A stretch of DNA of 64,000 nucleotides from Candidatus Heimdallarchaeota archaeon. GTDB taxonomy: Archaea; Asgardarchaeota; Heimdallarchaeia; Heimdallarchaeales; Heimdallarchaeaceae. The DNA lies in NCBI GenBank assembly GCA_030603365.1, contig JAUVXV010000001.1, positions 448,001 to 512,000 of the forward strand, written 5' to 3'. The notes beneath the pieces are model-generated. The model did no database searches, was not told the DNA's origin, and was given only the letters and a program-made list of their open reading frames with translations. A program made the position numbers and the translations under genes. Below are positions 1-64,000 of the stretch, piece after piece (within the stretch, counting starts at the first letter, position 1; each line of letters starts with the position of its first letter).

Positions 1-685
1 CTTCTTTTACTTTTAGTAAAACTGGTAAAAATGCAACTACTTCAATAACTGCGAAAACAATAACAACAACTAGTAAAATGAGACCTAGCTCACTAAAGAT
101 TGCATCTACTGGACCAACTTCTTTGACTTTAGTATCAAGCATTCCTGAAAAAACAAATGCAAAAGCTAATCCACCTATTGTTGCTATCAAATTTGAAGTA
201 TTTTGAATCCCTGACATCCCAACTCTATCACTTTCCGTTGTTACTTCAGGCATCCAGGCTTGGAATGGTGTTGTTAAATATCCATAAAAAAGATTAAACA
301 AAGAATTCCAGATAAGTAGCCAAACAAAAACTAGAATGTCTTTATCTAGTGGTATGAAATAATGAGGGATAAACAACATAACAAATGAAATGGCTAGAGC
401 TGGTGCTCCTGTCTAAATGAAGAATTTCCTTCGTCCCCATTTTGGATTTTTTAGAATATCAGAAATGTAACCAAAAATGAAGCCTGAAAAAGCTATAACT
501 ATTTTACCAACAGCATTTCCTACTGCATTTAATGTTTGATCCAACTCAAAAGCAGTGCTGTAAATATATACAATAGCAAGTGTAACCATCTGCATGAATA
601 TAGCAGTTCCAAACTTTCCAAAACCAAATGCAACTCTTTGTCCTCTACTTAGCTTATGACTTGTACCACTAGAAGTAAATGACAT
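1..685 (-). pseudogene. GPH-family MFS sugar/cation symporter interrupted by an in-frame TAG (413-415); frame stays open to the window edge
   Basis: N-terminus has GYISD...WGRRKFFI. Manual translation past the TAG gives TGAPALAISFVMLFIP...LTTPFQAWMPEVTTESDRVGMSG...KVKE, typical of GPH, with no further stop before base 1. Confidence 0.7.
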
Positions 686-744
686 AAATTTACAGTCAAA
701 ACATCAATTATATAAGAATTACGTGAAAAAGAAGGAAAATGAGA

Positions 745-1746
745 TTACCTCATTTTATCTTTATAGTGATAATTTGGTTTGTATGTTAAAGGCCATTCAG
801 GTTCATTATCTAAGATTTCATTAATCTGGTCTAAAACATCATTAGATAGAACAATATCTGAAGCTTTAACATTCTCGATGACATGTTCTGGTTTAGTAGC
901 ACCTATGATTGCTGATGAAATCTCTGGTCTTCTGAGGATCCACGCTAGAGCTAATTGACCCATTGTAATATCTAAAGATTGAGCAATTTCTCCTAGTTTT
1001 CTGACCTTAGCTAAATTCTCCTCAGTAAGATTTTTCTTCAGAAACTCTGACTTGTCAGCTCTGCTTCCCTCAGGAATTCCATCATTATATTTACCGGTAA
1101 GTAATCCTTGTGCAAGAGGAGACCATACTGTGAAACCCATTCCATGAGTTTTAGCTACAGACATGATTTCCATTTCAATGTGTCTGATGAACATGTTGTA
1201 AAGTGGTTGTTCTACGATTGGTTTGTGTGCCCGAATATCTTTAGCAATAGCATTTGCTCTCTCTAGTTGAGCAGCTGTCCAGACAGAAGTTCCCCAATAT
1301 CTTACTTTGCCATCATGAATTAAATCATCTAGAATTTCAACAGTCTCACGTAAGGGAGTCATGTAATCATATCTATGCATGTAATAAATGTCAATATAGT
1401 CCAGGTTCAAGCGTTCGAGTGTTCCTTCAATTGCATTCAGGATATTTTTTCTACTTAAACCCCATCGGTTTATATCATAATCATTCATTGCCCAAAATAC
1501 TTTGCTTGAAATCACTAGATCTTTTCTATTAAAAGTCTCATCAGCAAAGAATTCTGCAATTACTTTCTCTGCTCCTCCTCTTGCATATATTTCGGCAGAA
1601 TCAATGAAATTTATTCCGTTTTCAATAGCTGTTGTCATACATTTTTTGGCTATTTCATCTTCAACTGATCCACCATACGTCAACCATGTACCCAATGAGA
1701 TTTCACTCACTTTTAGTCCTGATTTACCAACTTTCCTATATTTCAT
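745..1746 (-). CDS. Aldo/keto reductase (Kv-beta-like)
   Basis: GLKVSEISLGTW, FIDSAEIY, YIDIYYMHR, WSPLAQGLLTGKY. Confidence 0.92.
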   Translation of the reverse strand: MKYRKVGKSGLKVSEISLGTWLTYGGSVEDEIAKKCMTTAIENGINFIDSAEIYARGGAEKVIAEFFADETFNRKDLVISSKVFWAMNDYDINRWGLSRKNILNAIEGTLERLNLDYIDIYYMHRYDYMTPLRETVEILDDLIHDGKVRYWGTSVWTAAQLERANAIAKDIRAHKPIVEQPLYNMFIRHIEMEIMSVAKTHGMGFTVWSPLAQGLLTGKYNDGIPEGSRADKSEFLKKNLTEENLAKVRKLGEIAQSLDITMGQLALAWILRRPEISSAIIGATKPEHVIENVKASDIVLSNDVLDQINEILDNEPEWPLTYKPNYHYKDKMR

Positions 1747-1921
1747 GAACTCACTTCATTTAGAGTATTCTAAATAAAAGAAGAAGGTTATGTATTAAAA
1801 ATAAATTGGATTATCAACTTTTGTTGTCAGGAGTTAATGTCTCTGATTAAATTCTCTTAATTCAAAGTCTAAAGCAAAAATTCTTATTCTAATAGTTATA
1901 TCTTCAAACGGTGTCTATTAC

Positions 1922-3094
1922 ATGGTTTCAGAGAATGAAGTCATTTCATATTTTGAAGCTCCTAAAGCTCCTTTGCCTATGAATTTCATTGCAGAGAGTG
2001 TGAGAGGAGTTAATACAATTATTGCTGCAATAAATCCTAGAGCAACAGAAGAAGTTATCAGAGGTATATTACGCGCAACAAAGAAATCTCTTTCAGTTGT
2101 GATTTTTGAATTAGCGTTAAGTGAAATGTCACTTAGTGGCGGGTACACTGGTTATACTCCTCAGAATTTTGCTGCTAGATGTAAATCAGCTGCTGAGAAA
2201 GAAAAGTGGTTCGCATATTCATTACATGCAGATCATCTCACTGTAAAAAAGGGTACAGAAGAAGAAATGTCTAATGTTATGAAAGAAATCGAAGCTAGAG
2301 TTGAGAGTGGATTTACAGGTTATGCTATTGATACTTCTTTTCTATTTGATCGAGAAGCAGATAATGTTGAAGGACAGTTGAAAAATATCCTTTCAAAAGG
2401 TCTCATCTTATTTGATTTCCTGAAAGAAAAAATGGGTCAGAAGGTGTACGGGCTTGAAGGTGAAGTGGGTGAAATAGGAATAACAGAATTCACATCTGTT
2501 GAAGAAGCTACACATTATGTTAAATCGCTAGCAGAAAAGGATGTTTTTATAGATTACTTGGCTATTGCTAACGGTTCCACTCATGGGGTAAGCGTTAATG
2601 CCAAAGGCGAAGTAGTACCTCAACTTGGAATAAATGTTCAAAGAACTGTTGAAATAGTTGATACCTTCAAACAACAAGGTTTCGATACTCGTATCGCTCA
2701 ACATGGAATTACTGGAACTCCCGTTGATGTTATAGCTTCAACTTTTCCCCATGGAAGTATCACTAAGGGTAACATCGGAACTTTCTGGCAAAGATTAGTA
2801 TACAAAATTCTTGAAGAATATGAATCTGCTCTATATGCAAAAATGAGAAAGTGGGTTCTAGATAAATATGGGAAACCAGATGTTGAAGAAGCTACAACTT
2901 TTGCAAAGAATTCCAAGTATGCATGGAAGGAGTTCTTTGATGAAGTAGATGCAATAAGTAATGAAACGAAACAAGTAATAATAGAAAAAGCTGAGAAAGA
3001 CATGAAAGATTTTATTGTGGCATTGAAAATGGATAATACTGCTGTTTCATGCTTTAAATATATGTCTGAAAACAATTTAGTGAATAAATATTAG
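1922..3094 (+). CDS. fba: Class II fructose-bisphosphate aldolase
   Basis: LHADH, EGEVGEIG, LAIANGSTHG, AQHGITG, KGNIGT. Confidence 0.88.
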   Translation: MVSENEVISYFEAPKAPLPMNFIAESVRGVNTIIAAINPRATEEVIRGILRATKKSLSVVIFELALSEMSLSGGYTGYTPQNFAARCKSAAEKEKWFAYSLHADHLTVKKGTEEEMSNVMKEIEARVESGFTGYAIDTSFLFDREADNVEGQLKNILSKGLILFDFLKEKMGQKVYGLEGEVGEIGITEFTSVEEATHYVKSLAEKDVFIDYLAIANGSTHGVSVNAKGEVVPQLGINVQRTVEIVDTFKQQGFDTRIAQHGITGTPVDVIASTFPHGSITKGNIGTFWQRLVYKILEEYESALYAKMRKWVLDKYGKPDVEEATTFAKNSKYAWKEFFDEVDAISNETKQVIIEKAEKDMKDFIVALKMDNTAVSCFKYMSENNLVNKY

Positions 3095-3105
3095 GAATTG
3101 AGAAA

Positions 3106-4023
3106 ATGTCTATTAAAAAATATCATACGTTGGAATCTTATCTTGATGAAATACAACCTGAATCTCTTAGAGAAATAATCAGAGAACTTATCAATATTAG
3201 CTTGGATGTTCCCAAACAGATTCTTACTTTCTTACTAGGCGAAAATGATTATTCAGGGACTCTCAATCTCTCTGGTGATGAGCAACTGAGTCTTGATGTT
3301 GCTACACAAGAATTATTTCTGCAAAGGATGCCCAATAATCTTTATCATTTGTTATTGGGAGAAGAAACTGATGAAGACAACATAATGACCGGAACTGGAG
3401 AGTTCATTATCTTGGGAGATTTCATTGATGGTTCTTCTATTGTACGAAGTAGAAGTCCTGGAGCGATAGTTAATATAATTGACCAAAAGGGATATACTGT
3501 CGCAGCTTTAACAGTTAGTTATACACTTTACTTGCGTTTTGATTTAGCAACTGAATTAGGTTTCTTACAATTTGTTTATGATGGAACTTCTTTTCGAGTT
3601 GTAAAAGATAATTTAGATATTAGTCCAAGCAAAAATCCTGTATTTGGATTAGGTGGAAAGTACAATGATCATTCAGCAAAACAGAAGCTTTTCGTAGATG
3701 CTTTAGATATTAAGGGAAAAAACAGATATGGAGGTTGTATGGTGCAAGATATGAACAATGTATTTGAAAAAACTGGTGTGTTTGGATATTTTGCTCCTAA
3801 GCTACGTTTTTGCTATGAAATAATTCCATATCTTTACATTCTATCAAAAGTGAATGGGATTGGTTTCTACATAACTGCTGATGGACACGAAATCAGATAT
3901 AAAAACTTCAAACCACTTGATGTTAACAAACTGACCTCTCTTCATTACCTTCATCAAAGAACAGGTTTCGTTGGTGGTTCTAAAGACTTAATTGAGCTTT
4001 GGTTCAAAATAGAAGAGTTATAA
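3106..4023 (+). CDS. fbp: Divergent class I fructose-1,6-bisphosphatase / SBPase-like
   Basis: GDEQLSLDV, EE, DFIDGSS, RYGGCMVQD, KLRFCYE, LHQRT. Confidence 0.8.
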   Translation: MSIKKYHTLESYLDEIQPESLREIIRELINISLDVPKQILTFLLGENDYSGTLNLSGDEQLSLDVATQELFLQRMPNNLYHLLLGEETDEDNIMTGTGEFIILGDFIDGSSIVRSRSPGAIVNIIDQKGYTVAALTVSYTLYLRFDLATELGFLQFVYDGTSFRVVKDNLDISPSKNPVFGLGGKYNDHSAKQKLFVDALDIKGKNRYGGCMVQDMNNVFEKTGVFGYFAPKLRFCYEIIPYLYILSKVNGIGFYITADGHEIRYKNFKPLDVNKLTSLHYLHQRTGFVGGSKDLIELWFKIEEL

Positions 4024-4133
4024 TCTCTTTTACACTTCTTTTTTTCATTCTTTACGTCTTTAAAGGTAAAACTTTAAATTAACTATTCATAATATGTATT
4101 AACGACCCGTATTATTTACTTAGGTGATTATAT

Positions 4134-5231
4134 TTGGTGAAAACTACTGTAAGTTTGATTAAAGCAGATATTGGTTCAAGTCCTGGACATGTAACAGTTT
4201 ATGAACCTTTAATGGAACGAGCCGAAGAACTCTTGGATAAAGCCAAGGATGAAAACATAATAATTGATTTTGTTGTGTTTAATGCTGGAGACGATACTGA
4301 GCTCCTTATGACACATGAGAGGGGTGTAGATAGTGAAGAAATCCATAAACTAGCTTGGGATACTTTTATGGATTTAACAAATGAAGCAAAAGCTATTGGG
4401 CTTTATGGAACTGGTCAAGATCTACTGAAAGACACTTTTGCAGGAAACATTAAAGGAATGGGTCCTGGAATCGCTGAAATAGAACTTGAAGAAAGACCTG
4501 CTGAACCTATTATTGTTTTTGCGATGGATAAAACTGAACCAGGAGCATTCAATTATCCTATTTTTCAGATGTTTGCAAATCCATTTAACACTGCAGGATT
4601 AGTAATTGATCCCAAACTACATTCTGGGTTCCAATTTTCAGTCATGGACATCTATAAGGCTAAATTCTTAGAACTGTCTTGTCCAGAAGATATGTATGAT
4701 TTATTAGCACTCATTGGAGCTCCAGGGAAGTATGTTATCAAATATGTCAATAGTAAAGATCCAGCTTTAGGTAGGGCTGCTGCAATTTCTACAGATAAAT
4801 TATCTCTTGTAGCTGGAAAATATGTGGGTAAAGATGATCCTGTAGCGGTTATAAGAAGTCAGAGTGGCTTCCCCGCAGTAGGAGAACTTGTTGAAGCATT
4901 TACACTTGGTCATTTGGTATCAGGTTGGATGAGAGGTTCCCATAGAGGACCGCTTATGCCGGTTCCATTAGAATATAGTCAATGTGTAAGATTTGATGGT
5001 CCTCCACGAGTGGTTGGATTAGGATTCCAGCTCAAAAATGGGCTATTGAGAGGGGGAGTAGATCTATTTGATGATCCTTCTTTTGATAGAACGAGGGAAC
5101 GCGTAAATGAAATTGCTGATTATATCCGTAGTCATGGACCATTTGAACCAAGTAGATTGCCACTTAGTGAGATGGAATATACAACTCTACCTGGTATATT
5201 AAAAAAATTTGAAGATAAATTCCATGATTAA
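4134..5231 (+). CDS. Bifunctional FBP aldolase/phosphatase (class V)
   Basis: IKADIG, YGTGQDLL, DKTEPGAFN, YVGKDDP, GWMRGSH-GPLMPV. Confidence 0.95.
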   Translation: MVKTTVSLIKADIGSSPGHVTVYEPLMERAEELLDKAKDENIIIDFVVFNAGDDTELLMTHERGVDSEEIHKLAWDTFMDLTNEAKAIGLYGTGQDLLKDTFAGNIKGMGPGIAEIELEERPAEPIIVFAMDKTEPGAFNYPIFQMFANPFNTAGLVIDPKLHSGFQFSVMDIYKAKFLELSCPEDMYDLLALIGAPGKYVIKYVNSKDPALGRAAAISTDKLSLVAGKYVGKDDPVAVIRSQSGFPAVGELVEAFTLGHLVSGWMRGSHRGPLMPVPLEYSQCVRFDGPPRVVGLGFQLKNGLLRGGVDLFDDPSFDRTRERVNEIADYIRSHGPFEPSRLPLSEMEYTTLPGILKKFEDKFHD

Positions 5232-5242
5232 ACATAAATTTA

Positions 5243-5680
5243 CTAATCTTTTATTTTCTTTTTTTCTTCTTCTGTTTTTCTAAATCTAATCTCTTTTTCA
5301 CTTAGAAGCATATATATGAAATATCTAATTGGATCATGTAGTGGCTGATATATACTTGGATTAAAATCTTGATAATGCATACAAAGATTATCTATTACAA
5401 ATTCATCTTTTTCAAGGTCATAAATTAGAGGATAATATCTGCATCCTTCTGGTCTATTTTCATAGATTATGCATAATCCGTTCTTGAGGAAGAAACATTT
5501 GCTATCTATATTTCTTAAAACCATAAATCCATCCTGTTCTTCTAGAAACTCATCAATTTTAAAACCTAATTTAGAGATTCTTGTAATGTCTTTTTCAGAT
5601 AGAGGCATTTCTGTCTCTAAACAGCACTCATAGCAATTTTCTGAGTGAGGACAATAGAATTCTGGATTGGTTGTGGTCAT
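5243..5680 (-). CDS. YkgJ-family cysteine-cluster protein
   Basis: CxxxxCxxCC, CFFL, CIIYENRPEGCRYYP; ATG at 5680 preferred. Confidence 0.85.
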   Translation of the reverse strand: MTTTNPEFYCPHSENCYECCLETEMPLSEKDITRISKLGFKIDEFLEEQDGFMVLRNIDSKCFFLKNGLCIIYENRPEGCRYYPLIYDLEKDEFVIDNLCMHYQDFNPSIYQPLHDPIRYFIYMLLSEKEIRFRKTEEEKKKIKD

Positions 5681-5684
5681 CTTT

Positions 5685-7070
5685 TTACCTACGGGATTGA
5701 TTCTCAATTATCACTTCTTCTAGTTTATCACCAAATTCCAAAGCTAATTTCTCTATTTTTTCCTCACTTATAGCTTCGATTGTCATTCTAATTATAGGGG
5801 AGGTATTTGATGGTCTAATTAACACCCATCCATCTTCTAAATTGATTCTTACGCCATCTAAGGTGTTGATATTATCATAATCGACCTTCAATTTATCTTT
5901 TAAGGCTTCAACAACTGTAAATTTGATATGGTCGTCACATGCAATTTCCTTTTTAGTCAAGGGATAGGTTGGAATTTTATCTACTAAAGTTGACATTCTC
6001 TGGTTTTCTCTATTAAGTATTTCTGCAATTTTCAATGGTGTAACTATCGCATCATCAAATAGAAAGTATTCTGGTATTATTATATGCCCGCTTGATTCAA
6101 TTCCTAGGGGAGATTTCTCTTGTTTTGCTTCAATTGTTAAAAATGTGTGCCCAACTGGTATCTGTTTTACAACGAATCCTAGGGGTTCAAGCTGCTCTGC
6201 TACAGCTTTCGAGCATTCAACATTAGCTATTATAGTTCCTTTGGTTTCTGCTAAACCATATTTTCCTATGATAATTCCAGTTTGATCAGCAGACAAAATT
6301 CTTCCTGTATTGTCGACAATCACTGCTCTGTCTCCATCTCCATCGAAAGCTACCCCAAAATCACAATTATTCTCCTTTATGCTTTCAACTAATTTTTCAA
6401 GATTTTTTGGTTTAGGATCAGATGGTCTTCCAGAAAAGGACGGATCTGTTTCACAAAATACTGGAACTACTTCTAGTCCCAGTGAGCTGAATAAAGCTGG
6501 AGCTGATAATGTTGTACTTCCCCCTCCACAATCTAATGCAACTTTCAATTTCCTAGTAAAATTAAACTTCTCTTTGAAAAAATTTTCATAATCTGATGTG
6601 ATATCACGATTCTCTATGTTACCAAGCTTATCCCACGAAACCAAATTATAATCTTCATTTGTAGCAATATCTCGAATCTTCTTTATCTCTTCCTCAGAAA
6701 AACCTACTCCATCTGCATGATAAAATTTGATGCCATTCCATTCAGGAGGAAGATGGCTTGCTGTAATGAACGCTGTAGCAACTTTTTCTAATTTCCATCC
6801 AGCATAAAGTGTTTGACCAAAAGCAGTCGTACCTACATAGGTAATGTTGACTCCTGTAGATAAAACCCCTGCTATAAACGAGTAAGCTAAAGGAAAACTG
6901 GATTGTCTGATTTCATTTCCTACAGCTACTTCTTTTCCATTTAGTTCATCTTGAATATAAGTCCCAAAAGCTAGTCCTATATTGTACATTATTGGAGAAG
7001 TTAAATCTTCATTATATAGCCCTCTGATATCGTAAGCTCTAAAGATGTGTGTGGGGATCTTATCATTCAT
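5685..7070 (-). CDS. Phosphomannomutase/phosphoglucomutase
   Basis: FRAYDIRG, TASH, FDGDGDR, ESSGH, RPSNTSP. Confidence 0.93.
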   Translation of the reverse strand: MNDKIPTHIFRAYDIRGLYNEDLTSPIMYNIGLAFGTYIQDELNGKEVAVGNEIRQSSFPLAYSFIAGVLSTGVNITYVGTTAFGQTLYAGWKLEKVATAFITASHLPPEWNGIKFYHADGVGFSEEEIKKIRDIATNEDYNLVSWDKLGNIENRDITSDYENFFKEKFNFTRKLKVALDCGGGSTTLSAPALFSSLGLEVVPVFCETDPSFSGRPSDPKPKNLEKLVESIKENNCDFGVAFDGDGDRAVIVDNTGRILSADQTGIIIGKYGLAETKGTIIANVECSKAVAEQLEPLGFVVKQIPVGHTFLTIEAKQEKSPLGIESSGHIIIPEYFLFDDAIVTPLKIAEILNRENQRMSTLVDKIPTYPLTKKEIACDDHIKFTVVEALKDKLKVDYDNINTLDGVRINLEDGWVLIRPSNTSPIIRMTIEAISEEKIEKLALEFGDKLEEVIIENQSRR

Positions 7071-7164
7071 TGCTTTAGGGGAAAATTCTCGGTATAAAAA
7101 TCTACTTGCATTTTATTTTTCTATGGATAAATCTTTTATTATAGCTCAATTCTTCTTAAGAATT

Positions 7165-7902
7165 ATGCATATCTCTGTTGTTTATATTCTTGTTTTTCTA
7201 ATTTCTTATGTTGTAGGCTCTATTCCTTTTAGTTGGATCATAACTAAGCTTGTGACAGGTAAAAATCTAAGAGAGGTTGGTTCTGGAAACGTAGGTGGGC
7301 GTAATGTTTACAGAGCTACCGGTTCAGCTAAATGGGCTTGGACAGCAGGATTACTAGATGTTTTAAGAACAATAGTTGCAACAGTTTCACCTTATTTTCT
7401 TGCATATGATCTGTATTTTTCAAAAATCACTCTTACAACAGTCGCTGGACCATTTTTCTTAGATACTCAATGGAGTTTCTGTTTAGCAATTGCAGGCTTT
7501 GGAGCAATTCTGGGTCATAATTGGCCACTTTATCTTCTCTCCCATGGAGGTAGAGGGATCACTGTGGTGATAGGTACTATGGTATTCGCTAACCCTATTC
7601 TTCTAGGTTTCTGGATTCTTTTATGGCCTATTGTTATTACAATTGTAGGATACTCCTCAATAACTTATGTTGTGGTTACAGCATTAGTTGGGGTGATAGG
7701 ATTCTTCCTCCAACCACCATTACTCATGCCTTGGGCACTGAGTAATTTGAGCATAGGCTTATTATTAATTGGAATTGCTTTGATAATGCTTAGTAGGCAG
7801 GGTGACAATATCAGAAAGATTCGCGCTGGAGAGGCAAAAAAAATGAATATATGGAAAGCTCTTGGTGGCAAAAAGAAACTTTCTGAAGAAATATTAAAAT
7901 GA
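7165..7902 (+). CDS. plsY: Glycerol-3-phosphate acyltransferase PlsY-like
   Basis: YVVGSIPF, GSGNVGGRNVYR, GHNWP, GGRG; multi-TM; ATG at 7165 preferred. Confidence 0.85.
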   Translation: MHISVVYILVFLISYVVGSIPFSWIITKLVTGKNLREVGSGNVGGRNVYRATGSAKWAWTAGLLDVLRTIVATVSPYFLAYDLYFSKITLTTVAGPFFLDTQWSFCLAIAGFGAILGHNWPLYLLSHGGRGITVVIGTMVFANPILLGFWILLWPIVITIVGYSSITYVVVTALVGVIGFFLQPPLLMPWALSNLSIGLLLIGIALIMLSRQGDNIRKIRAGEAKKMNIWKALGGKKKLSEEILK

Positions 7903-7907
7903 AAAAG

Positions 7908-7930
7908 CAGGAGTAAAAAACTTACTCCTG
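7908..7930. terminator. Hairpin between convergent plsY and arsM
   Basis: CAGGAGTAA-5nt-TTACTCCTG perfect 9-bp stem flanked by A and T runs. Confidence 0.6.
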
Positions 7931-7939
7931 TGATTTTTG

Positions 7940-8782
7940 TTAATTTTTGTTAGCTATGACAGTAATGCTTTGAATTGATTTTCCTAGGTTTAAAATATCC
8001 TCTTTGTCTTCATTGATATCTTCTATATCTATCGTGACACCATCAATAACTAACTTAACCTCTGGTTCTCCATCTTCTTTCTCTCTTTCTACTTCTTGTG
8101 TGATGTTATCGCTTTTTTGCTTGACTTGGATATCTTCAAAACCCGCATTTTCAATCATTTCTAAATATTTGTTCTTTAATTCTGCTCCTGAAACACAAGC
8201 AGCAAGAAGCTTTTTATTATTTCGAATTGCTTCAGAAAGAGGTTTAAGCAGAACAATATCAGATATTATCATTCTTCCTCCTTGTTTAAGAACGCGAAAT
8301 GCTTCATTAAAAACTCGTTGTTTCTCAGGAGAGAGATTAATAACACAATTAGAAATAATTACATCTATTGAATTATCAGCAGCAGGTAAATTTTCAATTT
8401 CTCCAAGTCTGAATTCAACATTTGTAAAGCTATTTTTTTCTGCATTGTCTCGAGCTAAATCAATCATATCTGGAGTCATATCAACTCCTATTACTTTTCC
8501 TGTATCCCCTACTTTTTGGGATGCAAGGAAGCAGTCAAGACCTCCACCAGAGCCAAGATCAAGAACAACTTCACCTTCTTTGAGTGAAGCAATAGCTGTG
8601 GGATTTCCACAACCTAACCCCATATTAGCTTCGTCTGGGATAGATGATAGTTCGTCTAGAGAATACCCTAGAGCTTTGCTAACATCTACTGATTTTGACT
8701 CTTCTCCACAACAGGAAGAGCTTCTTTTAGCTACTTTTGTATAACTGTCTCTTACACTTTTTTTTACTTCTTTTGATTCCAT
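7940..8782 (-). CDS. arsM: Arsenite methyltransferase
   Basis: SSCC, LGCGNP, LDLGSGGG, SNCVINL, ACVSGA. Confidence 0.9.
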   Translation of the reverse strand: MESKEVKKSVRDSYTKVAKRSSSCCGEESKSVDVSKALGYSLDELSSIPDEANMGLGCGNPTAIASLKEGEVVLDLGSGGGLDCFLASQKVGDTGKVIGVDMTPDMIDLARDNAEKNSFTNVEFRLGEIENLPAADNSIDVIISNCVINLSPEKQRVFNEAFRVLKQGGRMIISDIVLLKPLSEAIRNNKKLLAACVSGAELKNKYLEMIENAGFEDIQVKQKSDNITQEVEREKEDGEPEVKLVIDGVTIDIEDINEDKEDILNLGKSIQSITVIANKN

Positions 8783-8811
8783 TTTAATCGTCCTTTTTTT
8801 CTTGTTTTATA

Positions 8812-8913
8812 TTAACAGCATGGCTGTTCTTCTTTCTCTTGTTCAGAGGATTTCTCATTGTTTTCCTCACAACATTTTTCGTTGGATTTTTCTTCATATC
8901 TTTCTTCGTTCAT
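8812..8913 (-). CDS. 33-aa acidic Cys-Cys microprotein (not in ORF track)
   Basis: MNEERYEEKSNEKCCEENNEKSSEQEKEEQPCC*, with a GGAGGT Shine-Dalgarno at 8926-8921. Confidence 0.65.
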   Translation of the reverse strand: MNEERYEEKSNEKCCEENNEKSSEQEKEEQPCC

Positions 8914-8938
8914 TCTCAATACCTCCTTTTGGTGAGCA

Positions 8939-9229
8939 TTAATCTTCTACTAACCCCTCCATAATAGGTCTAAGGGCTATTTTGACCATACCATCTACTC
9001 TATCAGCTTTCATGAGTGAAATACTTGATAATACTCCTTTTTCTCGCATGCTGATTACGATTAATCTGTCTCCTTCACTAATTTTCATCTTGTCTCGCAA
9101 ACCTTTAGGTAGAACTATTTGCCCTCTACTATCCACATGAACAACTCCTTCAATGTGACAGCATCCTAATTCTTCTGTACTCGCAGAGCAACAAGGTTCT
9201 GTTTTCTTTTTTGCATTCATTGTTTTCAT
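8939..9229 (-). CDS. AbrB/SpoVT-fold regulator with CC motifs (HgcC-like family)
   Basis: VDSRGQIVLPKGLR swapped-hairpin motif preceded by two CC pairs. Confidence 0.8.
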   Translation of the reverse strand: MKTMNAKKKTEPCCSASTEELGCCHIEGVVHVDSRGQIVLPKGLRDKMKISEGDRLIVISMREKGVLSSISLMKADRVDGMVKIALRPIMEGLVED

Positions 9230-9240
9230 ATTGCAACTAT

Positions 9241-9294
9241 TTCGGATATTTATAAATATTCTGATTATTCAGAAATTTCAGAATAATCTGATTT
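9241..9294. promoter_or_regulatory. Operator-like array of 9-bp period (TTCnGAw) forming an imperfect palindrome
   Basis: Units start at 9241, 9259, 9268, 9277 and 9286; 9260-9291 is palindromic with two mismatched pairs. Confidence 0.55.
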
Positions 9295-9345
9295 ATTTTT
9301 ATTACAGTATAAATGCTTTTATTTCTTTTCAAATAACTGATTTTA

Positions 9346-9843
9346 ATGAGAGCAGCAATAATCGTTACAGGAACTCCTGGAACAGGCAAAACAACCCTTA
9401 CTCAATTACTCAGAAAAGAAGGATATACTGTTTTAGATGTAGGTAAAGAAGTTAAAGAGAAGGAACTTTACGAATTTTACGATGATGAAAGCAAAAGTTA
9501 TGTTGTAGATGATGATAAACTGAACGATTATCTGATCCAAATATTAGAGGAGCACACTTCTGACCTACCATTAATTCTAGACGGTCATGTAGTGCAACTC
9601 CCTCCCCTTTTTGTATCAAACTGCCTTGTTCTCAGGTGTTCGATTCTTAATTTACGACAGAGACTGGTGGAACGAGATTATGCCGAATCGAAAGTTGATG
9701 AGAACATCGAAGCAGAGATTATGGAGGTTATTTTGTCTGATATGCTTCACCTTTACGGTGAAGATAAAGTTACAGTAGTTTCAACTGATGGTACAGTTGA
9801 GGAATCTTTCGTGAGAGTTATGTCTGCATTGAATACACTGTAA
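9346..9843 (+). CDS. Adenylate kinase, AK6/Fap7 type
   Basis: GTPGTGKTT, ILDGH, ENIEAEI. Confidence 0.88.
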   Translation: MRAAIIVTGTPGTGKTTLTQLLRKEGYTVLDVGKEVKEKELYEFYDDESKSYVVDDDKLNDYLIQILEEHTSDLPLILDGHVVQLPPLFVSNCLVLRCSILNLRQRLVERDYAESKVDENIEAEIMEVILSDMLHLYGEDKVTVVSTDGTVEESFVRVMSALNTL

Positions 9844-9851
9844 AGGAAATA

Positions 9852-10211
9852 TTATCCTGCAATTCTTATTGATAAAATTCCTCTTTTGTCTTTTATAACA
9901 GAGACAGCTTCGTTTGGAGCAACAATTGTAAACCCTTTAGTCTTGTTTCCTCTACCAAATATCTTTGACCACTTGAAGTCCTCTCCACCTTCAATTGAGA
10001 ACAATTTGATACCTATAAATTTAGTGTAATCAATTTTGGACATAGTTTTTTCTATCAAGTCTAATTCTTCTGTGTGTGATAGACCATCCTCAAGTACTAG
10101 TATAGTATTTCTAACTACTTTTGATAGAATATAACTTACTTTTTCTTCTGAAGAGAGATCTATTGTCTCTGAAAATGGTATAAAATCTACTCTATATTTC
10201 ATTACTTTCAC
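9852..10211 (-). CDS. DUF2073 / OapB-family protein
   Basis: EEKVSYIL, ILVLEDGL, GFTIVAP; overlaps the GTPase stop. Confidence 0.75.
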   Translation of the reverse strand: MKVMKYRVDFIPFSETIDLSSEEKVSYILSKVVRNTILVLEDGLSHTEELDLIEKTMSKIDYTKFIGIKLFSIEGGEDFKWSKIFGRGNKTKGFTIVAPNEAVSVIKDKRGILSIRIAG

Positions 10212-10822
10212 CTTACCTTCCTCGCCATATTGGCGATTGTATTGTAGAGTGTCTCTATACCATCTCCCTGTGTAGCTGATACAGGAACAACCGTATAATC
10301 CTGAAATGCATCTTTAACCATTCTTATATCTGCATCTAGTAAATCGATTTTGTTAGGTACAAGTATGAATGGTTTCTTCTGATGTTCCAAATTTCCAATA
10401 ATGGTAAAATTAACTTGATCGTAAGGAGATTTAGTTGCATCAATCACTACTAGAGCAACATCTACATTTTCTAAGAATTTAATTGCTTCCACTATTCCTC
10501 TTGTTGCTTCTTTAGCTCTTTGCATTGCCTCTCCTGCAGATAGTCCATATCTCATGAATTCCTTCGGATTAACTGAAGAAGCAATTCCTGGCATATCAAT
10601 TAGTGTAAGATCAAGTTTTGTACCATTTGAAGAAAAATTCACTTTCTCAAGCTTTTGAATTGTTCTAGTTTCATGTGGAATCTCACTTACAATTCCAACT
10701 TCTTGGTTAGCCCAATCCTTACCCATTTTGTTAGCAAGTGTTGTCTTTCCAGCGTTAACTTCACCATAAAACCCTAAATTAATTGATTTTGGCTTTGATT
10801 TTAGCCACAATCTCCATGACAT
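10208..10822 (-). CDS. Era-like GTP-binding protein (OapA family)
   Basis: GEVNAGKTT, PHETR, DMPG, EATRGI, NKID. Confidence 0.88.
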   Translation of the reverse strand: MSWRLWLKSKPKSINLGFYGEVNAGKTTLANKMGKDWANQEVGIVSEIPHETRTIQKLEKVNFSSNGTKLDLTLIDMPGIASSVNPKEFMRYGLSAGEAMQRAKEATRGIVEAIKFLENVDVALVVIDATKSPYDQVNFTIIGNLEHQKKPFILVPNKIDLLDADIRMVKDAFQDYTVVPVSATQGDGIETLYNTIANMARKVR

Positions 10823-11020
10823 TCATTTCACCTTATGAAGCATTCTTTATAGTTAACTTAAAACGAAATATTATTGACATCACACGCTGGTATTACGTAA
10901 GTCATTTTCATGTTTTTCTTACCAAAAAACTGACAATTTCATTTGTTGCAATTAAAAAATTTATTAAAAACATAGTTTCTTAAAACTTGTTGATAAAAGA
11001 ACTCTGGATAGTGACCAAAG

Positions 11021-12100
11021 ATGTTCATTATGGGAACAAATCTTAAATTGTGGTTGAAATTGCTCTTAAAAAACAAATTCAATGTCAGCCTACGCTATAT
11101 ACCACGGGTTTTTATCATTTCTTTAGTCGTTAGTTTTTTCACTCCTTTAGTATTATATGAACATCTTCGATTTAGAAAACAAATAAGAAAAGTTAAAATC
11201 GATAAACACCCCATTTTCATCATTGGGCATTGGAGAACAGGAACTACACATCTACAGAATTTACTTCTAAACGATGATCAGTTTGGATATCTGAATCTTA
11301 TTGAAGCAACTTTTCCGTACTTACTATTAGGGAATTATAAGCTAATTCACTTCTTGATGAAACCCCTTATCCCAAAAACTAGAGCAATGGATTCGATGGA
11401 AATGAATCCAGAAACACCTCAAGAACATGAATTTGCTCTCACTAATCTATGCTTACATTCCCCTTTAACTTCATTGTTCTTCTTGAATAAAGAGGAAGAA
11501 TATCTGAAATATGCTTTGTTTAATGAAGTATATGAGAATGAGTTCAAAGAATGGAAAAGTGCATTCAGTTATTTAATTAACAAATTGACACTCAAGGAAG
11601 AAGGAAAACAGTTATTGTTAAAAAATCCTTTAGACACATTTAGAATTAAAATCCTTCTTGAATTATATCCTAAATCTAAATTCATCCATATTTATAGAGA
11701 TCCATACAATATTTTCTACTCTATGGTGAAACTATATCAGACTAATACTAACTTATTTTGGTTACACAAACCTAATTTTAATCTTCATGATTTCATTTTC
11801 AGAATTTATTCTAGCATGAATCAGGATTTATACAAAGAAATAAAGGAAATTCCAACTGATCAGTTTATTGAAATTAGATATGAAGATTTAATTTCTAACA
11901 CCTCACAACAATTGAAACGAATTTATAACCATCTATCTTTGGGAAAATTTGAAATAATTAAGGAAAAAGTAGATATTTACATAGATTCGCTTGAAGGATA
12001 TGAAGTTGACTCCTATTCAATGTCCAAAGCTGAGAAACAACATATTTATTCTAAATGGAAAGAATCAATAGATAAATGGAATTATGAAAAACCATCATAA
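11021..12100 (+). CDS. PAPS-dependent sulfotransferase (Stf3-like)
   Basis: GHWRTGTT, PQEHE, LLKNP, IHIYRDPY, RYEDL. Confidence 0.85.
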   Translation: MFIMGTNLKLWLKLLLKNKFNVSLRYIPRVFIISLVVSFFTPLVLYEHLRFRKQIRKVKIDKHPIFIIGHWRTGTTHLQNLLLNDDQFGYLNLIEATFPYLLLGNYKLIHFLMKPLIPKTRAMDSMEMNPETPQEHEFALTNLCLHSPLTSLFFLNKEEEYLKYALFNEVYENEFKEWKSAFSYLINKLTLKEEGKQLLLKNPLDTFRIKILLELYPKSKFIHIYRDPYNIFYSMVKLYQTNTNLFWLHKPNFNLHDFIFRIYSSMNQDLYKEIKEIPTDQFIEIRYEDLISNTSQQLKRIYNHLSLGKFEIIKEKVDIYIDSLEGYEVDSYSMSKAEKQHIYSKWKESIDKWNYEKPS

Positions 12101-12162
12101 TAATTGGTATTCTTAAAATAATCACCAGTAATAATTAAATAGAATTAAGCTAATATTATCAA

Positions 12163-12708
12163 GTGAAAAGAAGAAACGTCTTATCTAGAATCTTGTTTGA
12201 TTTAGGCGGTTCATTAATAGGAGCAGCCTTAGCGTATTTTGCATTTATAATTGTCCAAGCTATATATTCTATTTATCAATGGAAAATAATAATTGGATTT
12301 GCTGTACTATTAGTTGCCAGTGGATTTGTCATAGGTTTTTTTGCATTCAAAAAAGATGGTATATTTCTCTCAGGTACTATTGGATTAGTTTTTCTTATAA
12401 TTATGGCAATTTACGGTTTTATGGGCATAGGTTTATATGAAATCATAAATAATTATGCTTTAACTCTTGTTCTAAGTATCGTGGAAGGCATAATTTTCTT
12501 TTGTGTTATGGTTTTGGGAGCTTTTCTAGGAAGTGTACTTACACCCGCAATTTGGCAATTTTCAAAGAAAGAGATTCATGAAATAAAAGACGCTTCAATT
12601 GTCAAAAAAGAAGAAACAGAAGTTGTGCAAAAAATATATTGTTCAGTATGTGGTTCAGAAGTTCCAAGGAACTCAAATAAATGCATAATTTGTGGAAAGA
12701 AAGTCTAA
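12163..12708 (+). CDS. Membrane protein with C-terminal zinc ribbon
   Basis: About 4 TM segments, then CSVCG...CIICG. Confidence 0.75.
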   Translation: MKRRNVLSRILFDLGGSLIGAALAYFAFIIVQAIYSIYQWKIIIGFAVLLVASGFVIGFFAFKKDGIFLSGTIGLVFLIIMAIYGFMGIGLYEIINNYALTLVLSIVEGIIFFCVMVLGAFLGSVLTPAIWQFSKKEIHEIKDASIVKKEETEVVQKIYCSVCGSEVPRNSNKCIICGKKV

Positions 12709-12722
12709 AAAGAAATATCAAT

Positions 12723-13868
12723 TTAGAGATATTTCATTTCTTTTGGAGTGTTTGAGAGCCTGATAGAACCTTCTTTTGTAACAACACAATCATCTTCAAG
12801 ACGTATACCAAATTCATCTGCAAAATAGAGGCCAGGTTCAACAGTTATAACTGAGTTTTCCAATAGGGCTTTACTTGGATTATCAGGAGTAGATTTTCGA
12901 ATACCTATTCCTATATCATGAGTTTCTATCCCAAGTGGGTGTCCTGTTGAGTGTATGTATAATTTTTCATGATCATATCCATACTCCTCAAATTTATCTC
13001 TGACAGCAATCTCTACTTCTTCACCCAGTACTCCAGCTCTAATTTTCATAAATGCAGCTTCTTTTGCTTGATCCACAGCTTCGTATGCATGTAGTACATT
13101 CTCTGGAGGATTTTTTCCAATCCAGTATGTGTGAGTGATATCTGAATTAGAACCCTCATATGCAACACCATAGTCAATTAGCAGCACTTGTTCCGCTTCA
13201 ATTTTCTTTTGTCCAGCTTTATGATGTGGTATAGCAGCATGAGATCCCGAAGCGACAATAGCTTCAAAAGCTACTCCTCCTCGTTTATTTGCCTCATATT
13301 CAATTAAGGCAGCAATCTCCTTCTCTGTAACTCTAGGTTTAATTTTAGGCTCAACAACATCTTCCATTAGCTCTTCAGCTAATTGTGCAGCAATTTTATG
13401 ATTCTCAATTTCTTTTTTGGTTTTTGTTGCTCTGATATCAAAAATAATATCCTTAGCAGAAATATAATTCAATTGAGAGTTGAAATTTGTTAAAGCTTTA
13501 AGAGTTCCACTTGTTAGAATATCAAAATTAAATTTAGAGAAAACTTGTTCTTCTTCTACAAAGTTTAATGCTATTTTTGCTTTCGGTGAAAAACTATTGA
13601 GTAAGGTTTTGATCGAATCTTTCAATTCTTCTCCTTTCTTGTACGGAACAACATCATAAATTTCATCATTAACCATCATTGCTTCCATACGTGATGTTAT
13701 AACAGTAGGTTTTCCAGATTGAGGTATAAGGGTCAATGTTGGACTAGAAAACCATTTTCCTAAAAGATATCGTTGGTGAATGTCATAAGAATGATGACAA
13801 AAAACAATCCATCCATCAGCCCCATGCATCTTAAGAACATTTTGAATTCTATTTATCTTCTCTTTCAA
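12723..13868 (-). CDS. Xaa-Pro peptidase (M24B)
   Basis: IDYG, SDITHT, HSTGH, TVEPGLY, RLEDD. Confidence 0.92.
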   Translation of the reverse strand: MKEKINRIQNVLKMHGADGWIVFCHHSYDIHQRYLLGKWFSSPTLTLIPQSGKPTVITSRMEAMMVNDEIYDVVPYKKGEELKDSIKTLLNSFSPKAKIALNFVEEEQVFSKFNFDILTSGTLKALTNFNSQLNYISAKDIIFDIRATKTKKEIENHKIAAQLAEELMEDVVEPKIKPRVTEKEIAALIEYEANKRGGVAFEAIVASGSHAAIPHHKAGQKKIEAEQVLLIDYGVAYEGSNSDITHTYWIGKNPPENVLHAYEAVDQAKEAAFMKIRAGVLGEEVEIAVRDKFEEYGYDHEKLYIHSTGHPLGIETHDIGIGIRKSTPDNPSKALLENSVITVEPGLYFADEFGIRLEDDCVVTKEGSIRLSNTPKEMKYL

Positions 13869-14490
13869 ATTCTACACATTCCTTAAATATTGAACGAAGT
13901 TCATTTGATAATAATTCATTGTCTGCTATTTCAATTAAATCTTTAAATGTGTCTATGTCTCTGTAAGCTTTGTTATACTTGTTTACTGTAATTCCAATTG
14001 AATTCCTCTCAAAAAATTCTTTGAATCTAAGAGATGAATTTCTTCCAAATACCTTTGGAAATTTTTCTTTTCTCCTAAAACAGATAATACTTGTTCCTTT
14101 ATCTGCTGTGGGTGCTAGAATAGCTTTGAGTGTCTTCTTATATTTGTTAATTATGTCTTCTATATGGTTGGCTGTGATTAAAGGTAAATCTGCCATTACA
14201 ATTACAATTGTTTCTTCCTCTATTTCCTCAAGAGCTAAAGAAATTGAATCATTTAGCTCTTTCCCTTTATCTTTCAAAATCTCAAAATTACCCTCAAACT
14301 CTAATTCAGATTTTTGTGTTAACACATAAACTTTGTCTATTCCCCTTATTTTGAGAACTTCATGTATTACATTCTGCGTTACTTCTTTTAGTAATCGCTC
14401 TAGAATAATTTCATCTAAATTGCTTCGAAGCCTGCTCTTATCCGTAACAGTGCCTCTGTAGGGAATAATTATTGCCTTACTCATTAGCAT
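13849..14490 (-). CDS. cofC: 2-phospho-L-lactate/PEP guanylyltransferase
   Basis: AIIIP, KSRL, MADLPLI, APTADKGTS, DIDT..DL. Confidence 0.8.
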   Translation of the reverse strand: MLMSKAIIIPYRGTVTDKSRLRSNLDEIILERLLKEVTQNVIHEVLKIRGIDKVYVLTQKSELEFEGNFEILKDKGKELNDSISLALEEIEEETIVIVMADLPLITANHIEDIINKYKKTLKAILAPTADKGTSIICFRRKEKFPKVFGRNSSLRFKEFFERNSIGITVNKYNKAYRDIDTFKDLIEIADNELLSNELRSIFKECVEFEREDK

Positions 14491-15274
14491 CCCTGATATA
14501 TTTTTCTATTAATTCTTTTATAAAAAGAGGATTGTCAATTAATGGTCTAGCTATTGAAACTGCTTTTGCACCTACTGATAGCATTTTTTGTACATCTTCA
14601 ATTGTTCTCACTGAATTATTCCCAATTATTGGAATATTTGTACTTTCAGCAAATTCTTGTATAATTCCAATATCTGCTCTTGTTTCATCTGGTATCATTG
14701 CATCTATGTGAATGAACTTACATTCGTATCTCTCTAATATTCTGATTAAGCTATTAGCATCTTGGATTACATGCCCTCTGATTTTTATCCCAAATGAATT
14801 ATGAGGATTAAATTGTTTGATTTCTTGTAATAGTCTTTCCAAGTTGGCTAAATTATACAATAATGCTTGCCCTCCTCCAATACTAACAATTTCCTCTTGT
14901 CTACAATGAGCATTTATCTCTAAATAATCCACATAAAGGTTAAGATGGTTCAGCCAAATTTTACTCATATAATCAATTTCTACTATTCTTACATTCGTGG
15001 AAATTATCTGATCTAATCTCTTCTTTTTTAATCGAAGGTTATCAATACACCATCTTTTTATTTCATTCTCTCTTTCGGACAACAAAAACTCCTTTCTCCC
15101 TCGATTAAGTAGTAATTGTGTTGCGTTTTTGCATTTTTTATCAATAGATAACCCCCCTAAAATTGTCATACTGACATTGAGTTCTAACATTTTTTGACAA
15201 AATTGAAAATTAGCAATTCCTGCTAAAGCCGATTGTATTATTGGAGGATGAAACATATCACTCTTCATACTCAT
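14477..15274 (-). CDS. DUS-like FMN TIM-barrel protein (MJ0144-like)
   Basis: SALAG, LEINAHCRQ, HIDAM, IIGNNSV, VSIAR. Confidence 0.8.
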   Translation of the reverse strand: MSMKSDMFHPPIIQSALAGIANFQFCQKMLELNVSMTILGGLSIDKKCKNATQLLLNRGRKEFLLSERENEIKRWCIDNLRLKKKRLDQIISTNVRIVEIDYMSKIWLNHLNLYVDYLEINAHCRQEEIVSIGGGQALLYNLANLERLLQEIKQFNPHNSFGIKIRGHVIQDANSLIRILERYECKFIHIDAMIPDETRADIGIIQEFAESTNIPIIGNNSVRTIEDVQKMLSVGAKAVSIARPLIDNPLFIKELIEKYIRDANE

Positions 15275-15279
15275 GATGT

Positions 15280-16206
15280 CTATCCTCTATTTATTATCAT
15301 TGAAGCTAGGTTTTTTGCTATGATATTATCTTTGAACAAAATGTTTTCAGATAATACTGTAAGATTTGTTTGCTTTTCTATAGGTTTTATCAGATCTTTG
15401 TCAGTACTATGTACAATAAAAACATCACACAAATCTTGATACATTTTTGCTATTTCTAATGTGGATATAGCATAACCTTCTGATTTCATCAATTTGGCAG
15501 TTGGACCACTAACAGGATTTTTGCCAATAATAGGGCTTATAGCAATGATTCTCTCTTTGTTCTTACGTAATCGTTTTTCTATTGGCATCAATTTAATGAT
15601 TGGACCTATGCTTGTTATGGGATTGCTTGGACCAATAATTATTTTATCACTTTGGTCAATACTTTTCAATGCAACTTCTGGAACCTCTGCTTCATTTAGG
15701 TTTTTGATATATATTTTATCTATCTCAACTTCTCCTTTTTGCTTTACCCAAAACTCTTGAAAGTGAATATCTTCTCCTTTATTTGTTATAATCCTAGTTT
15801 CAATATGCGTATCTGAACTTGGAAAAATTCTTGAATCTATTTGTAATTTTTTTCTTAATATATCTGTTATTTCGGATAATTTTTTCCCTTTTCTAATTTG
15901 ATCCGTTCTGAATATGTGAGTTGCTAGATCTCTATCCCCAATATTAAACCAAGTGTCATATCCAAGATTATTCAAATGCTTCAGTGTGTTAAATGTATCA
16001 TTCTTTATTCCCCAAAATCTCTCAGTGTCTAGAATATTACTCAATAAGTAGATTATTGTGTCAATGTCTGGTGATACATATAATCCATATATCCATATAT
16101 CGTCTGCTGAATTGGCTATTATGGATATTTGATTTTCATCTAGAATTTTTCTAAAACCTTGTATTAATTTTGGAGTTCCGGTTCCTCCTGAAAGAAAAGT
16201 AATCAT
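15280..16206 (-). CDS. cofD: 2-phospho-L-lactate transferase
   Basis: LSGGTGTPK, PDIDT, WFNIGDRDLATH, HFQEFWV, GPSNPITSI. Confidence 0.94.
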   Translation of the reverse strand: MITFLSGGTGTPKLIQGFRKILDENQISIIANSADDIWIYGLYVSPDIDTIIYLLSNILDTERFWGIKNDTFNTLKHLNNLGYDTWFNIGDRDLATHIFRTDQIRKGKKLSEITDILRKKLQIDSRIFPSSDTHIETRIITNKGEDIHFQEFWVKQKGEVEIDKIYIKNLNEAEVPEVALKSIDQSDKIIIGPSNPITSIGPIIKLMPIEKRLRKNKERIIAISPIIGKNPVSGPTAKLMKSEGYAISTLEIAKMYQDLCDVFIVHSTDKDLIKPIEKQTNLTVLSENILFKDNIIAKNLASMIINRG

Positions 16207-16254
16207 GTTAAAACCTTGATTTGATTTCTGAAAAGGTTTGATGTCCTAAGAAAA

Positions 16255-17127
16255 TTATTTCTTCTTAGTTTTACTTTTTTTAGTTTTTTTAGCTGCTGGT
16301 TTCTTGGCTGCTTCCTTTGGCTTAGCTGCTGGTTTCTTGGCTGCTTCCTTTGGCTTAGCTGCTGGTTTCTTGGTTGCTTCTTTTGGCTTAGCTGCTGGTT
16401 TCTTGGTTGCTTCCTTTGGCTTAGCTGCTGGTTTCTTGGTTGCTTCTTTTGGCTTAGCTGCTGGTTTCTTGGCTGTAACCCTCTTCTTTGCAATAGGTTT
16501 TACATCTGATAATCTTAATCTTGCTGAAGATTTTATAATTACTCTATAATATGCTCCATCTTCACCCATCTCAGGATTGCGAACTATTCTAATTATGTCA
16601 CCAGGTTTTGCTTGAATAGCTTTTACAGCTGGATCAGTTTCGAGAATTTTAGGGATTTGATGCTTCTCTATTTGATATCTAGTAAGAAAACTCTTGATAT
16701 CCTTAGTTTTTAGTTTAAAGTGTTGAGGAACCAATTCATGATCGAATATGTTGAAAAGAGGGTTTGTACTACTAATAATCTCAATTCCTAACTTTACTGA
16801 TTCCTTTTTAGCATAATGAGTTAATGCCGCTTCAGCAATAAGAAGTGCTTCATCCAAACTCTTTTCTTCCTGGAGTTTACCCAATGTTCTTATTGTTTTA
16901 ACACCAATTTGTGGGTTTTTAGGAAAACGAGCGATTGCTGATACTTTGTCTCCTTCTTCTTGTTTTTTTTCAGCATAAACGTCTAAAAAATCATCATCTT
17001 CGATAGTTTTTTTAATTTCGAATTCTCTGAATTCAAGAATTTCTTTGACTCCTTTTAGGATTCTCTTTTCTTTAGCTAGCTGTTCTTTAGTTGACAAGGA
17101 GGTTGCACCGCTCTCAATAACTATCAA
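16255..17127 (-). CDS. rpo5: RNA polymerase Rpo5/RPB5-like protein with N-terminal jaw domain and K/A/P-rich tail
   Basis: HELVPQH, IPKILETDP, PGDIIRIVR, YYRV; IGVKTIR jaw motif. Confidence 0.85.
   Translation of the reverse strand: MIVIESGATSLSTKEQLAKEKRILKGVKEILEFREFEIKKTIEDDDFLDVYAEKKQEEGDKVSAIARFPKNPQIGVKTIRTLGKLQEEKSLDEALLIAEAALTHYAKKESVKLGIEIISSTNPLFNIFDHELVPQHFKLKTKDIKSFLTRYQIEKHQIPKILETDPAVKAIQAKPGDIIRIVRNPEMGEDGAYYRVIIKSSARLRLSDVKPIAKKRVTAKKPAAKPKEATKKPAAKPKEATKKPAAKPKEATKKPAAKPKEAAKKPAAKPKEAAKKPAAKKTKKSKTKKK
16289..16475. repeat. 33-bp tandem repeat, about 5.6 copies (encodes KKPAAKPKEA[T/A])
   Basis: TTAGCTGCTGGTTTCTTGG(C/T)TGCTTC(C/T)TTTGGC units start at 16289, 16322, 16355, 16388, 16421 and 16454 (partial). 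Confidence 0.95.
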
Positions 17128-17165
17128 TTGGTTTAAAATCTTTTGAAAAGTGACTAGTTTTGAAT

Positions 17166-17525
17166 TTATGAACTCTTATCCTTTTCTTTTTGGAATTTAA
17201 TGAAATAAGAACCATCTTTATTTCGTCCAATTATTGGACTTTCTTCATCTGATTCAGCAAGAAGCTTATCTATATCAACTTCAAAAACACCGTTTGTTGT
17301 TAATCGTATTGCTTCAACTCCATCCTGAATTTCTGTACCTTCAATTTCATTTACAACTATTAATTCTAGTTCCTTTTCCTTTAAATCTGAATCTGCATTT
17401 TTTCTATATGTTTTGAACTTGAATGAACCACAAAATGGACATCCGTTAATAAGAATCTGAACATTTAATTCTAATTCCTTCTCACATAAACCACAAATCG
17501 TTGTTTTTTCTGATGGTTCTACCAT
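17166..17525 (-). CDS. Zn-ribbon DUF2072 / OapC-family protein
   Basis: CGLC...GCPFCGSFKF, IRLTTNGVFEVDIDKLL, DGSYFI. Confidence 0.75.
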   Translation of the reverse strand: MVEPSEKTTICGLCEKELELNVQILINGCPFCGSFKFKTYRKNADSDLKEKELELIVVNEIEGTEIQDGVEAIRLTTNGVFEVDIDKLLAESDEESPIIGRNKDGSYFIKFQKEKDKSS

Positions 17526-17567
17526 AGACTAACATTAGTTTCTTCTATTCTTATTTTTATTGCTTGT

Positions 17568-18422
17568 TTATTCCATCAGGACACTTGAACTATAAAGAAA
17601 AGGACCTTCATAATCACATCTGGAACATCCATTTTCTTCTAAATCCTCTAATGTTCCAAAATCACCATTCTCTCCAATATTATATAGAATTCCACATTTA
17701 CATTTGTATAGCTTTGGAGACATTTTGCTTTCTCTTAAATACATAGGACCATAATAGTGATTAAAAATTGTCTCTTTTGAGCTATTTTTTACTTTGAGAA
17801 TATACATGTTTGATGTATTCTTTTCAAAAGGTGTTGGATATTCGTATTTATTAAAATCTACGAGTACATTTTCAATTTCTAAATCCATCAAATTGAACAT
17901 TTCAGTAATCCATTCCTCTTTTTCTTTCTCAATATCAAAAGAGAGGAAGATTTTTGATGGGATTTCCTTTGTAGCACATTGAACAGCTCTAGATAAACCA
18001 ACTTCCAACCCTTCTTTAGTCATTGAAGGTTCTAGAAAAATGTAATCAAATTGATTTCTTAATATTGCTATCATCCTGATTCTAATATCCTGATTGATAT
18101 ATCTTATGGAACGGATTTTATAATCAAATTTCAGTTTAAATACTATTTCAGGTATTCTTTTATCTATATCTAAAACCGCTAGGTCTCTTGGTTTAGAAAT
18201 CATTCCGAGAGACAAAGAAGAAAGATCCATGTCACCTAAGAAAATTATTCGCTTTTTTTCATAATTCGCTGGGTTTTCCAATAGAATTCTTCGATAGCTT
18301 GTATCCAATGTTACATAATATTGATCAAATTCAGGATTAGGTTTTCCCCTAAGTTCTTGAATCTCGCCATATGCTGTTTTAATATTATTAAGAATATCTG
18401 AATCAAGAGATCCAACGTTCAT
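17568..18422 (-). CDS. Divergent BpsA/DUF43 aminopropyltransferase-like protein with C-terminal Zn finger
   Basis: EFDQ, FLGDMDLSSL, VLDIDKRI; CKCG...CSRC. Confidence 0.65.
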   Translation of the reverse strand: MNVGSLDSDILNNIKTAYGEIQELRGKPNPEFDQYYVTLDTSYRRILLENPANYEKKRIIFLGDMDLSSLSLGMISKPRDLAVLDIDKRIPEIVFKLKFDYKIRSIRYINQDIRIRMIAILRNQFDYIFLEPSMTKEGLEVGLSRAVQCATKEIPSKIFLSFDIEKEKEEWITEMFNLMDLEIENVLVDFNKYEYPTPFEKNTSNMYILKVKNSSKETIFNHYYGPMYLRESKMSPKLYKCKCGILYNIGENGDFGTLEDLEENGCSRCDYEGPFLYSSSVLME

Positions 18423-18470
18423 TGGTGACTATTTTTTTTTGCTACTTTAAAAAGATTCACTGAAGCGTCA

Positions 18471-20735
18471 TCAAGATAGGAAGGTTAGTTGCTTTAGAAT
18501 ATTAAACAGTTCATCAACGGGTAATTTATCTATCTTCTTATTATCTCTAGTTTTTCTCTCCATTTCCTTCAATAAAAGTCCATATTCGTAAGCTGATTTA
18601 GATATTTGAGCAAAGGTAGAATCGTATTGTGCAACAGATTGGAGTTTTTCACTAGCTTTATTTGCTTCTTTTGATGCTTCAATAAAATAGGAAGCAGCCT
18701 TGTAATTGTCTTTATTAGTATCCGCTCCAATTCCAAGTATTGCTGTTTTTGTGGCATCAAGGAAATTTGTTAGTGCTTCAGATAATATTTTCTTAATCTC
18801 AATTGCTTTCCAGTTAATATTTGTATCCTTTAACTCAAACATTTTCTTGTGGTTCAGCAATTCCCCACAATCCTCACTTATTCGGATATTTATAGCATTA
18901 AATAATGTGAATTGATTGAAATTATGGTTTATTACTATTTGATAATTCTCCTTTGTTGTTTCCTTTTTTGAAACAGCTATTTTGTAACTTCTTGCAATTC
19001 TATCTATAACTGTATTAAGAAAGAGAAATTGTCGTGTTAGCTCAAAGAGACGTAATTCGATATCTTGTCCTTGAATAAATGTTTGACTATATCTATGCTC
19101 AACCCATGCTTTATCGATTTTTGATTTGTCACTTAACTGAGAAATCTCAATTGCTTTTGTTGAATAATAATGAGCTTTAGCATGATAAATTATGTCGAGA
19201 ACTTCATTTGAATCTTTATCAGCAAGACTATGTTCTAGGTATATAGAATTAGCCATGAATTCCAAACATTCTATATCTTTGATAATATACACTTTTGTTT
19301 CAGATTTGGGTAAGAAATAAGCAGAAATTTTAATATTTGAGATGTTTTCAAGCAATGATTCAATACTCTCAGGCTTGATTTTTTTTCCTTTTTTCTCTAA
19401 ATCAACCAATTGATCTGAAATATCTTTTATTGCAAATTCTAAGCTTTCAATGAACCTGATTAGATTTTGTTCTGCTTTATTAATGGCTTTATCAAAAGGT
19501 AACTTTTCAAGCGTTGCTATTTTAAGTTCTTGTACGAAATTCAAATACACATATGGCAAGCTACTTACATAATTGATATTAACTTTCAAACCTGGTTTAT
19601 TAACAATAGTCTCTACTTCTTTTATCAGTTTTTGAATTTCCTTGTTAGATCCTGTAGAAATGATAGAGTTCAATTGTGAGGTTTTTGCTGCAAGTTCTGC
19701 AATTCCGTGGAAGAAAATATGAATAGATTCATTCTTTTGAATATCTTCTTTGAGTCGTAGATTTCTTTCATCTAAATCAGTATTTGACGAAAGTACTTTG
19801 AGAGCTTCAGTTTCAAATCCCAAAACTAAATAGAGAAATTGAACACTAGCGATAAAACTGTCACTTTTAGCAGCTTCAAAACTCAATCTAAGATAATGGT
19901 CTGTTAATTCGTTATTTCTTAAAGCTAGGTTGAGAAGGAGATGGCTATTTTCTATCTGCTTTCCCTTTAACTCAGGATCTTCAGAAAGATCGCTATAATA
20001 CTCCAAGGCAGTTTCAAGGTGCGAAAGGCTTCTTTCAAATGCAAAGTGAGTTGCTATTGGGTCCTTCCACCACCAATCTTGACCCAATCTTTTTAGAAAT
20101 TGAGAAGTAAATGAAACATCAAATTCAGCAAGAACCAGTTCATATGAACCTTTTTCTTCTAATAGTCTCTCCTTATTAACTTCATTAGGCGATTCTTCAA
20201 GAAGTTGTATGATTTGATTTTTTTGATTTACCAGCAGAAAAGTAAGCATAACTTCTTCAATACTTGAAGCTCGAGGATGAGTTGAATCAAAATATGTTTG
20301 TGAAATTGAATTCAGAATCCGATATCCTTCAATATAAGATGTACAATATTCTGGAGATGGTTGAGTTCCAAAAATACCTGTGTTTACTATGTCTGCATAG
20401 ATGACCATAAGGTTAGCTAATTCCATTTGAAATTCTTGTAAATCTTCTAATTTTGTTGTAAGAATTTCTTTCCTTTCAGCATTTGAGTCTATCTGAGATC
20501 TATCTCTAGTCCATTCATCGAGATAACGTCTGTACAGAAGATGTGCTAAGGAAGATACATTGGAAAGGGTTTCAGCACAGAATTTAGAAAAGCTTAACCA
20601 AACTTGACTTAACTCATCTAAATCATCTATCTGAACAAAAGAATGATAGATTCTTTCTCTTTCCAACTCCATCAATACGAATTGTTTGAATGGAGAATCA
20701 CTTAGCAACTCTATTGTCTCTTTGGAAAATACCAT
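18471..20735 (-). CDS. Large alpha-helical hypothetical protein
   Basis: 754-aa ORF, helical composition, no recognised motif. Confidence 0.7.
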   Translation of the reverse strand: MVFSKETIELLSDSPFKQFVLMELERERIYHSFVQIDDLDELSQVWLSFSKFCAETLSNVSSLAHLLYRRYLDEWTRDRSQIDSNAERKEILTTKLEDLQEFQMELANLMVIYADIVNTGIFGTQPSPEYCTSYIEGYRILNSISQTYFDSTHPRASSIEEVMLTFLLVNQKNQIIQLLEESPNEVNKERLLEEKGSYELVLAEFDVSFTSQFLKRLGQDWWWKDPIATHFAFERSLSHLETALEYYSDLSEDPELKGKQIENSHLLLNLALRNNELTDHYLRLSFEAAKSDSFIASVQFLYLVLGFETEALKVLSSNTDLDERNLRLKEDIQKNESIHIFFHGIAELAAKTSQLNSIISTGSNKEIQKLIKEVETIVNKPGLKVNINYVSSLPYVYLNFVQELKIATLEKLPFDKAINKAEQNLIRFIESLEFAIKDISDQLVDLEKKGKKIKPESIESLLENISNIKISAYFLPKSETKVYIIKDIECLEFMANSIYLEHSLADKDSNEVLDIIYHAKAHYYSTKAIEISQLSDKSKIDKAWVEHRYSQTFIQGQDIELRLFELTRQFLFLNTVIDRIARSYKIAVSKKETTKENYQIVINHNFNQFTLFNAINIRISEDCGELLNHKKMFELKDTNINWKAIEIKKILSEALTNFLDATKTAILGIGADTNKDNYKAASYFIEASKEANKASEKLQSVAQYDSTFAQISKSAYEYGLLLKEMERKTRDNKKIDKLPVDELFNILKQLTFLS

Positions 20736-20814
20736 TAAGTATCAGAAAGAATGTTAGTAAAAAAACGTTTTGACATTTCTTATGAGTTTTAGATATGTAA
20801 GTAACTTCTAATTT

Positions 20815-21066
20815 CTAATAATTTCGATCTTTATACCAACTTGGTTCTCTAAGTTCACCTAGATTTTTATTAAATTCTTGAACAAGTTTTCTAGCTTGAG
20901 AATTTGAATCCACTGCTATTTTCTGAACCTTATCTAAATTTATGATTCTCCCGCAATAGGAACACATCTTTGTTTTCTGTTTTGATTTGCAGTAAGTAAA
21001 CCTACTACATTCTTTTCTCGAGCATCTTATTACAATGTATTCAGAATTTATAATATTACTCTCCAA
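20815..21066 (-). CDS. DUF1922-like zinc-ribbon protein
   Basis: YIVIRC...C...QKTKMCSYCG. Confidence 0.7.
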   Translation of the reverse strand: MESNIINSEYIVIRCSRKECSRFTYCKSKQKTKMCSYCGRIINLDKVQKIAVDSNSQARKLVQEFNKNLGELREPSWYKDRNY

Positions 21067-21469
21067 TTATTGTTACAGCAACTTTACGAGAACGAGATCT
21101 GACATCCAAGCAGATAAAGACTGGTTGTTGCCAAGTACCAAGTTGCATTCTTCCATCATGAATATTTATTGTTAAACTAGGTCCAATTAAAGAAGCTCTA
21201 AGGTGAGAATGTGCATTCGAATCAATAATATCGTGCTTATATCCAGCTCCCTTGGGGACCAGTTTATGTAATAAGTTCCGAAAATCTTCTAGAACTCTTG
21301 ATTCATATTCTATTGTAGTTAAAGCACCAGTAGATCCAATAACATTTGCAGAAAGAATTCCATTTTTTATGCCAGATTTAAGGACTAGTTTTTCAAATTC
21401 ACTAGTTAAATCAATAATGCTTATCTCGCCCTCTGTTTGGAAATTTACTTTTTCTGATAGTAAATGCAT
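21056..21469 (-). CDS. yjbQ: YjbQ/UPF0047 family protein
   Basis: STGALTTIEYE, YKHD, NAHSHLRASL, LGTWQ. Confidence 0.92.
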   Translation of the reverse strand: MHLLSEKVNFQTEGEISIIDLTSEFEKLVLKSGIKNGILSANVIGSTGALTTIEYESRVLEDFRNLLHKLVPKGAGYKHDIIDSNAHSHLRASLIGPSLTINIHDGRMQLGTWQQPVFICLDVRSRSRKVAVTIIGE

Positions 21470-21614
21470 GATGAAACACCTAAGAAACGCTTATTCATAT
21501 TATTAGAAATCAAATTTGTTAAAAAACTAATCGGTGAAAGAATTTATTCAAAAGAACCTAAATCCTATTCCAAAAGAGATAAGAATTAAAATCTTTCAGT
21601 ATTATAGGAGAGAT

Positions 21615-22319
21615 ATGTCAGATTCAGAAATCAAAATGAACATTCTCATTGAAGAAGCTAATGCAAATTACAATGCTCATAGATACAAAGATGCTGCAAG
21701 GACGTTTGAACATCTAATAACTTTAGCTATACAAAATGACGAGCAAGAGGAAGCTATTTATTTTGCATATAGAGCAGCAGATTGCTGGAGGAAGGAAAAA
21801 AGTCCTATGAACCGAGCTATTATTTTTAGAGATATGGGAAACTTAGCATTTAGCTTCTGCTCAAAGATAATTGATGAATATATTTCAAAGACAAAAAAAC
21901 CTGAGGAAAAAGCTAAAGCATTACTGTTGGCTGGTGAGTGCTTAAGTTTACAAGATCAGTCTAAATCTAATGAGAAGTTGCTAGAAGCAAAAGGATTATT
22001 TGAAGAACTGGCTGAAAAAACAAAAGATAGTAAATTAAAGGTTAATTATCTGATGGATGCACTTGAAGGAACCATTAAACTTGGTAATAAAAAACAGATA
22101 AAGGAGCTTAAAGTTAGAATTGCGAACCATCATGTTAGTACTGCTGAAAGGGACTTCAAAAAGAATACACCAGAAGACTTACAGTCAGCATTAAGATCTT
22201 TTGAAGACGCTTTAGAAATGTTCCAAAATCTGAAATTAAAAGAAGATATTCAGAGTATTTCAAAGAAAATTGATACTCTCAAAAAGAAAGTAGCAAAATA
22301 TGACCCATTTGCAACATAG
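21615..22319 (+). CDS. TPR/SNAP-like helical repeat protein
   Basis: Repeating AARTFE / AADCW / ALRSFEDA helices; GGAG upstream of ATG 21615. Confidence 0.65.
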   Translation: MSDSEIKMNILIEEANANYNAHRYKDAARTFEHLITLAIQNDEQEEAIYFAYRAADCWRKEKSPMNRAIIFRDMGNLAFSFCSKIIDEYISKTKKPEEKAKALLLAGECLSLQDQSKSNEKLLEAKGLFEELAEKTKDSKLKVNYLMDALEGTIKLGNKKQIKELKVRIANHHVSTAERDFKKNTPEDLQSALRSFEDALEMFQNLKLKEDIQSISKKIDTLKKKVAKYDPFAT

Positions 22320-22425
22320 GTAGATGAACTTCCTCCTCCTCATTTGTTTAACACTTGAGATAAGAAATACTTTATAGAAACCTATTTTAAAGAAAAATTC
22401 AAAAAAAGAATAATCATGAAAACAT

Positions 22426-22502
22426 GGTCCCGTAGCTCAGCTGGATAGAGCGTCTGCCTCCTAAGCAGACGGTCGCGCGTTCGAATCGCGTCGGGATCGC
22501 CA
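22426..22502 (+). tRNA. tRNA-Arg(CCT), CCA encoded
   Basis: Cloverleaf; anticodon arm TCTGC-CT-CCT-AA-GCAGA; TTCGAAT T-loop. Confidence 0.96.
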
Positions 22503-22537
22503 TATTATTACCTCTCAACTAATAAGTTGTGTGAAAG

Positions 22538-23074
22538 ATGAGCAACCAAAACTCTACTACTATCAATGTTTTCATCTGTAATTTTCATACTTGTAATCCT
22601 AAAATTTGTACTGCAAAGAGAATCGTTCGCTTTAAAAAAGCAATTGAGATAAAAATAAATCAAATTAAATCTAATCATATAGTTCTTACACCTTTCTCCG
22701 AAATAGCATTATCTCCTGCAGATTTTGAGAAAGCTAATGCTTTTGGCTTGATTGGAGTAGATTGCTCATGGAATAATATCAGCAATGGTCGTACAGCATT
22801 AGATAAAGGGATAGGAAGGTCATTACCTTTTCTTGTTGCTGCAAATCCTAACAATTATGGAGCTCCTTCAAAACTTAGCACACTTGAAGCAATTGGGGCA
22901 GCACTTTACATACTAGGTGATAAGGAACAAAGTAAAGGAATTTTATCCTTGGTTAGATGGGGAGCTGAATTTCAGAAAATTAATCAAAAATACCTAGATG
23001 GTTATTCCTCAGCAAAAAACAGTAAAGAAGTTGTAAAGAAACAGTCCAAATTCATGAAAGAACTGTATGGATAG
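22538..23074 (+). CDS. tsr3: 16S rRNA aminocarboxypropyltransferase Tsr3
   Basis: CNPKICT, VDCSW, RSLPFLVAANPNNYG, KLSTLEA. Confidence 0.92.
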   Translation: MSNQNSTTINVFICNFHTCNPKICTAKRIVRFKKAIEIKINQIKSNHIVLTPFSEIALSPADFEKANAFGLIGVDCSWNNISNGRTALDKGIGRSLPFLVAANPNNYGAPSKLSTLEAIGAALYILGDKEQSKGILSLVRWGAEFQKINQKYLDGYSSAKNSKEVVKKQSKFMKELYG

Positions 23075-23137
23075 ACATTTTTCATAAATTGTTTGATACA
23101 GAATTCTTATAATAATACACATATTAAAAGAATTAAG

Positions 23138-24253
23138 ATGAAAATAGGTATAAACTGCTTTCCAACAGTTGGTGGCTCAGGAATTGTAGCCACTCAACTA
23201 GCTATTGAAATGGCTAAAAAAGGTCATGATGTACATCTGATAAGTTATGATACACCGTTCTTACTTAGAACATTTAGACACCCTAACATAACTTTAGAAC
23301 TTGTTGATATTCTATCCTATCCTCTATTCAAAGATATAGGCTCACCTTATACAATTCTTGCAGCTTCGAAACTTGCACAAATAGCACTAAAAACTGAAGT
23401 TGAGTTAATACATATACATTATGCAATACCTGTTAGTGTTTCAGCATATCTTGCAAAAGAGATAACAAATATACCATTCTCGATTACTGCTCATGGTTCA
23501 GACATACACACTTTGGGTGTGGATCCAGCATATAACCCTGTTATCTCACATGTATTCAATAAAGCAGACGGTTTGTCGACAGTTTCAAATTATATGAAAA
23601 GACAGATTCAAAGCAAATTCAATTATGAGAGAGAACTCGAAGTTTTCTATAATCCAATTGATATCAATAAATATCAAAAAATAGATTCTCAATTCTGTGA
23701 CTTTCGAATCAAATTTGAAAATAATTTTATTCATGTCTCCAATTTCAGACCCGTTAAAAACGCTCCTTTCATCGTTGAGACATTTGCCAATGTTATAAAA
23801 GAATATCCAGATACTGGTTTAATTATGGTAGGCGAAGGACCAGAAAGAAAAAAATGTGAAGATTTAGCTTACAAATTAGGGATTTCTGAGAATGTTATTT
23901 TCCAAGGAGTAAGGGTTTCTATTGCTCCAATTTATAGTTGTGGAGCAGCTCTTCTATCAGCTAGTACGAACGAAAGTTTTGGCTTAACACTTGCCGAAGC
24001 AATGTCCTGTGAGACTCCAGTTATTGCTCCAAATGTTGGAGGAATCCCTGAGGTAATTGACCATGATATTAATGGTTTTATCTATGAACTAGGTGATGGA
24101 GACAGTCTTTCTAAGTACATGATTCGATTATTAGATGACAAAAAACTTGTAAGGAAAATGGGTGGTAAAGGAAGAGAAAAAGTCATCAGTAAATTTGAAG
24201 CAAGTATGATTGCTGATCAATATATTGGGTGGTATGAAAAAATACTAGCTTGA
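23138..24253 (+). CDS. bshA: N-acetyl-alpha-D-glucosaminyl L-malate synthase (GT4)
   Basis: MKIGINCFPTVGGSGIVAT, HIHYAIP, HGSDI, HVSNFRPVKN, ESFGL. Confidence 0.85.
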   Translation: MKIGINCFPTVGGSGIVATQLAIEMAKKGHDVHLISYDTPFLLRTFRHPNITLELVDILSYPLFKDIGSPYTILAASKLAQIALKTEVELIHIHYAIPVSVSAYLAKEITNIPFSITAHGSDIHTLGVDPAYNPVISHVFNKADGLSTVSNYMKRQIQSKFNYERELEVFYNPIDINKYQKIDSQFCDFRIKFENNFIHVSNFRPVKNAPFIVETFANVIKEYPDTGLIMVGEGPERKKCEDLAYKLGISENVIFQGVRVSIAPIYSCGAALLSASTNESFGLTLAEAMSCETPVIAPNVGGIPEVIDHDINGFIYELGDGDSLSKYMIRLLDDKKLVRKMGGKGREKVISKFEASMIADQYIGWYEKILA

Positions 24254-24254
24254 T

Positions 24255-25877
24255 TTACAATCTAGTATTAATATACCCTATTCCACCAACAGGTGTTTCT
24301 TCAGAGTAATATCTTCTATATGCTGCGAGATAATCGTTTAAACCAGTAATAGAGGCCATTATGAACCAAGGCCAGCTAACTTCCTGCCATTGATGATTTG
24401 CATCATACATACCATATTGCCATGATTTGTATCTTTCAATTTGGTTTAATGATTTCTCTTGAATTCTTCTAGCTTCTTCCATTTTTGCTTTGATTATTTT
24501 TGCTATTTGATTTGATGTTTGCAACAACATCTCAGTTTCTTTCTTCCTTCTAGCCTTAGCGACACTTCCAAGAATCTTGAAGAAGTCATCTACAAAAAGA
24601 GATAGTGTATCCGGTTTAAGCTCTTGACTTATGTTTTCTATCCAAGGTGTATTATACAGTATCCTAGTATATTTAACATAAATCGGAAATTGTATCCCCA
24701 ATTTTTTAACTGCTGGAATGACTTGTGCATTGTAATCTATTTCTCCAGGTCCTGAAACTCGTACATAGATTGGCATGATAGATTGTAGAAGAGCTTGATT
24801 TGTATCTAATTTTGGTACTAAATGCTGTTCATGTTCATTTAAATCAATCTTATCCACATTGACACTGAATGCATAATCCTCTTTGTTTAAAGGGCATTTT
24901 CCAGTAAAATGAAGCATGTTCTCTTCTTCTGTACATAACAGATTAAGTCTATATCCATCATTTGGACATTCATAGAAAAAGGGAGAATAATCCTGTTTCT
25001 TCTTTGCTGTTGTGGGTTTTAGATTCAAATCTTGGATTTTTTCATAAGCTCTATTAAACTCTTGGATATAATTTTGTCTATCTCTAAGGAATGGTTCATA
25101 CCCCTTTACTGTTAATTTGCGAATCTCTGGATGAGAAGAAGGAAAGAATATTACTCCCCAATTATTTATGATATTCGCTTGAACCCCCCAGATAAGTGTG
25201 ATCCATTCACCAATATCTATGGAGGTTCGATATGTTTCTCTAAGAAATGTCAGAAGGTGTTCTATTTTTTCCATATACAACTTTTGTGAATTTTTTTCAA
25301 CTGAATTCTTGAATTCACTAAAAATATTCTTTATTACTTGAAGGTTCTCTTCTAACCAAGCAAAGTTGTTTGTCTGAATTTTATTGACTATTATTCCTTC
25401 GAGTACATCTTCTAGAACTATAGGTTTACTGTTTGATGATTGATAATTTGGTAAGTGAATTGAAGTAATTTCAGGTTGTATGCTATCATGAGTATTAACC
25501 AAAAACATAGGTACAAGGAAATTATCTTCGACCTTGCTTTGATCAGAGAGAGTAACAACTGCAGCTATTTTATTTGCTATAATCCCAGCTCCACCAAAAA
25601 TTGTTGTTTGTTGTCCTCCTAGAACAATACCATTATGCATTGAATTAATATTCTCTTCTACTTTGGGAGTCAATAATCCAAGCTTCTTATGATACTCCCT
25701 TAAAATTGATTTTAGTGTAGTTATCTGATTTTGATCAACTTCTATTTTAGGTAATAATTTGACTTGTGTTATTACTTCAGAGAATGTTTTGGATAAGAAA
25801 CCATAGAAATATTTTCCTTCTGAGAATTCTTTCCCCTCTCTTATATAATCTTCATAGAGGTCACCTATTGTTCCCAT
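24255..25877 (-). CDS. bshC: Bacillithiol biosynthesis BshC-like protein
   Basis: GGQQ..IFGG...K, VPMF...HD, GPGEIDY.AQ; size about 540 aa; abuts bshA. Confidence 0.72.
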   Translation of the reverse strand: MGTIGDLYEDYIREGKEFSEGKYFYGFLSKTFSEVITQVKLLPKIEVDQNQITTLKSILREYHKKLGLLTPKVEENINSMHNGIVLGGQQTTIFGGAGIIANKIAAVVTLSDQSKVEDNFLVPMFLVNTHDSIQPEITSIHLPNYQSSNSKPIVLEDVLEGIIVNKIQTNNFAWLEENLQVIKNIFSEFKNSVEKNSQKLYMEKIEHLLTFLRETYRTSIDIGEWITLIWGVQANIINNWGVIFFPSSHPEIRKLTVKGYEPFLRDRQNYIQEFNRAYEKIQDLNLKPTTAKKKQDYSPFFYECPNDGYRLNLLCTEEENMLHFTGKCPLNKEDYAFSVNVDKIDLNEHEQHLVPKLDTNQALLQSIMPIYVRVSGPGEIDYNAQVIPAVKKLGIQFPIYVKYTRILYNTPWIENISQELKPDTLSLFVDDFFKILGSVAKARRKKETEMLLQTSNQIAKIIKAKMEEARRIQEKSLNQIERYKSWQYGMYDANHQWQEVSWPWFIMASITGLNDYLAAYRRYYSEETPVGGIGYINTRL

Positions 25878-26175
25878 AGATATTATGTTGGAATAAACTA
25901 TTCTTAACAATTCTCATATAACATAAAATGAATGTGAAACTACTTTATTTACAGCTTTTAATTCGCTTTTTCACTGTCTAGAACGATTATTATATTTTGT
26001 TATAACATTCAAAAATTCTATACTTCCGACACAATTCTTATTGAAGTTTTTTACTTTATAATTTGCTTGATAAATTAAGCAGAATTCTGTTTTTTCATGT
26101 TGAATCTTACACAAATTTTTTAAATGAAGAATCTAAATAAAGCCACAAGAAATAATTTTAAGGTGAAAATAAGAA

Positions 26176-26340
26176 ATGGCTAAAGAATGCCCTAAATGTC
26201 ACAGCAAAAGTCTAAAAGAAGTTGAGGATAAGTCCAAACCAATAGCTTATTTCGGACATCAACCTATATACAAGAAGAAAAAAGTCTGTAAAGATTGCAC
26301 ATATGAATGGTTTGATGAAGGCGGCGCAGAGGCTGTATAA
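26176..26340 (+). CDS. 54-aa zinc-ribbon microprotein (not in ORF track)
   Basis: MAKECPKCHSKSLKEVEDKSKPIAYFGHQPIYKKKKVCKDCTYEWFDEGGAEAV*; AGGTGA Shine-Dalgarno at 26161. Confidence 0.8.
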   Translation: MAKECPKCHSKSLKEVEDKSKPIAYFGHQPIYKKKKVCKDCTYEWFDEGGAEAV

Positions 26341-26445
26341 AACCTTCTCTGTTGTATTTTCTTCCCTTCTTTCTCTATCTAGAAATGATTCAATGTCTTT
26401 TCACATATTTTTTCATATATTTTTTCATTCCGTAGGGGTAAGATT

Positions 26446-27540
26446 ATGAAAAAAAAGAAAATTCTGCGGAAATATGCTTTTAGATTTATAGTTTTAGTTA
26501 TAATGATTGGTTTTTTGGTTTTCTTCTTCTTTAGATTAGATTTTGAAGGGTCATATGAAGTCCTTCGAAACGCATCGGTTCTATATCTTCTTATAGCATT
26601 ATTGTTTATGGTAATTAGTGCAGCAGTTAAAGCATATCGTTTCTATATACTTCTGAAACCAAATAACCCTGAACTGAAATTTTCAAAGTTTTTACTTCCT
26701 TATCTTGTTGGCTATGGCTTTAGTGTTCTTGGTCCATTTAAAACAGGGGAAGTTGCTAGTGTGGAAATAAATAAACGCAATCTAGACGTTTCTCGTTCAT
26801 CTTCTTTTGCAGCCTTAGCATTTTTCAGAGTAGTGGATGTAATAGTTGTTCTAGTTTTCTTCATTATTGCTCTAGGAATCACTGTACCAAATATTATCGT
26901 GAATACCACAGATCCCGATTTGGCGAAGTATATTAGAAATGGAACAAATGTCGTTTTTTATCTAGCTATTGCTGGAACAGTTTTACTTACAGCTGTTTTA
27001 TTTGTTCCTCCAATAGGTAGGTATTTTCTCAAATTAACAAAGAAAATACTCGGTAAGATTTCTCAAAAAGCAAGTAATTGGTTAGAAAGAGTCGTTGAGC
27101 CAGCTTTAGATGAATATTATCAGTCATTGAAATTCCTTTATAGTAAGTGGTTAATTGCAACAGTTGTTATAACTACAACTGTACTCAGATGGATACTAGA
27201 ATTTTATTCTCTTAAATTCACATTAATTGCATTTGGTAGTGATATTGGTTTAATTGATGCTGCTTCTGTGATTTCCATAGCATTACTGATTGGGCTTCTA
27301 ACTTTCGTACCTGCAGGAGCAGGAACCGGAACAATAACTACTGAAATCCTTCTAATTGGATTATTGATTGATAAAAATATAGCAGATGCATCTATTCTTT
27401 ACCAAGCTTTGATAGGAATAGTTCTTACTTTGCTGTTAGCTGTTATAGCATCACCATTCCTAAAAAACAAAAAAAATACAAATACCAAAAAAGAAAACGA
27501 TAGTGCTCTTCAGGATACCGAATCTGGAAATATAACTTAA
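26446..27540 (+). CDS. UPF0104 / LPG-synthase TM (flippase-like) membrane protein
   Basis: KAYRF, PFKTGE, FRVVD, VPAGAG; multi-TM. Confidence 0.82.
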   Translation: MKKKKILRKYAFRFIVLVIMIGFLVFFFFRLDFEGSYEVLRNASVLYLLIALLFMVISAAVKAYRFYILLKPNNPELKFSKFLLPYLVGYGFSVLGPFKTGEVASVEINKRNLDVSRSSSFAALAFFRVVDVIVVLVFFIIALGITVPNIIVNTTDPDLAKYIRNGTNVVFYLAIAGTVLLTAVLFVPPIGRYFLKLTKKILGKISQKASNWLERVVEPALDEYYQSLKFLYSKWLIATVVITTTVLRWILEFYSLKFTLIAFGSDIGLIDAASVISIALLIGLLTFVPAGAGTGTITTEILLIGLLIDKNIADASILYQALIGIVLTLLLAVIASPFLKNKKNTNTKKENDSALQDTESGNIT

Positions 27541-28259
27541 ATGCCTCTTCTTAAACGACTAATCAGAAAATGATGAAACCCTAACTCTTCCATTTTTTTG
27601 CATGTTGTCTCAACATCATATTCTATTCTTATGTGTTCATATTCAAAATCCCTTGATTTTTCATTTATCTCGAATGTCATGAATGAAGCTTTAGGATTGT
27701 TATCTCTAGGTTGACCAACTGATCCAGGATTCAGTAGATGTTTTCCTTCATTAACAATGTGTAGAGGTTTATGAGTGTGACCTAAGAATAGGAAGTCAAT
27801 CTCAGTATATTCTCTTGTTATTTCAAAAAACATATTGTAAGACCATGAAGGTAGGTCTGGTGAAACATAATCTCTTAATGGTCTTCTTGGAGAACCATGA
27901 ACAAACATAGCATTTCCCTCAGTTATGAAAAGAGGAAATATAGAGAAGAATGGATGAGAACCTAATAACAGTTTTTCGTGTTGAGTGAGTTGAGTTTTTG
28001 TCCAAGATAAGGAAATCTTTGGTAGGGGATTAAAATATTTGAAATTATCCTTAAATATTGCATAATCATGATTACCAACGACATGGATTTGAGCAGTATT
28101 TTCAACAATATCTAAACACTCTTTCGGATTTGGTCCATATCCAACAGTATCTCCTAAATATATTATTATGTCAGGAGATAAATCATTGATCTTGTCAACT
28201 ACTACCGTTAATGCTTCCAGATTTGCGTGAACATCTGAGAAGATTGCTAAAGTAATCAT
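27537..28259 (-). CDS. Metallophosphoesterase (YfcE-like)
   Basis: SDVHAN, GDTVGYG, GNHD, HGSP, GHTH, NPGSVGQPRD. Confidence 0.92.
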   Translation of the reverse strand: MITLAIFSDVHANLEALTVVVDKINDLSPDIIIYLGDTVGYGPNPKECLDIVENTAQIHVVGNHDYAIFKDNFKYFNPLPKISLSWTKTQLTQHEKLLLGSHPFFSIFPLFITEGNAMFVHGSPRRPLRDYVSPDLPSWSYNMFFEITREYTEIDFLFLGHTHKPLHIVNEGKHLLNPGSVGQPRDNNPKASFMTFEINEKSRDFEYEHIRIEYDVETTCKKMEELGFHHFLISRLRRGI

Positions 28260-28357
28260 CGATTTCTCTCACTTATAGTTGCTAATTATTCTTCCTAATA
28301 ATAAGTATTTGTTCAAAAATATGTAAAAAGAAAAAGGAAAGAATAAACTAATTCAGC

Positions 28358-30355
28358 TTATACTTCTTCTTTATTTTTGTATTTCCTTGTAGAAATAGCA
28401 CCAATAACCACTAAGCCTAAAGAAGCAAAGAACAATATCATGGCTATCACATCAAGCTTAATTTTTCTGCCCACTTCTGGATCCATGAAAACTTCTACTA
28501 ATTGAGTTTCATTATAACCATAACCTCTTTTATGCATGCGAACAGTAACATCCACATAATTTGCCCTTATTGTGTCATTTGGTGTTATAGCACCAGTAAA
28601 ATTCACATTATCTATAGTTGGTACTAGATCTTCTTGATTTCGGTCGGCTTTAAGTTCAAGTATAACTACCCAAACACGAAGGTTTTCTACAACTGTGTCA
28701 TTATCCCCTGACACAGAAATTTGAACATTGATTATTCCACCTTCTGCAATTTCTGTTTCTTCAACCACAAAATTATCATATGATAGTTGGTGCTGTAAAT
28801 TGAATAACCATTGTATCTGTCTGATAAGTAGGTGTTTATTATCTGCTTTTAGGATATTTGTTGTATTGAACATGTCAGCTGAAGCAGAAACTATTAATTT
28901 TCCACCTCTTTGTAGTTCAACGGCTGCTTGGAAAACTGCTGAATCATTCAGTTGAAAATCTATACTGGTATTTAACATTAAGTCATCGTCTAAATCAATA
29001 TAAAATTCTCCAGTTTTGTTTAATGTTGCATATAGGTCTCCTTCTTGGAATTGTATATACATTTCTCCAAAAGTTCCATTGAAAGTAAAGTTTAACGCAG
29101 ATCCTTGATAGAAAATTGAAAATACTTCTTCATTTGTCATTACGGTTGAATCTGTAAGGTAAGGTATATCGATAATATCACTTGAATAAAGATTTATTGT
29201 AGAATTTATACCTAGATCTTCTGAAAAAACTGTAGAGTTATAGATTTGAAGACCGAAATTTTCCAATAGTTTATTTATAGGATCATCATCTGCTGAAACT
29301 TCTCCCATTACATACAAACTTCCACCTGCAGTTGTATAAAATCTGAGTGCTTCTATTTCCTCATCAGATAGCTCAGTTTGCGCCCCAACTAAGATAATTA
29401 AATCATAACTTTTGATTGTGTTATACGTCAATGTAAATGATTCATCTTCAAATTTCAGCGTATTATTAAATCCATAGCTGTCAAGAATAGTATCAACTAC
29501 TGTAAGATTGTAATCATTTGTATATTCTGAATCTGATACATATGTTAAGACACTCTTTTCAGACAAATCTTCCTCATATGAGAAAAATTCGTAAGTAGGA
29601 TCTAATCTGAAAACTTTCCAAGGAGTAACTCTGTTATTAAGTAATGTATGATTGTAGATTGCTGTTTTATTCTGGAATAGGATTAACATATATCTCATTG
29701 GTTCTCCTTCAGAAAGTTTAATATCATTACCTATTTCATCCATTGAATATAGCTCTTTAGCTATTTCAATAGAAATTACGTGCTTGTTGAAATCGTCTAT
29801 ATACTCACCTAATGCTGCAATTGAATTTTCTACACCTGTAACATTATCATCAGCTACCATAGAATATATTGTAGTACCATTGAAATAAATGTCTTGAGCA
29901 CCTAGTTGTCTGTAATTTACAACAACACCATCATCTGCTGTTTCATTTGAATAACCTATCCTTTTATCGAAGTTATTATCAAAAACTACAGCGAGCCAAG
30001 TATGATTACCACTGTTATATTCAACATAAACAGTACTTGTATAACTAATACCCATGAATAAATGAGTAGAGTTTGCCTGAACACGTATTGTTACAGTTAT
30101 AGCATTTATTCCTATTCCTATAGTTGCTGTTTGAACTGTAGCATTTTCCCATTCTCCTGTATAACTCTCTAAATCTCCATCAATTACGGGAGAGGTATTG
30201 TTCAAGTACACTATATCTCCGTTAGGAGCAATCTGGGTGTTTTTTTCTTCATCAGAAACCATTGCTTTCAATGATATACTGATAAAACTAGCAAAGATTA
30301 ATCCTAGTATAATTGTTGAAACTCCAATAATTTTTTTCACATATTGTGTTTGCAC
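28358..30355 (-). CDS. Secreted, C-terminally anchored protein: DOMON-like + GIFT (GldG/IFT52/OST48-type) domains
   Basis: Signal peptide; PVIDG..GEW; YDLIILVG..ELSDEEIEAL..GGSL; GKLIVSASADMF..DN; C-terminal TM. Confidence 0.7.
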   Translation of the reverse strand: MQTQYVKKIIGVSTIILGLIFASFISISLKAMVSDEEKNTQIAPNGDIVYLNNTSPVIDGDLESYTGEWENATVQTATIGIGINAITVTIRVQANSTHLFMGISYTSTVYVEYNSGNHTWLAVVFDNNFDKRIGYSNETADDGVVVNYRQLGAQDIYFNGTTIYSMVADDNVTGVENSIAALGEYIDDFNKHVISIEIAKELYSMDEIGNDIKLSEGEPMRYMLILFQNKTAIYNHTLLNNRVTPWKVFRLDPTYEFFSYEEDLSEKSVLTYVSDSEYTNDYNLTVVDTILDSYGFNNTLKFEDESFTLTYNTIKSYDLIILVGAQTELSDEEIEALRFYTTAGGSLYVMGEVSADDDPINKLLENFGLQIYNSTVFSEDLGINSTINLYSSDIIDIPYLTDSTVMTNEEVFSIFYQGSALNFTFNGTFGEMYIQFQEGDLYATLNKTGEFYIDLDDDLMLNTSIDFQLNDSAVFQAAVELQRGGKLIVSASADMFNTTNILKADNKHLLIRQIQWLFNLQHQLSYDNFVVEETEIAEGGIINVQISVSGDNDTVVENLRVWVVILELKADRNQEDLVPTIDNVNFTGAITPNDTIRANYVDVTVRMHKRGYGYNETQLVEVFMDPEVGRKIKLDVIAMILFFASLGLVVIGAISTRKYKNKEEV

Positions 30356-30533
30356 TTATGTCTACTCCACTGGGTTTAGTAAAGCGCTAGCTTTTGCCTT
30401 TTTAAACTTTATTTCCTCAAAGAACTTGAGAGGACATACAATGCAACAGTAGGAAAATACTTATTTGAATGAGGAGATACTGTATAAACGTAGTCTAATT
30501 TCAATCTGTAATATAGCAATCGGAGATAAGTAT

Positions 30534-31757
30534 ATGTCTGAGCTCAAAGATAAACTCCTAAAAAACGAATACAAAGACCAAGAGGAGATTAATAAATCGC
30601 CAATCTTAGCATTATTAGATATTTCAGAAGATGAATCTAAATTCCTTAAGGAAATTGGTTTGGAAACAATTGAAGATCTAGCAACTAAATGGAATGAATA
30701 TTATGAAAAAATTGCTAAGAAGATTCCTAAAGAAAGAATTAACAGCTGGATAGCTGCAAGTCGTCTTCTATCTCTGGAGGAAACAGAAAAAGTAACTGCT
30801 GGTGCTAAAATCATAATGGTTGGAATTGATAACGCTGGTAAAACCTCTCTGTCAATTGCATTGAAACATCGAGGAGCTTTATCTCTACTATTTCAAAAAC
30901 TCTATGCCTTAACACCAACAAGAGGTCTCCTTAGAAGTAAAATAGAAGTTTTTGGGATGGATGTTCATATGCATGAACTTGGAGGGCAAAATATTTACAG
31001 AGAAGACTATCTAAGTAATCCACAACAGTATTTTGTTGGTACAGACATAATCATCTTTGTAATAGATGTTCAAGCCAAAGAAAGATTTGAAGAAAGTTTT
31101 GAATATCTCAAACAAATAACGAATGTAACTAATTCCCTGAAATTGAAAGTACCATGGAAGATTTTTTTCCACAAGTCAGATCCAGAATATGAGATTGATG
31201 ACAAGAGTGAGGAAGTATTCAGTTCAGTAATTGATTATATGTCTAAAAATTGTCCTCATTTTAATCCTGCAAAGGATTTATTTAGAACTAGTGTGAAAAT
31301 CAGATCCTCGATCTTGGGCTCCTTTTCTCACATATTTAGAGAAATCTCTCTGATACAAGAAGGAGTACAGAATGCTTCACAAACCATTTCTGAAGAACTA
31401 AAAGCAGATTTCTTTGGGTTATATGATTTTAGAAGTAATGTGTGTTTTGCACAATTCGCTAAGGATGAAGAACTGATAGATTTATCGCATAATGCATATT
31501 ATGAAGCCATAGAAACAATAGTCAATATGAGAGAACCATTTTTGAGAATAAGACGATATACTCTTGAAAATGAGGTTAATGAAATATTCATCTTGAGGGA
31601 TTTACGTTTTGGTGGTGACCGTTACATAATGGCTATGCTAACTCAAGATGAAGAGATGGCTAGAAATCTTGATCAAGATGCTATTCAAGATGTAATTGAA
31701 GAACAACTAAAAGATTGGATTGAATTCCGAGGATATGCAGCTTTCCCCTTGGAATAA
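30534..31757 (+). CDS. Rag/Arf-like small GTPase with N-terminal HhH-like and C-terminal roadblock/longin-like extensions
   Basis: GIDNAGKTS, PTRG, ELGGQ, HKSD, TSV. Confidence 0.8.
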   Translation: MSELKDKLLKNEYKDQEEINKSPILALLDISEDESKFLKEIGLETIEDLATKWNEYYEKIAKKIPKERINSWIAASRLLSLEETEKVTAGAKIIMVGIDNAGKTSLSIALKHRGALSLLFQKLYALTPTRGLLRSKIEVFGMDVHMHELGGQNIYREDYLSNPQQYFVGTDIIIFVIDVQAKERFEESFEYLKQITNVTNSLKLKVPWKIFFHKSDPEYEIDDKSEEVFSSVIDYMSKNCPHFNPAKDLFRTSVKIRSSILGSFSHIFREISLIQEGVQNASQTISEELKADFFGLYDFRSNVCFAQFAKDEELIDLSHNAYYEAIETIVNMREPFLRIRRYTLENEVNEIFILRDLRFGGDRYIMAMLTQDEEMARNLDQDAIQDVIEEQLKDWIEFRGYAAFPLE

Positions 31758-31854
31758 AATAATCTCTTATTTCTCTATTATTTATTTGTTCATTTTGAAA
31801 ATGTGAAATGACAAATAAATCTTTAAAGAAACAGTCTATCCTTTTGCAAAAGAT

Positions 31855-31945
31855 GCTCCGATAGCTCAGATGGCCTAGAGCGGTGATCTCGTAAATCGCT
31901 CGAGAAAGTCACAGAACGGGGGTTCAAATCCCCCTCGGGGCTCCA
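31855..31945 (+). tRNA. tRNA-Thr(CGT) with 13-nt intron (31894-31906), CCA encoded
   Basis: Acceptor GCTCCGA/TCGGGGC; anticodon stem GTGAT/GTCAC; BHB helix CTCG/CGAG. Confidence 0.9.
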
Positions 31946-31996
31946 ATTCTAACATTTCTGCTTAAAGTTTAAATATATCCACACTTCTTCTAGACT

Positions 31997-32938
31997 ATGA
32001 CATCATACCTATTTATAGTCAATCCTAAAGCACGAAATGGTGCTATAGGTAAGATGTGGCCAAAAGTTGAGGAAGAGATAAAAAAACGTGGTTTTGATTA
32101 CTCTGTTATATTTACAAAAGAACCCAAACATGCAATAGAAATAGCAAAAAAAGAAGCAAACAATTATGATGTGGTTGTTGCAACAGGTGGAGATGGAACA
32201 GTCAACGAAGTTGCTAATGGATTGTATGGTACTGGAGTAACATTTGGAGTTTTACCGCTTGGTAATGGTAATGATTTTGCTCGAGGAATATTATTTGATG
32301 ATGATTATAATAGAAGTTTGGACGTCCTTTCTAAAGGATTAACTCTTGATTTAACAGTTGGTATTGCTGAAGCTGATGAGGACAAACGTTATTTTTTTAA
32401 TATTGTTGATACAGGTGTAGGTGCAACAATTTCAGTTTCATCTTTTACTGATGCAAAATGGTTGAGAGGGTTTGTAAAATACTATTACTTGGCTTTCAAG
32501 GGTATACTAAAGTATCGATTGGTAAAAACAAAAATTCAAATTGATGATCAAGAGCCTTTTGATTGTGGTTTAGTTATTCTAGCTGCAGGTGTAGGCAGTC
32601 GTTTTGGCGGTGGTTTTCATATACTTCCTGACAATTATGCGTTCGAATCAGACTTTGCAATTTGTTATGCAAATGATTTAGGTAAGATTCAAACAATTAA
32701 TCTTCTGAATGTCTTAAAGGGTGGAAACCATTTAGGTAGAAAAAATGTGCATTATTTTAGAGGTAACAAAATTAGTTTGGAATTAAGTAAACCTCTTCCT
32801 GTAGAAGTTGAAGGAGAGATTGTCAACTTTGCTGCAACAAAAGTCAAATTTGAAGTAGCACCTGAAAAATTAAAGACCATAGTTCCTGATGAGTTCATTG
32901 CACTTAAAGAATCGAGAAAAAAACAAGTAAAATTATGA
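31997..32938 (+). CDS. Diacylglycerol/lipid kinase family (YegS/BmrU)
   Basis: IVNPKA, GGDGTVNEV, LPLGNGNDFAR, FGGGF. Confidence 0.92.
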   Translation: MTSYLFIVNPKARNGAIGKMWPKVEEEIKKRGFDYSVIFTKEPKHAIEIAKKEANNYDVVVATGGDGTVNEVANGLYGTGVTFGVLPLGNGNDFARGILFDDDYNRSLDVLSKGLTLDLTVGIAEADEDKRYFFNIVDTGVGATISVSSFTDAKWLRGFVKYYYLAFKGILKYRLVKTKIQIDDQEPFDCGLVILAAGVGSRFGGGFHILPDNYAFESDFAICYANDLGKIQTINLLNVLKGGNHLGRKNVHYFRGNKISLELSKPLPVEVEGEIVNFAATKVKFEVAPEKLKTIVPDEFIALKESRKKQVKL

Positions 32939-33035
32939 TTTTCCATCAAAAGAATTAAGATATAAGAATGTAAACCTGTGTAATAGAAAGCTAAACATCT
33001 TCAAGCATCTTTCTATTTGACTGGAGAGATCTTAC

Positions 33036-33494
33036 TTGCATATAGGATTTGTTGTTCAAAAACTCAGTAAAGAAGAAATTGATAATTCTATAATCTTAAT
33101 CCCAGAACTAGATAGAGAGATGTTCCCAATGGAGGGTGTGCTATTTTTCATTGAATCTTATGATGAAATATTCGGTTGTCACATCGATTCAGCAGGGACT
33201 ATCACTGGTTTAGAAGAATGGTTCAAACAATTTCCAGTTGCAAGAGAAGATATAGTAATTATCTCTAAGTATTCTGAGGGTTATTTTCTTTCAACCACAT
33301 CAGAAATTATTGAGCATCAACAACATTTTGTTATCGAAATGGATAGGATTTTGGCTTCTGAACCCACAGATATCTTTTGCCCAAATTGCCGTTACAATCT
33401 TGAACATGCAGGGAAAGCTTCTAGAGAAGATTCATATATATTGAAATGTGCAAGGTGTGGTTTTACACTTGTTAAAAAAAGCCTTCTGGAATAA
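33036..33494 (+). CDS. Hypothetical protein with C-terminal Zn ribbon
   Basis: CPNC...CARCG. Confidence 0.65.
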   Translation: MHIGFVVQKLSKEEIDNSIILIPELDREMFPMEGVLFFIESYDEIFGCHIDSAGTITGLEEWFKQFPVAREDIVIISKYSEGYFLSTTSEIIEHQQHFVIEMDRILASEPTDIFCPNCRYNLEHAGKASREDSYILKCARCGFTLVKKSLLE

Positions 33495-33549
33495 ACCTAC
33501 GTGATAAAACATATTTATATTGTAAAAACTGAAATTATCAAAGAGAACA

Positions 33550-34566
33550 ATGAGAATCTATCTATCAAAAGCTATTCAGATTAAAGGGAAGGATTGGAAA
33601 ATAGCTTGTGATAGCACAAATTCAAATTACTATCCAGTAGTTTTCTACAGTCATGCTCATTCCGATCATATACCAAGAAAGTTACCAAAAACGGACATTA
33701 TCACTTCTAAAATAACTCAGCTTCTAATGAGAAATTTTACCTCTAATTTTGAAGAACCAACATATCATGAGAGTTATTCTCAGAACAACGTTCACTTCAA
33801 ACAAAAATCTAGCGGACATATTGTAGGATCAACAGCCCTAGTAATTGAATCATCTGAAGGGAAGGTGATATATACAGGAGATGTTTCGATAAGAGACAAA
33901 GGATTTCTTGAACCTTTCAAACCTGAAAAATGTGATTCTTTAATAATTGAGAGTACATTCGGAACTCCAGGGTATGTTTTTCCAGAGTATGATGAAACTA
34001 TAAAACAGACAAAAGAACAAATATCCTACTATATTGAAAAGAATATACCTGTTGTTTTAATGGGATATGCTTTGGGAAAAGCTCAGATGTTATATCATTC
34101 TTTTTCCGAACTCTCAGAAACAATTGTAATGCATGGTGCAAATTACAAAATAAATTCTTTATTGATGGATGAGAATGTTGCTGGTTCTATACCCGCAATT
34201 GCATATGTAGATGCTAAGGAAACTGAATTACTAGAAAAAAAGCATGATTGGATACTTTATACTCCTCTTAAATCGGGAAGAGATGCATTTTTTTCCTACC
34301 TTAAGAAGAAATTTAATGCTAAACTTTTTGCTTTTAGCGGTTGGTGTATTTCTCCCAATTATAAATTTAGAATGGCTGTAGATTATGGTGTGCCAATAAG
34401 TGATCATGCAGATTTTAAAGAATTGATTGAAATTTGTGAAAAATGTGATCCGAATCAAATATATACAATCTATGGTGATAATGTTAGATTTGCAGCAGAA
34501 TTAAGAAAATTAGGGTTTAACGCACACCCTTTGTCAAAACAAACTCTCCTTGATTCCTATTTCTAA
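33550..34566 (+). CDS. MBL/beta-CASP nuclease with C-terminal PIP box
   Basis: SHAHSDH, GHIVGS, YTGD, ESTFG, SDHADF; ends QTLLDSYF. Confidence 0.85.
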   Translation: MRIYLSKAIQIKGKDWKIACDSTNSNYYPVVFYSHAHSDHIPRKLPKTDIITSKITQLLMRNFTSNFEEPTYHESYSQNNVHFKQKSSGHIVGSTALVIESSEGKVIYTGDVSIRDKGFLEPFKPEKCDSLIIESTFGTPGYVFPEYDETIKQTKEQISYYIEKNIPVVLMGYALGKAQMLYHSFSELSETIVMHGANYKINSLLMDENVAGSIPAIAYVDAKETELLEKKHDWILYTPLKSGRDAFFSYLKKKFNAKLFAFSGWCISPNYKFRMAVDYGVPISDHADFKELIEICEKCDPNQIYTIYGDNVRFAAELRKLGFNAHPLSKQTLLDSYF

Positions 34567-34570
34567 TTCT

Positions 34571-34939
34571 TTAATAACAGGCTAATAAATCCTCTATCCT
34601 TTTTTCTTTGTAAATTATTTCATTCAGATGAATTATCTGAATAGGAATGTCTCTTCTAGCAAGGAAATCTTTAGCATTGGTGCTGATAGAATTACAGATA
34701 AGAACAAGTTTTTTCAAATTTAGAGAGGTAATTAATTGTTCCAACTGAAGAAGCTTGTTTGTAGGTATTGTTCTTTTCCAATTAATTGTAACAATTCCAA
34801 TATCATGATTTTGAAGATAAAAATCTATCACATATGTCTTCCTTTCAAATTTAAATGTAACATTTTCTCGTACTGGTACTTTTCTTGAATTGAATTCATT
34901 TCTAAGTATATAGTTTATGACAGATTCTTCAGTGCTCAT
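34571..34939 (-). CDS. Small restriction-endonuclease-fold-like hypothetical protein
   Basis: IDFYL..IGIVTINWKR pattern; ATG at 34939 preferred over the ORF-track start. Confidence 0.5.
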   Translation of the reverse strand: MSTEESVINYILRNEFNSRKVPVRENVTFKFERKTYVIDFYLQNHDIGIVTINWKRTIPTNKLLQLEQLITSLNLKKLVLICNSISTNAKDFLARRDIPIQIIHLNEIIYKEKRIEDLLACY

Positions 34940-35084
34940 TGAACAGAAATCAGCTTGATTATTAAAAATAAGCCTTATTACCAGCATAATATACTGGAAA
35001 TATCTAAAAACGTAGTTTATTGACAAAAAACACGAAACTCCAGTTTTGAGAAAAATGTAGATTGGATAGATTTGTTCAGTTTTT

Positions 35085-37631
35085 CTAACCAAAAACGTAA
35101 TTCATATCTTTGATATTAGATAATCTTGCTATTAAACGATCAAAAATAGAAATGTGTTTTTTAACAATTATTTTAGGTATATCGGAATACACATAGATAT
35201 AATCTACCTTTTTCCTCTCCACTTCATGTTTCTTTTCTCTAATGGTATAGGTGATTTTTTCATCGTTTACCTCAGTTAAGACACAAGCAATTCCAGTTTC
35301 TAATTCTTCTTTAGTAAATAATATCACAGATTTTCCAACAACTGATTTGATTAAGGGAGTTTGTTGTTCTATTTTATCCTCTAGTAATCTCACAAGAGCA
35401 GGGGGTAAATCAATAATGAGTTCTGAACCTTTATAGTTGTAAGACTTTATTTCTTCTTTTTCATCTATTTTTAATTTAAAAACTGAATCTGAAAGCCCAT
35501 CTACAAATGTTATATCTTCTAAAATTGCTTTTCTATCTGCACCATCCTTATAGATAAAAATACTTTTTCCGATATTTCTTTTGAAATAGGACAAGGATTT
35601 ACCTGTATATGGTTTTTCAAATGTATTTGTAGAATTACCTAATTGTTTGAATTTGAAAATAGGTTCATTAGATTTATCACCTGTTTTCCATGAAACAAGT
35701 TCTCCCATTTTCCCATTTTTCATTACATAGGTTTCACCTATGTTAGTTTGACTTATAGCATAATCAGAAAAAAGAATCTGTTTTTCTTCTTTCTCAGTTT
35801 TCACATTTAATAACATGGGAACACAGATTGCTTTACTTATAGTGATTCCAGTTACTTTTCCTTCAAAGACATTATTGAATGTCCTGTCATAAGCCACTAT
35901 ATTCTTTCCCATTATCTCTGAAATTATCTCATCCATTCTAGTTATTTCTATAAACGATTTTACTCCTTCGTCTCCATGATATTCGTTAAATCTTTCTGAT
36001 ATCAAAGATGAGAATTCTTCTCGTTTTTCACTTAATTTCTTCAAAGATTTCTTTCTAATGAAAGTAGGTAAAATAAACCAAAATGGCAGAAGAGCTCCTT
36101 TAACTGGAGAAAATCTATCATCAACTACTGCAACTATTCTGTAAGCTGTTCTAGGATGAGACATAAAAATATTAGCAAACATATCCCATCTACTTGGTTT
36201 GTATATGTGCTTGTAAAGTCTAATTGCTGCTTCTCCTTGAAATCTTAATTTTTCGTCTTCGGTGAATTCTTTTCCAGTTAATAATTGCACATTCAATCCA
36301 AAATCACCTGCAACACCTTGATAGAATCCTTCTAGCTTATACAAAACCTGAGCGAGTTCTTTCCCATAACCTGCTTTTTTCGTTTGTAAATCAGCATCTC
36401 CTTCAAGAATTCTCACAAATATATACAATACAGCTATTATTCCATAACTAATGAGAAAGTACCATCCAAACGCAATATCAACTTTAACAGCTGCATAATC
36501 TAATGTTGTTGCAGGTAGTAAGAATGCTTTCTTAACTATCATCTCGATCCATGCTAGTAACTGAAGCCAGATAATATGACCACGTTTGTTATGTGCTAGT
36601 TCATGTGCTACAATACCTCGGATGTCATCATCACTAAAATCATTAATGTCGGAAGCAATAAGGGCAACTCTCTGATCAAAGATGGGACCATATGCCATGG
36701 CATTTAATATTGGTGCTTCAACAAAACCTACCTTAACCTTTCTTCTAATACCTAAACGTTTTCGTACTTCTTCAACCAATTTAAGTACTCTTTCATCATC
36801 TGTTGATTTGATTCCTAGAAGAGCTGTAAGAAGCCATCCAGAAATAAAATACAATAAAATTGACATTACAATAATTATTTCCCATGGTCCAATAGAAAGG
36901 AATATTGTTCTATCAATTAGAAGTGAATCTGCAAAATAAGTGTCTATCTTCACTAATCCTCCTAAAGTATCTCCATTTCTTGGAAGTGAGAAACTACTAC
37001 TAAAATTAAAGAAATATGAGAATGAATGATAATATATTCCTAGATAATTCCAAGTTAGGTTATCAAATCCAGGAACTAATTTGCCAACACCATATAATGC
37101 AACATAAGCTAATGCAAAAAGAGTGAGATAAAGTATCTGTGGAGACATTAGTCTACTTACTAATACAAATTTCTTACCAAAGAATATGAGCGCTAGAATA
37201 ATGAAAACATATAGCATAAGATTATATGCCCAACCTGTGAAAATCTCTGTTTCTTCTTTGGTAACCAGTTCCCACACTTTGTCACCAACTGTTCCAACCA
37301 AGAAAACAAAATATGTTACTACAGATATAATCATGAGTTCTCTCCATACAGGAGAATGTCTTAACTGATATGTTTGATAGACGGCGAGAACGAATAAACT
37401 TAATGCAATCCCTAATAACCAATGTTCTAAGAAGAAAATAACAAGACCAAAAGTTAATGCTATGGATGCTAGCATAAGATTTTCTGATGTTGTTCCATGT
37501 TTTATTTTAGTTCTGATTTCAGAAATTAAGAAAAACAAACCTAGAGCTGTTATTGCTAAACCTAAGATTAGAGTTATATTACCGTCAACTATTTGATTCC
37601 ATTTATCGAGAAAATAATCAGCTAAACTCAT
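35085..37631 (-). CDS. M48-family membrane metalloprotease with long C-terminal extension
   Basis: LNAMAYG, AHELAH, EGDAD, SHPRTAYRI; many TMs. Confidence 0.82.
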   Translation of the reverse strand: MSLADYFLDKWNQIVDGNITLILGLAITALGLFFLISEIRTKIKHGTTSENLMLASIALTFGLVIFFLEHWLLGIALSLFVLAVYQTYQLRHSPVWRELMIISVVTYFVFLVGTVGDKVWELVTKEETEIFTGWAYNLMLYVFIILALIFFGKKFVLVSRLMSPQILYLTLFALAYVALYGVGKLVPGFDNLTWNYLGIYYHSFSYFFNFSSSFSLPRNGDTLGGLVKIDTYFADSLLIDRTIFLSIGPWEIIIVMSILLYFISGWLLTALLGIKSTDDERVLKLVEEVRKRLGIRRKVKVGFVEAPILNAMAYGPIFDQRVALIASDINDFSDDDIRGIVAHELAHNKRGHIIWLQLLAWIEMIVKKAFLLPATTLDYAAVKVDIAFGWYFLISYGIIAVLYIFVRILEGDADLQTKKAGYGKELAQVLYKLEGFYQGVAGDFGLNVQLLTGKEFTEDEKLRFQGEAAIRLYKHIYKPSRWDMFANIFMSHPRTAYRIVAVVDDRFSPVKGALLPFWFILPTFIRKKSLKKLSEKREEFSSLISERFNEYHGDEGVKSFIEITRMDEIISEIMGKNIVAYDRTFNNVFEGKVTGITISKAICVPMLLNVKTEKEEKQILFSDYAISQTNIGETYVMKNGKMGELVSWKTGDKSNEPIFKFKQLGNSTNTFEKPYTGKSLSYFKRNIGKSIFIYKDGADRKAILEDITFVDGLSDSVFKLKIDEKEEIKSYNYKGSELIIDLPPALVRLLEDKIEQQTPLIKSVVGKSVILFTKEELETGIACVLTEVNDEKITYTIREKKHEVERKKVDYIYVYSDIPKIIVKKHISIFDRLIARLSNIKDMNYVFG

Positions 37632-37684
37632 ATCATCTTGGATTTGAAGTTGAGCGTTTTAAAATCTTTGTCTTTGGAAAAAAT

Positions 37685-38296
37685 CTATGATATAGGAATT
37701 TGCCGAATTACATCATTGGTAAGTAATTCTTTTGCTGCTCTTTGAGCATCTGTTTCAGTAAGTTTCATCAACTTTACAATATCGTTCAAGGTAGCAGCTC
37801 CTTTGTATTTCAACAAGGAAATAAGCTTCTTTTGTTGTTGACTATAAGTTTTTTTGAAATCTCCTGAAACTGTACTTGGATTTAATTCTAGTTTGGTATT
37901 GGAAAGGTTAACAGCAGGAGTAGTATACTTCCTTAAGCGTTTGTCAACAAAATCATCCATTAAAGAAAAGTGTTCTACTCGTCCATTCCAATCAGTTAAA
38001 TCTTTATTAAACCGATTATGAAATTCCTCTTGGATGTGTTTTAAATCCTCTCTCACAGCAGTATCTTCATCATCACAATCTGTGCATACAACAATAACTG
38101 TTTGTTTTGCAGTTGCATAAATGAACTTGTAATTCTTTGTTTGAAGAAAGTCACAACCTTCATCAACATTCTGAGCAAAAATCTCTATTGCACTCAAAAA
38201 GCTTGTAATAAGGTTTTCATCATGACCTATGCTACCATACTTCTTATGAAAAAGACATTCACCAGTATCTTTAGCTATCCAAATATTATGTAACAT
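37685..38296 (-). CDS. Longin-like domain + C-terminal winged helix
   Basis: IWIAKDTGECLF...DENLITSFLSAI; C-terminal HTH pattern; ATG at 38296 preferred. Confidence 0.7.
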   Translation of the reverse strand: MLHNIWIAKDTGECLFHKKYGSIGHDENLITSFLSAIEIFAQNVDEGCDFLQTKNYKFIYATAKQTVIVVCTDCDDEDTAVREDLKHIQEEFHNRFNKDLTDWNGRVEHFSLMDDFVDKRLRKYTTPAVNLSNTKLELNPSTVSGDFKKTYSQQQKKLISLLKYKGAATLNDIVKLMKLTETDAQRAAKELLTNDVIRQIPIS

Positions 38297-38335
38297 AGAC
38301 TTCAAGAAGATAAAAAATGACTTAGCACAAAAAGT

Positions 38336-38541
38336 CTCATAATACATGGGTATTTTCTCGGACTTCTAAAATTGAAAATTAACGAGAATGCAACTGATTA
38401 CTTTTCTTCTTCTGAATATGTAAAATAGATTTGAATTTTTTCTGTGATTGTTTCTTAAAGGAAATGAAAAAAAGAAAAGGAGTGAAAAGGATCTAAGACA
38501 GAAAGTCAAAGAAACAAAGTGAATCACCCATGTATTATGAG
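38336..38541. repeat. Perfect 16-bp inverted repeat pair
   Basis: CTCATAATACATGGGT at 38336-38351 and ACCCATGTATTATGAG at 38526-38541. Confidence 0.92.
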
Positions 38542-38544
38542 TTA

Positions 38545-39015
38545 GTCAATTCAAAAATCCATTTGGGATTCTTTAAATCATTTCAGGACTCATCCTAGAC
38601 CAGCAAAATCTGTATGAAAAACTGTGTTCTTCATTGGGTTTATAACTACAATATCTGTAGCAGTACCGGTCTTCTGGCTGTAGCAAAGGAATCCTTTCCC
38701 GTTACTAGAGGGAACTCATTACCGAACTTATCAAAACTAAGAACTGATAAGTTCTCTACCTATCCCATCGAATCTATAGAAACGATATATCCCCTAAGGA
38801 ATATTTAAGCCACTGGCTTAAGGTTTTGAAGTGTTCATAATGCTCTAGATTATGATACTCACCGGAAAGCCTGTCTCGAAGTACTTTCTTCCTTTTGAAC
38901 TCTCCACTTGGTACCAAAACATATCTGATCAACCTCTTTGCTATGTTCCTTGTACCGTTCAAGTCTGCATTGAGTTCATAGTTGCACTGATGGCAAACAA
39001 CATTCCTTTTTTTTT
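38545..39015 (-). mobile_element. tnpB: IS200/IS605-type remnant: 3' fragment of tnpB plus structured right-end / omegaRNA-like region
   Basis: Minus frame reads VCHQCNYELNADLNGTRNIAKR (Zn finger + RuvC-III) with an in-frame stop and no start just upstream of the CxxC; several hairpins lie between 38545 and 38821. Confidence 0.7.
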
Positions 39016-39070
39016 GGAAAAAGAGAGGAAACTTTTAAAGCTTTAAAAATAGTTTATTAAGGAGATAAAA

Positions 39071-40660
39071 ATGTCTAAGAAACTCATTAGGATTTATGTT
39101 TGTTGCACCATCTTGATCTTTCTTTATGCTTCATTTGCTTGTAAACTAGATTCAGAACCTGATACCACAAAAAATATCGCTCGAACACAAAACTTACAAC
39201 ATAAATCATTCCCTAGAATAACTAAAACAAAATCAAGTTTGACACTTCACTCAAGTATAATTATTCTATCAGACGAGGATTTCATAACACAAGGGTTTCC
39301 AGGAGAAGGAACACCTACTAATCCTTATCGGATTGAGAATTACGAAATCACAACAAGCTTCGCAGTTGGGATATATGTATTCAATACTACTAAGAGTTTC
39401 ATAATCTCTAATTGCTTCATATCTGCTCTAGAAGATGGAATAGTAATCACTGATATTATTGCTGGAATTGTTGTCATAGAAAACAATACTTGTGCAAATC
39501 ACAATTACGAGGGGATTTACGTTTGGGGATCTAATAGTATCTTTATTAGAAAAAATGAATGTTATGGAAACCGGAATGGAATAGCTACTGATCATGTGGA
39601 TTATCTTGAGATTAAAAATAATTATTGTCACAATAATGGGATCAGCATCAAATTAGTCTTTTCAAATCATGCCATTGTCACAGATAACACCTTATCCGGT
39701 GGAGGAATTATATTGTATTACGTAGATCATTCGATATTTGAACGCAATGTCATAATTAACTATGGTTATTCTGGAATAATGATGAACTGGGGAGAACACA
39801 ATCGATTAGAGAATAATTATTGCAATGGAGGTGTTTTTGGAATTGATGTTGATATGTCACAAAATATCACGATTGTTAATAATGAATGTTCAAGGAATCT
39901 ATATGATGGTATTTTTACTAGATTCACTGATGATTTGCTAATATTGAATAACTTCAGTACAAAGAACAATGAATCAGGTATTAGAGTAGTTACTTGTTCG
40001 AATATGACTGTTGCAAGAAACACATGTACGGAAAACAAAGGCGCAGGAATCTATGCATTCTACAACTCATTAACACCCTCTATCCCACCAATAATTGAAG
40101 ATAATCTATGCAAGAACAATTCAATAGGAATGAGAGTTTGGGAAACATATTATGCAAAAATATCGAATAATACTGTCGAATCTAATGGACAAGGGATTCT
40201 ACTTGTCGATTCAAAATATATAGAAATAGTAAATAATACTCTACTAAGAAACAGAAAATATGGAGTTAAGATAGCTACTTTGCTTTCAACTTGGAATGTC
40301 ATACATCATAACTACTTCATTTGCAATAATCTAGGAGGTACAGAATATGGTTTTTCCCAAGCCTTTGATGATAGCTATAATAACAAGTGGTATGATGATG
40401 ATTCAAGCACAGGTAATTTTTGGACAGATTATGAAGGAGAAGGAGAATACTCTATAGATGGAAAATACAATATGACAGATCTTTACCCCTTTATCTATGA
40501 TTATGAATGTGCAACAATAACTGAACCTACTAGTGAGTACACTGAACCTACTAGTGAGTACACTGATGAATCAGCTATTTCAATGTTAATCACTTTGTGC
40601 TCATTTCTAGGCTTAAGTAGTATAGGTACAATTATACGAAAACGTCAGAGAAAACAATAA
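39071..40660 (+). CDS. NosD / right-handed beta-helix surface protein
   Basis: Signal peptide, GEGTPTNPYRIEN, GI...NN repeats, GNFWTDY, DLYP, C-terminal TM. Confidence 0.88.
   Translation: MSKKLIRIYVCCTILIFLYASFACKLDSEPDTTKNIARTQNLQHKSFPRITKTKSSLTLHSSIIILSDEDFITQGFPGEGTPTNPYRIENYEITTSFAVGIYVFNTTKSFIISNCFISALEDGIVITDIIAGIVVIENNTCANHNYEGIYVWGSNSIFIRKNECYGNRNGIATDHVDYLEIKNNYCHNNGISIKLVFSNHAIVTDNTLSGGGIILYYVDHSIFERNVIINYGYSGIMMNWGEHNRLENNYCNGGVFGIDVDMSQNITIVNNECSRNLYDGIFTRFTDDLLILNNFSTKNNESGIRVVTCSNMTVARNTCTENKGAGIYAFYNSLTPSIPPIIEDNLCKNNSIGMRVWETYYAKISNNTVESNGQGILLVDSKYIEIVNNTLLRNRKYGVKIATLLSTWNVIHHNYFICNNLGGTEYGFSQAFDDSYNNKWYDDDSSTGNFWTDYEGEGEYSIDGKYNMTDLYPFIYDYECATITEPTSEYTEPTSEYTDESAISMLITLCSFLGLSSIGTIIRKRQRKQ
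40520..40566 (+). repeat. 21-bp tandem duplication (TEPTSEY x2) in linker
   Basis: ACTGAACCTACTAGTGAGTAC twice, followed by ACTGA. Confidence 0.85.
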
Positions 40661-40676
40661 TTAAAGTACAATGAGA

Positions 40677-40835
40677 TTAGAAGAATCGATCTAAATCTGA
40701 CTGCTTTTTTTTCCTCATGAAATCTTTGAGTTCCTTATCTTTCTGGTCAATGAACCATTGTTTGATACGTTTATCAGGATCAACAACAGATTTTGGAACC
40801 CAGATTTCTTTATCAGTGTAATTCTCAATTAGCAT
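40677..40835 (-). CDS. 52-aa microprotein ending in a PIP box
   Basis: MLIENYTDKEIWVPKS...KQSDLDRFF. Confidence 0.55.
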   Translation of the reverse strand: MLIENYTDKEIWVPKSVVDPDKRIKQWFIDQKDKELKDFMRKKKQSDLDRFF

Positions 40836-40899
40836 AGTTTTTGCATTTAATATCAAAAAACAAAAAATAATAAAAGAGTTCAAAGAAAAAGAATAATTA

Positions 40900-41556
40900 T
40901 TATGCCTTATATGGCATAATTTCTACAACAATGTTTTCGTCAACTAATTCGATGTCTCTTGCAGCCTTACGGACAGCTTCTTTGGCGATTTCAACCATTT
41001 GATCAGTTGTTAAATCTTCATTATATGTTTCTTTCAAATAAGCAATCGCTTCAGAATCACCTTCGCCCATAGCTTTGGCTTTACAGGACATTACTCCACC
41101 TCCAGGATCTACAAAATGTAGACTTGGTCCTTTATGATCGATTCCTCCAAATAACAGCCCCACTCCAAATGGTCGAAGACCACCTTGTTGTGTGAATACT
41201 TGAATGTAATCTCCTATTTTTATCGAAAGTCCTTGAATATCAATTGGTTCTGCATAAGTTAAGTTGAAGATTTCTGCTTCTAATCTTGAACGAGTAATAA
41301 GAAGTCTACCATCAGCAGCAACTCCAGCAAAGATAGCATGAATTTTATCTGAAATTTTGTGAATCTTTAGATCGGGTTCATTTAGATCAACGATTCTAAG
41401 TAATCCTGCAAGAACTACACCATGTTTACTTTTAATTCCAACAGCAATACTTCCTCTCCTGACTGATTCTCTTGCATATTCAGTTTGAATAATACGTCCT
41501 TCAGGTGAATACATAGTTGTTGTTCTATCATATCCCATAGATTGTGGTCCTAACAT
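40900..41556 (-). CDS. psmA: 20S proteasome alpha subunit
   Basis: GYDR..MYSPEGR..Q.EYA, RPFGVGLL. Confidence 0.93.
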   Translation of the reverse strand: MLGPQSMGYDRTTTMYSPEGRIIQTEYARESVRRGSIAVGIKSKHGVVLAGLLRIVDLNEPDLKIHKISDKIHAIFAGVAADGRLLITRSRLEAEIFNLTYAEPIDIQGLSIKIGDYIQVFTQQGGLRPFGVGLLFGGIDHKGPSLHFVDPGGGVMSCKAKAMGEGDSEAIAYLKETYNEDLTTDQMVEIAKEAVRKAARDIELVDENIVVEIMPYKA

Positions 41557-41560
41557 TTTC

Positions 41561-42235
41561 TTAAGCCTCCAAATACTTCTTTACATCTTCAGGAGTCAAT
41601 CTCTTGATTCCTTTCTTGTTCACTAGTACAACATCCATACCATCACCAGTTGCAGTATCTCTACTAATTGCTGTAGCTAATGCAGTTATGGCAATTTTCA
41701 AACCCTCTTCTTCTGGTAAATTTTCTTTCCAAGTTGATTCAAGAACACCATATGCAACTAGAGATCCTGACCCTGTAGATGCAAAATCTTCCGCTGAGAT
41801 TCCTCCAGCCATATCTAATGTGTAGATATGTTCGCCATAATCATCTATGCCTGCTACAATCATTGAAACCCAATAAGGAAAATATGATCTATATTGTTCA
41901 TACATGATAGATGCAAGAAGACTACCTGCCATTTTAGTAGAAGGAGGATATCCTCTTCCTAATTCGTAAAGACTTAGGTTTGCTCTTGTCAGATGAACTA
42001 GATACTGAGCGTCTGAGACCAACCCAGCGATAGTAGCAATAGTGAAAGCATTGAGTTCATGCAGCTTTTCTACTTTCTTTGAAGCTATAAAAGTACCCAT
42101 AGAAGCTCTTTTGTCAGCAGCTGCTGCGATGCCTCCCTTGAATTTCAAAGCTATAGTTGTTGTACCATGTTTTGGATCCATAAATGGGTTGTTTGTCATC
42201 CCACTAAAATTTGGATTATTCATAGGATTGTTCAT
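41561..42235 (-). CDS. psmB: 20S proteasome beta subunit (active Thr)
   Basis: Propeptide-HG|TTT, ADKRAS, GSGS, RDTATG. Confidence 0.95.
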   Translation of the reverse strand: MNNPMNNPNFSGMTNNPFMDPKHGTTTIALKFKGGIAAAADKRASMGTFIASKKVEKLHELNAFTIATIAGLVSDAQYLVHLTRANLSLYELGRGYPPSTKMAGSLLASIMYEQYRSYFPYWVSMIVAGIDDYGEHIYTLDMAGGISAEDFASTGSGSLVAYGVLESTWKENLPEEEGLKIAITALATAISRDTATGDGMDVVLVNKKGIKRLTPEDVKKYLEA

Positions 42236-42294
42236 AATATTACCTCGTTTATTTTTCTTTTTTATTTAAATATTTAGTGTTTTCATCGATTTAA

Positions 42295-43011
42295 CTAATT
42301 ATAAGTTGTTTTATCAATGTGATTTGTTATTTCATCTTCATAGATGTCTACTCTCACATCATTCAGATTTAATATTTCATTATTTACCCATTTTGTTATC
42401 ATTTTAATGTTTGAATTTGTGGGTTGAGTTTCTCTGTATTCTAAGTCAATTGAACCATTTCTGTTAACAAATAGGTGGACTTGATTATCATCACTATCTT
42501 TCCAACACAATTTGATTTGATCTTTTATTGTTCTTTTGTAGAGAAAACGGAAATCACCAAACCATCTTCTTTCAAGGATAGAACTTATTTCTTCCTGATC
42601 TAAAGGTGGTATTGTTCTGATTTTTTGCCATTTTGAGCTATAATTGGTGTCTTGTACATTTACCGCTTTAGCATTTAAAAGATCCTTAATTAGTGATTTA
42701 GTATATCTGCTTCCAGCATGTGTTAATTCATATGTTCCATAGTTGTTTTTTAGCAAATATTTTCTGTCTTGCAATCTTTTCAAAGCTTTTGTAAGTTGAT
42801 GCTGGTGAAGCGTTGTAGTTTTTCTTAATCCTGAAAAACCATATAAAATATTTGAATCTGATAATGCAAGTAACAATTGAACCTCGGGTAATGTCATATA
42901 ATCATATTCTGTACTGTAGAAATAATCATTTGGCAAATTATCTAATTTTAAACTATTTTCATGTGTCTGTTTAAAACTAGAGAACTCATGATACCATTGG
43001 TCCATATTCAT
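42295..43011 (-). CDS. Winged-helix hypothetical protein
   Basis: FSGLRK..LHQHQLTKALKRL..GTYELT. Confidence 0.6.
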   Translation of the reverse strand: MNMDQWYHEFSSFKQTHENSLKLDNLPNDYFYSTEYDYMTLPEVQLLLALSDSNILYGFSGLRKTTTLHQHQLTKALKRLQDRKYLLKNNYGTYELTHAGSRYTKSLIKDLLNAKAVNVQDTNYSSKWQKIRTIPPLDQEEISSILERRWFGDFRFLYKRTIKDQIKLCWKDSDDNQVHLFVNRNGSIDLEYRETQPTNSNIKMITKWVNNEILNLNDVRVDIYEDEITNHIDKTTYN

Positions 43012-43111
43012 AATATTTTCATTATAATCTTTGACACTACACTATATAATGACTCGGTTTTATACGAAATGTCCTATAGTTTTTGTCAACAGATGAATCG
43101 TTTTTTTGATT

Positions 43112-44857
43112 TTATTCCTCTGAAGATGTATCATCTGAATCAGGATCTATTGATGCAGATGTTGGGTGCAAATACACTTCTCCTTCAAGAATAGTATATG
43201 GAATTCTTCTTTCATCAATCCATGGAGCCCCATCTCTAAATTCTTTGAACATATCATTACTCACTATCATGGCCTCTTCCTCTTCAGCTAAGCGAAGAAT
43301 GAATTTATCTCCATCTACTCTAGCAGGAAGCATCTTTATGGCTCCTTCTCTCACAAGTTGATCTAATCTCTTCTGTTCATCGATTTGATATCTTAAAGCT
43401 GCATCAGCAACAGTTATTATTTTCTTGAAATTCGCTCTACTCAATCGATTTATCATTGATTCAACATTAGCAATTTTTGGCTTATTTGACAAGCTCTTCT
43501 CTTCCCATGCAATATTTGATCCATCCAGAATTACCGTTTCAAAAGGATATCTTAGTTCGGGGAAAATTCTTGTTCTAGAAATCTGTGTTCTTTTTGCTAT
43601 GCCTAGAAAAATATCTCTAGAAAAATAAGCTAACCCTAAAAGTAGTGCTGTAAAAATAATTCCGTATATAATTTGCTCTGTTTGTAACGTATCAAGATTA
43701 GGTTCAATAGGAATAACTGATACTTCTTGAAATCTCGTTAAGAGTAAATTAGAATACCATTTTGTTTCTGCTATAGTAGTCCATTCTAAATCTATTGTGA
43801 AAAATAATGCAACAGCTCCAGAGATGATTGGGTTTCCGATGACTGATAAATAGTTTTTACCTGAGATTGCCCTTGTTGAATCTTCAATCCCCTCAAATTC
43901 TATATTATCACAATCAACTATTGGTAAAACATATAACGTAACACCTTCATTATTCGTTATTTCATATTCAATCAAGTATTCTTCTCCCATTGTTACATTA
44001 ATGGGTAGATTCCAGACATCAATCTCTATCTCTGGCATAACAATGATTTGTAGTGTATCACTTTCCGTTACTTTTTCAGTTTCTGGATCATCTACTGTTT
44101 TATAAGTAATGGTAAAAGAGTGCTTCTGATAGAGAAAAGTATCTGGATAGAACCCAATATAATCTGAAAAGCTTTCTCCCCCCTCTATTTCTAGATTAGA
44201 TATTAAGATTGCCCAAGTAACAGAACCTGTTGTACCTGTTTTCGTTATTTCATTTGTGACGGTAACATTTGTTGCCTTTGTTTCACCCGTGTTGGAAATT
44301 ATACAAAAGACCTCATTATTCTGTTCTCTTTCAAGATAAACAGGATTAATAGGGAAAAACATTCTTAACCTTCCAAAAGGAAGAACGGTCAGTTCAAATG
44401 TTGATGAGGCATTATATGTTTTTGATGTTGTACTATTTGCAAAAGCGGTGACTGAATAATTACCGGCGTCTTGACCATTGAATGTGGGCCAAGGAATGGT
44501 TTGGTTGAAATATCCTGTTTCTGTATCATTTAGAAGTATTGTATTCTCATAAATTATTTCAACTGACGGATTTGTAATGTTAAAAAAGATATACGAATCA
44601 GGGATATATGATTCGTTTTCTTCATATGTGTACTGAAATAATATTAGTAGATCATCTTCTCCTCTAGTTAGAGCCGTTGTGTTTAATTCCATGACAAATG
44701 TAGCATTTTCGAGAGTATGAAAAATCGGTTGAAATAGATTGTCTATAGGAGGTTCTCTTGCTTCAGTTGGCAGAGTTGCAGGATTCAATAAAAGAGATAT
44801 AAAAGCGATTCCTACTATTAAGCTGAAGACACTACTCTTCATTGACCTCCTGTACAT
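43112..44857 (-). CDS. Single-pass membrane protein: Ig-like ectodomain + cytoplasmic Zc3h12a/Regnase-type NYN RNase
   Basis: Signal peptide, N-x-S/T-rich beta domains, TM near 43620-43670, then ILDGSNIA, DGDKFIL, IVSNDMF. Confidence 0.85.
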   Translation of the reverse strand: MYRRSMKSSVFSLIVGIAFISLLLNPATLPTEAREPPIDNLFQPIFHTLENATFVMELNTTALTRGEDDLLILFQYTYEENESYIPDSYIFFNITNPSVEIIYENTILLNDTETGYFNQTIPWPTFNGQDAGNYSVTAFANSTTSKTYNASSTFELTVLPFGRLRMFFPINPVYLEREQNNEVFCIISNTGETKATNVTVTNEITKTGTTGSVTWAILISNLEIEGGESFSDYIGFYPDTFLYQKHSFTITYKTVDDPETEKVTESDTLQIIVMPEIEIDVWNLPINVTMGEEYLIEYEITNNEGVTLYVLPIVDCDNIEFEGIEDSTRAISGKNYLSVIGNPIISGAVALFFTIDLEWTTIAETKWYSNLLLTRFQEVSVIPIEPNLDTLQTEQIIYGIIFTALLLGLAYFSRDIFLGIAKRTQISRTRIFPELRYPFETVILDGSNIAWEEKSLSNKPKIANVESMINRLSRANFKKIITVADAALRYQIDEQKRLDQLVREGAIKMLPARVDGDKFILRLAEEEEAMIVSNDMFKEFRDGAPWIDERRIPYTILEGEVYLHPTSASIDPDSDDTSSEE

Positions 44858-44961
44858 TTAGTGCACTTCTATTTTATTATTCAATATAATATTTTTTCTT
44901 GGTTTAATAAGTTTAACGTGAGTTAGTAGAATTTTCCACCTGTAATCAGAAAAAAACTTAG

Positions 44962-45293
44962 TGAACGATGCGAAAATACCCCTGATTCTGTTTGGAAGCC
45001 GTCAAGGACCTTCCGGGCAACATTCATCTAAGCACTTTACCCAGTTCATATGAACTCTACTTAAGCTTGCTCCTCGATGATTGACCGTTTCAGCGGTTCC
45101 TATATCCTCCTCAGCAAATTATCTCTAGAAGTGTCACCACTCTATTCATCGCATCATTGTCTCTGAATATAGGTCGTATCGTTTCTGTTCCAAGAGCCAT
45201 ATTCTCATATGGTGGATTTACATCCACATCGATTTTATTGGAGTCAGGAGGTTCCTCAGCTATAAGCCGATAGTTGCCTTTTCGCTTCGCTCA
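44962..45293 (-). ncRNA. rnpB: RNase P RNA
   Basis: GAGGAACCTCC, ACAGAAAC, TGAAACGG, GAGCAAG, ACAGAATCAGGGG; P1 helix TGAGCGAAGCGAAAA/TTTTCGCATCGTTCA. Confidence 0.93.
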
Positions 45294-45358
45294 ATGTATT
45301 GTTAAATTTATTTAAAATAAAACTATCTGTTTTTGAGACTTGTTATTTCATTTGGGAT

Positions 45359-46525
45359 TTATATTACTTTCATGCTCTTACCAATTTTTTCCATGGTTTC
45401 CAAAATGAAATCTATTTCGTCTTCTGTATGGGTTGCCATTACACAGCAACGTAATCTTCCAGCTTCTCTTGGAACTGCTGGAAATACTATTGGAGGAACA
45501 AGAATCCCTTCCTTTTTCATTTTCTTAGCATAACGAAAAGTTTTGATGTCATCTCCTATAATTACAGGAACAATTGGTGTATCTTTACTTCTCAATGTGT
45601 TATAACCCATTTCTTTTACTCCATTAATGAAATAGGCATAATTCTTTTGAAGTGATTTAATCAATTCTTTGTCAGTTTCTATAATTTCCAGAGCTTTTAA
45701 TGATACAGCAGCACACATTGGTGGAAGTGCTGCACTAAAAACAAAAGCATTTGATGTAAATTTTAGGTATGTAATGACTTCTTTTCTAGCTGCTATATAT
45801 CCACCTATAGAAGGTATAGCTTTGCTCAATGTCCCCATATAAATGTCAACTGCACCAGGTTTAAGATCAAAATAATCATCAACACCTCGTCCATTAGGAC
45901 CAACTGTCCCGAGAGCATGAGCTTCATCCACCATAGTAAAAGAATCATGTTGTTTAGCAATTTCTATTATTTCAGGCATTGGAGCTATATCTCCATCCAT
46001 ACTAAATACACCATCAACTATCACCAGAACGCGTTTATAGTTTGAACGATTTTCCTCTAATACCCTTTCCAAATCACCAGTATCATTATGGTTGAATCTT
46101 TTCCAGTCTGCTTTCGATAAAATACACCCATCGTATATACTTTGATGGTCATATTTGTCAATAACAATAAGATCATCCTTACCAAAGAGTGTAGATATTA
46201 AAGTCATGTTTGTAACATATCCACTACTATAGACAATTGAATCTTCTGTTCTTTTAAAATCAGCAATTTTTCTTTCTAACTGTTCATGTATATCAGCTGT
46301 TCCAGTAAGTAATCTTACTCCTCCTGCACCACTACCATATTTATCTAAAGCTTCATGAGCTACTTTGAATATTTCAGGATGTGAAATCAATCCCAAATAG
46401 CTATACGATCCTAACATCAGAAGTTCTTGATTACCGATAGTAACTTTATTTGAGGCTACTCCTTGAATAGGTAACATGTAAGTCATTAAACCAAATCTAA
46501 CAAGATTTTTCTCCCTAGCTAACAA
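45359..46525 (-). CDS. PLP-dependent alpha-oxoamine synthase (SPT/AONS/KBL family), SPT-like
   Basis: GSYSYLGL, DHQSIYDG, DGVFSMDG, DEAH, GTLSKA, MATHT. Confidence 0.88.
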   Translation of the reverse strand: MLAREKNLVRFGLMTYMLPIQGVASNKVTIGNQELLMLGSYSYLGLISHPEIFKVAHEALDKYGSGAGGVRLLTGTADIHEQLERKIADFKRTEDSIVYSSGYVTNMTLISTLFGKDDLIVIDKYDHQSIYDGCILSKADWKRFNHNDTGDLERVLEENRSNYKRVLVIVDGVFSMDGDIAPMPEIIEIAKQHDSFTMVDEAHALGTVGPNGRGVDDYFDLKPGAVDIYMGTLSKAIPSIGGYIAARKEVITYLKFTSNAFVFSAALPPMCAAVSLKALEIIETDKELIKSLQKNYAYFINGVKEMGYNTLRSKDTPIVPVIIGDDIKTFRYAKKMKKEGILVPPIVFPAVPREAGRLRCCVMATHTEDEIDFILETMEKIGKSMKVI

Positions 46526-46739
46526 ATCCTTTATTTTCTTATTGTCAATAATGTCTGTAATTTTATTCGCCTCAAGCTGAGATAAACCTCAATATATTGA
46601 ATTAGACAATAATATGTTATTAATAAAACTTCACTTAAAATCATAAAATTAAAGTGCTTATTTCTCATTAAGACTACAAATTATATGATTCTTTTGTGGT
46701 GTTTAAATAGGTTCGACAGACTGAGAGTACTGAAAGTAA

Positions 46740-47105
46740 ATGACAAGATTTTGGGGTGATAATGAAGAAGCTCGGTTGTTGGCTAAAAAAACAATCGAAA
46801 ATCATCTTCAAAAAATTACTGAAAATCAAGGTCAAGTGAACGTCAAAGATTTATTTAAATTATTGTGGAATGATTATCATCTTTTTGATCATTATTTACG
46901 ATTAGTACTCAGACTGGAAGAACTAGAAAATGAAGCAAAAATTTCAATTGATTCAGAGAAAAATCTGAAACCTGTAAAAATGACTGTACTTGAAACTGAA
47001 GGACTAAAAGAAATAAAAGTGTGGGATTTCTATAACAAGAAAGATCAAGTAGATAGAAATAAGCAGATAATTGAAAGGTATAAGAAGATAAACTTTCTAG
47101 CTTGA
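46740..47105 (+). CDS. Hypothetical protein
   Basis: 121-aa ORF filling the intergenic gap. Confidence 0.6.
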   Translation: MTRFWGDNEEARLLAKKTIENHLQKITENQGQVNVKDLFKLLWNDYHLFDHYLRLVLRLEELENEAKISIDSEKNLKPVKMTVLETEGLKEIKVWDFYNKKDQVDRNKQIIERYKKINFLA

Positions 47106-47177
47106 GATTAGGAATTCTTAATCGAAAGATATAAAGAGGGAGAAAGTTTAGAAAGAAACAAGTTTCTTGATTTTAAT

Positions 47178-47253
47178 GGGCCAGTAGTTCAGTGGATAGA
47201 ATGGCTGCCTGCGGAGCAGTTGGTCGCAGGTTCAAATCCTGCCTGGTCCGCCA
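47178..47253 (+). tRNA. tRNA-Arg(GCG), CCA encoded
   Basis: Anticodon arm GCTGC-CT-GCG-GA-GCAGT; TTCAAAT T-loop. Confidence 0.95.
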
Positions 47254-47270
47254 ATTTTTCTTATTTAAAA

Positions 47271-49193
47271 TTACTTTTCCCCTAGATATCCTTCACCAAA
47301 CCATTTGAAAATAACTTCATCTATCGCTTGTTCTAAAGAATTCTTAATTTCTCCATGGTATTTTTCAGGAAAGGTAATCTGATTTAATTCTTTAACAGAT
47401 TCATGTAAAGCTCTTCTTTGATGAAAAGTATCTTTCCTTGTAATCATAACTATTCCCGTTTCTTTATAACCAAATTCAGCAAGAATAACTATATCCTCTC
47501 CATAGTCAATTTTCATAACTTTGCCAATTTCACTTGTAAAAACTTCAGAAATTATGTCTTTCGCAGCTCTAACCATTCCCCCAAAAAGAAGTACGTCATC
47601 AACTATCTTTTCTTTCTTTAGATATTTCTTTAATGGAATCCCTGACCTATGTAGAATAATAAGCTGGTTTGGCAAGATTACCGCTGTATCCTGTTCAGGT
47701 GATATATTATATCTTATCAAATCTACCAACTCTTTGATAATCTTTTGAGCTTCTAGTACTAATCTTCGTTTTTCGAGGACATTATTAGTTTTAGAAATAG
47801 ATTTACAATAACCATCAATATCCAATAAAATTGGTTTAAAGGATGTATCTGGTTGTTTGTCTACTGTTAAAAGTTTCAGATCATCTAAAAATTTCACACA
47901 TTCATATAGATCCTCCTCTTTTTGATTGGATAAGTAGTTGAACAAGATAACCTGAATAAGGTCAATAAGAATCTTTGCTGATAAGTGATCCATGCTCTTT
48001 TTAGCAGCAACCTTTAATGATTGATTCAAATAATTCTTACCTTTTGAGATATTCAAATTCTTTATTTCCTTTTTCCCAAAAAAATAAAGGATATGAGGAT
48101 TTTGTTCAATTTCTTTAGCTGTTTTTCCTTCTATTAATCCTCCTAAAACCTGATTAAATTCTACTACTTTTCCTTGTTCTATATATAACTCAGCTAAAGA
48201 ATAATCAACTAAGTCATCTTTTGCTCCTATCTCTTCTAGAATTCTTTTTGCTAAAACAAATTCATCTATAGATGAAGCTATTAGTCTTTTCTGAGCGTAA
48301 ATATCTCCTAAATTTGAATGTGCGATTGCTAAAGATCTTTTATCATCACATTTTTCATATAAAGGTATAATTTGTTGAAGCCTATTTTCAGCACTATTAA
48401 AGTTTCCTTGCATTCTTTCAACATCTGCTAGATTAGAAAAAGTTGAAGCTTCCCCTCTTTTATCACCAAGTTCGCTATAATATTTCCCTGCTAGTTCAAA
48501 ATAATTTTTTGAATTATTCCAATTACCTGAGTATTTTTCAAGAACTCCTAAGAGATTGTTTAGCTTAGCAATATGTATTCTGTCTCCATATTCTTTTGCT
48601 TGATGGAGTTTTTCTAAACAGCTTTTCTTTGAATCTTCTACATTTTTTTCAGTTCTAGCTGACCATAGTTCACCATAGATACAATTGAGCCATACATCCA
48701 AATAGATTTGCTTTTTATTACCTACTAATAGTCCAGTAAGTATTTCTTTGATTTGATTGAAAAATAAAATTGCTTCTGTCTTCTTTCCCCTTCTATCTTT
48801 AATTCTTGCCAATCCAATTTTACTTGATAGACTGATTAAATGGTCATCTTCGTCTATAAGGTCTTGAAAAATAATCTCTGCTGAATCGTATTCCCCTTTA
48901 CGAGTAAAGGAAAATCCTTGCCAAAGGAATAAGTAGTTGTTATTCTTGTGTTTTACAAGCTCTTTTTCCAATTCATCAAATAACGATAAATTATATAGAA
49001 TCTTACCTAAGGCAAATAATATCAAATCTGAATTATTTTTAGTTTTTGTCAAGACAAGTGAAACAAGTTGAAGCTGTTCTTCTAATGAGTTATTTTTCCT
49101 TTCATTTTTAAATTGATTAAATAACTTTTGCTCTTCTTGAAACCAGTTATCAACATAATAACTGATTTCGGGAAAAACTAACACATCATTCAT
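47271..49193 (-). CDS. TPR protein with C-terminal longin-like domain
   Basis: NLLG..GNW, SNLAD..GNF, SNLGDIY repeats; LHRSGIPL..DDVLLFGGMVRA. Confidence 0.8.
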   Translation of the reverse strand: MNDVLVFPEISYYVDNWFQEEQKLFNQFKNERKNNSLEEQLQLVSLVLTKTKNNSDLILFALGKILYNLSLFDELEKELVKHKNNNYLFLWQGFSFTRKGEYDSAEIIFQDLIDEDDHLISLSSKIGLARIKDRRGKKTEAILFFNQIKEILTGLLVGNKKQIYLDVWLNCIYGELWSARTEKNVEDSKKSCLEKLHQAKEYGDRIHIAKLNNLLGVLEKYSGNWNNSKNYFELAGKYYSELGDKRGEASTFSNLADVERMQGNFNSAENRLQQIIPLYEKCDDKRSLAIAHSNLGDIYAQKRLIASSIDEFVLAKRILEEIGAKDDLVDYSLAELYIEQGKVVEFNQVLGGLIEGKTAKEIEQNPHILYFFGKKEIKNLNISKGKNYLNQSLKVAAKKSMDHLSAKILIDLIQVILFNYLSNQKEEDLYECVKFLDDLKLLTVDKQPDTSFKPILLDIDGYCKSISKTNNVLEKRRLVLEAQKIIKELVDLIRYNISPEQDTAVILPNQLIILHRSGIPLKKYLKKEKIVDDVLLFGGMVRAAKDIISEVFTSEIGKVMKIDYGEDIVILAEFGYKETGIVMITRKDTFHQRRALHESVKELNQITFPEKYHGEIKNSLEQAIDEVIFKWFGEGYLGEK

Positions 49194-49194
49194 T

Positions 49195-49845
49195 TTAAAG
49201 CTCCGAATGTTTTGACTTATAGAATGGGCTATTTTTCTTCAAAGGAATCTGTGAAAAAGCTTCTGCATGTTTTGTTGTAGCTTGAGCACCTCTCATCAAT
49301 GTTCTATGCTTATGGAATTTGATATAGAAATTCTCTCCTCCTTTATAGAGCTGTGATTTATAGCATTTGATAGCTAATTCTTTTACATCATAGAACCCTG
49401 ATATATCTACGAGAATGTGAGGATTTGGAATTAAGATTGTTGTTTCAGCAACATAAAGCTTGGACACAAGATGAGAATTTTCATGCTGTGTCTCATGAGC
49501 TGCCCATTCTATCCCCTCTCGTACTATTTTGTGACTTATCCGATGATCAATATGATAATCATCTTCAAGGTGAGTCACAACTACTTCAGGTTGAAACTCT
49601 AAAAGGAAAGAAATAAACTCTTTAGTAATTTCCTTTTCGTAATTTGCTACATCAGTATATTCATAGATAATTGGTTTTTGAACTCCTAAAACTTTTGTAG
49701 CTTCAGAATATTCTTTTTTTCTATCTGAAGATGAAGAAAAACAAACCGTACTCACTTCATGTCCAGTACCTATATACTTGGCAATTGTCCCACCTGAACT
49801 TAGGGACTCATCATCAGGATGTGCAAAAACAAAGGCAATCTTCAC
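49195..49845 (-). CDS. PIG-L family deacetylase (BshB candidate)
   Basis: AHPDDE, HIDH, YKSQ, AEAF. Confidence 0.88.
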   Translation of the reverse strand: MKIAFVFAHPDDESLSSGGTIAKYIGTGHEVSTVCFSSSSDRKKEYSEATKVLGVQKPIIYEYTDVANYEKEITKEFISFLLEFQPEVVVTHLEDDYHIDHRISHKIVREGIEWAAHETQHENSHLVSKLYVAETTILIPNPHILVDISGFYDVKELAIKCYKSQLYKGGENFYIKFHKHRTLMRGAQATTKHAEAFSQIPLKKNSPFYKSKHSEL

Positions 49846-49896
49846 AACTTTATGATAAAAAAAAGATATAAAAAGAATTCCTATCCAGTTCCAGAA

Positions 49897-50919
49897 TTAT
49901 TGCTCAAGATAATCGGTAGCAAAAATTCCAGTCTTATAACCATCACCCATTAGAATTGTTGAATAGTCTATTTCACCTTTAACCGTACCAGCTGCAAATA
50001 ATCCTTTGATGTTTGTTGAATTAAATTCGTTGGTTTGAATGAACCCATCATCATTAACATCAATATCTAAACCCTGCAAGAGTGTTAAGTTTGGTTTATC
50101 CTTAAGTTCAATAAAGACAACATCAGTAGATATTTCTTTTTCTTCTCCTTCTTTAGTAAACTTTACGCCTTGAACAACATTTGAACCCACAACTTCTACA
50201 CTTTCTAAATTAATGTTATAGTGAATCTTGATATTTTGAGTTCTTTCAATCTTTTTCAAAAACCTCTTATCACATCCTAACTCAGCTTCAGGACATATTA
50301 CTGTTATTTTTCTGCAATATTCTCTTAAGTGCAATGTTCCTCTAGCAATAAAATTGCCTATACCAATAATGACTGCTTTTCGTCCTCTAAAAAGTGCTCC
50401 ATCGCAAACAGCACAATGAGAAACTCCTTTATGAACAAAGTTTTCTTCACCTTTAATTGAGTTCTTTAACTCGGGAAGTCCTGTAGATAAAATAACTGCT
50501 TTTGCATTATGTTTTTGGCTTTCTGTGATTATTTCAAAGCCTGTCTCTATCTGGTTTACAGTTTTAACATTATCATTTATGATATGTATTGAAGAAGCTT
50601 GTTCCAATTGAAGCAAGGATATAGATAAGCTGACTTTGTGTACACCTTGTTGTTCTTTCATCTCTTTAACAACTTTTTGTGCTGATTCAGCATTTAATTT
50701 CTCAAGTTGTTCTGTTACCTTCTGAATTAGATCTACACCCACTATTTTATCAGTACCAGGAATATTTTCTATTTCACCTTTCTTCGCTGTATTTGAATCA
50801 AAAGGTAATCCATAAAGATTGATTCTTAAATCTGGATTTTTTGAATATGCAGCAATTGCAGCAGACATTCCAGTTAAACCAGGTCCTATAATTGCTAAGT
50901 CACAACTATCGTCATCCAT
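49897..50919 (-). CDS. Thioredoxin reductase-like flavoprotein with degenerate NADPH site
   Basis: IIGPGLTG, GVSHCAVCDG, GLFAAG. Confidence 0.8.
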   Translation of the reverse strand: MDDDSCDLAIIGPGLTGMSAAIAAYSKNPDLRINLYGLPFDSNTAKKGEIENIPGTDKIVGVDLIQKVTEQLEKLNAESAQKVVKEMKEQQGVHKVSLSISLLQLEQASSIHIINDNVKTVNQIETGFEIITESQKHNAKAVILSTGLPELKNSIKGEENFVHKGVSHCAVCDGALFRGRKAVIIGIGNFIARGTLHLREYCRKITVICPEAELGCDKRFLKKIERTQNIKIHYNINLESVEVVGSNVVQGVKFTKEGEEKEISTDVVFIELKDKPNLTLLQGLDIDVNDDGFIQTNEFNSTNIKGLFAAGTVKGEIDYSTILMGDGYKTGIFATDYLEQ

Positions 50920-51044
50920 ATCTGTATAAACAATCTCAAAATACAAAAACTTTGTTGAAAAGGAAAATTACTTGAGAAAAACAAAAAACAAAGTACTACT
51001 AGTAGAGTTGATTAAAAATAAAAGATGAAAGGAAAAAAGGGGGC

Positions 51045-51260
51045 TTAGTTATCAACTAAGAAGTAGAAAACACTTCTCATGTCGTTTAAGTTGCTTCTTT
51101 TGACTATTAACCCTAATTCAATTAACCTTCGCAAAGCATATCTTGCAGTTCTTGCAGGAATTGCTGATGCTTTAATTAGTTGCTTTTGAGTTAATGGTCC
51201 CTTTTTTTCCAAGATTGTTAATAGTTTCTTGCCTGAAACTGGTATTTCTTCATCTGCCAT
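51045..51260 (-). CDS. Small winged-helix transcription regulator
   Basis: GPLTQKQL..RTARYALRRL..DMRS. Confidence 0.82.
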   Translation of the reverse strand: MADEEIPVSGKKLLTILEKKGPLTQKQLIKASAIPARTARYALRRLIELGLIVKRSNLNDMRSVFYFLVDN

Positions 51261-51290
51261 TTGGTTATTCCCCTTGCTTCGTAAGTTATA

Positions 51291-51370
51291 CGGATAAGCT
51301 CCCCTTATAAAAGCAATCTCAGTATTTTATCCGCAATTGCCTCAAGGTTTCTAGTAGGTTTATCCGCAAT
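51291..51370. promoter_or_regulatory. Repeated TTATCCG(CAAT) sites around the TATA box of the wHTH gene
   Basis: TTTATCCGCAAT at 51326-51337 and 51359-51370; inverted CGGATAA at 51291-51297; TATA-like box at 51305-51312. Confidence 0.55.
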
Positions 51371-51589
51371 AATAAGTTTATAGTTCTGTATTTAATACTC
51401 GATATTTTTCTCATAATATCTTACTAATACAGACTTGCTCCGTTACTTACCATTCACTTACATGTTTTTTTGTTATTTAAACACCCATTTTTCCATTTTT
51501 TAAATGCATGTAACACCAAATTGAATAGCTATTACCACAACAAAGCTTATATTAGAATGTTCGCTTAATGTATTTCTTAGTGAGCAACT

Positions 51590-52048
51590 GTGAGTCATAA
51601 AGTTGAAAGCTCTCCAGAAATATACCATTTAGCAAATCAACTACAACGTATTAACTATCTGGGTAATGTTCAAACTATTCAAATAGAATTTGAATTTATT
51701 CCTGAAGATAAGAAAGCTGAACTTGAGGAAAGTTTCACAGATTCGACTGGAATTGGTCAATATAAATCTGATATGATCATTCTTGAACAAATTTCTGGAA
51801 GAGATATGCTTGAGATAATCAACACACTCCATAATATCAGTCTAGTCTTTGGAGATCTTTCATCTATAGATGGTATCACTGCCCTTGTAGAGATTAGTTA
51901 TAAGGGAGAAACATTCTTTGTCGTCGTCTCATATAATCCTGCAACCAGTGGCTTGGAACTAATATCTACATCTGAAAGTCAATTATATTTTGAATTACTA
52001 AACTTCATTAGAACAAAATGGGCACTTTCCAAAACTTTTCTAAAATAA
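51590..52048 (+). CDS. Hypothetical protein
   Basis: 152-aa ORF. Confidence 0.6.
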   Translation: MSHKVESSPEIYHLANQLQRINYLGNVQTIQIEFEFIPEDKKAELEESFTDSTGIGQYKSDMIILEQISGRDMLEIINTLHNISLVFGDLSSIDGITALVEISYKGETFFVVVSYNPATSGLELISTSESQLYFELLNFIRTKWALSKTFLK

Positions 52049-52062
52049 TCAGTGTTTGTTTT

Positions 52063-53169
52063 TTAAAAACTAATTAAGTTCTCACGTAAAACTTTCATTA
52101 ATAATCTTAGTTTTGAATATATGTCTGTAGAATCTAATGTGTCTCTTTTACGTTCAATTCTATCACTTATATCATACAAGACATAGGAAGCAATATGAAA
52201 TCCTATGGTTAAGTCACCAGGATATAGATCCTCGATATCAAAATCAGTACCTAGCTTTCTTAGTGCAAAATTATACCCACTAAGAAAAGCAAATATGTCC
52301 TTTTTCGTGTCATCTATGTTACCATATTTCTGAAACTCCTTCATGCATGGTTTTGCAAAAAAAGTTCCTATATCTTCTGATCTATCTCTTCCTGGCATGA
52401 TGAACTCGGGGTCTAAAATGTATACTTTAATTTTGGGGGGAAATTCTTCAATTGCATCTTGAGTAATTGTAGTTGCATCTGATGAGAAAAGTAGATTACC
52501 TTGATGAAAATCTCCATGAATCATAGTAGCTCCTAGAGATTTTTCTAATGAGACAAAAGAAGGTAACATCAAGTCCAGTATTTCTTCTTGAATGGAAGAA
52601 TCACCCAAAGTTGAAAGCAAGTATAGTATAAGTTTCTTATATGGTTCAGTAACAAATTGATTAGTTTCTGTTCCATGAATGGCAGCAAGTGTTTGTCCTG
52701 CTAGTTTGTGCTTGTAATCCTTGTCAAGTTTTGTTTCTCTGAAACTTGTTCCTGTTACTCCCTCATAAATTATACTTCGATTTTGACTGCTTTTATACAA
52801 TATTTTTGGGATATAGATGCCTGGAAAGTGTTCAGGAACCATTGATATGATTTCATAATTCTTAATCTCTTTACTAAACCTCACCTCATCAGCTGAGAAT
52901 TTGACAACCAGATTAATTGAGTGCTCTCCGATGTCGGTATTTAGATAATAAGTTACAAAATGAACTTTTGATTTTGATGTTCCTTTATCAATAGAATTCA
53001 CATCCTTAATCGAGATAACAGAAGGCATCTCTCCAGTAGTTTCGAAAATTTGAGTTTTGAAAACTTTTTCTAAACTATCACCAATTGTTGTTAGAATGGT
53101 TTTAAATTTCTGTTTTTTTCTAACAGAATCCGGAGATAATTCATTTTCGTCGCTACTCAAATTCAACAC
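52063..53169 (-). CDS. APH/choline-kinase-like phosphotransferase
   Basis: LVVK, LAAIH, HGDFHQGN, LDPE. Confidence 0.8.
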   Translation of the reverse strand: MLNLSSDENELSPDSVRKKQKFKTILTTIGDSLEKVFKTQIFETTGEMPSVISIKDVNSIDKGTSKSKVHFVTYYLNTDIGEHSINLVVKFSADEVRFSKEIKNYEIISMVPEHFPGIYIPKILYKSSQNRSIIYEGVTGTSFRETKLDKDYKHKLAGQTLAAIHGTETNQFVTEPYKKLILYLLSTLGDSSIQEEILDLMLPSFVSLEKSLGATMIHGDFHQGNLLFSSDATTITQDAIEEFPPKIKVYILDPEFIMPGRDRSEDIGTFFAKPCMKEFQKYGNIDDTKKDIFAFLSGYNFALRKLGTDFDIEDLYPGDLTIGFHIASYVLYDISDRIERKRDTLDSTDIYSKLRLLMKVLRENLISF

Positions 53170-53236
53170 ACTATTCCTTATTATGAGAAATTACAAAAAC
53201 TCACTGAAAAACTTAACTCTTATTCTAACCGTACTT

Positions 53237-53620
53237 TTAGATAAGGAGATTGAGTGGGTTTATCATGCCTATAATTTTTTCTCCATCAACAACAATCAAG
53301 TGGTTAATTTTCTGTTCTTTCATTTTTAGCAATGCTGCTGATATTGTTTCTGTTGCATTAATCTTTATAATAGGTGTTTGCATAACCTCTTTAATTTTAA
53401 CCTTCTTGAGATCTTGTTCCTGTGATATTACTTTTATGATGTCTTTGCTTGTAATAATTCCTATTGCATTACCATTAACTGTTACAAGTAGTGACCCCAC
53501 ATCAAAATCTGACATAATTGTTATTGCTTCTTTTAAGTTTTTTGAAGATTTAATGGATAGAGTCCCTTTTGTCATTACGCTTGATACGGGGTCATCCAAT
53601 TCATAGGTTCTAAGCGTCAT
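53237..53620 (-). CDS. CBS-domain pair protein
   Basis: VSSVMT, GIITSKDI, EVMQTP, HLIVVD. Confidence 0.88.
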   Translation of the reverse strand: MTLRTYELDDPVSSVMTKGTLSIKSSKNLKEAITIMSDFDVGSLLVTVNGNAIGIITSKDIIKVISQEQDLKKVKIKEVMQTPIIKINATETISAALLKMKEQKINHLIVVDGEKIIGMINPLNLLI

Positions 53621-53722
53621 TGAACTTATCTAGAATTAATACAAGTTAAAGATTTTGTATAGTTGCAATCAACAAGCAAACTAGCGATAAAGATAATTAG
53701 CTAAACTTGCTAACTGTTCTTA

Positions 53723-55276
53723 ATGGCTAATCCAGTAAGAATTATTCACTTCAGTGATACTCATATTACCCCTAGACAACAATTTGTCAAACCGAGTTAT
53801 GATGCAGCTCTAGAAGTGATTAACAAAACACCACATGATTTTTCTATTTTTACCGGAGATTTAACACAAGATGGATTGATTGAAGAATTTATTTTAGCAG
53901 ATGAATTAAGAAGAAAGGTTAATTCTCCAAAAATATATTGGATAATAGGTAATCATGATAGCAGAAGTGGAGGTTTTGAGGTCTGGGAAGAGAAAATTGG
54001 TCCTCGAGAATTTCACGAATTTTCTGAAGATGTTCTCTTTATAGGACTGGATTCATGCATCCCAGATAGAGATGGAGGAAGATTTGGGAGAGAGGCATTA
54101 GATTATACAAAAAAGATATTAATGAAGTATGGAGATGCGAAAATTAAGATAATAGGTTTTCATCATCACATTTTACCAATTCCAAAAACTGGTAGAGAAA
54201 GATCTAATGCAATTGATGCTGGAGATATGCTCTCCATATTACTGGATCATAATGTGGACGCAGTTTTTACAGGTCATAAACATCATCCTAATGTCTATAA
54301 GGTAGAAGACACAATCATTGTTTCCGCGGGATGTGTTTCTAGTTATAAAACTAGGAGTGGTGGTCCTCGATCTTTAAATTATGTTGAGATAACTCCTGAA
54401 AAAGAAGTGAGAGTAAAAACAATGGAGACAGATGGAACACCAATAAGAACTGAAATTAAGACTATCACTCGTCGCTTCAGAATGGTAGATTCATCTGGAG
54501 GGAAGTGGTTAAGACTTGCACAAATTTCTGGTACAGATTTTGGTACATCGTTTGATGGTCACTCTAAATTATTTGAGAAAGGAATGGACCTAATTGACGC
54601 AACCAACCCTGATTTAATACTTCATTGTGGTAATCTTACTTCAAAAGGAAGATCAAGTGATTATGAGATTGCTGTCGATGCATTTTCCAATTATACAGAT
54701 AAATTGGTTTTCTGTCCTGGTCCAAATGACCTGAAAGGATTCGGAGAAACACTAGTACACAAGTATTTTGAAACAGAAGACATCTATGAGAAAAACGAAT
54801 CCTGTTTCTATGTCTTGAATACTTCAGTTCCAGAAACTGAAATAGGAGTAGTTGGTAGAACTGTGCAAAATAGATTGGAAAGATATGTATACCACACACG
54901 TCAGGAAACATTAGATAAGTTTCACACTGTTGTTATGCATCACCATCTCATTCCAATTCCAGGAACGAGAGAAATCTCTGCTTTAGAAGATGCTGGAGAT
55001 GTTCTTAGACTACTTACAGATACTGGCGTTAATCTGGTTTTATCTGGGCATCTTGGAAAAGCTTTCTGTACAAGAGTAGAAAAAACTGCTTTTGTAAACT
55101 GCAATACTCTTTCATCACAAACTACTTCCTCATTTGAAAATAGTTTTAATCTAATAGATGTTTCTACTGAAGGAGCTATCGTTGTTTCTGAGATAAATGT
55201 ACCTTCTGACTTCAGAAGAATATTAGGTATATTTCCGGGGATTCTACCCGACAAAAACCAAAGCAATACTGTTTAA
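53723..55276 (+). CDS. Tandem calcineurin-like metallophosphoesterase (second domain degenerate)
   Basis: Domain 1 SDTH/GDLT/GNHD/GHKH; domain 2 SGTD/GNLT/GPND/GHLG. Confidence 0.85.
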   Translation: MANPVRIIHFSDTHITPRQQFVKPSYDAALEVINKTPHDFSIFTGDLTQDGLIEEFILADELRRKVNSPKIYWIIGNHDSRSGGFEVWEEKIGPREFHEFSEDVLFIGLDSCIPDRDGGRFGREALDYTKKILMKYGDAKIKIIGFHHHILPIPKTGRERSNAIDAGDMLSILLDHNVDAVFTGHKHHPNVYKVEDTIIVSAGCVSSYKTRSGGPRSLNYVEITPEKEVRVKTMETDGTPIRTEIKTITRRFRMVDSSGGKWLRLAQISGTDFGTSFDGHSKLFEKGMDLIDATNPDLILHCGNLTSKGRSSDYEIAVDAFSNYTDKLVFCPGPNDLKGFGETLVHKYFETEDIYEKNESCFYVLNTSVPETEIGVVGRTVQNRLERYVYHTRQETLDKFHTVVMHHHLIPIPGTREISALEDAGDVLRLLTDTGVNLVLSGHLGKAFCTRVEKTAFVNCNTLSSQTTSSFENSFNLIDVSTEGAIVVSEINVPSDFRRILGIFPGILPDKNQSNTV

Positions 55277-55326
55277 GTTCGGAGAATCCTACAGCCTTTG
55301 TCGAAGGATTTTTTAAACCTAAATTA

Positions 55327-58300
55327 ATGTATAATTTAATGAAGCTTCCTAGTAGTATAAGTAAACGTAAGAAGTTCCCTCTGTACATTTTATCCTATTA
55401 TATTTTGATTTCCGTGATGTTCGCACCTATCCCACAGATTTATGCGTCTTCTGGACTAATGAATAGTTCATCACAATTCAGTGATAACTCATATCCATAT
55501 AATGGGGCTGATTATTATACAGAAATCTCTTTTGACTCTGTTTTAAGCCAAGATATCAGACCAGAGGAAATAGGCTCAGCTTATTCTCCTATCCAAGATG
55601 ATTCAAATACAGGTGATAGCTTTTCTGTAGATGATAATCTGGCGGTTGACCACCAATTCGCTTTAAATCTTACAGAAGATAGTGGAATTATTACTAATTC
55701 TTATACACTGTCAACAATTTCAGATTATACAAACACAAGTCTTCAATATGGAATAACCAATATGACAGCTGTAAAAGATTATTATCCAGTGGAAAGTCAA
55801 ACAAGTGGTGGTGCCTTAAGAGAGAAATTGACATGGTATGAGTCCGTTGCATTAGCTCAAGAATTTGAGGTTAAATGGGATTATGCTATGTTCTATGGTG
55901 CTAAGATTTTATTAAACTATATTCCAAGTGATTTTACTGGCATTTATGAATTAGAGATATTAGTAGTAAACGCTAGCACAACTAATCCTTATGGACCCAA
56001 TATGTCTTCTGTTTTAACATCTGATGTTAATGATCCTTATGACTCCTTAAATACACCTCCTTTTGGATCTTCAAGCAACATAAGATATTTTGATTTTACC
56101 GATGTTTTGCTTGAAAAGGGAAGCTATTATGTTGTAGCCAATCTAACTATAATTGATAATAATGATGATAGTACATATGATCACTTTGCATGGGATAAAT
56201 ATATTGTGGCTCCTTATGATGGCAAAACATTCGAAATGGATAATGCAACAAGGTCTTGGACACAACAGAATACGTACGATTTAACACTCATTCCTGAATT
56301 ACTTGCCTCTGATTCTAGTGGTCTTGCATTAACATTTAGTGACCCAAACGCCATAGATCTTACTGATAATTCAGTATCTATTACTTCTTTAACAGAATCT
56401 ATTTCTGAAACTGGATTGCATACACTAACTGCAAATACTTCAACGCAAATTACTTTCGACAATAGTTATGCGTTTGTTAAAAGCTATAGTGCTGCTTCTA
56501 TATTCCAAGCTTCTAATTCATCTTATTGGAATTATAGTGTTGATTGGAACATTTCATGGTATACGCCTTTGCTTTATATTACACCCTATGTTAACCTTGA
56601 TCGTTATCATTTTATTTACTCTCCTACGGATTGGCATGATACAACATTCGCGTTCTATTATAATGATACAAATACGATTCCTGGTACCAGAGAATCAGCA
56701 GGTTACAAAGTTGCTCTTGCTAACAACAACTCTGCAGGGAATTGGATCTTGTCCACGAAGAGTCCTAACTATCTTAGTGATTTAACATTGATGGATGATA
56801 CAACACCTACAGAAAGATATCTATTAGGTTATTGGATAGGTACTGCAACTCAATCTATAGGTTATGCTGGATCAAATATTGTAGCTAATACTCTTGTTCA
56901 AGGTGATGGCGCAGGAATCCCATATGATGTTACAACTGGAAGCTTAAACTACACATTATATGATGGAAATGGAAATATTATACCAATTAAAAGTGGTTTA
57001 CCGGGAGATCTTGTTTATACTGATACAACTTCTTATACTTTAGCTGGTATTACTCAAGTTAGTGCTGGTTTCTATACTCCTGAGATATCTTTTGATCCCT
57101 CAGCTTATGGAACAGATGAGCCAGGTTTTTGGACTGCAGCCGTATTCTGGCAAAATGGTACTGAAGTTGGTTTTTACTCTCAAAGAATTGTTGTTCAAAC
57201 TCAAACACAATTTGATTTTGTTTGGGAAGAGATACCATTAGAAGCTAACTGGGTTATAGATGATATTTCAAGAAAAGGTCTTGACTCTATAGTGGTCACT
57301 GGTTATTATTTCAATGTTAGTGAACCATACACAACAGGTGCAAGAAATCCAATATCATCAGCAACTGTGTCTTATAACGTTTATAATGCTACATGGAATA
57401 CAAATGCTAATTTAGATTATTATGGTTCAGCGGAATATAATACTTCAATATTGGTTGATTTTGATGTAGGTATTTACACTGTTGAAATTGCAGGAACAGG
57501 AGCTTTTCTTGAAACGAACTCAACAAGTTTCAGTTTGACAGTATTCTATGAACTGGCTCTAAGTCCACAATTTAGTTCAACTTCAACAAATTACACAGAT
57601 AATGCGATTTACTATATAGCGCTACATGATGTGACGGCAGATGTAAATCTCGATTATTATGATGATTTGAATGTTACTCTGTATGATGGAACCTATTACT
57701 ACCTGACTTCTCCAGTTGATTATAATTTTACTTATGATGGATCTCCAAAAGAATGGATATTAAATATAAATACTACTACTAATAGCTTGGACATAGGTGT
57801 TTATTCAGTTTATATTGAGTTATCTATAGACAATTATAAAGCAAATTACTCAAGTGAGGTAGTTTCAGATGTTTATACTTTCGAAATTACTGCACCTGAA
57901 ACAGAAATTCACGATGTAACAACACCAACAACAATATATGTTTATCATAATGTGATCTTTAAGTTTACATTGTTTGATATCAATCATTCTATTGACTTAA
58001 CAGGGGCTGTTGTAACTCCTTCTGCAAATGTACCAAATATCAACTTAGTTGTAGGTACTGAAGGAGTAAATTATACAATAACTGTAACAAACAGCAATGA
58101 ATTTGCTACTGCCATTGAAATTTCAGTTTCAGTAACATTGGCAAATTACCAATCAGTTACTGATTTTGTGCTTGGAGATCTGGAAGTATTAATTATTCAG
58201 ACAGAACTTGTTGAAAACGAGCCTTTTACACCAGCTGTATCCTATGTTGGATATGAAACAACAGTTGTCATACAATTCAATGATCTTACACATGAACAAG

Positions 58301-60336
58301 TCATATACAGTGCAGAATACATAACATTCACTTACAGTTCCAGTAGCTGCGACTTTGTTAGTTTAGTAGAATGGGGCTTTAGATATAACTTCACTTTCAT
58401 TAACAATGATGTTAGTGTTAATGTCATTAATGTAACTATTACACTAGGAAAAAATGGTTATGAAGAAGCTTCAGCAACAATATCAATACCAGTAATATCA
58501 AAAGCCACAGATGCTGATTTTGATGTAGGATATTCCTCTGATATTTCAATTTACTATGAGGAAGGTTTTACAGTAGGATTATTGTACTGGGATACAACAT
58601 TAATGGAGTATATCCCACAACCAGATACAGTTATAGTAGAAGGGGATATATCTGTCACCTTTGATCCTCCTTCAAACATAAGTGATACAATAATTATAAA
58701 TATTAACCCAATTGGTACTCTTGGAGTATTTTATCTCAACATCACTCTAATGGAACCAGGTTATGCTCCACAAATGCTACAAATATTCATTACAGTAAAT
58801 GAACGAACGACCTACCTTGATACGCCAATGAGTGAACTAGATATCACTGATTACGCGAGTGAAGATATTGAAGTTTTATTCTGGTATCAAGATGTAATCT
58901 CTGGTTATTCCAATATACTAACTGCGACAGTTTCTGCAAATTTTGATGTTGCTAATAGTTCCTTAGATATAAACACATATTTCACTATCGAGTATAATAT
59001 TCTATTAGATCAATATCATCAAATTATTTTTACACCAAATACCGCTTTAGCTGTTGGAACAGTCTTTCTAATAGAACTAACATTCGAGCAATATGGTTAT
59101 GTTATAAAAACTGTGATTATCCAATTGACTTTCCATTCTCCTGTTGATTATGATATAACAGTAGACATTGAAGGAGAATTACGACAATTGGACACTTTTC
59201 AGTTTACTGTAACTATCGAAAATGCGACTCAAGAATTATTATTCCCACTGAGTCTTAATACAATTCATAAGGCTCCTAATCCTTCTGGAGATACAGTCGT
59301 AGTTTTCTATACATTCTATTATAACGATGGAACTGAAGAGACTTTCAATGTGACGATAGCATTAACAGGTTCAGCTGGAACCTACACAGGAACCAGTGTA
59401 GAAATAGAAATTCCATGGCAGGTAACAAGCCTCAGTTATTATGTTTCATATACTCCAAGTGCTGAAAATCAATATGTTTTGCTTTCAAAATCGAGTGTAG
59501 AAAGTGAACCAGTAGCCACAGCATCTCCAGCTTTCTTAGCTTTGTTATCATTCCTATTTAGAGAATACACCTACTACATGGTTGGAGGATTGGCTGCTTT
59601 AGCAGTTATTTTCATAGCTCTCACAATCTACTTTGCAGTAATTAGACCAAAGAAACAAAAGAAGAAAGCATCCAAGAAAGGGTATCTTGACAAAATATCA
59701 AAGATATTAACAAGTGTTTTAGCTATGAGAAAAGTAATAATTGTCCATAAAGAGACAGGATTACCTGTTTATGAATGGGATCTTGGAGGAGAAATAGCCG
59801 TAGATTCGACTTTAGTTACAGGATTCTTGGCAGCTGTTTCTGGAATGGGGAGTGAAATAAGTGGAGGAGCAGCTGGTTCAGTAAAAAAACTCGACTATGG
59901 CCAATTTGTTGTTTCAAGTTCTGCTAAAGATTGTATCTGCGTATATCTATTTAGTACTACTGATGTTTCTGTTGATGTAGAGACTGGTTTAGCAAACTTT
60001 GTTGAGTGGTTTGAGAAAAGGTTCCAACCAATTCTTCATGATTGGAATGGTGTTACTGATGATTTCCAAAAGAATTCAAGACAAATAATGGATACATTAA
60101 GCGAAGAATTATTCGTTTGGACATTACACCCACTTTCAGTCAATACACTGAAAGAGAAGGAAGTAGTTAAGCTAAATCCATTAAGTCAAAGAATTTACAA
60201 GTTCATCAAAGATTACAAAGAAGTAACAATAAGTGTAGCTCTTGAATACTTCAATAAAATACCTCTTGAGGAAACATTATCAACATTATTCAACCTAGTA
60301 GATAACAAATTCCTTTTAAGAATGCGGTTAAGATAA
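55327..60336 (+). CDS. Giant single-pass surface protein with Ig-like ectodomain and cytoplasmic longin-like domain
   Basis: Signal peptide, about 1400 aa of beta-rich repeats, TM near 59575-59643, basic stop-transfer, HKETGLPVY..DSTLVTGFLAAV. Confidence 0.85.
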   Translation: MYNLMKLPSSISKRKKFPLYILSYYILISVMFAPIPQIYASSGLMNSSSQFSDNSYPYNGADYYTEISFDSVLSQDIRPEEIGSAYSPIQDDSNTGDSFSVDDNLAVDHQFALNLTEDSGIITNSYTLSTISDYTNTSLQYGITNMTAVKDYYPVESQTSGGALREKLTWYESVALAQEFEVKWDYAMFYGAKILLNYIPSDFTGIYELEILVVNASTTNPYGPNMSSVLTSDVNDPYDSLNTPPFGSSSNIRYFDFTDVLLEKGSYYVVANLTIIDNNDDSTYDHFAWDKYIVAPYDGKTFEMDNATRSWTQQNTYDLTLIPELLASDSSGLALTFSDPNAIDLTDNSVSITSLTESISETGLHTLTANTSTQITFDNSYAFVKSYSAASIFQASNSSYWNYSVDWNISWYTPLLYITPYVNLDRYHFIYSPTDWHDTTFAFYYNDTNTIPGTRESAGYKVALANNNSAGNWILSTKSPNYLSDLTLMDDTTPTERYLLGYWIGTATQSIGYAGSNIVANTLVQGDGAGIPYDVTTGSLNYTLYDGNGNIIPIKSGLPGDLVYTDTTSYTLAGITQVSAGFYTPEISFDPSAYGTDEPGFWTAAVFWQNGTEVGFYSQRIVVQTQTQFDFVWEEIPLEANWVIDDISRKGLDSIVVTGYYFNVSEPYTTGARNPISSATVSYNVYNATWNTNANLDYYGSAEYNTSILVDFDVGIYTVEIAGTGAFLETNSTSFSLTVFYELALSPQFSSTSTNYTDNAIYYIALHDVTADVNLDYYDDLNVTLYDGTYYYLTSPVDYNFTYDGSPKEWILNINTTTNSLDIGVYSVYIELSIDNYKANYSSEVVSDVYTFEITAPETEIHDVTTPTTIYVYHNVIFKFTLFDINHSIDLTGAVVTPSANVPNINLVVGTEGVNYTITVTNSNEFATAIEISVSVTLANYQSVTDFVLGDLEVLIIQTELVENEPFTPAVSYVGYETTVVIQFNDLTHEQVIYSAEYITFTYSSSSCDFVSLVEWGFRYNFTFINNDVSVNVINVTITLGKNGYEEASATISIPVISKATDADFDVGYSSDISIYYEEGFTVGLLYWDTTLMEYIPQPDTVIVEGDISVTFDPPSNISDTIIININPIGTLGVFYLNITLMEPGYAPQMLQIFITVNERTTYLDTPMSELDITDYASEDIEVLFWYQDVISGYSNILTATVSANFDVANSSLDINTYFTIEYNILLDQYHQIIFTPNTALAVGTVFLIELTFEQYGYVIKTVIIQLTFHSPVDYDITVDIEGELRQLDTFQFTVTIENATQELLFPLSLNTIHKAPNPSGDTVVVFYTFYYNDGTEETFNVTIALTGSAGTYTGTSVEIEIPWQVTSLSYYVSYTPSAENQYVLLSKSSVESEPVATASPAFLALLSFLFREYTYYMVGGLAALAVIFIALTIYFAVIRPKKQKKKASKKGYLDKISKILTSVLAMRKVIIVHKETGLPVYEWDLGGEIAVDSTLVTGFLAAVSGMGSEISGGAAGSVKKLDYGQFVVSSSAKDCICVYLFSTTDVSVDVETGLANFVEWFEKRFQPILHDWNGVTDDFQKNSRQIMDTLSEELFVWTLHPLSVNTLKEKEVVKLNPLSQRIYKFIKDYKEVTISVALEYFNKIPLEETLSTLFNLVDNKFLLRMRLR

Positions 60337-60464
60337 TTTATTATCAATACCTCCTTTTTTTCCTCTTTATTTTTAGTTATAAGTATTCCATTAACAAATA
60401 AGCTAGAAAAAGATAAATAAGGAAAACTTCAAAAACAGATTATTAACGATTGGGTTAGGTTGAA

Positions 60465-60962
60465 ATGAAACGCCAATTCAAATTTCCCGAAAATTGCCTA
60501 TTTTATTCTACTTATGTGTGGTTAGAAGATAGAGATAGAGGTATCTTTCGTGTTGGAATAACAGATTTTGGTCAATATATTTTAGACGACATTATCTCTA
60601 TAAGTTTACCTGAAACAGGAATCTTTGTAGAAAAGGATGAAGAAATAATCTCTATTGATTCAATCGAAGATACTCTTGTGATTAAAGCACCAATCTGTGG
60701 AAAAATACATGAAACCAATGATGAATTAAAACGATCACCTGAACTTCTAAACGAAAGTCCATATGAAGCAGGATGGATACTTGAAATGGAAATTGGTTCA
60801 GATGATGATTTGGATCAACTGATGGATTCTAACGAAATAATAGATCTTCACCAAGAAGAAATTAAAGACAAAGATTTCGAAGATGATGATTTTGGGGAAG
60901 AATCAAGTAATATTAATGATGAAGAAGGTTTTGAATACAATGATAACATCTCGGATTATTAA
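60465..60962 (+). CDS. GcvH-like protein lacking the lipoyl-lysine
   Basis: VGITDFGQ..L.DI, LLNESPYEAGWI; IDSIED replaces VESVK. Confidence 0.8.
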   Translation: MKRQFKFPENCLFYSTYVWLEDRDRGIFRVGITDFGQYILDDIISISLPETGIFVEKDEEIISIDSIEDTLVIKAPICGKIHETNDELKRSPELLNESPYEAGWILEMEIGSDDDLDQLMDSNEIIDLHQEEIKDKDFEDDDFGEESSNINDEEGFEYNDNISDY

Positions 60963-61133
60963 CTAGACGAGGTTTTATCTAGAAAATCTTAAATAATCTT
61001 TAAGTCTAATTTGACTCAAACCTTTATGGGGCGTAACGTACCTTGGAATTTTGATAACTTTCACCAAAAGCCCAAAAACCAATAAGTTAATGGTAACTAT
61101 TTTTTTAAACTATTATGTTAGGAGTATTGAACA

Positions 61134-62624
61134 ATGAGTAAACCAGAGAAGATTATATCTTTACCTACAGAAGCTATTGAGATTTACAAAATCATAGATA
61201 AGGAAAAGAAGATTTCAATCAAGGAAATAGAGAGAATAACTAAGTTAGACAGAGGTAAATTGGAATATTTTCTTAATTTCCTAGTATCAAATGAACTAAT
61301 CTCTAGATTATCTGTGGTTAGGCATCTTATTTCTCTTATCAAAGAGGGAAGAGACGCTGCAGAAAAACAACTTATAGAGAGACGAATTGTAGATGTTCTA
61401 AAAGAGAATAAGAATATTCATTTCGCAAACTTAGCTGAATTAATTGGCTGTGATAAGAAAGAAATGAATGCTGGAATTGGGCTTCTAAAGAAAAACGATT
61501 TTATTAAAATTGAGAAAGGAGTAATAACTCTAGCTAAACCAGATGCTGAAATAAATGCAAATCTGCAAGCAATCATAGAACAACTTGCAGCCAATGAAAA
61601 AGTCGACACAAGAGACTTTGATGCGATTCTTCTAGAAAGAAACCTTGTTGAATTAGCAGAAGTTAAAGATACAATTCTTGAAACATTAATTTCTTATAAT
61701 GAAGTTAAGAAAAAAATAAAACAATCATCTGAAATAAGTCGTTTAAGTCCAAATATGATTAGAAATGGAACTTGGAAAGATGTTAAACTAAAAGAATACA
61801 ATCTTGAAGTTTCACCTCCAGCTTTCTATGGAGGAAGAAAACAACCTTATGCACAATTTCTAGATATGGTGAAAAGGAAACTAGTAGGACTTGGTTTTCA
61901 AGAGATGAGAGGACCTTTAGTCGAGTTAGAATTCTGGAATTTTGATGCATTATTTCAAGCACAGGATCATTCAGCAAGAGAATGGTCAGATGTTTATAGG
62001 GTAGCTAATCCAAAAAGGGGATTTTTACCTAAAGAGAAGTATGTATCATTAGTTCAGCAAGTTCATGAGGATGGTTATGATACAGGAAGTAAAGGTTGGA
62101 GATATAAATGGTCTCCTGAGAAAAGCGCTCGATTAGTTTTAAGAGCTCACGGTACTTCTGTTAGTGCAAGAACGTTGGTTGATTTACCAGTTCCTTCTAA
62201 ATACTTCAGTATATCAAGATGTTATCGTCCAGATACAGTTGATGCTACACATCTATCTGAATTCAATCAAGCCGAAGGAATAGTAACCGATCCTTCTATT
62301 ACTTTCAGAGATTTACTTGGAATTCTAACAACATTTGCTGTTGATGTGGCTGAATCGGATAATTTCATCTTCAGACCAGACTATTATCCTTTCACAGAAC
62401 CCTCTGTAGAATTAAGTGTTGTAGATCCAAACATAGGACCAGTGGAGTTTGGAGGTGCTGGAATATTCCGACCAGAAGTAACACGTCCTTTTGGAGTAGA
62501 GACCCCTGTAATAGCTTGGGGTTTGGGTATAGATAGGTTGTTTATGGTTAAGCATGGAATTACTGACATTAGAGAACTATTCAGTCATAAATTAGAATGG
62601 TTAAGAACAGCGGGGATATCTTGA
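61134..62624 (+). CDS. pheS: Phenylalanine-tRNA ligase alpha subunit
   Basis: FWNFDALF, RAHGT, HLSEFNQ, YPFTEPS, GIFRPE, WGLGIDR. Confidence 0.96.
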   Translation: MSKPEKIISLPTEAIEIYKIIDKEKKISIKEIERITKLDRGKLEYFLNFLVSNELISRLSVVRHLISLIKEGRDAAEKQLIERRIVDVLKENKNIHFANLAELIGCDKKEMNAGIGLLKKNDFIKIEKGVITLAKPDAEINANLQAIIEQLAANEKVDTRDFDAILLERNLVELAEVKDTILETLISYNEVKKKIKQSSEISRLSPNMIRNGTWKDVKLKEYNLEVSPPAFYGGRKQPYAQFLDMVKRKLVGLGFQEMRGPLVELEFWNFDALFQAQDHSAREWSDVYRVANPKRGFLPKEKYVSLVQQVHEDGYDTGSKGWRYKWSPEKSARLVLRAHGTSVSARTLVDLPVPSKYFSISRCYRPDTVDATHLSEFNQAEGIVTDPSITFRDLLGILTTFAVDVAESDNFIFRPDYYPFTEPSVELSVVDPNIGPVEFGGAGIFRPEVTRPFGVETPVIAWGLGIDRLFMVKHGITDIRELFSHKLEWLRTAGIS

Positions 62625-62634
62625 GGTGTTATGA

Positions 62635-64000
62635 ATGGTATCAATAAAAACTAGTTATACAAAAATAAAAGAAATGATTGGTAAAGAAGTTTCAATCGAT
62701 GAATTAGGTAACCTCTTGGCATTTGCAAAATCAGAAATTGACGATTATGTTGAAGAAGAAGACATGCTTGTAATTGATATTAAAACAAGCAATCGACCAG
62801 ACTTATGGTGCGCTGAAGGCATGGTCAGAGAAATCCATGGTATCCTTGGTACGAAGAAGAAAATACCTTTCTATGAAGTTGAACCAAGTGAGTATAAAGT
62901 AGTGGTTGATCCTGAATTGGCTTCCACCCGTCCATATATCGCTTGTGCCATAGCAAAGAATATTGATATGTCAGATTATCATATTAAGCAGTTCATGCAA
63001 CTAGCAGAGAAAATAGATCAATCCTATGGAAGAAAAAGAAAAAGATCATCTATTGGAATGTATAATCTTGCAATGATTAAAAGCCCAATTGATTACAAAG
63101 TGATTGACCAATCACATGAGTTCATTCCCTTAGGTTACGAAGAAAAAATGAGCTTACCTCAAATACTTGAAGAACATGAAAAGGGACAAGAATTTGGTGA
63201 TATTGTCAAAGAATATGGACACTTTCCTATTCTTCTCTCTGCAGATGGACTGACACTATCTTTGCCACCTATAATCAATAGTAATGATGTGGGACGAATA
63301 ACAGAAGAAACTACTGAATGTCTCATAGAAGTAACAGGAACCAATTATGAAACAGTCAATGTAATTTTAAATATACTCTGTCAAACAATAGCAGATCATG
63401 GAGCAAAAATTTTCAGTGTTGAAATTGACTATCCTAAAGAGATACTAGATCGAAAAGATATTAATCCAAATCTAGAATTAGAGGAAATTGAAATTGATAT
63501 AGACATTCTGAACAAATATCTTGGAACAAATTTATCTGTAAAAAAAGCTTCAGAATTAATAGAGAAAAGGCGTTTTGATAGTGTTTCACATGATAAATCT
63601 AAATTAACTGTTGCAATTCCACCATATAGAAAAGATATTCTTCATTGGGTGGATATTTCAGAAGAAATTGCAATAGCGATGGATTTGAATAAAATAGGTC
63701 CCACTGAATGGAAGGTTCTTACAACTGGAAGTCTGTTACCTGAAACTGAAAGTGAGAATAAAGTAAGAGATATTCTATTAGGTATGGGTGGAATTGAACT
63801 ATTAACTAACACATTGACAGATCCAGATATTCTAACACTTAATGTTAATATTAAGGATAGAGAATTGGTCAGAGTTGAAAATCCTATTACTAAAACCTAC
63901 AGTGTTCTAAGAGACCAAATCTATCCTGTTCTAATAAGTGTATTATCAAAAAACACCCATGAATCTTATCCACAATCTATTTTTGAAGTAGGAGAAGTTG
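62635..64000 (+). CDS. pheT: Phenylalanine-tRNA ligase beta subunit (runs off the window)
   Basis: ATG at 62635 after GAGGTG; SNRPDLW, RPYIAC, LSLPPIINS, PPYRKDILH..D..EE. Confidence 0.93.
   Translation, partial: MVSIKTSYTKIKEMIGKEVSIDELGNLLAFAKSEIDDYVEEEDMLVIDIKTSNRPDLWCAEGMVREIHGILGTKKKIPFYEVEPSEYKVVVDPELASTRPYIACAIAKNIDMSDYHIKQFMQLAEKIDQSYGRKRKRSSIGMYNLAMIKSPIDYKVIDQSHEFIPLGYEEKMSLPQILEEHEKGQEFGDIVKEYGHFPILLSADGLTLSLPPIINSNDVGRITEETTECLIEVTGTNYETVNVILNILCQTIADHGAKIFSVEIDYPKEILDRKDINPNLELEEIEIDIDILNKYLGTNLSVKKASELIEKRRFDSVSHDKSKLTVAIPPYRKDILHWVDISEEIAIAMDLNKIGPTEWKVLTTGSLLPETESENKVRDILLGMGGIELLTNTLTDPDILTLNVNIKDRELVRVENPITKTYSVLRDQIYPVLISVLSKNTHESYPQSIFEVGEV

What the first reader, a model, noticed from the sequence alone, without database searches (positions are those of the whole stretch)
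13849..16206. DUS-like flavoenzyme wedged between cofD and cofC: candidate dehydro-F420 reductase
Seen: cofD, the DUS-like gene and cofC are tightly coupled (5-nt gap, then overlap). The middle protein keeps the DUS catalytic Cys (EINAHC) but at 265 aa seems to lack the tRNA-recognition domain. Established: PEP-based F420 synthesis yields dehydro-F420-0, which mycobacteria reduce with the FbiB nitroreductase domain, and DUS enzymes are FMN-dependent C=C reductases. Inference: this protein performs that reduction or another F420-pathway step in archaea.
Basis: partly seen in the sequence, partly recalled or inferred. Interest (0 to 1): 0.7.

Follow-up and report, generated by a model that had tools for sequence, protein, structure and literature searches.

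The report
Candidate missing archaeal F420 reductase
A small flavin-enzyme gene that databases label an archaeal tRNA-modifying enzyme sits inside the coenzyme F420 operon of this Asgard archaeon and stays beside the same F420 gene across several archaeal phyla, making it a specific, testable candidate for the long-unassigned step that makes the lactyl arm of F420.

Summary
Observation confirmed: cofD (15280-16206), a 265-aa Dus-like gene (14477-15274) and cofC (13849-14490) are coupled (5-nt gap, 14-nt overlap) in a Heimdallarchaeaceae-like genome. The protein matches the untested MJ0144/'archaeal Dus' family (TIGR00736, below cut-off). It is a bare Dus-type TIM barrel with the catalytic Cys and no tRNA-recognition domain; canonical Dus and PyrD genes lie elsewhere. 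In 111 Asgard genomes it follows cofD 30 of 30 times, is missing from all 28 cofD-negative genomes, and never co-occurs with the FbiE-like nitroreductase found beside cofD in 39 others. It also neighbours cofD in Methanobacteriales and haloarchaea-like genomes. Refinement: it pairs only with M. mazei-type CofD, a type reported to prefer the lactyl intermediate, whereas the nitroreductase pairs with one FbiA-type clade. So the exclusivity is about one event, and free PEP (giving 2-phospholactate) is at least as likely a substrate as dehydro-F420-0. Against: 30 of 91 Halobacteriota and 14 Asgard genomes have cofD with neither enzyme. Best reading: enolpyruvyl-to-lactyl reductase for F420, 0.62, untested biochemically. 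The scan proposed this before on at least eight other genomes.

The parts
15280..16206 (-). cofD, LPPG:Fo 2-phospho-L-lactate transferase, M. mazei type (GGTGTPK and GPSNP motifs)
   Evidence: TIGR01819 above cut-off; closer to 3C3D (256 bits) than to FbiA 6UVX (161 bits)
14477..15274 (-). MJ0144-family ('archaeal Dus') stand-alone FMN-type TIM barrel, 265 aa; candidate enolpyruvyl-to-lactyl reductase. Conserved C124, K164, H189, D191, N219, N220, S240, R243, and a family-specific basic set (R58, R60, R96, R125, R166)
   Evidence: TIGR00736 E 2e-50, 171.5 bits, below the 218.7 cut-off; model and fold search; conservation over 143 sequences
13849..14490 (-). cofC, 2-phospho-L-lactate guanylyltransferase. 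Gly149 sits at the site where 3-PG-using enzymes have Ser/Thr (mapped by motif spacing)
   Evidence: TIGR03552 above cut-off; 2I5E hit; alignment A3; residue list in PMC8764529
16255..17127 (-). rpoH (RNA polymerase subunit Rpo5), conserved upstream neighbour in Heimdallarchaeia; not thought to be part of the mechanism
   Evidence: PF01191, NF007129; synteny
12723..13868 (-). M24 peptidase (PepQ-like), overlapping cofC; conserved downstream neighbour in Heimdallarchaeia; no link to F420 shown
   Evidence: PF00557; synteny

Best explanation
The protein is an FMN-dependent ene-reductase that creates the saturated lactyl arm of coenzyme F420 in archaea that carry the M. mazei-type CofC/CofD pair. 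Proposed chemistry (inferred from Dus/DHODH/DPD, with MurB as precedent for reducing an enolpyruvyl ether): reduced FMN gives hydride to C3 of the enolpyruvyl group and Cys124 protonates C2. The conserved arginines would hold the phosphate and carboxylate. Substrate, unresolved: free PEP giving 2-phospho-L-lactate, replacing the never-found lactate kinase CofB (about 0.30); dehydro-F420-0 giving F420-0, the 'CofX' step (about 0.25); EPPG giving LPPG (about 0.07). In methanogens the fused or adjacent Cys-rich marker-9 domain may feed electrons (inference). Shown: fold, catalytic Cys, missing tRNA domain, gene context, distribution. Inferred: FMN binding, reaction, substrate, electron donor.
For: Asgard draw of 111 genomes: 30 carry the gene, all directly after cofD; none of 28 cofD-negative genomes has it; 39 other cofD genomes have an FbiB-C/FbiE-like nitroreductase directly before cofD; none has both. 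Gene orders: cofE-cofD-X-cofC in Jord/Freyarchaeia; cofE-cofD-gch3-X in Methanobacteriales; cofD-X in 11 of 61 Halobacteriota, 7 of them checked at 66-73% GC; cofE-cofD-X-marker9 in a further small phylum. Single copy in 51 of 51 Methanobacteriota; all 61 Halobacteriota carriers have cofD. Six of nine divergent representatives looked up lie beside cofD (one more distant hit not counted). The genome has cofE, cofG, a canonical Dus and PyrD elsewhere. The pathway gap is stated in PMC6450877 (CofX, no lactate kinase candidate) and PMC7253369 (origin of 2PL in archaea unknown). All 61 CofDs with this gene in the locus are GGTG/GPSNP type, all 30 nitroreductase-adjacent ones are FbiA-like.
Against: Not required by all cofD carriers: 30 of 91 Halobacteriota (nearest named CofDs ANME-1/Syntropharchaeia-like, some Archaeoglobi, uncultured lines) and 14 of 83 Asgard have neither enzyme. 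Close relatives of this genome have lost it while keeping cofD, cofC, cofE and cofG. The nitroreductase-linked CofDs form one clade (100/99), so the exclusivity is about one phylogenetic event (family-level Fisher p 0.04). In 50 of 61 Halobacteriota it is not next to cofD; in the loci inspected it mostly sits with marker 9, citG, DUF447 or atwA. The genome has generic nitroreductases (25-33% identity) that could do the reduction. From memory, not checked here: Graupner and White 2001 reported GTP-dependent lactate kinase activity in methanogen extracts, which would make a PEP reductase unnecessary.
Confidence: 0.62

Rival explanations
1. It acts in another C1-cofactor pathway (methanopterin/methanofuran synthesis, or with the marker-9 domain in methanogenesis), and its place beside cofD reflects an old cofactor-biosynthesis gene cluster.
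For: Fused to or beside methanogenesis marker 9 and followed by citG and DUF447 in most Halobacteriota loci inspected; beside atwA (MCR component A2) in Methanobacteriales and Methanosarcinia. An ancestral-looking cluster cofE-cofD-X-marker9-citG-DUF447 exists.
Against: In Asgard genomes the constant neighbour is cofD, with cofC next or near. This genome gave no marker-9 or DUF447 match, and citG is on another contig. The gene is kept in non-methanogens (Heimdallarchaeia, haloarchaea-like genomes). The non-overlap with the nitroreductase beside cofD is unexplained under this reading.
Confidence: 0.12
2. It is a tRNA dihydrouridine synthase, as annotated ('archaeal Dus').
For: Best structural matches are Dus enzymes (Z 23.3); the catalytic Cys and KxR motif are kept; Kasprzak 2012 (PMC3674756) places the family among Dus enzymes.
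Against: No helical recognition domain. NxGCP and HxR are replaced by NAHCR and HxD. A canonical Dus is encoded elsewhere in this genome. No tRNA-related gene context in any lineage examined. D is described as rare or absent in hyperthermophilic archaea (PMC7668247), yet the gene is in 51 of 51 Methanobacteriota. The classification in the passages read rests on sequence clustering.
Confidence: 0.1
3. It supplies L-lactate (a pyruvate/lactate or lactaldehyde redox step) for a separate lactate kinase in the classical 2-phospholactate route.
For: Same context and CofD-type evidence as the best reading; the classical route starts from lactate (PMC8498797); weak match to FMN-dependent alpha-hydroxy-acid dehydrogenases (E 0.007).
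Against: Fold neighbours and the invariant Cys are those of C=C reductases (Dus, DHODH, DPD), not carbonyl reductases. The FMN_dh match covers only the phosphate-binding end of the barrel and is below cut-off.
Confidence: 0.08
4. It acts on the Fo/deazaflavin branch or in F420 repair or turnover, not on the side chain.
For: Adjacent to GTP cyclohydrolase III in Methanobacteriales; Dus/DHODH-type barrels act on pyrimidine rings; it is dispensable in several lineages.
Against: No such gap is described in the Fo branch in the papers read. It is linked to cofD/cofC; in this genome cofG is on another contig. The non-overlap with the side-chain reductase would be unexplained.
Confidence: 0.08

Closest known systems
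MJ0144 family / 'archaeal Dus' subfamily (NCBIfam TIGR00736, hypothetical equivalog; Kasprzak 2012, PMC3674756)
   Same: Full-length best match (E 2e-50); NAHC[KR] and HxD motif variants; short stand-alone barrel; archaeal range.
   Different: Scores under the curated cut-off, as all Heimdall members searched do. No tested function was found in the literature searched. The F420 link is not in the papers found.
tRNA dihydrouridine synthases (PF01207; T. thermophilus Dus 3B0P, E. coli DusB 6EI9, TM0096 1VHN)
   Same: FMN-type TIM barrel, catalytic Cys after strand 4, KxR Lys, phosphate-binding Arg; presumably the same hydride-plus-Cys chemistry.
   Different: 12-18% identity; no recognition domain; family-specific RGRxEF segment; context is F420 genes.
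FbiB C-terminal domain / FbiE (dehydro-F420-0 reductase, nitroreductase fold; TIGR03553)
   Same: Proposed net outcome (enolpyruvyl to lactyl, FMN hydride); sits next to cofD; complementary distribution in Asgard archaea.
   Different: Unrelated fold; pairs with FbiA-type CofD whereas this gene pairs with M. mazei-type CofD; may act at a different point of the pathway.
Hypothetical CofB (lactate kinase) and CofX (archaeal dehydro-F420 reductase)
   Same: The unassigned step that yields the phospholactyl group in archaea (PMC6450877, PMC7253369, PMC8305020).
   Different: Neither has a gene. This protein is a redox barrel, not a kinase, so it would replace CofB by a reduction or be CofX.
Dihydroorotate dehydrogenase class 1 / dihydropyrimidine dehydrogenase
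   Same: Fold (Z about 21) and Cys acid-base chemistry at a C=C bond.
   Different: PF01180 below cut-off; a separate 306-aa PyrD is encoded in this genome.

Membership tests
MJ0144 / archaeal Dus (TIGR00736) | Score above curated cut-off 218.7 | tested here: not met
   171.5 bits over profile 1-226 of 231, but best family by 40 orders of magnitude; no Heimdall relative searched passes either. Filed as a divergent Asgard branch, not a cut-off member.
MJ0144 / archaeal Dus (TIGR00736) | NxHC[KR] in place of NxGCP and HxD in place of HxR (PMC3674756) | tested here: met
   N121-A-H123-C124-R125; H189-x-D191
tRNA dihydrouridine synthases | FMN-type TIM barrel with catalytic Cys and KxR lysine | tested here: met
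   Z 22-23 to Dus chains; C124, K164, R166 aligned to the genome's own Dus
tRNA dihydrouridine synthases | Canonical NxGCP and HxR motifs | tested here: not met
   NAHCR and HxD instead
tRNA dihydrouridine synthases | C-terminal helical tRNA-recognition domain | tested here: not met
   Model ends with one helix (250-264) and covers only residues ~2-247 of 306-317-aa Dus chains
tRNA dihydrouridine synthases | Forms D in tRNA | not testable with these tools
   Needs an assay
FbiB-C / FbiE dehydro-F420 reductases | Nitroreductase fold | tested here: not met
   The protein is a TIM barrel; no TIGR03553 match at E 1e-18 in the genome
FbiB-C / FbiE dehydro-F420 reductases | Encoded beside cofD/fbiA | tested here: met
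   30 of 30 Asgard cases
FbiB-C / FbiE dehydro-F420 reductases | Reduces dehydro-F420-0 with FMNH2 | not testable with these tools
   Needs an assay
Dihydroorotate dehydrogenase | PF01180 / PyrD equivalog cut-off | tested here: not met
   22.4 bits against 27, over 57 residues only; separate PyrD on contig C15
3-PG-activating CofC (3PG-F420 route, no reduction needed) | Ser/Thr at the FbiD G163 position | tested here: not met
   Gly is invariant at the matching column in 17 CofCs with and without the Dus-like gene; column assigned by motif spacing, not by direct alignment to FbiD

The most novel reading that the evidence does not exclude
The 'archaeal Dus' family is not a tRNA enzyme but a PEP reductase that makes 2-phospho-L-lactate directly. 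This would remove the need for the lactate kinase CofB, explain the micromolar 2-phospholactate of methanogens, and give archaea two alternative modules for the F420 lactyl arm: M. mazei-type CofD with this barrel (reduction before coupling) and FbiA-type CofD with a nitroreductase (reduction after coupling). It would also predict that lineages with neither enzyme, such as ANME-1-like archaea and some Heimdallarchaeia, use unreduced dehydro-F420 or a third route.
Probability: 0.3. Interest if true: 0.85.

Novelty: new variant of a known kind. Interest (0 to 1): 0.66.

Why it matters
The source of the phospholactyl arm of F420 in archaea has been open since about 2001: no lactate kinase gene was found, and the alternative reductase (CofX) has no gene either. 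F420 is central to methanogenesis and to anaerobic methane and alkane oxidation. This family gives one named, single-copy gene, present in 51 of 51 Methanobacteriota sampled, that can be tested with a simple enzyme assay or deletion. A positive result would close the pathway, correct a widespread tRNA-synthase annotation, give a role to methanogenesis marker 9, and add an enzyme for heterologous F420 production. PEP reduction would also be a new reaction for the Dus/DHODH fold.

Tried and rejected
One search was meant to sample Thermoproteota, but the record labelled Thermoproteota (L047) is an Asgard genome in this collection, so the search repeated the Asgard set; Thermoproteota, Thermococci and bacteria were not profiled. 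One search reached only a two-genome phylum. Sequence search of solved structures gave only HisF/HisA phosphate-binding-end matches, rejected as a generic barrel signal. The idea that genomes lacking the gene switched to 3-phosphoglycerate was tested on CofC and not supported. Paper searches for MJ0144, for Dus together with cofC, and for marker 9 found nothing relevant; the library lacks most subscription journals, so a published assignment is not excluded. The Atlas feature search returned only Dus-labelled archaeal clusters. Genome-level Fisher tests were set aside as overstated because kin are not independent.
Full report
Observation. The window comes from a Heimdallarchaeaceae-like Asgard genome: nearest named homologues are from Ca. 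Heimdallarchaeota at 62-64% identity. On the minus strand lie rpoH, cofD (15280-16206), a 265-aa ORF (14477-15274), cofC (13849-14490) and a PepQ-like peptidase. cofD and cofC pass their NCBIfam cut-offs. The rest of the pathway checked is present elsewhere in the genome: two cofE homologues and cofG; cofH was not searched.

What the middle protein is. Its best family is TIGR00736 (MJ0144 family; E 2e-50, 171.5 bits, under the cut-off of 218.7). Kasprzak et al. 2012 (PMC3674756) call this group 'archaeal Dus' and note the motif changes NxGCP to NxHC[KR] and HxR to HxD, both present here. The AlphaFold model (pLDDT 95) is a TIM barrel whose best matches are Dus enzymes (Z 22-23) followed closely by DHODH and DPD (Z about 21). 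It covers only the catalytic barrel of Dus, residues ~2-247 of 306-317. Across 143 sequences C124, K164, H189, D191, N219, N220, S240 and R243 are invariant, and a family-specific basic set (R58, R60, R96, R125, R166) is 90-100% conserved. FMN binding and Cys acid chemistry are inferred from the fold family. The genome has a canonical Dus (271 aa) and a PyrD (306 aa) on contig C15, so neither job is vacant.

Gene context. In an even draw of 111 Asgard genomes, 83 have cofD. The gene is found in 29, plus one cut by a contig end, and in all 30 it follows cofD directly. None of the 28 cofD-negative genomes has it. Orders seen: rpoH-cofD-X-cofC (Heimdallarchaeia), cofE-cofD-X-cofC (Jord/Freyarchaeia), cofD-X-(two genes)-cofC (Borrarchaeota). 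In Methanobacteriota it is single-copy in 51 of 51 genomes; the loci inspected read cofE-cofD-gch3-X-atwA-marker 9. In Halobacteriota 61 of 91 genomes have it and all 61 have cofD; in 11 it follows cofD directly, and seven of these checked are 66-73% GC, haloarchaea-like. In most other loci inspected it is fused to marker 9 and followed by citG and DUF447; some have dapF beside it. A cluster cofE-cofD-X-marker9-citG-DUF447 in a small phylum joins these two contexts.

Complementarity with the known reductase. This test followed a lead from earlier scan notes and was run here. An FbiB-C/FbiE-like nitroreductase (82-175 bits, under the TIGR03553 cut-off), alone or fused to CofE, lies directly before cofD in 39 Asgard cofD genomes; none of these has the Dus-like gene. 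By family: six with the barrel, six with the nitroreductase, none with both, five with neither. Nitroreductase-linked pathways in Lokiarchaeota and other archaea are already described (PMC6450877, PMC8498797).

A refinement, and a limit. The two partners go with two kinds of CofD. All 61 distinct CofDs with the Dus-like gene in the locus have GG-T-G and, where seen, GPSNP motifs like M. mazei CofD (3C3D). All 30 nitroreductase-adjacent CofDs have GG-[VI]-G-[GA]-A and [CSA]PSNP like M. smegmatis FbiA (6UVX). On a CofD tree the latter form one clade (100/99). So the exclusivity amounts to about one event and must not be counted genome by genome. It also bears on the substrate. Hasan et al. 2022 (PMC8764529) report that FbiA accepts only EPPG, that M. 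jannaschii CofD prefers LPPG with relaxed specificity, and that two cognate archaeal CofC/CofD pairs are highly specific for 2-phospholactate. Grinter et al. 2020 (PMC7253369) note micromolar 2-phospholactate in Methanobacterium thermoautotrophicum and that its origin is unknown. A reductase that travels with the LPPG-type CofD fits reduction of free PEP before coupling at least as well as reduction of dehydro-F420-0 after it. That these motifs set the specificity is not shown. In favour of dehydro-F420-0: the constant neighbour is cofD, and M. jannaschii CofC/CofD does turn over PEP as a minor substrate (Bashiri 2019, PMC6450877, proposed 'CofX' for this step).

Evidence against. The gene is dispensable in several lines. 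Thirty of 91 Halobacteriota have cofD but neither enzyme; their CofDs are nearest to ANME-1/Syntropharchaeia, some Archaeoglobi and uncultured groups. Fourteen Asgard cofD genomes have neither. In this genome's own genus, cofD abuts cofC in four genomes and one keeps only the two ends of the gene; three of these were checked and retain cofE and cofG. Their CofC does not show the 3-phosphoglycerate signature. Such genomes may live with dehydro-F420, whose deazaflavin redox properties are the same (PMC7253369), use a generic nitroreductase, or have a third route; none of this was tested. In most methanogens of Halobacteriota the closest link is to marker 9, citG and DUF447, which keeps another C1-cofactor role open. 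From memory, lactate kinase activity was reported in methanogen extracts in 2001.

Verdict. The locus is real and conserved, the protein is very unlikely to be there by chance, and the tRNA label is poorly supported. The best reading is an FMN ene-reductase for the F420 lactyl arm (0.62: PEP 0.30, dehydro-F420-0 0.25, EPPG 0.07). I found no paper making this assignment in the library searched. The scan has proposed the F420 link at least eight times on other genomes, which is not independent support.

Noticed in passing
window 16255-17127 (-): RpoH is 290 aa: an N-terminal domain with weak restriction-endonuclease-fold / Rpb5-N matches, the Rpb5 C-terminal domain, and a C-terminal tail of Lys/Ala/Pro-rich 11-residue repeats (33-nt tandem repeats near 16290-16480).
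   Followed up: no
window 17166-17525 (-) and 9852-10822 (-): An OapC-like gene (PF09845) lies about 6 kb from a small GTPase and a 119-aa ORF that look like oapA/oapB (the last two not confirmed by a family hit); the arrangement is conserved in Heimdallarchaeia loci.
   Followed up: partly
window 17568-18422 (-): Branched-chain polyamine synthase BpsA C-terminal domain protein (PF01861), conserved upstream of rpoH in relatives.
   Followed up: no
window 11021-12100 (+) and 7940-8782 (-): ORFs that look by motif like a PAPS-dependent sulfotransferase and an arsenite-methyltransferase-like SAM enzyme; not searched.
   Followed up: no
L174:5346-5530 (G012) and L171:726-741 (G130): G012 keeps only the first ~38 and last ~21 codons of the Dus-like gene between cofD and cofC; G130 lacks it cleanly, start codon to start codon, although its CofD is nearly identical to that of a genome that has it. 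Recent loss or assembly artefact.
   Followed up: partly
L115:540-1463, L116, L121, L130, L122, L169, L170: In the two neighbouring Heimdallarchaeia families that lack both reductases, a ~305-aa protein (metallo-beta-lactamase match in one member only) is conserved directly upstream of cofD; role unknown.
   Followed up: partly
L164, L165 (G057, G067, single-contig genomes): FbiA-type CofD followed by cofC with no nitroreductase match and no Dus-like gene: candidates for dehydro-F420 users.
   Followed up: no
G054, G064; G264, G291, G336, G351: Extra divergent cofD paralogues: three or four per genome in one Asgard family, and near-tandem second copies in some Halobacteriota.
   Followed up: no
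G000:C7:19589-20266 and C1:526781-527461: Two cofE homologues above cut-off in this genome; relatives also have two.
   Followed up: no
L047: A record titled 'Thermoproteota archaeon S9B3_HD70' falls in the Asgard phylum of this genome collection (same genome as G095).
   Followed up: yes
L052, L061, L077 and similar (Methanoperedens): The Dus-like/marker-9 fusion is transcribed divergently from a complex-I-like operon (NuoA/NuoB homologues, probably the F420H2 dehydrogenase fpo).
   Followed up: partly

Follow-up and report, generated by a model that had tools for sequence, protein, structure and literature searches.

A decayed TnpB–omegaRNA island upstream of a longin gene in a Heimdallarchaeota genome, and probable RNA-guided homing of cargo islands by its transposase-less clade

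Results

The Island between the Longin and Proteasome Alpha Genes

The window (the whole 64,000-nucleotide stretch of DNA analyzed here) comes from an Asgard MAG of 3.65 Mb, 33% GC and 89% completeness. It includes a longin gene (37685–38296, minus strand, 203 aa, ATG at 38296), kept across the genus, whose product has a longin fold and a small C-terminal helical or winged domain. A preliminary description of the sequence named it longin-wHTH: the longin fold stands, while the winged helix-turn-helix part is a tentative reading based on secondary structure only. On the same strand, the gene is preceded by a motif of the GTGAAAATACCCATGTATTAT type with a TATA-like 3′ half (38337–38359), conserved in 22 relatives and probably its promoter. 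A genome-wide PWM scan, in which a regulon for this motif was sought, found the one strong site and no others; a sigma-70 promoter scan is uninformative, the host being an archaeon.

The host gene on the left flank of the island is that for the proteasome alpha subunit (psmA; 40900–41556, minus strand). In the three closest island-free relatives (G023, G020 and G016, compared by BLAST), psmA is joined directly to the longin promoter; the window instead carries about 2.5 kb of extra DNA (38360–40855), standing in place of about 30–45 nt. The right junction of this DNA lies 16–19 nt past the CAT of a target sequence in the longin promoter, described below. The island contains a guide, an omegaRNA scaffold, a tnpB remnant, a beta-helix gene and a 52-aa ORF.

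The tnpB remnant (38774–39004, minus strand) consists of 74 codons covering the second half of the zinc finger, the RuvC-III motif NADLN and the C-terminus. Over 38777–39004 it is 69% identical to residues 455–528 of an intact 528-aa paralogue on contig C14 of the same genome, so the 5′-truncated tnpB tail noticed earlier is real; the promoter, the left end and about 450 codons have been deleted. A second intact paralogue lies on contig C3, and the trans-encoded TnpB that had been postulated is thus available from either contig. Beyond the remnant, a perfect 16-bp AT palindrome (39033–39048) stands upstream of a cargo gene for a right-handed beta-helix (NosD-like), probably secreted protein (39071–40660, plus strand); acting as a bidirectional TATA element, the palindrome could transcribe the tnpB remnant as well. 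In the C3 island, too, the gene next to tnpB at this position is a relative of the beta-helix gene. The second cargo gene, the 52-aa ORF (40677–40835, minus strand), recurs in four other clade islands at 65–80% identity, and a Pfam search of its family gave no convincing match. Members of this family are scattered in islands, also at G000 C1:698382, C7:2981 and C3:34925.

The OmegaRNA Scaffold, Guide, and T-Tract

The minus strand downstream of the tnpB remnant is structured (folding z = −2.84, including a 10-bp stem at 38724–38733/38745–38754 pointed out in the preliminary description). The scaffold (38537–38814, minus strand) has 5′ stems that overlap the tnpB stop, a long-range stem, a 3′ hairpin and a pseudoknot. 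In 24 aligned copies from the genus it ends sharply at TAACTCAT (38544–38537 in the window) or a one-base variant of it, with divergent sequence beyond. Two-sided changes occur in 8 of 31 predicted scaffold pairs. The 6-bp pseudoknot joins 38713–38720 to the terminal ACTCAT: the internal ATGAGT pairing is kept in 23–24 of the 24 sequences, and in Heimdallarchaeum relatives the partners are ATGATT and AATCAT. The window scaffold is 73% identical to that on C14; an Rfam search with it returned no meaningful match. Judged from this alignment and covariation, what had been called an omegaRNA-like region is an omegaRNA, and its scaffold is intact. An element or scaffold end at TTGAC or at TAA, as first proposed, and a full 16-nt guide with it, are contradicted by the scaffold boundary in the aligned copies.

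By the same boundary, the guide begins at 38536, and its first 20 nt occupy 38517–38536 (minus strand). Guide positions 12–50 (38487–38525) are possibly an older guide or filler: no source for this distal part was found in 47 genomes of the order, nor a better-matching source for the guide in 25 genus genomes or in viral contigs. A terminator-like, clade-specific pyrimidine/T tract (38460–38486, minus strand) closes the guide region; full elements carry its inverted counterpart, a purine tract, on the inner side of their left end. A C/T tract follows the guide region (12–130 nt) in 22 of 26 clade copies, vs. 5.6% of random positions. The outer purine and pyrimidine tracts were considered as true terminal inverted repeats and rejected: on the left, homology does not stop at the tract but extends for about another 130 nt, in many cases reaching a HerA-like gene.

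The Inverted 16-mers and the Resident Target

The identical inverted 16-mers described earlier were confirmed: exactly two copies exist, at 38336–38351 (plus strand, 40–55 nt upstream of the longin ATG) and 38526–38541 (minus strand), and no others were found in the window or, allowing at most one mismatch, in the 3.65-Mb genome. No such pair arose in 100 shuffles of the window, and the chance expectation within 5 kb is about 4e-6 for the 16-mer and 7e-5 for the 14-mer made up of CAT and 11 nt. Five of the 16 bases form the end of the scaffold on the guide side and the TAM position on the target side. Since the scaffold ends at TAACTCAT, and so takes these five bases, the actual guide–target match is 11 nt, then 13/20 overall: the claim that a guide matches the longin promoter holds as to its being a sequence in guide position, but not for the full 16 nt.

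The resident target (38341–38351, plus strand) overlies the conserved TATA-like motif of the longin gene. The TAM position before it (38336–38340, plus strand) reads CTCAT, with T at −4 as at the element's own end. Among 22 relatives carrying the longin gene, none has a tnpB remnant at its promoter and none (0/22) has the guide–target pair, so the conservation that had been looked for is absent.

A Clade of TnpBs with Internal Guides

Twenty-six copies of the element were collected from one Heimdallarchaeaceae genus. The order within the clade is cargo genes, tnpB, omegaRNA ending TAACTCAT, internal guide and T-tract; in 22 of the 26 copies, that of the window included, a T-tract closes an internal guide, and four members have plain flanks. 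The islands span 2.5–19 kb, with variable cargo blocks upstream of tnpB, often including a HerA-like ATPase. All 18 full-length T-tract TnpBs fall into one clade (support 100/100) and keep D274, G380, E433 and D468 (invariance over 13 aligned proteins, the motifs being seen in about 28). The proteins match PF07282, with RuvC and a zinc finger, and their fold matches Cas12f/TnpB. Their RuvC is rearranged, with Gly at the canonical RuvC-II Glu position and an alternative Glu (ExxTS) before the zinc finger. It is predicted to be active: an active site of this type has been shown active in TvTnpB (PMC10530073) and is also described as active elsewhere (PMC10691335). A RuvC-dead TnpB to go with the window scaffold, which had been suggested as something to look for, was not found: both paralogues in the genome (C14 and C3) keep the catalytic triad.

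No match to the Y1 transposase family PF01797 was found in the genome (89% complete), and no Y1 gene was seen beside any copy. A Pfam search of the genome for Cas1 gave nothing over the cut-off (one weak fragment), and none lies beside any copy, with the proviso that a very divergent aCas1 may escape such a search. The genome has five resolvase (serine recombinase) genes, three of them beside another TnpB family and none in cis to the clade. IS607-like long TnpBs (about 570 aa) with canonical RuvC-II lie beside serine recombinases at G000 C14:340940–343273, C16:51396–53725 and C16:152853–155184; they are a possible source of recombinase in trans.

Members of two sister clades (44% and 36% identity) are simply inserted at a CAT core and take their guides from the flank, with no neighbor match. 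In Heimdallarchaeum and the 44% sister clade the core is shared at both ends with no target duplication, and split genes rejoin. The Heimdallarchaeum set comes from two single-contig genomes of the same family as the source genome (the name being our assignment); all 16 copies in it are plain insertions, with no neighbor matches to their guides.

Guides Match Island-Free Alleles

Seventeen of the 22 internal guides map to the insertion junction of their own island (16 islands besides that of the window, mostly inside coding regions). Three of the other five lay outside the check, one (L052) had no target that could be found, and one (L159) matches hypF in three relatives, which is non-syntenic with the context of the element. 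The guide is a copy of the uninterrupted insertion site, starting right after CAT: ten guides match island-free alleles, in relatives that are different species represented by incomplete and mutually non-independent MAGs, at 16–20 of 20 nt behind CAT. Reversed-pattern controls gave 0 or 1 match, one low-complexity guide excepted. In all 14 other located cases the resident copy either has no CAT or keeps a seed of no more than 7 nt. A strict ungapped test in each element's own context makes only 4 of 19 guides significant, the window not among them, because the resident copies are degenerate; the signal comes from empty alleles.

Both intact paralogues provide such pairs. The 15-kb C3 island (G000 C3:29290–44367; L002, L200, L201), with a HerA-like ATPase and intact tnpB, interrupts the TrxR and radical-SAM genes, which overlap. 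Against the unbroken junction in a relative (G012) its guide scores 20/20 behind CCAT, vs. 13/20 for the two resident copies. A second genome has a different guide at the same TrxR/radical-SAM junction, and this one matches its own close relatives at 19/20, vs. 15/20 for the resident copy. The C14 island (G000 C14:84450–88200; L001, L286) places an intact tnpB between divergent Lsm and rpl11 promoters, and its guide is closer to the TATA region of Lsm in empty relatives than to the resident copy. Guides equal the empty site also at ggt, dnaK/SDR, aldo-keto reductase, small GTPase, Fe-S protein and zinc-ribbon genes, and further at OTCase, an SDR, IF2 and others. Three islands share the geometry of the window, with the TAM side inverted 190–370 nt beyond the guide; the orientation of guide vs. 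target varies among clade members. Insertion breakpoints at the other islands cluster at CAT+1 to CAT+3, not at the expected cut.

The empty targets in the best-matching alleles read CCAT, ACAT or GCAT. T at −4 is found in 0 of 25 plain insertion sites of the sister clades (p about 4e-5), and the element's own end reads TCAT. From these sequences we infer that the TAM is (A/C/G)CAT, which would spare the element's own TCAT end. The resident TCAT in the window is accordingly predicted to be non-permissive: of the TAM that had been asked for beside 38336, CAT is present, but with a −4 base absent from 25/25 sister insertion sites. At this locus no relative fits the guide better than the resident allele (11-nt seed and 13/20, in nine alleles). 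In five more distant relatives the same 11-nt seed stands behind ACAT; the closest empty relatives carry TCAT or ATAT, and because of this the window guide would be a poor weapon against them.

Some alleles illustrate the variety of states. The IF2 stop site is found in two: L153 and L164 are plain insertions, and in L317 the guide is duplicated and followed by a T-tract, the resident TAM being gone. This pair is possibly a snapshot of guide internalization. Two island-free loci have immune-type alleles: in L210 (G016) the TrxR end and radical-SAM start are un-overlapped and recoded, and in L287 (G020) the Lsm promoter resembles the resident copy. Both are possibly scars of lost islands.

Discussion

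A Homing Model for the Clade

Taken together, we think it probable that this transposase-less TnpB clade carries out RNA-guided intronless homing of cargo islands, and that the window copy is a relic of it. Guided by the omegaRNA of the island, TnpB would cut island-free alleles about 20 bp from the (A/C/G)CAT TAM; repair from the island-bearing allele would then copy the island together with its altered junctions. These junctions would restore the broken gene or promoter in uncut form, and the element's own TCAT end would escape cutting. The cutting and copying steps are modeled on TnpB biology and on phage intronless homing (PMC13565253). On the guide and allele sequences, the clade probably owes its spread to the cutting of chromosomes that lack the island, not to regulation of the neighboring gene. 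The breakpoints at CAT+1 to CAT+3 and the dual states of IF2 suggest that insertion at CAT is the first step, though the breakpoints fit insertion by a recombinase as well.

More tentatively, the islands may be self-reprogramming: 11–130 bases next to CAT would be captured into the slot between scaffold and terminator without Cas1, and the new guide would then serve one of two ends, propelling the whole island into empty alleles or bringing a serine recombinase to the CAT core. We hold this version of events to be less probable than not.

In the window, the target would have been the longin promoter, 16–19 nt from the right junction, with tnpB deleted afterwards. This copy is a decayed member and the weakest example of the clade series, its main weakness being that, among the known alleles, none is a better fit for the guide than the resident one. 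The match to the longin promoter is most likely a relic without current function, because it is only 11 nt long, has a TCAT TAM and has lost its nuclease.

Alternative Explanations

The preliminary description read the locus as a possible domestication of TnpB for regulation. In its most specific form, the intact C14 or C3 TnpB would use the retained omegaRNA in trans, binding without cutting and repressing the longin promoter through the 11-nt seed. Several features are compatible with this: the match overlies the conserved TATA-like motif, the intact scaffold resembles that of C14 (73% identity), the palindromic AT element could transcribe the remnant, 10-nt guides make active TnpB bind without cutting (PMC13507860), and oppF-type TldRs use 9–11-nt guides against an adjacent promoter (PMC10705468). 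We nevertheless regard such repression as quite unlikely, and domestication as not borne out: the arrangement occurs in one genome only (0/22 relatives), there is no dead TnpB for the scaffold, the TCAT TAM, which is the 4-mer of the element's own end, is predicted to go unrecognized, the element's own promoter is deleted, and the layout at 16 other islands needs no regulatory explanation. A guide acting as antisense RNA against the longin transcript or a promoter RNA, also suggested earlier, is highly improbable. The inverted copies do make the guide complementary to the longin sense strand, but the site, 40–55 nt upstream of the ATG and over the TATA-like motif, is probably upstream of the start of transcription, just 11–16 AT-rich pairs would form, and orientation varies among clade members. 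Least probable of all is an origin of the 16-mers by duplication of a transcription-factor site, or as inverted termini of a 206-bp MITE, ideas that their quasi-palindromic sequence had encouraged. The 206-bp unit does not recur in the genome (its missing 11% excepted), the motif is single-copy by PWM, and of the two 16-mers one belongs to the native, conserved sequence, the other being composed of the invariant end of the scaffold and 11 further nt.

Another possibility is that all of these loci are passive relics. An IS607-like insertion at the CAT core would have had its flank as guide; later rearrangement, and repair with spare gene ends, would have split guide from target, immunity being selected only against self-cutting and the cargo not homing. 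In favor of this are the like behavior of the sister clades, the plain flanks of four clade members, the occurrence of the IF2 stop site in a plain and a duplicated state, the breakpoints at CAT+1 to CAT+3, and the serine recombinases in trans. We consider this unlikely overall, as it leaves unexplained the intact tnpB in 18 copies, the guides that track the current empty allele of each lineage, and the T-tract that recurs after the guide at unrelated loci. Island homing by the clade, with the window copy as relic, remains the reading we prefer.

Comparison with Known Systems

IS607-family TnpB–omegaRNA systems belong to serine-recombinase elements, with restorative homing at the empty site. 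The clade resembles them in its solo tnpB, the 3′ pseudoknot of its omegaRNA, a guide aimed at the empty site, a TAM one base off the right end and, in the sister clades, a short core shared at both ends without target duplication (the left end of the window copy is missing). It differs in that the core is CAT, not GG or a G-rich target, in having no recombinase gene in cis, in cargo islands of 2.5–19 kb behind tnpB, and in the coexistence of guide and target, with the resident copy altered. In addition, instead of lying in the flank the guide is part of the element, which also supplies the T-tract that closes it. This internal guide also sets the clade apart from IS200/IS605, where it is the right-end flank, as does the lack of any Y1 TnpA found in cis or in trans. 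A MITE would have multiple copies, unlike the unit in the window.

A parallel in mode of action is provided by the free-standing homing endonucleases of T-even phages (Seg, Mob), whose intronless homing has been reviewed (PMC13565253). There too a nuclease gene lies between conserved genes; in rival alleles it has its target in a neighboring gene or junction, while the allele that carries it is altered. By sequence, this pattern of rival targets and altered resident copies holds for the clade, and weakly for the window copy. The differences are RNA recognition, a different target at each locus, and an archaeal chromosome as host. No intronless homing of cargo by TnpB is listed in that review.

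In its active site, with RuvC-II Glu replaced by Gly and an alternative Glu in ExxTS, the clade is like TnpB RIIr-5, TnpB2 (TvTnpB) and Fanzor; unlike the TvTnpB/Fanzor type, its proteins are 510–530 aa long, and the long scaffold lies mostly downstream of the stop. As with TldRs (PMC10705468), a short guide match lies over what is probably the promoter of an adjacent gene. TldRs, however, are RuvC-dead, intact and conserved with a partner gene, and none of these features is present in the window; they also have a cognate TAM at the target, where the window has CAT with a −4 T that is predicted to be non-permissive. The Asgard aCas1–TnpB loci (Cas1H-Asgard-1 and -2; PMC10691335) likewise combine an Asgard TnpB with a hypervariable region between conserved sequences; here there is no adjacent cas1, the downstream T-tract is not GTTCACTCA, and the guides come from the insertion site.

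What appears to be new here is the clade-wide correspondence of guide to insertion site, together with the TAM rule; a literature search of incomplete coverage turned up no account of this clade or of islands that home by means of TnpB. If the homing model is true, TnpB does more than keep its own small transposon in place: in Asgard archaea these elements would amount to a gene drive of natural origin, guided by RNA, that spreads multi-gene islands and has been retargeted at 17 or more loci of one genus. Such a drive would offer a path for the gene flow that these genomes show. Between the flank-derived guides of transposons and acquired CRISPR spacers, the internal slot for the guide is a candidate intermediate step. 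The loci also offer a testable series: a predicted TAM, ten pairs of guide and empty allele, and matched immune alleles.

Additional Observations

In another species, an independent intact clade island (L050, G003:C93) lies just upstream of zinc-ribbon and longin genes, with a guide aimed at the start of the zinc-ribbon gene. L170 and L166 have a second, decayed scaffold end beyond the T-tract, 100–170 nt after the guide, which suggests successive elements at one locus. A conserved structured 5′ region about 350–150 nt upstream of tnpB is found in L049–L052 and L155–L170; it consists of two long hairpins and a purine tract that is an inverted copy of the T-tract, and may be a second RNA or a recombination site. 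In Heimdallarchaeum, host genes are split by at least 15 solo tnpB insertions (L053–L086), which have a CAT core and are bounded by short inverted ends; in L056 part of the element end is duplicated in tandem. More distant relatives of this TnpB in Thorarchaeota (L063–L123, about 35% identical) have a GC-rich, highly structured tail of more than 380 nt.
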